Assembly (NCBI GenBank): GCA_048885535.1
Contig: JBHLLO010000037.1
Span: 11,475 to 26,780, forward strand
Direction of reading: 5' to 3'
Length of the DNA: 15,306 bases
Source: Candidatus Hermodarchaeota archaeon
GTDB taxonomy: Archaea; Asgardarchaeota; Lokiarchaeia; Sigyniarchaeales; SOKP01
This document shows, piece after piece, positions 1-15,306 of the stretch. The translations under genes and the position numbers were made by a program. A model generated the notes under the pieces. That model did no database searches and was not told where the DNA came from. It saw only the letters and a list, made by a program, of their open reading frames with translations. Within the stretch, counting starts at the first letter, position 1; each line of letters starts with the position of its first letter.

Positions 1-125
1 CCAGCTACGCCTCCTCCTAAAATTAATTGAGAGTTTGCGGCATTAACTATTACATCGGTATCCATTTCTGTGATATCGCCTTGAACCAATTTAATTTCCG
101 AATTTTTAACTTTTAGTTCTTTCAT
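1..125 (-). CDS. Macro domain protein (ADP-ribose binding/hydrolase, YmdB/AF1521-like), N-terminal part only; runs off the left edge
   Basis: Not in the ORF track. Manual translation from ATG at 125 gives [41 protein letters not shown]..., containing the macrodomain signatures GDIT, DxIVNAAN and GGGV. Confidence 0.93.
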
Positions 126-158
126 GTTTAATAAAAAGTGAAGTTATAACTTAATAAA

Positions 159-896
159 TTATTCATTTGAGTCTGGCTTGGTCTTCTTGAAAATTTCATC
201 TAATTTTTCTCTATCTTCCTCACTCATCTTACTCATGACTTCTAAATTTTGACGCATTAAATCCATCATTATCTTTTGTGAGAGTACTTGATTTAATACA
301 GGTAAGGCAATTCTCATTCTTGTTAATTCATAATACATCATTTTGGCTGAATCTCGCATTTCTTTAAGCTCCTCCTTACTCATGCCTACCTCACCTACAC
401 CAGGACAATCTACGTCAACAATACTAAAGTTTTTTCCATCAAATTCCAATGGATACACCCTACAACTTAAGGGGCGATTATCATAAACTAGACATTTTTT
501 ATCATCTTTGTTGTAGAGTGGGCATTTCACTTCCAATAGTTCTTCTATGGATGTAGTCTCAAAGGGAGTTTTTTGAGTTCCTTCTTGTCCTTCCTCTGGT
601 GGTGGAGGTATTGGTTTTAATATAAGATCTATACCACCATCAGGTTTATTATAGACATCTAAATAAGGTAAAAAGTTTGATATTACACCATTTCGAGCCC
701 ATAGCTCTAAATCCCAAAAAGTAATAGGGATTGGCCCTCGTTCTTGGCAACATTTATCACAGCGCGTACATTTGAAAGTAAATTTAGTTTTAGGTACTTC
801 TTCATCTTTTTCTTCTGGCTTAACCTCATCGGTATCTGATATACTTACTTCTTCCTCCTTTTCACTATTTTGAGACTTTTTTTCCTCTTCAGGCAT
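159..896 (-). CDS. YkgJ-family cysteine-cluster (CxxCxxCC, putative Zn/Fe-S binding) protein
   Basis: FKCTRCDKCC, CPLY, CLVYDNRPLSCRVYP and CPG match the CxxCxxCC...C...CxxYxxRPxxCRxYP pattern. Acidic, probably disordered N-terminus and Met-rich helical C-terminus. Confidence 0.88.
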   Translation of the reverse strand: MPEEEKKSQNSEKEEEVSISDTDEVKPEEKDEEVPKTKFTFKCTRCDKCCQERGPIPITFWDLELWARNGVISNFLPYLDVYNKPDGGIDLILKPIPPPPEEGQEGTQKTPFETTSIEELLEVKCPLYNKDDKKCLVYDNRPLSCRVYPLEFDGKNFSIVDVDCPGVGEVGMSKEELKEMRDSAKMMYYELTRMRIALPVLNQVLSQKIMMDLMRQNLEVMSKMSEEDREKLDEIFKKTKPDSNE

Positions 897-1110
897 TTTT
901 TATTACCCTTATTTAATTATTTTTAACTTAACCATGCAAATTCATAATGGAAAAAAAAATTTATTCTTAATTCAAAAATGTTGGAAACTACGTTCAAATC
1001 CTAGTTATAATTTAAAATTAAAAAATTCATTTTAATATAGATTTTATGTCATAAAGCTTTTTACAATTTAAATATTAACTTTCCTATTATTAGATTATTT
1101 TACCCTCACA

Positions 1111-2172
1111 ATGAAATTTTCAGAATTAAATAAATATTTTATATGGTTGATGCAATCTGTAAATTTGATTGCTGAGTTTTTTATAGGGTATTATATTTCA
1201 TCAAACCATTCTGTAATTATAAAATCTGTTTTAGTAGTAATAGGAATTGTTGTATTACTATTTCAATGTCTAATTGTTTTTAAATCATTTATAGGAACTT
1301 TACCTAATCGAAAAAAAGTAAGCGTTATATTAATATTTACTATGAATTCAATATTTTCATTTGTTATTGGATTTACAATCCCACAATTAGAATCAAATAG
1401 CAAAAACAATTTTGCCTTTGTTATGCTTCCACTCCTAATAATTTTAGAGTTAGTAATTATCGATAAATTCTTTAAAGATGTGGAATATATAAGAATTCCA
1501 AAATTAGATGGGAAGGAGAAACAAGAATTTAATCAACCAGTTATCGAATTTGAAGGAAAAAAATTTGTTTTTTCAATTAAATCATTAATAGCTCTTGGAG
1601 TTGGAGCTCCTCTATTGGCTTTGGCTATTTACTACTTCTTCGATTGGGAAGCAATGTATTGGCTTCATGAGATTGTGGTCAAACAAACTGTCTTTTTCTT
1701 AAACTTGTTTTTTAATATGGGTGCTAATTCTAATTATACTCCTGGATTTATTCACGAATGGAGTTTTTTAATACCTGGAAAAAATAGTATATTTTTTGAA
1801 ACCTTTTGTACCGGAATTCAAGCAATCTGTGTATTTGCTGGAATTATATTGTTTATCCCTCATTCTAAAGCAAAAGAAACAAGTAGGGATATAATTTGGA
1901 GAAAAACAAAATCCCTTGTAGTTTCCTCACTAATATTTTATATTGTAAATATAGTTCGTATGTTGATTCAGATCGAATTATATTATATAGGGTATCCATG
2001 GGATTCAATTCATGTATCCATCTCAGCAGCCTCATCATTTATTGCTGCGATAATAATTTTATTACTTCATAAATGGATTCCAGAATTTATAATTAGTATA
2101 ATTTATACTGGAACCTTAATTAAAAAGAGATTTGGAAAGAAAAGCACTTTAAAAGAAAAAAAGGAAGATTAA
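1111..2172 (+). CDS. Archaeosortase/exosortase-family multi-pass membrane transpeptidase with an extra N-terminal membrane domain
   Basis: Multiple hydrophobic helices. Cys-Arg-His triad candidates occur in the expected order and context: FCTG, NIVR, SIH. About 120 additional N-terminal residues with about 4 TM segments precede a hydrophilic linker. Confidence 0.82.
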   Translation: MKFSELNKYFIWLMQSVNLIAEFFIGYYISSNHSVIIKSVLVVIGIVVLLFQCLIVFKSFIGTLPNRKKVSVILIFTMNSIFSFVIGFTIPQLESNSKNNFAFVMLPLLIILELVIIDKFFKDVEYIRIPKLDGKEKQEFNQPVIEFEGKKFVFSIKSLIALGVGAPLLALAIYYFFDWEAMYWLHEIVVKQTVFFLNLFFNMGANSNYTPGFIHEWSFLIPGKNSIFFETFCTGIQAICVFAGIILFIPHSKAKETSRDIIWRKTKSLVVSSLIFYIVNIVRMLIQIELYYIGYPWDSIHVSISAASSFIAAIIILLLHKWIPEFIISIIYTGTLIKKRFGKKSTLKEKKED

Positions 2173-2207
2173 ATATAAATAATGTTTGAATAAAGAGAAG
2201 CTTTACC

Positions 2208-3110
2208 ATGTTAAATTATGAACGAGAACAGAAGGTAATTAAAGTAGGTAATGTGAAAATTGGAGGGCAACCTGGAGAAAACCCTACTGTCATGATTGGT
2301 ACCGTTTTTTACGCAAAACATGCTGCTTTATTGGATGAAAAAACTGGTAAGGTTGATAAGGACCTTCTTGAGAGAGAATTAAATGAATTTACTGATATTA
2401 TTGAAGACACAAAAATGCAGGGAATCATCGACATTGTTGGTGCTTATTCAGAAGCACTTATAAAAGAATGCGAATTAGTGGCTGAAATTGTTGACTATCC
2501 TTTTCTAGTTGATGGATTGAATGACGAATCTCGTATTCCCACAATGGAGGCTTTAAAAGAAATTGGTTTGTTAGACAGAGCAATATTGAATAGTGTCGAT
2601 GAGAATACCTCTGAAAATAGCATAATAAAACTAAAAGAAATTGGGGTTAAATACGCTGTTCTATTAACCTTTGGCTCTAAGTATATTTTTCCACATCAAA
2701 AGATCGACTTTTTAAGAAACGAACTTATTCCTAAAGTTGAACGTGCTAATATTGAAAACTATATAATTGATACTGCTGTCTTAGACTTACCTTCTATTGG
2801 GATTAATGTTGAGACAACACGAATGGTAAAGAATGAACTTGGTATACCCGTAGGATTTGCTCCTGCAAATGCTATATATGGGTGGGATTATATAAAAAAA
2901 TTTGGAGAAAGTTCCAGGTGTGGAGCAATTGCTTCTATAATGACCTATTGTCTAACTAGTGGAAGTGATTTCGTTTTATTTGGTCCTATTAAATTTGCAA
3001 AATGCATTGTTCCAGCACTTTCTTTAATTTCGGGGATTAACTCATATTATAGAAAAAGAATTTTAAGGAGAGATATTTCTGAGAAGTCTCCATTAAAAAA
3101 AATCTTTTAA
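2208..3110 (+). CDS. mtrH: MtrH-family methyltransferase (pterin:corrinoid methyltransferase, TIM barrel)
   Basis: N-terminus EREQKVIKVGNVKIGGQPGENPTVMIGTVFY, plus PFLVDG, RAILNS, IIDTAV, PVGFAPANA and GSDFVLFGPI, are characteristic of the MtrH family. The symbol denotes family membership, not proven orthology. Confidence 0.9.
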   Translation: MLNYEREQKVIKVGNVKIGGQPGENPTVMIGTVFYAKHAALLDEKTGKVDKDLLERELNEFTDIIEDTKMQGIIDIVGAYSEALIKECELVAEIVDYPFLVDGLNDESRIPTMEALKEIGLLDRAILNSVDENTSENSIIKLKEIGVKYAVLLTFGSKYIFPHQKIDFLRNELIPKVERANIENYIIDTAVLDLPSIGINVETTRMVKNELGIPVGFAPANAIYGWDYIKKFGESSRCGAIASIMTYCLTSGSDFVLFGPIKFAKCIVPALSLISGINSYYRKRILRRDISEKSPLKKIF

Positions 3111-4603
3111 GAAATATATCTAATTAGTAAATCTTGAGTGCGATTCAAAAAATTTGGTAATAGAGAATTAATTTTTTCCTTCTTAGACTCGTCGTCTAAG
3201 AGAAATAATACATACATTTCATATAAGTATATGTTTATCCTTTTAAAAAGAATTGTAGCATCTGCTACCTTAAATATAGCCTCATTCTCTTTCAATGCCT
3301 TATATTTGGAAAATATTTTAAACAAGATCGCAAATTGAGGGGCTGTAATTTCAAAAATATTCAATAACTCATCCGATTGAGGGATATTTGTTAAAGAAAC
3401 CGCTTCAGGCGAATAATCTTCAGCTAAAACTAATCCATCATTACTTAACATCAAAATTAAATAAGTACCCGTTTCTATTGAAAAATTTTTCAGGTTATGT
3501 CCAATCAACTCTTTATTAGGGCTTAATTTTGAAATACCGAAAGAAAAAGCTCTTAAAATCGAATATATATGAAAAATGGTGGTTACAAAAATATCTTGAG
3601 TTTTTGGCTCTAGGCTCTTTAGTTTTTCTTTCATTAATATCAGATTTTCTTGAATATCTTTGGATTCAATAATATCTGGATCTCCTTTTGATAGGATATA
3701 TATAATAGGTGTATCTTGCTTAAAATTCTTTAATACTTTCATTATATTTTGAAGGTAATCAATGCTCTCATCAAATCTACGTTTATTTCTGATATCAATA
3801 AAATAATAAATCAAATCTGCTTCGTATAAATAAATCTGAGCTCTTTCAATATATCTCTTCCTCAAGCTTAATTGTCCGCCTAAATCCCATAAAAATATAG
3901 TAGCTCCAAGTGCTTCAATAGAGTTTACTTGAGCTCCAACTGTTGGTTTCAAACCCATTAATTGAGAAAACTTTCTATCTATTGATAATAAAAATGAAGT
4001 TTTACCCGAATCATCTAACCCTGCAAAAATGATCTTCATTTTTCTCTGGGTTGTAAATGGAGTCAAGGGGGTTTTTTCAATTTTAAGGACATTGTCTAAA
4101 TGTCTCTTAAAGAAACGCTCTACTTCATACTGAGGTTTAAAATTATCAATAATTTTTTTATCAAATTCCTGAAAAAAATCTAAAGTTATATTTTTCAGCC
4201 TATTAATATTATTATATAAAAAATTTCTCTTGTTTTCATCAACCAGTAGAGAAAATGCCGTTGCTAAGGGTTTTTCTGCAAATTTTACATTTATGAAATG
4301 AAAAAAAGTTAAAGAAGTTAAATTAAAATCAGGAAAGGGAATTATTCCAAAATATTGATATTTTTCAACACCGCCTTTATCAAGGATTGTACCATCACCA
4401 ATTAAAAGGCTTAAATTCTTAATTGCCATTTGAGTATAGTCTCTTAGAGTTAAGCTTAAGATTTCTTCTGTTGTTTTATTTTTTTCTGTTGCTTGATTTT
4501 GATCTTGTGGCTCTGGAAACATGTAAATTGGCTGAGGTCCTAATTTTTCATATACACTGAATAAAAGCCCTCTTACTAATGTAGATTTAAGTAGTTTTTC
4601 CAT
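3107..4603 (-). CDS. Tripartite protein: N-terminal longin/uDENN-like domain, Arf/Rag-like small GTPase, C-terminal roadblock-like domain
   Basis: G1 GLDDSGKT (aa 195-202), G2 PT, G3 WDLGGQ, G4 variant SKGD, G5 variant TTI. C-terminus LSPNKELIGHNLKNF...LILMLSNDGLVLA resembles the Rag C-terminal roadblock. The N-terminal ~180 aa align with those of 13712..15124 (YFGIxPFPD shared). The stop overlaps the mtrH stop at TTAA 3107-3110. Confidence 0.88.
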   Translation of the reverse strand: MEKLLKSTLVRGLLFSVYEKLGPQPIYMFPEPQDQNQATEKNKTTEEILSLTLRDYTQMAIKNLSLLIGDGTILDKGGVEKYQYFGIIPFPDFNLTSLTFFHFINVKFAEKPLATAFSLLVDENKRNFLYNNINRLKNITLDFFQEFDKKIIDNFKPQYEVERFFKRHLDNVLKIEKTPLTPFTTQRKMKIIFAGLDDSGKTSFLLSIDRKFSQLMGLKPTVGAQVNSIEALGATIFLWDLGGQLSLRKRYIERAQIYLYEADLIYYFIDIRNKRRFDESIDYLQNIMKVLKNFKQDTPIIYILSKGDPDIIESKDIQENLILMKEKLKSLEPKTQDIFVTTIFHIYSILRAFSFGISKLSPNKELIGHNLKNFSIETGTYLILMLSNDGLVLAEDYSPEAVSLTNIPQSDELLNIFEITAPQFAILFKIFSKYKALKENEAIFKVADATILFKRINIYLYEMYVLFLLDDESKKEKINSLLPNFLNRTQDLLIRYIS

Positions 4604-4634
4604 TCCCTATAACTTTTTTATTATTTAAGATCAA

Positions 4635-4674
4635 ATTTATATTATTTTTAATGTATTTATATTATTTTTAATGT
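4635..4674. repeat. Perfect 20-bp tandem duplication (ATTTATATTATTTTTAATGT x2)
   Basis: Read directly: 4635-4654 and 4655-4674 are identical and lie 32-71 bp upstream of the ATG at 4603 (minus strand). Confidence 0.9.
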
Positions 4675-4941
4675 CTCTTTTTTTTAATTTTTATTCTGAT
4701 TATAAATTGTGAACTTTAATATTTAGTTTCAAATATTAACCTTACAAAAGCTTTAACATCGATGAATCAATCTCATCATAAAAATCTTTTGACTTTATGA
4801 AAGATGAACTTTATCATATTTTTTCGCTTTTTCGGAATATTCATAATATTAAAAAAAAAAAATTTAGATTAACATAATAAAAAAGTTTGCTTCATTTTCC
4901 TATTCTCATTGTTTTTTAAAAAAATGTCAATCTTAAAAGAT

Positions 4942-6627
4942 TTATTTTAAATCTAGTAAATAATTGCGATAATCTTCTTTAGATGCAAATTTAAGAGTAT
5001 TTTTTGCACCACAACTCTCACAATACTCCCTCAAAGTATGAGAAAATTTATGACAATTACTGCAAATATATTTGAAGGTTTTCATATAATTTTTTGTCAT
5101 GTCATCTAATTCTTTATCTAAGATTTTAGGTTTTGTCTCAATTGATCTATGTTCGATATGTTTGTGTCTAATATAAAAAATCATCACTACAGAAATTATG
5201 CCAAAGATAAGTATAATGACTATTACAGTTATTAGTTCATTCGGATTTGAGTCATTAATCAAATAAGTGAGTCCATGGGAGTAATAAATATCCATATTAT
5301 AATTTCTTCCCTCAGACCAAGCTATATGCGGGATATTATTACTATCAAGTTGAATGGTAAAATATTCTCCAGGTCGGGTAAATATACTGGATGTAAAACT
5401 CCGTGCAATCGCAATTTCTTCAGAAAATACTGGTATATTTCGATAAGATCCCGTAAAATTCAGAGTTCGATAATATGGCTTGTATCTACCTTCTTCTTCA
5501 CTATAATAAACAATATGAAGTCTACCTGATCTATCAATTGCTATATCGGGGTTCCATTGATGTCCCGTAATTGAGGGATTGATTCTTATTCGATTACTCC
5601 AAGTTGTTCCAAAGTCATCAGAATATCTTAAATAAACATCCCATGTATCTCCTTGTTGATCGAATTTATCAGCCCATACTACATAAAGCCGCCCGTGTTG
5701 ATCGAATTCAAGAACAGGTAAAGTTATTTTGCTAGGTTCATCATCAATTTCCTCAAACATGCAATAATTACCATCTTGATTTATAAGTTTTGGAGGATCA
5801 AAATTTTGACCATCATTTGAACTCTTGGTAAAATAGAGATTTCCTCCTGATTCAGGAGCCCAAGTCCACGCAATAAAGATATCTTCAGTACTATTTAAAG
5901 TCACATATGGACCAATGAAGTCAATATCTGCTCCTAAGCTTTTGATTTCTTGGTATGAAAGGCCTCCATTTATTGAATAACTCACTCGTACAGTTGTATT
6001 ACCTGTCTCCATATCTGAATCACCATAGACGACATAAATGGTATTATTTTCACCAACTATGAATGTTTCCTTATTTGCAAAGTAATTTCCATTAGTTGCT
6101 TTAACAGGTGTCCAAGTTTCTCCATTATTATCACTTTTAGCTACTGTTATTTGTGTTAGATACTCTCCTTCTGGTAGGATTTCTTCATGCTCTACATATG
6201 CATAATATATTGTATCATCGTACCAATAGAGCCATGGATGTGTTTGCCTAGTAGAGTGCTCTTCAAACATTGGCATATCGTATGGATATGTCCATATTTC
6301 GCCCCCATCAAGAGATCTTACAAAACTTACTCTCGCTCCTCCTCCATTATGACTATTTGAGTTCTTCCATCCCACGAAAATTATTCCATCATCACTTATT
6401 GCCATTGAGACTCCTACATGATGTGGATAAATACTATCGTCAATAGATAAACACTTATCACTCGAGAATGAAAGTATCTCTGGATATGTCTCTTGAGAGA
6501 GATTCTTAATATCATACTCAAGATTAAATTTAATATTAGAATTTGCCAAAAAGGGCAATAATAATAAAATTGCGAATATAATTACAACAAATAACTTTAA
6601 TAATTTGAATCTAATTGATGCTTTCAT
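4942..6627 (-). CDS. Membrane-anchored Asp-box (BNR) beta-propeller protein (sialidase-like fold) with a C-terminal zinc ribbon
   Basis: Five Asp-boxes: SLDGGEIW, SDNNGETW, SINGGLSY, SSNDGQNF, SDDFGTTW. Signal-like N-terminus MKASIRFKLLKLFVVIIFAILLLLPFLA suggests a start at ATG 6627 (the track uses 6687). TM LITVIVIILIFGIISVVMIFYI is followed by RHKH and a tail with CSNC-x10-CESC. Confidence 0.85.
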   Translation of the reverse strand: MKASIRFKLLKLFVVIIFAILLLLPFLANSNIKFNLEYDIKNLSQETYPEILSFSSDKCLSIDDSIYPHHVGVSMAISDDGIIFVGWKNSNSHNGGGARVSFVRSLDGGEIWTYPYDMPMFEEHSTRQTHPWLYWYDDTIYYAYVEHEEILPEGEYLTQITVAKSDNNGETWTPVKATNGNYFANKETFIVGENNTIYVVYGDSDMETGNTTVRVSYSINGGLSYQEIKSLGADIDFIGPYVTLNSTEDIFIAWTWAPESGGNLYFTKSSNDGQNFDPPKLINQDGNYCMFEEIDDEPSKITLPVLEFDQHGRLYVVWADKFDQQGDTWDVYLRYSDDFGTTWSNRIRINPSITGHQWNPDIAIDRSGRLHIVYYSEEEGRYKPYYRTLNFTGSYRNIPVFSEEIAIARSFTSSIFTRPGEYFTIQLDSNNIPHIAWSEGRNYNMDIYYSHGLTYLINDSNPNELITVIVIILIFGIISVVMIFYIRHKHIEHRSIETKPKILDKELDDMTKNYMKTFKYICSNCHKFSHTLREYCESCGAKNTLKFASKEDYRNYLLDLK

Positions 6628-6846
6628 CTTCTTTGAGTATAAACATTGTAAACTTATAATGATTATGTAAATTATAATTAAGTACATTAACTTTAGAACT
6701 AAATACTATTATTTGCTGAACAGTTATAACATTTTTAAAATTCCTTAATAATCTAAAAATTAATAATATATGCTTGTAGCTTTTTTCGCAGAAAACTACA
6801 TACAAGCGTAAAGATTTTAGGATAAATAATTATTTATATATTAGAT

Positions 6847-7809
6847 TTGTCTATGTTAGAAAGTATTGCTAAATGCATAAGAATTAATAAAAATATTATT
6901 GAAAAGAAAGAGATTAATCCTATAGTTCAATTCATTAACGAATATTCATTTAAAAATGAACGCATTTATTCCGATATAGGTGAAGACTCAGCAGCTATTA
7001 AGGATAATAAAAACTACATTTTATTAACTACTGACCGAATTAAAACCGAATTTGTTGAAAACTATCCTCATGGAGCTGGGTTTAGTTCTTTAGTAGTTGG
7101 AATAGATGATATTTACTGCTGTGGCGGAATCCCTCTTGCGGCAAGCATTATTCTCTCATATAAAGACGCAACTATCGGCCAAAAAATTATTGAAGGGATA
7201 TGTGAAGCATCTCAAAAGTTTCAATTACCAGTTATACGAGGGCATACTAAGCCAGATAGTAATTGTTATGAACTTAGTTCTACTATAATTGGAGAAATAA
7301 AGAAAGAAAATTATATCTCTGCTTTAAATGCTCAAGTTAATGATGATATAATTTTAGCTGTTGATTTTGACGGAAAAGTTGGAAAAGCGAGTGAACTTTA
7401 TTGGGATACTGTAACCTTCAAAGATTCTGATCAAGTTCTACAAAAAAGAAAGTCAATGAATCAAATTGCTGAGCAACATCTAGTTAATTCCTCAAAAGAT
7501 ATCTCTAATGGAGGAATTTTTGGGACTGTTTTTCAATTAATTAAATATTCTAAAGTAGGTGCCAACATAAATCTTAACAGTATAGAGATTCCTAAAATTT
7601 TAAGACAACAAAATTATTCTTTAGAAAAATATATACAAATGTATTTAACCACTTCATACATTTTAACAGCATCAAAACAAAATTCAGATAAAATTTTGGA
7701 AATTTTTTCACAATTCGGTCTTTCTTCCAAGATTATTGGCAAAATAATAAAAGGAAACCAATTACTAATAAATAATGGTAAAGACTCATTGTCAGTAATG
7801 AGTCATTAA
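6847..7809 (+). CDS. AIR synthase (PurM)-like ATP-binding protein, sll0787/methanogenesis-marker-2-like subgroup
   Basis: GEDSAAI, GAGFSSLVVGIDDIYCCGGIPLA, GHT and KDISNGGIFGT are PurM/ThiL/HypE/SelD superfamily motifs; KDISxxG is typical of the sll0787-like group. The start is TTG 6847 or ATG 6853. Confidence 0.82.
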   Translation: MSMLESIAKCIRINKNIIEKKEINPIVQFINEYSFKNERIYSDIGEDSAAIKDNKNYILLTTDRIKTEFVENYPHGAGFSSLVVGIDDIYCCGGIPLAASIILSYKDATIGQKIIEGICEASQKFQLPVIRGHTKPDSNCYELSSTIIGEIKKENYISALNAQVNDDIILAVDFDGKVGKASELYWDTVTFKDSDQVLQKRKSMNQIAEQHLVNSSKDISNGGIFGTVFQLIKYSKVGANINLNSIEIPKILRQQNYSLEKYIQMYLTTSYILTASKQNSDKILEIFSQFGLSSKIIGKIIKGNQLLINNGKDSLSVMSH

Positions 7810-7831
7810 AAAAATTTAGGTTGATAAATTT

Positions 7832-8389
7832 ATGGAGTCTAATTTCAAAGATAAATTTAAAGGAATAGTTTCAGTAATTGGTGCTAGTGAAATAGATAGT
7901 AAAACCAAAAAAATTACAATTAAATTAGGAAAATTATTAGCTCGAAATCAGTATGCTATTGTTTGTGGTGGACTAACTGGAGTAATGGAGTCAGTTTGTG
8001 AAGGTGCGAAAGAAGAAGGAGGTTTAACAATAGGTGTTATTCCATTTGTAGAAAAATCTGCAGCAAATAGATATGTTGACATCATAATTCCTGTGCCATT
8101 TTCACAAGCAAGAAACATTGTGGTTGTATTAACTGGAGATATATGCGTGGCAATAGGAGGAAAAGCCGGAACATTATCTGAGCTCTGTTTTGCATGGATA
8201 TATCAAAAACCTATCATTGCTTTGTCAAATATTGAAGGATGGTCATCAAAAATTTCGAATCAAAAACTTGATGACAGAAGACCAGATAAAATTCATGGTG
8301 TTGAAACTCCAGAACAAGTGATTGAAAAAATTAATGAATTAATTAATTTAAACATAAAGTTTAATCAAAATGTAAATGATAAATTTTAA
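7832..8389 (+). CDS. LOG/SLOG-family Rossmann-fold nucleotide-binding protein (TIGR00725-like)
   Basis: VSVIGAS, CGGLTGVME, GGLTIGVIP, ARNIVVVLTGD and GGKAGTLSE (GGxGTxxE-type) motifs. Confidence 0.88.
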   Translation: MESNFKDKFKGIVSVIGASEIDSKTKKITIKLGKLLARNQYAIVCGGLTGVMESVCEGAKEEGGLTIGVIPFVEKSAANRYVDIIIPVPFSQARNIVVVLTGDICVAIGGKAGTLSELCFAWIYQKPIIALSNIEGWSSKISNQKLDDRRPDKIHGVETPEQVIEKINELINLNIKFNQNVNDKF

Positions 8390-8413
8390 GTAGATAAGAA
8401 GAGGTTAAGGGTA

Positions 8414-8671
8414 ATGGTTAAAATTTCAGGTGGTAATGGAACATCCTATGAAGATGCAATTATAATTTCAGACTGTTCTAATATTGAAGGTGTTGAACAG
8501 GAATATATTGAATTGAGGAAAAGATTTGGTAATTATCGATTAATAAAACAAAGCTTAATTCAGAACAATGGAAAAGTATACGATTTGTTAGAGATAGAAT
8601 TAGAAGATGGGACAATAACTTCGGTTTATTTTGATATAACCAATTTCTTTGGAAAAGGATTTGACTTTTAA
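8414..8671 (+). CDS. Small hypothetical protein (85 aa)
   Basis: ATG preceded by purine-rich AAGAGG...AAGGG, 24 bp after the co-oriented upstream gene. Globular-looking sequence (GGNGTSYEDAIII...YDLLEI...YFDITNFFGK). Function not recognised. Confidence 0.75.
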   Translation: MVKISGGNGTSYEDAIIISDCSNIEGVEQEYIELRKRFGNYRLIKQSLIQNNGKVYDLLEIELEDGTITSVYFDITNFFGKGFDF

Positions 8672-8814
8672 TAAAGAAGAGTTCTAAATTGTAATTTTTA
8701 TTTAAATATGTCAATATTTTAGTAAATTTTTGCAAAAGAAATTTATAGCATAAGATAATCTTTTTTTTTATAGAATATATTTATATTTTATTTTTATTAT
8801 CTCAAAGCTTAGAT

Positions 8815-8820
8815 AGGTGA
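8815..8820 (+). promoter_or_regulatory. Archaeal-type ribosome binding site (AGGTGA)
   Basis: AGGTGA lies 5 nt before the TTG at 8826, supporting the non-ATG start. Confidence 0.7.
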
Positions 8821-8825
8821 ATTAG

Positions 8826-9788
8826 TTGTCAATCCAATATTTAACTAAGAAAAAGGAAGAAAAACCTGATGAACCTTCTAAGATACTTTTTACTGGATTA
8901 GATTATGCTGGAAAAACAACAATAATTAAAGGGTTGCAACGAGAATTTTCTAAAATTGCTCTACTTAAACCGACAAGAGGAGCACAAAGACGCATATTCG
9001 AATTTTTAGGGAGAGACATAGCAGAATGGGACCTTGGTGGACAAGTGAGTTATCGAATTGCTTACTTAAAAAATCCGGGAAAATATTTTGATGGTACTGA
9101 AGTCGCAATATATGTAATAGATATACAAAGTAAGAGTAGATTTTCGGAAGCAATAAGTTATTTTAAAGATGTAGTAGAACAATTCAAAAAACTGGGAATT
9201 AGTCCCCCCATATATGTATTTCTCCACAAATACGATCCAGCACTAAAACGAAATGCTCCCAATGAATTAAAGGCTTTGGAAGCAGAAATAAAGGAAAAAA
9301 TAAAAAGTCTTGTTGATTATAAGAAGGTTTATTATTATAACACATCGATTTATGACTTAGCTTCAATAATCAAGGCAATGTCTGAAATTTTGTTGAATCT
9401 TTATCCGAAAGCAGACCTAATTGAAAAAACAGTATTTCAGTTTGCTGAAAAAGTCAACTCAGAAGGAGTTGTGATTCTTGATGACAATTCTCTGATTGTT
9501 GGGGCTTATTATAAGAATGATGAAGCTCGTAATTTATTATCTGCTTCGACTCCTTATTTCCTAGCTTTAAACGATAATTTACAATTCACAGAGGTCTTAC
9601 CTGGAAAGGAATATGATGAGAGTAAAATGGTTATTCAAAGGTTTGGAAGGAATTTTATATTTAAACAATTATCATTAAGGGAAGGTAGCCCTCCGTACTA
9701 CTTAGTAATGTTGAAGCAAGATCCTAACATACTTAGGGAAGACTTTGATACTTTCTCCAATTTATTAAAAGAACTTCTTTATAAATAA
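8826..9788 (+). CDS. Rag/Gtr-like small GTPase with C-terminal roadblock-like domain
   Basis: G1 GLDYAGKT, G2 PT, G3 WDLGGQ, Rag-type G4 HKYD and G5 TSIYD. The following LYPKADLIEKTVFQFAEKVNSEGVVILDDNSLIVG resembles the start of the Rag C-terminal roadblock domain. Confidence 0.9.
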   Translation: MSIQYLTKKKEEKPDEPSKILFTGLDYAGKTTIIKGLQREFSKIALLKPTRGAQRRIFEFLGRDIAEWDLGGQVSYRIAYLKNPGKYFDGTEVAIYVIDIQSKSRFSEAISYFKDVVEQFKKLGISPPIYVFLHKYDPALKRNAPNELKALEAEIKEKIKSLVDYKKVYYYNTSIYDLASIIKAMSEILLNLYPKADLIEKTVFQFAEKVNSEGVVILDDNSLIVGAYYKNDEARNLLSASTPYFLALNDNLQFTEVLPGKEYDESKMVIQRFGRNFIFKQLSLREGSPPYYLVMLKQDPNILREDFDTFSNLLKELLYK

Positions 9789-9911
9789 TATTATTTTTTA
9801 TTTAAGCCAATTAGTCTAATTTTGAATCTTTGTATTAAATAAGATTAATTAGATTGAATTTTTATTAATATATTACATACTATCAAAAAATATAATGTTG
9901 AGTATAAGTTA

Positions 9912-10850
9912 ATGATAATATGTTCAAACTGTGGTACAACAAATCCATCTAATGAACGAATATGCAGAACATGTGGAGCACTTCTACCAGTTTCAAGTAA
10001 GGCTCCACGTATAAAGATTGGAGGCGAAAAGAAGACTTCTAAATCAACCAAATCCAAGACTCCATCTAGTAAGCAAGAAAAGTTTAGCGAAATATCGCCA
10101 CTAGATCTTCAAGAAATACCAACAGAATATAATGACACAGAATTAGAAGAAAATGAAATACAAAATTCGCAAGAACTTTTAGACCTAGGGGAAGAGAAAG
10201 AAATTTTAAAGGAAATTACTCCAAAACCGTTTAAAGGTTCAATTATTGCTTCAAAAGCAGTATTTGGAACTCCAGTTAAGAAAAAACCTAAAAAAATTCC
10301 ACAAGAACGGGATAAAAGTCTAGAATCTACATTAATGAAGCAAAAGCAATTAGAGGAAGATATGACAAAAGTCCTTAAATTTCTTTCCAAAAAAGTCACA
10401 GTTGAAAAATTACCTTCAGAGAAGAAGAAAGAGGAGGAGAAAACAAAGCAAGAAGTAATTTCGCCATCAAGTATGAATGAAATTTTAAAGGAATTATTGA
10501 AACTTGATTTACACATTGAAGCATCGGCAATTATAAAAAGTGACGGAACGATCCTTGCGTCTGCGATTTCATCTCGTATATCTGATTCTTTATTTGCAAC
10601 AATTGGTCAAAGTCTTTCTTTGATTGGAATGGATATAATTGAAAGTCTAAGTGCAGGTAAACTTTTAAACATATCACTAAGAGGTACAAATGGAGTTTTA
10701 GATTTAGCACCTATAGATACAAAAATACCAAAATTTAACGATATGATTTTAGTAATCCTTTCTAATCCAAAAGTTAAGAGTGGAATTATTCATTTTGCAG
10801 CAAATATAGTTAAAAAGCAAGTAAAAGAATATTTAGGATTTTCAAAATAA
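9912..10850 (+). CDS. Zinc ribbon, charged low-complexity linker and roadblock/LC7 (MglB/LAMTOR-like) domain protein
   Basis: N-terminal CSNC-x10-CRTCG; K/E/S/P-rich linker of about 160 aa; C-terminal ~125 aa with IEASAIIKSDGTILAS...GKLLNISLRGTNG...ILVIL...SGIIHF, matching the roadblock pattern. Confidence 0.87.
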   Translation: MIICSNCGTTNPSNERICRTCGALLPVSSKAPRIKIGGEKKTSKSTKSKTPSSKQEKFSEISPLDLQEIPTEYNDTELEENEIQNSQELLDLGEEKEILKEITPKPFKGSIIASKAVFGTPVKKKPKKIPQERDKSLESTLMKQKQLEEDMTKVLKFLSKKVTVEKLPSEKKKEEEKTKQEVISPSSMNEILKELLKLDLHIEASAIIKSDGTILASAISSRISDSLFATIGQSLSLIGMDIIESLSAGKLLNISLRGTNGVLDLAPIDTKIPKFNDMILVILSNPKVKSGIIHFAANIVKKQVKEYLGFSK

Positions 10851-11648
10851 TTAAATAACTTGCTTTTGAATAGACATCTTATTTATTTTAATATTCCTAA
10901 AATGTGATAAATGTAATTTTAAATCTTGCAGAAAGGAATTTAATTTATAAATTGAAACTAATGGTACTAAATTTTCATTAACTCTCAACCAATTTTCTTC
11001 GAATGTGACTAGGAGAGGGATAATGATTAATGGTAATTTAATTTTTGAATAAGTTTTCGGACCAATAAGAGAATGAATTAAGTTTGAAAGAATTTCAGGA
11101 TTTTTTTTTAGGATTATTGCCCTTTGATATTGTTTATTTGCTGCTTTGTTAAGCGCGCTGTATACATCTCTTTTTTTCCATTGCTTTGCATCAATTAGAA
11201 GGAGATAATCATATTTCCATCCAACTACATCAATTTCATATTTGGTTTGTTTCGTTTTTTTTCTGTAGTATGTTCTATCTGAAAATCTAAAATTTTTTAT
11301 TGTATTATAATTATGTTTTGTAAGAATTTCTTGGATTAGTTGTTCAAAACCATTAAAGTCAATTAAATTAGATAATTTTTTGATGTCAAATTCTAGAACT
11401 TGAATTGCTTCAATAATGAATAAGATTTTATTGATAGAATAAAAATTCGTGTAAGATCCCTTTTGTTTTGAAATAAATTCGAAATTATTAATCAAATTTT
11501 CTAATTTTAATTCATCAAATTCTTTTAAAAAATTAATTTCATACGTCTCACACCATATCTCAATTGCATCTTTAGCTGATTTTAAAAGAATATGATAAAT
11601 CTCAGTAAAAAAGTCTTTTAAAGATAGATCTAAAGATTGATTTAGCAT
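10851..11648 (-). CDS. PD-(D/E)XK restriction-endonuclease-like protein (Mrr/NERD-like)
   Basis: FEQLIQEIL (motif I), EIDVVG (motif II) and LIDAKQW (motif III), after a helical N-terminal extension of about 95 aa. Its stop abuts the stop of 9912..10850. Confidence 0.78.
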   Translation of the reverse strand: MLNQSLDLSLKDFFTEIYHILLKSAKDAIEIWCETYEINFLKEFDELKLENLINNFEFISKQKGSYTNFYSINKILFIIEAIQVLEFDIKKLSNLIDFNGFEQLIQEILTKHNYNTIKNFRFSDRTYYRKKTKQTKYEIDVVGWKYDYLLLIDAKQWKKRDVYSALNKAANKQYQRAIILKKNPEILSNLIHSLIGPKTYSKIKLPLIIIPLLVTFEENWLRVNENLVPLVSIYKLNSFLQDLKLHLSHFRNIKINKMSIQKQVI

Positions 11649-11812
11649 ATGAATATTTCTTAATGAGGGTAAAATAAATTTAAGAGACTTTAAGAATTAT
11701 GATTTTGAATTCAATTTTTCTATTTAGTACATAATTTAATTAAATTATTGTAAATTTTATGTCTTAGGGACTTACCTCTCTTATTATTTAAGAATTAATT
11801 GGATTATTTAAA

Positions 11813-13648
11813 TTGAAAATGAGTCAAAATAGATCATATTTAAAGAAATTAATGCCAAAGGTATTTAGGACTGAAGGAGATGTTGTATCTTTTGATCCTA
11901 ATATAATCGAACAGAGTTTAATAAAAGAAACAGGACTGGATAAACATATTGCTGGAAAGATAACTGAGCTAGTAGTACGAAGGATTATATCTTCGGGAAT
12001 AAAATTTCTCTCTGGTCCACACATAAGAGAAATTGTATGTTCTATTTTATCTGAACAACATTACGAAGAAGAGCGTAAATTATATACTAGAATTGGAATG
12101 CCTTTAATGGATTATGAGGAAATTCTTGAGAAAAACTTTAAAAGTAGTCTGGACGAAGTTGTTAATCCAGATAAAATCCATCATATAGCCGCTAATCAGT
12201 TAGCAGAGGAATACTCCCTTTTGAGAGTATTATCAGATGAAGAAGCTCATGCTCATTTGTATGGTGATATTTATATTCATCATTTGAAATACTTTGATTT
12301 AAGGCCTTATTCAGAGGTATGGGATGCGAGAATGATTTTAAAATATGGATTGCCACCAGTAAAAAATTGGAACTTCAGCTCTAGATTAGGTCCAGCAAAA
12401 AACTTATTAGATGCGACTTATCAGCTTGCTCAATGGTTAGGTTTTGTTCAAAGTGAATTTAGTAGTGAGCAGAAACTCGAACATTTAACAGTTTTTTTGG
12501 CGCCATATGTTAAAGGTATATCAGATAATGAAATTGCGAATATTTTAAGAAATTTTATCTACAAAATTGATCAATTAACTATGATTACAGCAAAAAATAC
12601 ATCAAAAACTTCAATTTCTTGCGCTCCTTCAATAACACAACCCCTTTGGAACCTTTCGGCTATTACACCGAATGGAGAAGAATCAGGAGTTTATGGTGAT
12701 TATCAAGTAGAATGTTTGAAAATCTTTGAAATCTTAAGTTCTATATTTATGAAAGGAGATTACAATAACAATTGTTTTTTATATCCTAACCATATTGTAT
12801 TCTTTAATGATAAATTACTGCAGAAGTATAAGGAATCCTATTTTCAAGTATTTAATGAAGCTCTGAAAACTAAAAATCTTTACTTCATTAATTCCTGCCC
12901 TAATTGGGTTAAAAAGTCATATTTTGAATATGGTACTAAGTTCAATAATCATGGAATACTCCAAAAAGTATCTTTAAATCTACCACGAATAGCTTATAAG
13001 GAGAAGGATGAGGATAAATTTTTAGAAAATTTAGGTAGCCTAATGAGACTAACTTCTGGAATCTTAAAGAAGAAAGTAGACATAATCCAGAAGAGATTAA
13101 AGACAAGTCATCTTCCACTTTGTAGTAATTTAAACAGAGAATTTTTATTCAATTTAGAAAATCAAAAGTTATGTATTGGATTTGTAGGATTAAGCGAAAC
13201 TTTAAAACTCTTAACAAATTTAGATTTTTCTGAGCTATTAAATGCATTCAATTTAGCTCAAAAAATAATAACTGAAATGAAGAAGTTTTGTATAGAAAAT
13301 TCAAGTGAATTAAATCCATTTTGCATAACTGGTAACTCGTCAAATAAGGCTTTAAGCCGTTTTGCTCGATTAGATAAAAAACATTTTAGTAAAGATGCAA
13401 TTCCTCATTTTGATGGAAAAAATTTAGTTTATTCAGCATCCTATCAACTGACTAAAAACCTTAAAATACCCCTTTTAGAGCGTGTCAATAAACATGGAAT
13501 TTTTCATTCAATAATTCAAAATGATACCATTGAACAGATATCTCTTAGTAAATATAATAAGGAATTGAGTAATGCTCAACAAATTTATGATTTTCTTAGA
13601 AGAATCTGTGAGACATCTCAAATTTCATATCTCAAAATTATTGAATAG
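11813..13648 (+). CDS. ATP-cone-containing class III ribonucleotide reductase (NrdD)-like protein, C-terminally truncated, probably catalytically inactive
   Basis: ATP cone (KVFRTEGDVVSFDPNIIEQSLIKETGL...IREIV) and NrdD core motifs AHLYGDIYIHHL, GPAKNL, VSLNLPRIAY, IGFVGLSE and RFARLD. No C-terminal CxxC..CxxC and no RxxGY glycyl-radical loop. The start is TTG 11813 or ATG 11819. Confidence 0.85.
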   Translation: MKMSQNRSYLKKLMPKVFRTEGDVVSFDPNIIEQSLIKETGLDKHIAGKITELVVRRIISSGIKFLSGPHIREIVCSILSEQHYEEERKLYTRIGMPLMDYEEILEKNFKSSLDEVVNPDKIHHIAANQLAEEYSLLRVLSDEEAHAHLYGDIYIHHLKYFDLRPYSEVWDARMILKYGLPPVKNWNFSSRLGPAKNLLDATYQLAQWLGFVQSEFSSEQKLEHLTVFLAPYVKGISDNEIANILRNFIYKIDQLTMITAKNTSKTSISCAPSITQPLWNLSAITPNGEESGVYGDYQVECLKIFEILSSIFMKGDYNNNCFLYPNHIVFFNDKLLQKYKESYFQVFNEALKTKNLYFINSCPNWVKKSYFEYGTKFNNHGILQKVSLNLPRIAYKEKDEDKFLENLGSLMRLTSGILKKKVDIIQKRLKTSHLPLCSNLNREFLFNLENQKLCIGFVGLSETLKLLTNLDFSELLNAFNLAQKIITEMKKFCIENSSELNPFCITGNSSNKALSRFARLDKKHFSKDAIPHFDGKNLVYSASYQLTKNLKIPLLERVNKHGIFHSIIQNDTIEQISLSKYNKELSNAQQIYDFLRRICETSQISYLKIIE

Positions 13649-13711
13649 GGTTAAAAGATTTATAAGTAAGAAAACTATGTTTGATATATTAGAAGAATTG
13701 GGAATTGTAAA

Positions 13712-15124
13712 ATGAATGGTCCTAATGCAACTATCATAAAAGCTGTCGTTTTGAGTTTTTTTGATGAGGAAGGACCGACTGCAAAAATTTTTTGGCCTGA
13801 AGATATGGAAGAGTCTGCTCGGTTATTAGTTGCTATGAAAACGATTAGTCTCTTAATGGGAGATGCGGTCTATCAAAATGGGACTGAAATAGAAGGTGTT
13901 AATTATTTTGGTATTTTACCATTCCCAGATTTAAAAATGAACGGATTAACCTATTTCTTTTTAATACCAGATGCAAAAGCGCGTGGAAATGCCACAGCCG
14001 CAACTATTACGTGTTTAATTGATGAAGAAAATAAAATATTCTTCTACGAAAATATGAAATATTTAAGAATAATAATTGATAAAGCGGCTTCAAGAATCCA
14101 ATTATCAAAAGAAGTTGAAAATAATAAACTTATTATTGAAGATCTAAGGGAAGAATTATTTGAATTCGGTAGCAAAATAAAAGATCCATTATCTATTAAA
14201 AAAGTGCTAAAAATTTTGTTCGTAGGTTTAGATCGCGCAGGAAAATCTAGCTTCTTATTGGGTGTAAGGAAAAAATATTCTGAGATCATTAAAGCATTGC
14301 CTACTAAAGGAGTTGCAAGAACAGAAGAGAAAATATTTGAAGAACAGAATTCGACAATCTCGATCTGGGATTTAGGTGGACAATTAAAATATCGAGAAAA
14401 ATATCTTGAGCAAAGTAAGTTATACCTCTATAATGTTGATTTACTCTTTTACTTTATTGATATCCAAGATATAAAAAGAAATGAAGAAACAATTACATTG
14501 TTTAAAAAGGTTTTAGATTCTCTAAGACAATTAAATGAATTTCCACCTATTGTTATTTGCTTAAATAAATTTGATCCTGATTTAAAGAAATCAAAAAGTA
14601 TCAAAAAAAATATCAAATATCTTGAACAAGAAATTTTAGAAAGCTCACCTAACTTCTTTTTAAAGATTTTTCATACTTCAATCTTTGATCATTATTCTTT
14701 AATCTCAGCTTATTCCTATGGACTCTCACAACTTAGTCCAAACCGAGAATTGTTTGAAAATCAATTAAAATTTTTAGCTAAAAAGACAAAATCTGATGCT
14801 ATTTTACTACTTAATGATAATGGTATAATTTTATCAAATTATTCGCAATCAGAAATTTCTGAAAAGGTATTTGAAATCTCTGCCCCTCACTTTCAAACTC
14901 TTTATAAAACGTTTAAAGAGTTTAAATTACTAAAACAAGATTTCATTATTACATCAGGTATAACAGAGGAGGAAAAGAAAATTATTTTCAAAAAAATTGA
15001 AGTAGATAAATATAAGTTATATTTACTTCTATTTATGGAAGAATTTGAAAGTGTTAAAAAAATTGAAAAGCATTTACCAAAATTTATTAAGAATGTCAGA
15101 GAATTAATCCAAACTTACATTTAA
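13712..15124 (+). CDS. Tripartite protein: folliculin/SMCR8-like longin domain with DxxARG motif, Arf/Rag-like small GTPase, C-terminal roadblock-like domain
   Basis: N-terminal VVLSFFDEEGP and YFFLIPDAKARG. G1 GLDRAGKS (aa 172-179), G2 PT, G3 WDLGGQ, G4 NKFD, G5 TSIFD. C-terminus LSPNRELFENQLKFL...AILLLNDNGIILS is roadblock-like. Confidence 0.9.
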   Translation: MNGPNATIIKAVVLSFFDEEGPTAKIFWPEDMEESARLLVAMKTISLLMGDAVYQNGTEIEGVNYFGILPFPDLKMNGLTYFFLIPDAKARGNATAATITCLIDEENKIFFYENMKYLRIIIDKAASRIQLSKEVENNKLIIEDLREELFEFGSKIKDPLSIKKVLKILFVGLDRAGKSSFLLGVRKKYSEIIKALPTKGVARTEEKIFEEQNSTISIWDLGGQLKYREKYLEQSKLYLYNVDLLFYFIDIQDIKRNEETITLFKKVLDSLRQLNEFPPIVICLNKFDPDLKKSKSIKKNIKYLEQEILESSPNFFLKIFHTSIFDHYSLISAYSYGLSQLSPNRELFENQLKFLAKKTKSDAILLLNDNGIILSNYSQSEISEKVFEISAPHFQTLYKTFKEFKLLKQDFIITSGITEEEKKIIFKKIEVDKYKLYLLLFMEEFESVKKIEKHLPKFIKNVRELIQTYI

Positions 15125-15158
15125 TCCTATATAATCTTTAAATAAAAAAAAATTGTTT

Positions 15159-15306
15159 TTAGTAATAGCCTTCTTCCATCTTTTTTTTTGTCCTCTTTTT
15201 ATTTCTTCTACTAATGACTATAACCAAAATTATAATTGAAACTAATCCTACAATTGTCCCTACAATTATAACAATTGCTAATAAATTCAAAGGTGAGCTT
15301 GTGGAT
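15159..15306 (-). CDS. C-terminal end of a membrane-anchored (probably surface) protein; runs off the right edge
   Basis: Not in the ORF track. Manual translation from 15305 gives STSSPLNLLAIVIIVGTIVGLVSIIILVIVISRRNKKRTKKKMEEGYY*, with stop TAA at 15161-15159: Ser/Thr linker, TM helix, basic tail. Confidence 0.8.
   Translation of the reverse strand, partial: STSSPLNLLAIVIIVGTIVGLVSIIILVIVISRRNKKRTKKKMEEGYY

Follow-up and report, generated by a model that had tools for sequence, protein, structure and literature searches.

Two paralogous genes, P0001 and P0002, lie 9.1 kb apart on opposite strands of the window (the whole stretch of 15,306 nucleotides that was analysed), with two further genes between them.

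3107..4603, minus strand: P0001 ("A-type"), 498 aa by ORF translation; a longin domain without the arginine finger, a Rag/Gtr-type GTPase domain, and a roadblock-type C-terminal region.
8826..9788, plus strand: P0003, 320 aa; a third Rag-like GTPase, located between P0001 and P0002, that has a roadblock region but lacks a longin domain.
9912..10850, plus strand: P0004, 312 aa; a zinc ribbon (Pfam) and a tentatively roadblock-like C-terminal domain, joined by a low-complexity linker.
13712..15124, plus strand: P0002 ("B-type"), 470 aa; the arginine-bearing paralog, with a longin domain (aa 5-160), a GTPase domain (approximately aa 165-336), and a roadblock region (approximately aa 341-470).

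Nutrient sensing in eukaryotes centers on Rag GTPases and their longin-domain GAPs (folliculin, GATOR1). The locus bears on the origin of the two-fold asymmetry in these systems.

The similarity of P0001 and P0002 is far above chance, and we conclude that they are paralogs. They aligned end to end with 157 identities in 507 positions (31%; BLASTP E 9e-78), and the N-terminal domains by themselves were matched by hhalign with a probability of 99.9% (E 8.6e-32). The strings quoted from the two proteins in a preliminary description of this DNA were all present where it had placed them: LFSVYEKLGPQP (aa 14-25), AIKNLSLLIGD (aa 60-70), YFGIIPFPD (aa 84-92), and LTFFHFINVKFAEK (aa 98-111) in P0001, and AMKTISLLMGD (aa 41-51), YFGILPFPD (aa 65-73), and LTYFFLIPDAKARG (aa 79-92) in P0002. 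The shared three-domain layout that it proposed was also borne out, by predicted longin folds for both N-terminal domains, by matches of both proteins to Pfam Arf and Gtr1_RagA, and by alignment of both clade profiles to Rag chains through the roadblock region. The best 120 of 349 homologs of P0001 were full-length and 57-100% identical to it; these and P0001 make up the A-type set, in which one sequence is that of the window again. The B-type set is P0002 and 119 of the best 120 of its 605 homologs. The domains of P0001 are as follows.

4055..4588, minus strand: longin domain, aa 6-183 (AF2 model), with a poorly predicted insert, found only in A-type proteins, at aa 38-56.
3539..4042, minus strand: GTPase domain, aa 188-355, with nucleotide-binding motifs intact among 121 orthologs.
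3110..3526, minus strand: C-terminal Rag-type roadblock region, aa 360-498, from profile alignment to RagC/Gtr2.

The motifs and Pfam score of P0001 indicate that it belongs to the Rag/Gtr family of GTPases. P0001 matched Arf (E 5.7e-20) and Gtr1_RagA (PF04670; E 1.2e-16, 61.3 bits, cut-off 22), and Gtr1_RagA was matched by 30/30 A-clade members. Conservation of the motifs ranged from 113 to 121 of the 121 orthologs, including the P-loop (G195 in 121, G200 in 120, K201 in 121), T221 of switch I (120), D240-x-x-G243-Q244 (121 each), and S305-K306-x-D308 (115, 121, and 121 for S, K, and D). The P-loop, the switch I threonine, and DxxGQ were kept in the GTPase domains of both paralogs, and the guanine motif was SKxD in A-type and NKxD in B-type proteins. 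Because its nucleotide-binding motifs are intact, P0001 does not appear to be a dead GTPase.

Profile alignments indicate that a roadblock domain follows the G domain of P0001. Positions 190-494 of the A-clade profile aligned to RagC 61-365 (E 7e-12) and to Gtr2 5-307, and the profiles of both clades aligned to RagA and RagC chains through the C-terminal roadblock region. Pfam Robl_LC7 was matched weakly, in 4/30 A-clade members. E values for matches of the two clade profiles to RagA, RagC, Gtr1, and Gtr2 chains were between 1e-26 and 9e-11, and both profiles scored better against RagA/Gtr1 than against RagC/Gtr2. Since both clades are nearer to RagA/Gtr1, the two paralogs are not orthologs of the two sides of the eukaryotic A/C split.

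In the predicted models, the nearest solved eukaryotic relatives of both N-terminal domains are subunits of longin GAPs (Lst4/FNIP, FLCN, C9orf72-SMCR8, and NPRL2/3). The AF2 model of the P0001 domain (pLDDT 88.8, pTM 0.87; pLDDT below 50 at residues 38-46) has the element order of the longin fold, beta-beta-alpha-beta-beta-beta-alpha-alpha, and the N-terminal domain of P0002 was also modelled with this fold. The top Foldseek match of the P0001 longin was 8yqg (E 3e-7), which was the best structural match of both domains (VIA Z 17.3 for P0001 and 19.0 for P0002). For P0001, VIA Z was 13.4 against Lst4, 12.4-13.3 against C9orf72-SMCR8 and FLCN chains, and 10.5 against GATOR1; for P0002, it was 13.9, 13.2, 12.5, and 11.9 against longin-GAP subunits. 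The longins of SNAREs, TRAPP, and adaptors gave lower Z values, approximately 8-10, compared to 10.5-13.9 for the longin-GAP subunits. At the level of sequence, the N-domain profiles of the two clades matched none of the FLCN, NPRL2, and SMCR8 chains. The Pfam Folliculin model (PF11704) matched aa 79-139 of P0002 with 21.4 bits, under the cut-off of 23.3; at E ≤1 it matched 29/30 B-clade members (best E 4.5e-5) and 0/30 A-clade members.

Both clades have an invariant GP motif, found in 121/121 A-type and 120/120 B-type sequences.

4535..4540, minus strand: Gly22-Pro23 of P0001 (translates to GP), in the beta1-beta2 turn at the start of strand 2.

In the available text of a study of Asgard longins, this motif is reported in FLCN, NPRL2, SMCR8, and C9orf72 and adjoins the arginine finger; it is present both in SMCR8, which has the arginine, and in C9orf72, which does not (PMC12290439).

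The paralogs differ in the loop between strands 4 and 5.

4268..4291, minus strand: beta4-beta5 loop of P0001, NVKFAEKP, aa 105-112, between strands 95-104 and 113-122; this is the place of the arginine finger in P0002.
13979..13987, plus strand: Ala90-Arg91-Gly92 of P0002 (translates to ARG), within the beta4-beta5 loop; the candidate arginine finger.

The preliminary description had the arginine replaced by glutamate, with Glu110 of P0001 (codon 4276-4274) opposite Arg91. This pairing comes from an ungapped alignment only. All three aligners (BLASTP, MAFFT, and hhalign) opened a one-residue gap in the loop, which pairs Arg91 with Ala109, Gly92 with Glu110, and Asp87 with Val106. Since Arg91 faces Ala109 in the three gapped alignments, replacement by glutamate is not the best reading. 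The other part of the description held: P0001 has none of the Asp, Arg, and Gly that mark the D-x-x-A-R-G loop.

The loss of the loop arginine was uniform among close orthologs of P0001. The aligned column (MAFFT) had Arg in 0/121 A-type sequences (S in 54, T in 23, D in 12, A in 10, and other residues), so that within the window's family the loss is not of the sporadic kind named beforehand as a mark against the pairing. Among the B-type sequences, Arg91 and Gly92 were each present in 120/120 (MAFFT), and A90, R91, and G92 were invariant in 30 sequences from across the order and in all 15 B-type N-domains. In the sister family, f2, an Arg did occupy the aligned column in 4/8 A-type proteins, though with other neighboring residues (V-RKRF, K-RNSY), and the remaining four had Ser (2), Lys (1), or Phe (1). 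"Arg-minus" thus holds without exception in the window's family only.

Loop "RG" was found in 93 of the best 150 representatives of the wider family, including 30/35 longin-GTPase proteins and 14/15 proteins with an N-terminal extension preceding the longin. It was present in 8/20 three-domain proteins, 7 of which scored higher against P0002 than against P0001; 11 of the 12 three-domain proteins without it scored higher against P0001, three of them narrowly. Because RG is common across the wider family and missing mainly from proteins like P0001, the loss is best described as a clade-specific event. To judge from these alignments, the longin of P0001 has lost a loop arginine that is retained in P0002 and in most members of this longin family.

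Arg91 of P0002 is a putative GAP finger. Its link to the finger of FLCN is indirect, since the Folliculin score is below the cut-off and there was no sequence-level match to FLCN, NPRL2, or SMCR8. These same two results would also fit a structural arginine, or one that binds something other than the nucleotide of a GTPase; its absence from P0001 would then be uninformative on catalysis. In the parts of the papers on these longins that were available to us, we found neither biochemical GAP evidence for any Asgard longin nor a biochemical test of the loop arginine. However, RG is kept across several architectures in which this longin is fused to a GTPase or roadblock domain, and the loop is beside the GP turn, an arrangement that the available text of that study reports both for the catalytic pocket and for Asgard longins of the FLCN/SMCR8 type (PMC12290439). 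We therefore consider a non-catalytic role for the arginine improbable.

We think it more improbable still that the longin of P0001 is catalytic by way of another residue, which would give a pair with two fingers. Candidates are Lys107 and Lys111 in the P0001 loop and the loop arginine of f2, where the aligned column is Arg in 4/8 and Lys in 1/8 A-type proteins. However, the window's family has no conserved basic residue in the loop (K50/E34/N19 at column 107, I41/S17/A14/K11 at column 111; n = 121), and the invariant arginines at 54, 126, and 135, judging from the order of the strands, would lie within or next to helices, either midway along the fold or at its far end.

The A-type longin is consistent with a scaffold role, being the least conserved A-type domain (mean pairwise identity 0.57, compared to 0.77 in B-type) and yet retained, with invariant residues. 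The invariant residues absent from B-type proteins are His102 (Phe in 120/120 B-type sequences), Arg135, and Arg54-Asp55; the 19-residue insert is also specific to A-type.

The two clades are old. The A-type proteins formed one clade (21/21 rows, SH-aLRT 97) with members from families f1 and f2, and the B-type proteins mirrored this. The presence of both clades in two families of one order indicates their age. A search of 151 genomes turned up three-domain proteins in just four families (f1-f4), all of that order, and A-type proteins in f1 and f2 alone. Because the three-domain proteins came from one order only, we conclude that the duplication was independent of the eukaryotic one.

A-type and B-type proteins co-occurred in 104/127 genomes of the window's family, which bears on a check proposed in the preliminary description. 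Ten genomes of the family had only the A-type and six only the B-type protein, and several of these cases were explained by contig ends. A B-type protein (with ARG) was the sole three-domain protein found in three f3 genomes and one f4 genome (66-88% complete), which belong to two sister families, and in genome G038 (91% complete). An A-type protein occurred without a B-type protein in G092 (90% complete, on a single contig) and in G102 (97% complete); in these two, the B-type N-domain profile matched nothing beyond the A-type protein and longin-GTPase proteins of smaller size. The occurrence of each paralog without the other in these f3 and f4 genomes, G038, G092, and G102 speaks against an obligate pair. 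The high co-occurrence is partly due to near-universal presence, physical linkage, and kinship of the genomes.

The two genes belong to a conserved divergent block. They were on one contig in 66 genomes (67 pairs), and all 67 pairs were divergent, with gaps of 5.6-22.4 kb (median 8.1 kb); the same block was present in f2. The preliminary description was correct that the genes are approximately 9 kb apart on opposite strands, but its view that they are linked by homology alone gives way to this conserved arrangement. P0003 (Gtr1_RagA E 1.3e-27; PDB 8yl2_A E 2.2e-93) had orthologs in 119/126 genomes of the family. These were between the A-type and B-type genes wherever all three positions were listed, and P0003 was between both genes in the window and at loci L030, L012, L013, and L014. 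It was the best conserved of the three proteins, with 66-90% identity in most of the family, compared to 58-86% for the B-type and 45-78% for the A-type. In G038, which is without the A-type, the P0003 ortholog, a P0004-like gene, and the B-type gene were head to tail on one strand. Homologs of P0004 adjoined the P0003 ortholog in L030 and L029. The C-terminal 128 aa of P0004 matched Robl_LC7 chains (7f8m, 7yh1) with an E of only approximately 0.5, and the label "roadblock" is therefore tentative.

P0003 is a candidate alternative partner or client of the paralogs. P0001 and P0002 might bind P0003 as alternatives to each other (A-P0003 and B-P0003), much as RagA/B takes either RagC or RagD, so that only the B-type dimer would have a built-in finger. 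The position of P0003 between the two genes, its conservation, and the collinear genes in G038 are all in keeping with such an arrangement. Its relative 8yl2, however, was deposited with eight chains of a single sequence, indicating that it is stable without a partner chain, and we regard the arrangement as unlikely.

An asymmetric heterodimer of P0001 and P0002 is plausible. Prediction of the full-length complex gave a score of 0.44 ("weak support"), compared to 0.00 for the best of three controls, with runs agreeing in at least 88% of contacts and a partner pLDDT of at least 76. The pass mark was reached by 58/80 solved complexes and 2/110 mismatched pairs, and these rates apply only approximately here, where our own alignments were used; scores of 0.60 or less came from only 7 of the 80 solved complexes and from both of the mismatched pairs that passed. 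Since Rag/Gtr heterodimers have already been solved, the pass may only reflect likeness to them.

P0001 might instead act independently of P0002, as a roadblock homodimer or a monomer; its finger would have become dispensable once the longin, after the duplication, had been turned into a platform for binding, an autoregulatory lid, or a GEF-like surface. The genomes with an A-type and no B-type protein (G092 and G102) would fit this, as would the invariant residues and insert specific to A-type proteins and the separation of the two genes by 5.6-22 kb, which is not that of one operon. Homodimers were also modelled for the longin-GTPase-roadblock architectures of MK-D1 in the available text of Tran et al. 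2024 (PMC10933270). On the other hand, synteny with the B-type gene and P0003 is kept across two families, the GP motif, which is tied to the GAP pocket in the available text of PMC12290439, is invariant, and a passive scaffold fits the least constrained A-type longin better than a newly gained active surface. Independent action of P0001 thus seems to us doubtful.

Based on these results, we favor the view that P0001 and P0002 form a pseudo-symmetric pair in which P0001 is the non-catalytic member, and give it a probability of roughly 0.4. P0001 itself is best explained as a working, GTP-binding Asgard member of the Rag/Gtr family with an N-terminal longin of the folliculin/SMCR8 class. The C-terminal roadblock regions of the two proteins would dimerize as in Rag/Gtr, and the two longins would pair like those of FLCN-FNIP2, NPRL2-NPRL3, and SMCR8-C9orf72. 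Such a pair would have two GTPase sites and a single arginine finger, Arg91 of P0002, and we propose that with one finger, hydrolysis could be stimulated at a single nucleotide pocket, which might belong to P0001, to P0002, or to the syntenic Rag-like P0003. The outcome would be unequal nucleotide loading of the RagA-GTP/RagC-GDP kind known for Rags. A further step, which we consider unlikely, is that P0001 and P0002 form a self-regulating Rag-like switch, in which the single finger forces opposite nucleotide states on the two halves and which works with P0003 and P0004 as a prokaryotic counterpart of Rag-Ragulator-folliculin.

If P0001 and P0002 pair, they would be a natural catalytic/non-catalytic longin pair that evolved by duplication on the client GTPase itself. 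If they form the self-regulating switch, then two asymmetries that are spread over four proteins in eukaryotes, that of the unequal Rag dimer and that of the longin GAP dimer with its one arginine finger, would be built into two polypeptides, and asymmetric longin GAPs could arise through duplication and loss of the finger on the GTPase that they regulate. If they do not pair, the locus would be a clean natural experiment on the role of the loop arginine in Asgard longins. In any of these cases, the single gene block encodes a small, expressible archaeal system of three Rag-like proteins and one roadblock-like protein.

Both the longin-GTPase-roadblock architecture and Asgard folliculin-type longins have been published. 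The MK-D1 proteins have the three-domain architecture of P0001 and P0002 and come from the same class of organism; in the available text, they are of the Rag-like class yet annotated as Arf, with predicted roadblock dimerization (Tran et al. 2024, PMC10933270). That text has homodimer models and one operon-encoded Rag pair, and contains no mention of an arginine finger, an Arg-plus/Arg-minus pair, or the block described here. Asgard "Folliculin/SMCR8 longin domain-containing" proteins have a GP motif and an arginine finger (Traffic 2025, PMC12290439, in the text available); P0002 has the same arrangement of GP turn and loop arginine, and P0001 shares the GP. The text asks which GTPases, ArfR or Rag/Gtr, such longins serve and, unlike the case of P0001 and P0002, reports no fusion.

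Three sets of Lokiarchaeal structures are related to the paralogs, and our literature search found no publication for any of them. 8yqg is the longin of a Roadblock-Longin protein, a dimer with the GP motif in its sequence and no GTPase. 8yl2, the close relative of P0003, is Rag-like without a longin, and its GTPase matches both paralogs. 8zla/9m28 are LokiRagM, with an architecture different from that of P0001 and P0002.

Rags heterodimerize via their roadblock domains. Like the proteins of this locus, those of the Rag/Gtr heterodimers have a GTPase and a C-terminal roadblock region, with two diverged paralogs in one genome; eukaryotic Rags have no counterpart of the N-terminal longin of P0001 and P0002. 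Eukaryotic longin GAPs are heterodimers of one Arg-bearing and one non-catalytic subunit (FLCN-FNIP, SMCR8-C9orf72, NPRL2-NPRL3), and a DENN module is present in FLCN, FNIP, SMCR8, and C9orf72. P0001 has no DENN after its longin and has instead a client-type GTPase of the Rag kind and a roadblock region. The likeness of P0001 and P0002 to these GAPs is at the level of the fold, apart from the below-cut-off Folliculin match in B-type proteins. In keeping the GP without the arginine, P0001 resembles C9orf72 rather than FNIP2 and NPRL3, which differ on the GP (PMC12290439, in the text available); the WD motif of C9orf72, at -5/-4 from the Gly, is unmatched in P0001, which has Tyr18-Glu19 at -4/-3. 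FLCN-FNIP2, NPRL2-NPRL3, and SMCR8-C9orf72 each combine a longin that has the arginine with one that does not; of the two paralogs, too, the B-type protein has the arginine and the A-type protein does not. Such a fixed Arg-plus/Arg-minus pair with conserved synteny seems not to have been described before.

P0001 (A-type) and P0002 (B-type) are paralogs sharing three domains. These genes and two that lie between them are:

3107-4603, minus strand: P0001, 498 aa, longin domain without the loop arginine, Rag/Gtr-type GTPase and roadblock region
13712-15124, plus strand: P0002, 470 aa, the arginine-bearing paralog
8826-9788, plus strand: P0003, a longin-less third Rag-like GTPase
9912-10850, plus strand: P0004, a zinc-ribbon protein whose C-terminal domain looks like a roadblock, adjoining P0003

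The paralogs aligned over their full length (157/507 identities, E 9e-78, BLASTP), and each passed the Pfam models Arf and Gtr1_RagA. The profile of each clade, from 30 members, matched RagA, Gtr1, RagC and Gtr2 chains, with alignments extending across the C-terminal roadblock region, such as that of A-clade positions 190-494 with RagC 61-365. The P-loop, switch I Thr and DxxGQ are retained in the GTPase domains of both types, and the guanine motif is SKxD in the A-type versus NKxD in the B-type. Close homologs, from Promethearchaeota/Lokiarchaeota MAGs, are named 'ADP-ribosylation factor-like protein' at source. Mean pairwise identities for longin, GTPase and roadblock region were 0.57 (the lowest of the three), 0.72 and 0.64 in the A-type and 0.77, 0.75 and 0.79 in the B-type, in sequence sets unmatched for species. 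P0001 is not a pseudogene or decaying copy: its frame is open, it has at least 120 full-length homologs, and its GTPase motifs are intact. The 14 sequencing runs listed for 3107-13000 are all DNA metagenomes, with no RNA run among them.

The loop arginine is invariant in the B-type and, within the window's family, absent from the A-type. The P0002 loop joining strands 4 and 5 has the sequence D-A-K-A-R-G, and Arg91 is the candidate arginine finger. Across P0002 and 119 of its best 120 listed homologs (of 605), Arg91 and Gly92 were each conserved in 120/120, Ala90 in 118/120 and Asp87 in 116/120. The A-type loop is one residue shorter. In P0001 and the best 120 of its 349 homologs (one being the window's own sequence again), the column facing Arg91 held Ser (54), Thr (23), Asp (12), Ala (10) and others, with Arg in 0/121, and the column facing Gly92 held Glu (85), Asp (15), Asn (9) and Gln (5). 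The preliminary description, whose cited sequence strings were all found in the window and whose coordinates for Glu110 were correct, had the P0001 finger replaced by Glu110. That register was off by one, as BLASTP, MAFFT and hhalign (probability 99.9%, E 8.6e-32) agreed in pairing Arg91 with Ala109 and Gly92 with Glu110; Arg, Asp and Gly are nonetheless truly lost, and their loss is fixed in the A-type of the window's family (f1).

A non-canonical finger in P0001 is the least probable of the readings we weighed. Relocation of the finger to the invariant Arg54, Arg126 or Arg135 appears unlikely from their positions in the modeled strand and helix order. Elsewhere in the domain, His102 is invariant in the A-type, and all B-type proteins have Phe at the same place. 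An insert found only in the A-type (P0001 residues 38-56; 4436-4492, minus strand) lies between strand 2 and helix 1; pLDDT is below 50 at residues 38-46, and the terminal Arg54 and Asp55 are kept in 113/121 and 119/121.

Both N-domains have longin folds in AlphaFold2 models. Alignments of 48 rows (P0001, residues 1-183) and 42 rows (P0002, residues 1-160) gave pLDDT 88.8 and pTM 0.87, and pLDDT 83.7 and pTM 0.81, respectively, each model with the longin order beta-beta-alpha-beta-beta-beta-alpha-alpha. The first Foldseek match of both was 8yqg, a longin domain from a Lokiarchaeal Roadblock-Longin protein (E 3e-7 for P0001, 5e-8 for P0002), followed by GATOR1, Lst4 and FLCN-FNIP2 chains; further matches were C9orf72-SMCR8 and DENND1 chains for P0002 and, of these, only DENND1 (6ekk) for P0001. 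VIA-align Z scores for P0001 were 17.3 (8yqg), 13.4 (Lst4), 12.6-13.3 (C9orf72-SMCR8 entries), 11.5-12.4 (FLCN-FNIP2 entries) and 10.5 (GATOR1), and for P0002 19.0 (8yqg), then 13.9, 13.2 (8dhb_J), 12.5 and 11.9; SNARE, TRAPP and adaptor longins scored about 8-10.

At the level of sequence, the apparent link of the N-domains to Folliculin-type longins is thin. Pfam Folliculin matched P0002 residues 79-139 at 21.4 bits, under the cut-off of 23.3, and at E <= 1 it matched 29/30 B-clade members versus 0/30 A-clade members. N-domain-only profiles, run against all PDB chains, matched no FLCN, NPRL2 or SMCR8 chain (the B-type profile gave just chance-level matches to designed helical proteins, and the A-type profile reached 8yqg at E 0.058), so a residue-level equivalence of Arg91 to the finger of those proteins is not demonstrable in this way. 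GTPase matches dominated the best 60 PDB rows of the full-length profiles, and longin chains therefore could not surface there. That the loop arginine is no GAP finger at all is, in our judgment, very improbable. Gly-Pro occupies the beta1-beta2 turn in 121/121 A-type and 120/120 B-type proteins; a 2025 study (PMC12290439) gives a GP motif beside the finger as specific to FLCN, NPRL2, SMCR8 and the Arg-less C9orf72, and already describes Asgard 'Folliculin/SMCR8-type' longins with GP and Arg.

The A-type and B-type genes occur together across the family. The preliminary description had proposed P0001 as a candidate non-catalytic partner of P0002, and the co-occurrence of Arg-plus and Arg-minus clades expected of such partners was found: the two are separate clades in the tree, and 104 of 127 f1 genomes hold both genes, 10 only A, 6 only B and 7 neither, these being counts from related genomes in which the genes are linked and both near-universal. 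An ortholog was counted at E <= 1e-100 or as a high-identity contig-end fragment (one genome, G121, was corrected separately), and B is at a contig end in several 'B only' genomes. Among listed rows, the genes share a contig in 66 of 102 both-gene genomes, giving 67 pairs, every one divergent and separated by 5,592-22,392 bases (median 8,078). In G092 (one contig) and G102 (97% complete), an A-type gene is present and no B-type N-domain was found; these exceptions count against an obligate A-B pair. That P0001 is independent of P0002, its longin domain repurposed, is in our judgment unlikely.

The synteny extends to a gene block kept in a distant f1 genus and three loci of a second family (f2). 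Its order is an unnamed membrane protein (C-terminal part matched only in the three f2 loci), an MtrH-like gene (matched only in the f1 locus), the A-type gene, an AIR-synthase-like gene, a SLOG-family gene, P0003, P0004 (matched only in loci L030 and L029), an unnamed gene and the B-type gene. P0003, a close relative of the solved structure 8yl2 (E 2.2e-93), has orthologs in 119/126 f1 genomes, and its position between the paralogs is conserved across two families; in the f2 genome G038, a P0003 ortholog, a P0004-like gene and a B-type gene lie in tandem. P0003 could be the common partner of P0001 and P0002, a reading we regard as distinctly improbable. The P0004 C-terminal domain is tentatively a roadblock; it matched Robl_LC7 chains at E ~0.5 only and had no Pfam match.

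Several neighboring features were observed. An MtrH-family methyltransferase gene (2208-3110, plus strand; Pfam E 8.8e-60) is convergent with P0001, their 3' ends overlapping by 4 bases, and adjoins the P0001 ortholog in L030 too. A 581-aa protein (4942-6687, minus strand) has BNR/sialidase-like repeats (Pfam BNR_2, E 1.3e-8), N-terminal and late transmembrane-looking segments and a C-terminal CxxC...CxxC zinc-ribbon-like tail; it had no tblastn match in L030 or L012-L014, and its gene may therefore have been inserted into the block. Directly upstream of P0002 is an anaerobic ribonucleotide reductase-like gene (11813-13648, plus strand; Pfam NRDD E 2.3e-55; TTG start), whose match in L030 is confined to the first 114 residues. 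One MAG, G055 (contamination given as 6%), has two complete A/P0003/B blocks on separate contigs (C63 and C13; A identity 74% and 59%), and is probably a bin that combines two strains or genera. Upstream of the window on the same contig (C37, contig positions 2587-3012 and 6606-7046, minus strand; loci L035 and L034), ~7.5 and 11.6 kb from P0001, are two more longin-GTPase proteins (359 and 348 aa), each with a GP-motif longin with Arg-Gly (KRG, RRG) and a Ras/Rab-like GTPase. ORFs of 352-368 aa in G092 and G102, ~9-12 kb from the P0001 ortholog, matched the same N-domain profile. The area resembles a GTPase island.

The two clades are old and span two families. In 151 genomes of the class, A-type and B-type orthologs were both present in f1 and, more diverged, in f2 (~34% and ~43% identity to the window's proteins). 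Three f3 genomes, one f4 genome and G038 yielded a sole three-domain protein, B-like with ARG; f5 and f6 genomes with matches (re-scored, E <= 1e-35) yielded only longin-less Rag-like proteins, and the two f7 genomes had no match at E <= 1e-45. A-R-G was present in 15/15 B-type N-domains across the order. The aligned column in eight f2 A-type proteins held Arg (4), Ser (2), Lys (1) and Phe (1), with A-R-G context in 0/8. A quick IQ-TREE analysis (50 rows) gave a single A clade (21/21 rows, SH-aLRT 97), with B-type and single-copy proteins on the other side (support 90); the outgroup was four longin-less paralogs on long branches, making the root unsure.

Complex prediction was consistent with binding of P0001 to P0002. 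The full-length pair scored 0.44 (runs 0.45, 0.44 and 0.44), graded 'weak support', against a best of three controls of 0.00, with contact agreement of at least 88% and partner pLDDT of at least 76. The pass mark was reached by 58/80 solved complexes and 2/110 mismatched pairs, and scores <= 0.60 occurred in only seven of the 80 and in both mismatches that passed; the prediction used our own alignments, for which these counts hold only roughly, and gave no interface. Rag/Gtr dimers are already solved, so the pass may reflect mere likeness. We favor an asymmetric P0001-P0002 dimer with a single arginine finger, with a probability of about 40%. The data establish that the two are paralogs, together with their folds, motif pattern, clade ages and synteny; that they bind each other, that catalysis takes place and which client pocket is served are inferred.

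Parts of this picture are published. For MK-D1, the longin-GTPase-roadblock architecture has been described, along with models of dimers formed through the roadblock domains (PMC10933270), and an Asgard RagGtr clade has been reported too (bioRxiv 10.1101/2024.02.28.582541). On Asgard folliculin and the arginine finger, the only relevant paper found was that in Traffic 2025 (PMC12290439). Our literature searches found no report of the Arg-plus/Arg-minus pair or of a finger-bearing longin fused to a Rag-like GTPase (supplements of PMC10933270 and PMC12290439 may list such proteins), none of the A/P0003/B block, and no paper on the Lokiarchaeota Roadblock-Longin protein or LokiRag.

A profile of the B-type N-domain matched just 179 proteins among 1.84 billion representatives (E <= 0.001). 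The best 150 had GP in 126 and Arg-Gly (RG) at the finger position in 93, and we assigned them to our own architecture classes by length and motif. Three-domain proteins (n = 20) had RG in 8, of which 7 scored higher with P0002 than with P0001, and no RG in 12, of which 11 scored higher with P0001 (three narrowly). RG was present in 30/35 longin-GTPase proteins and in 14/15 proteins whose longin domain is preceded by an extension, a layout shared by 8yqg.
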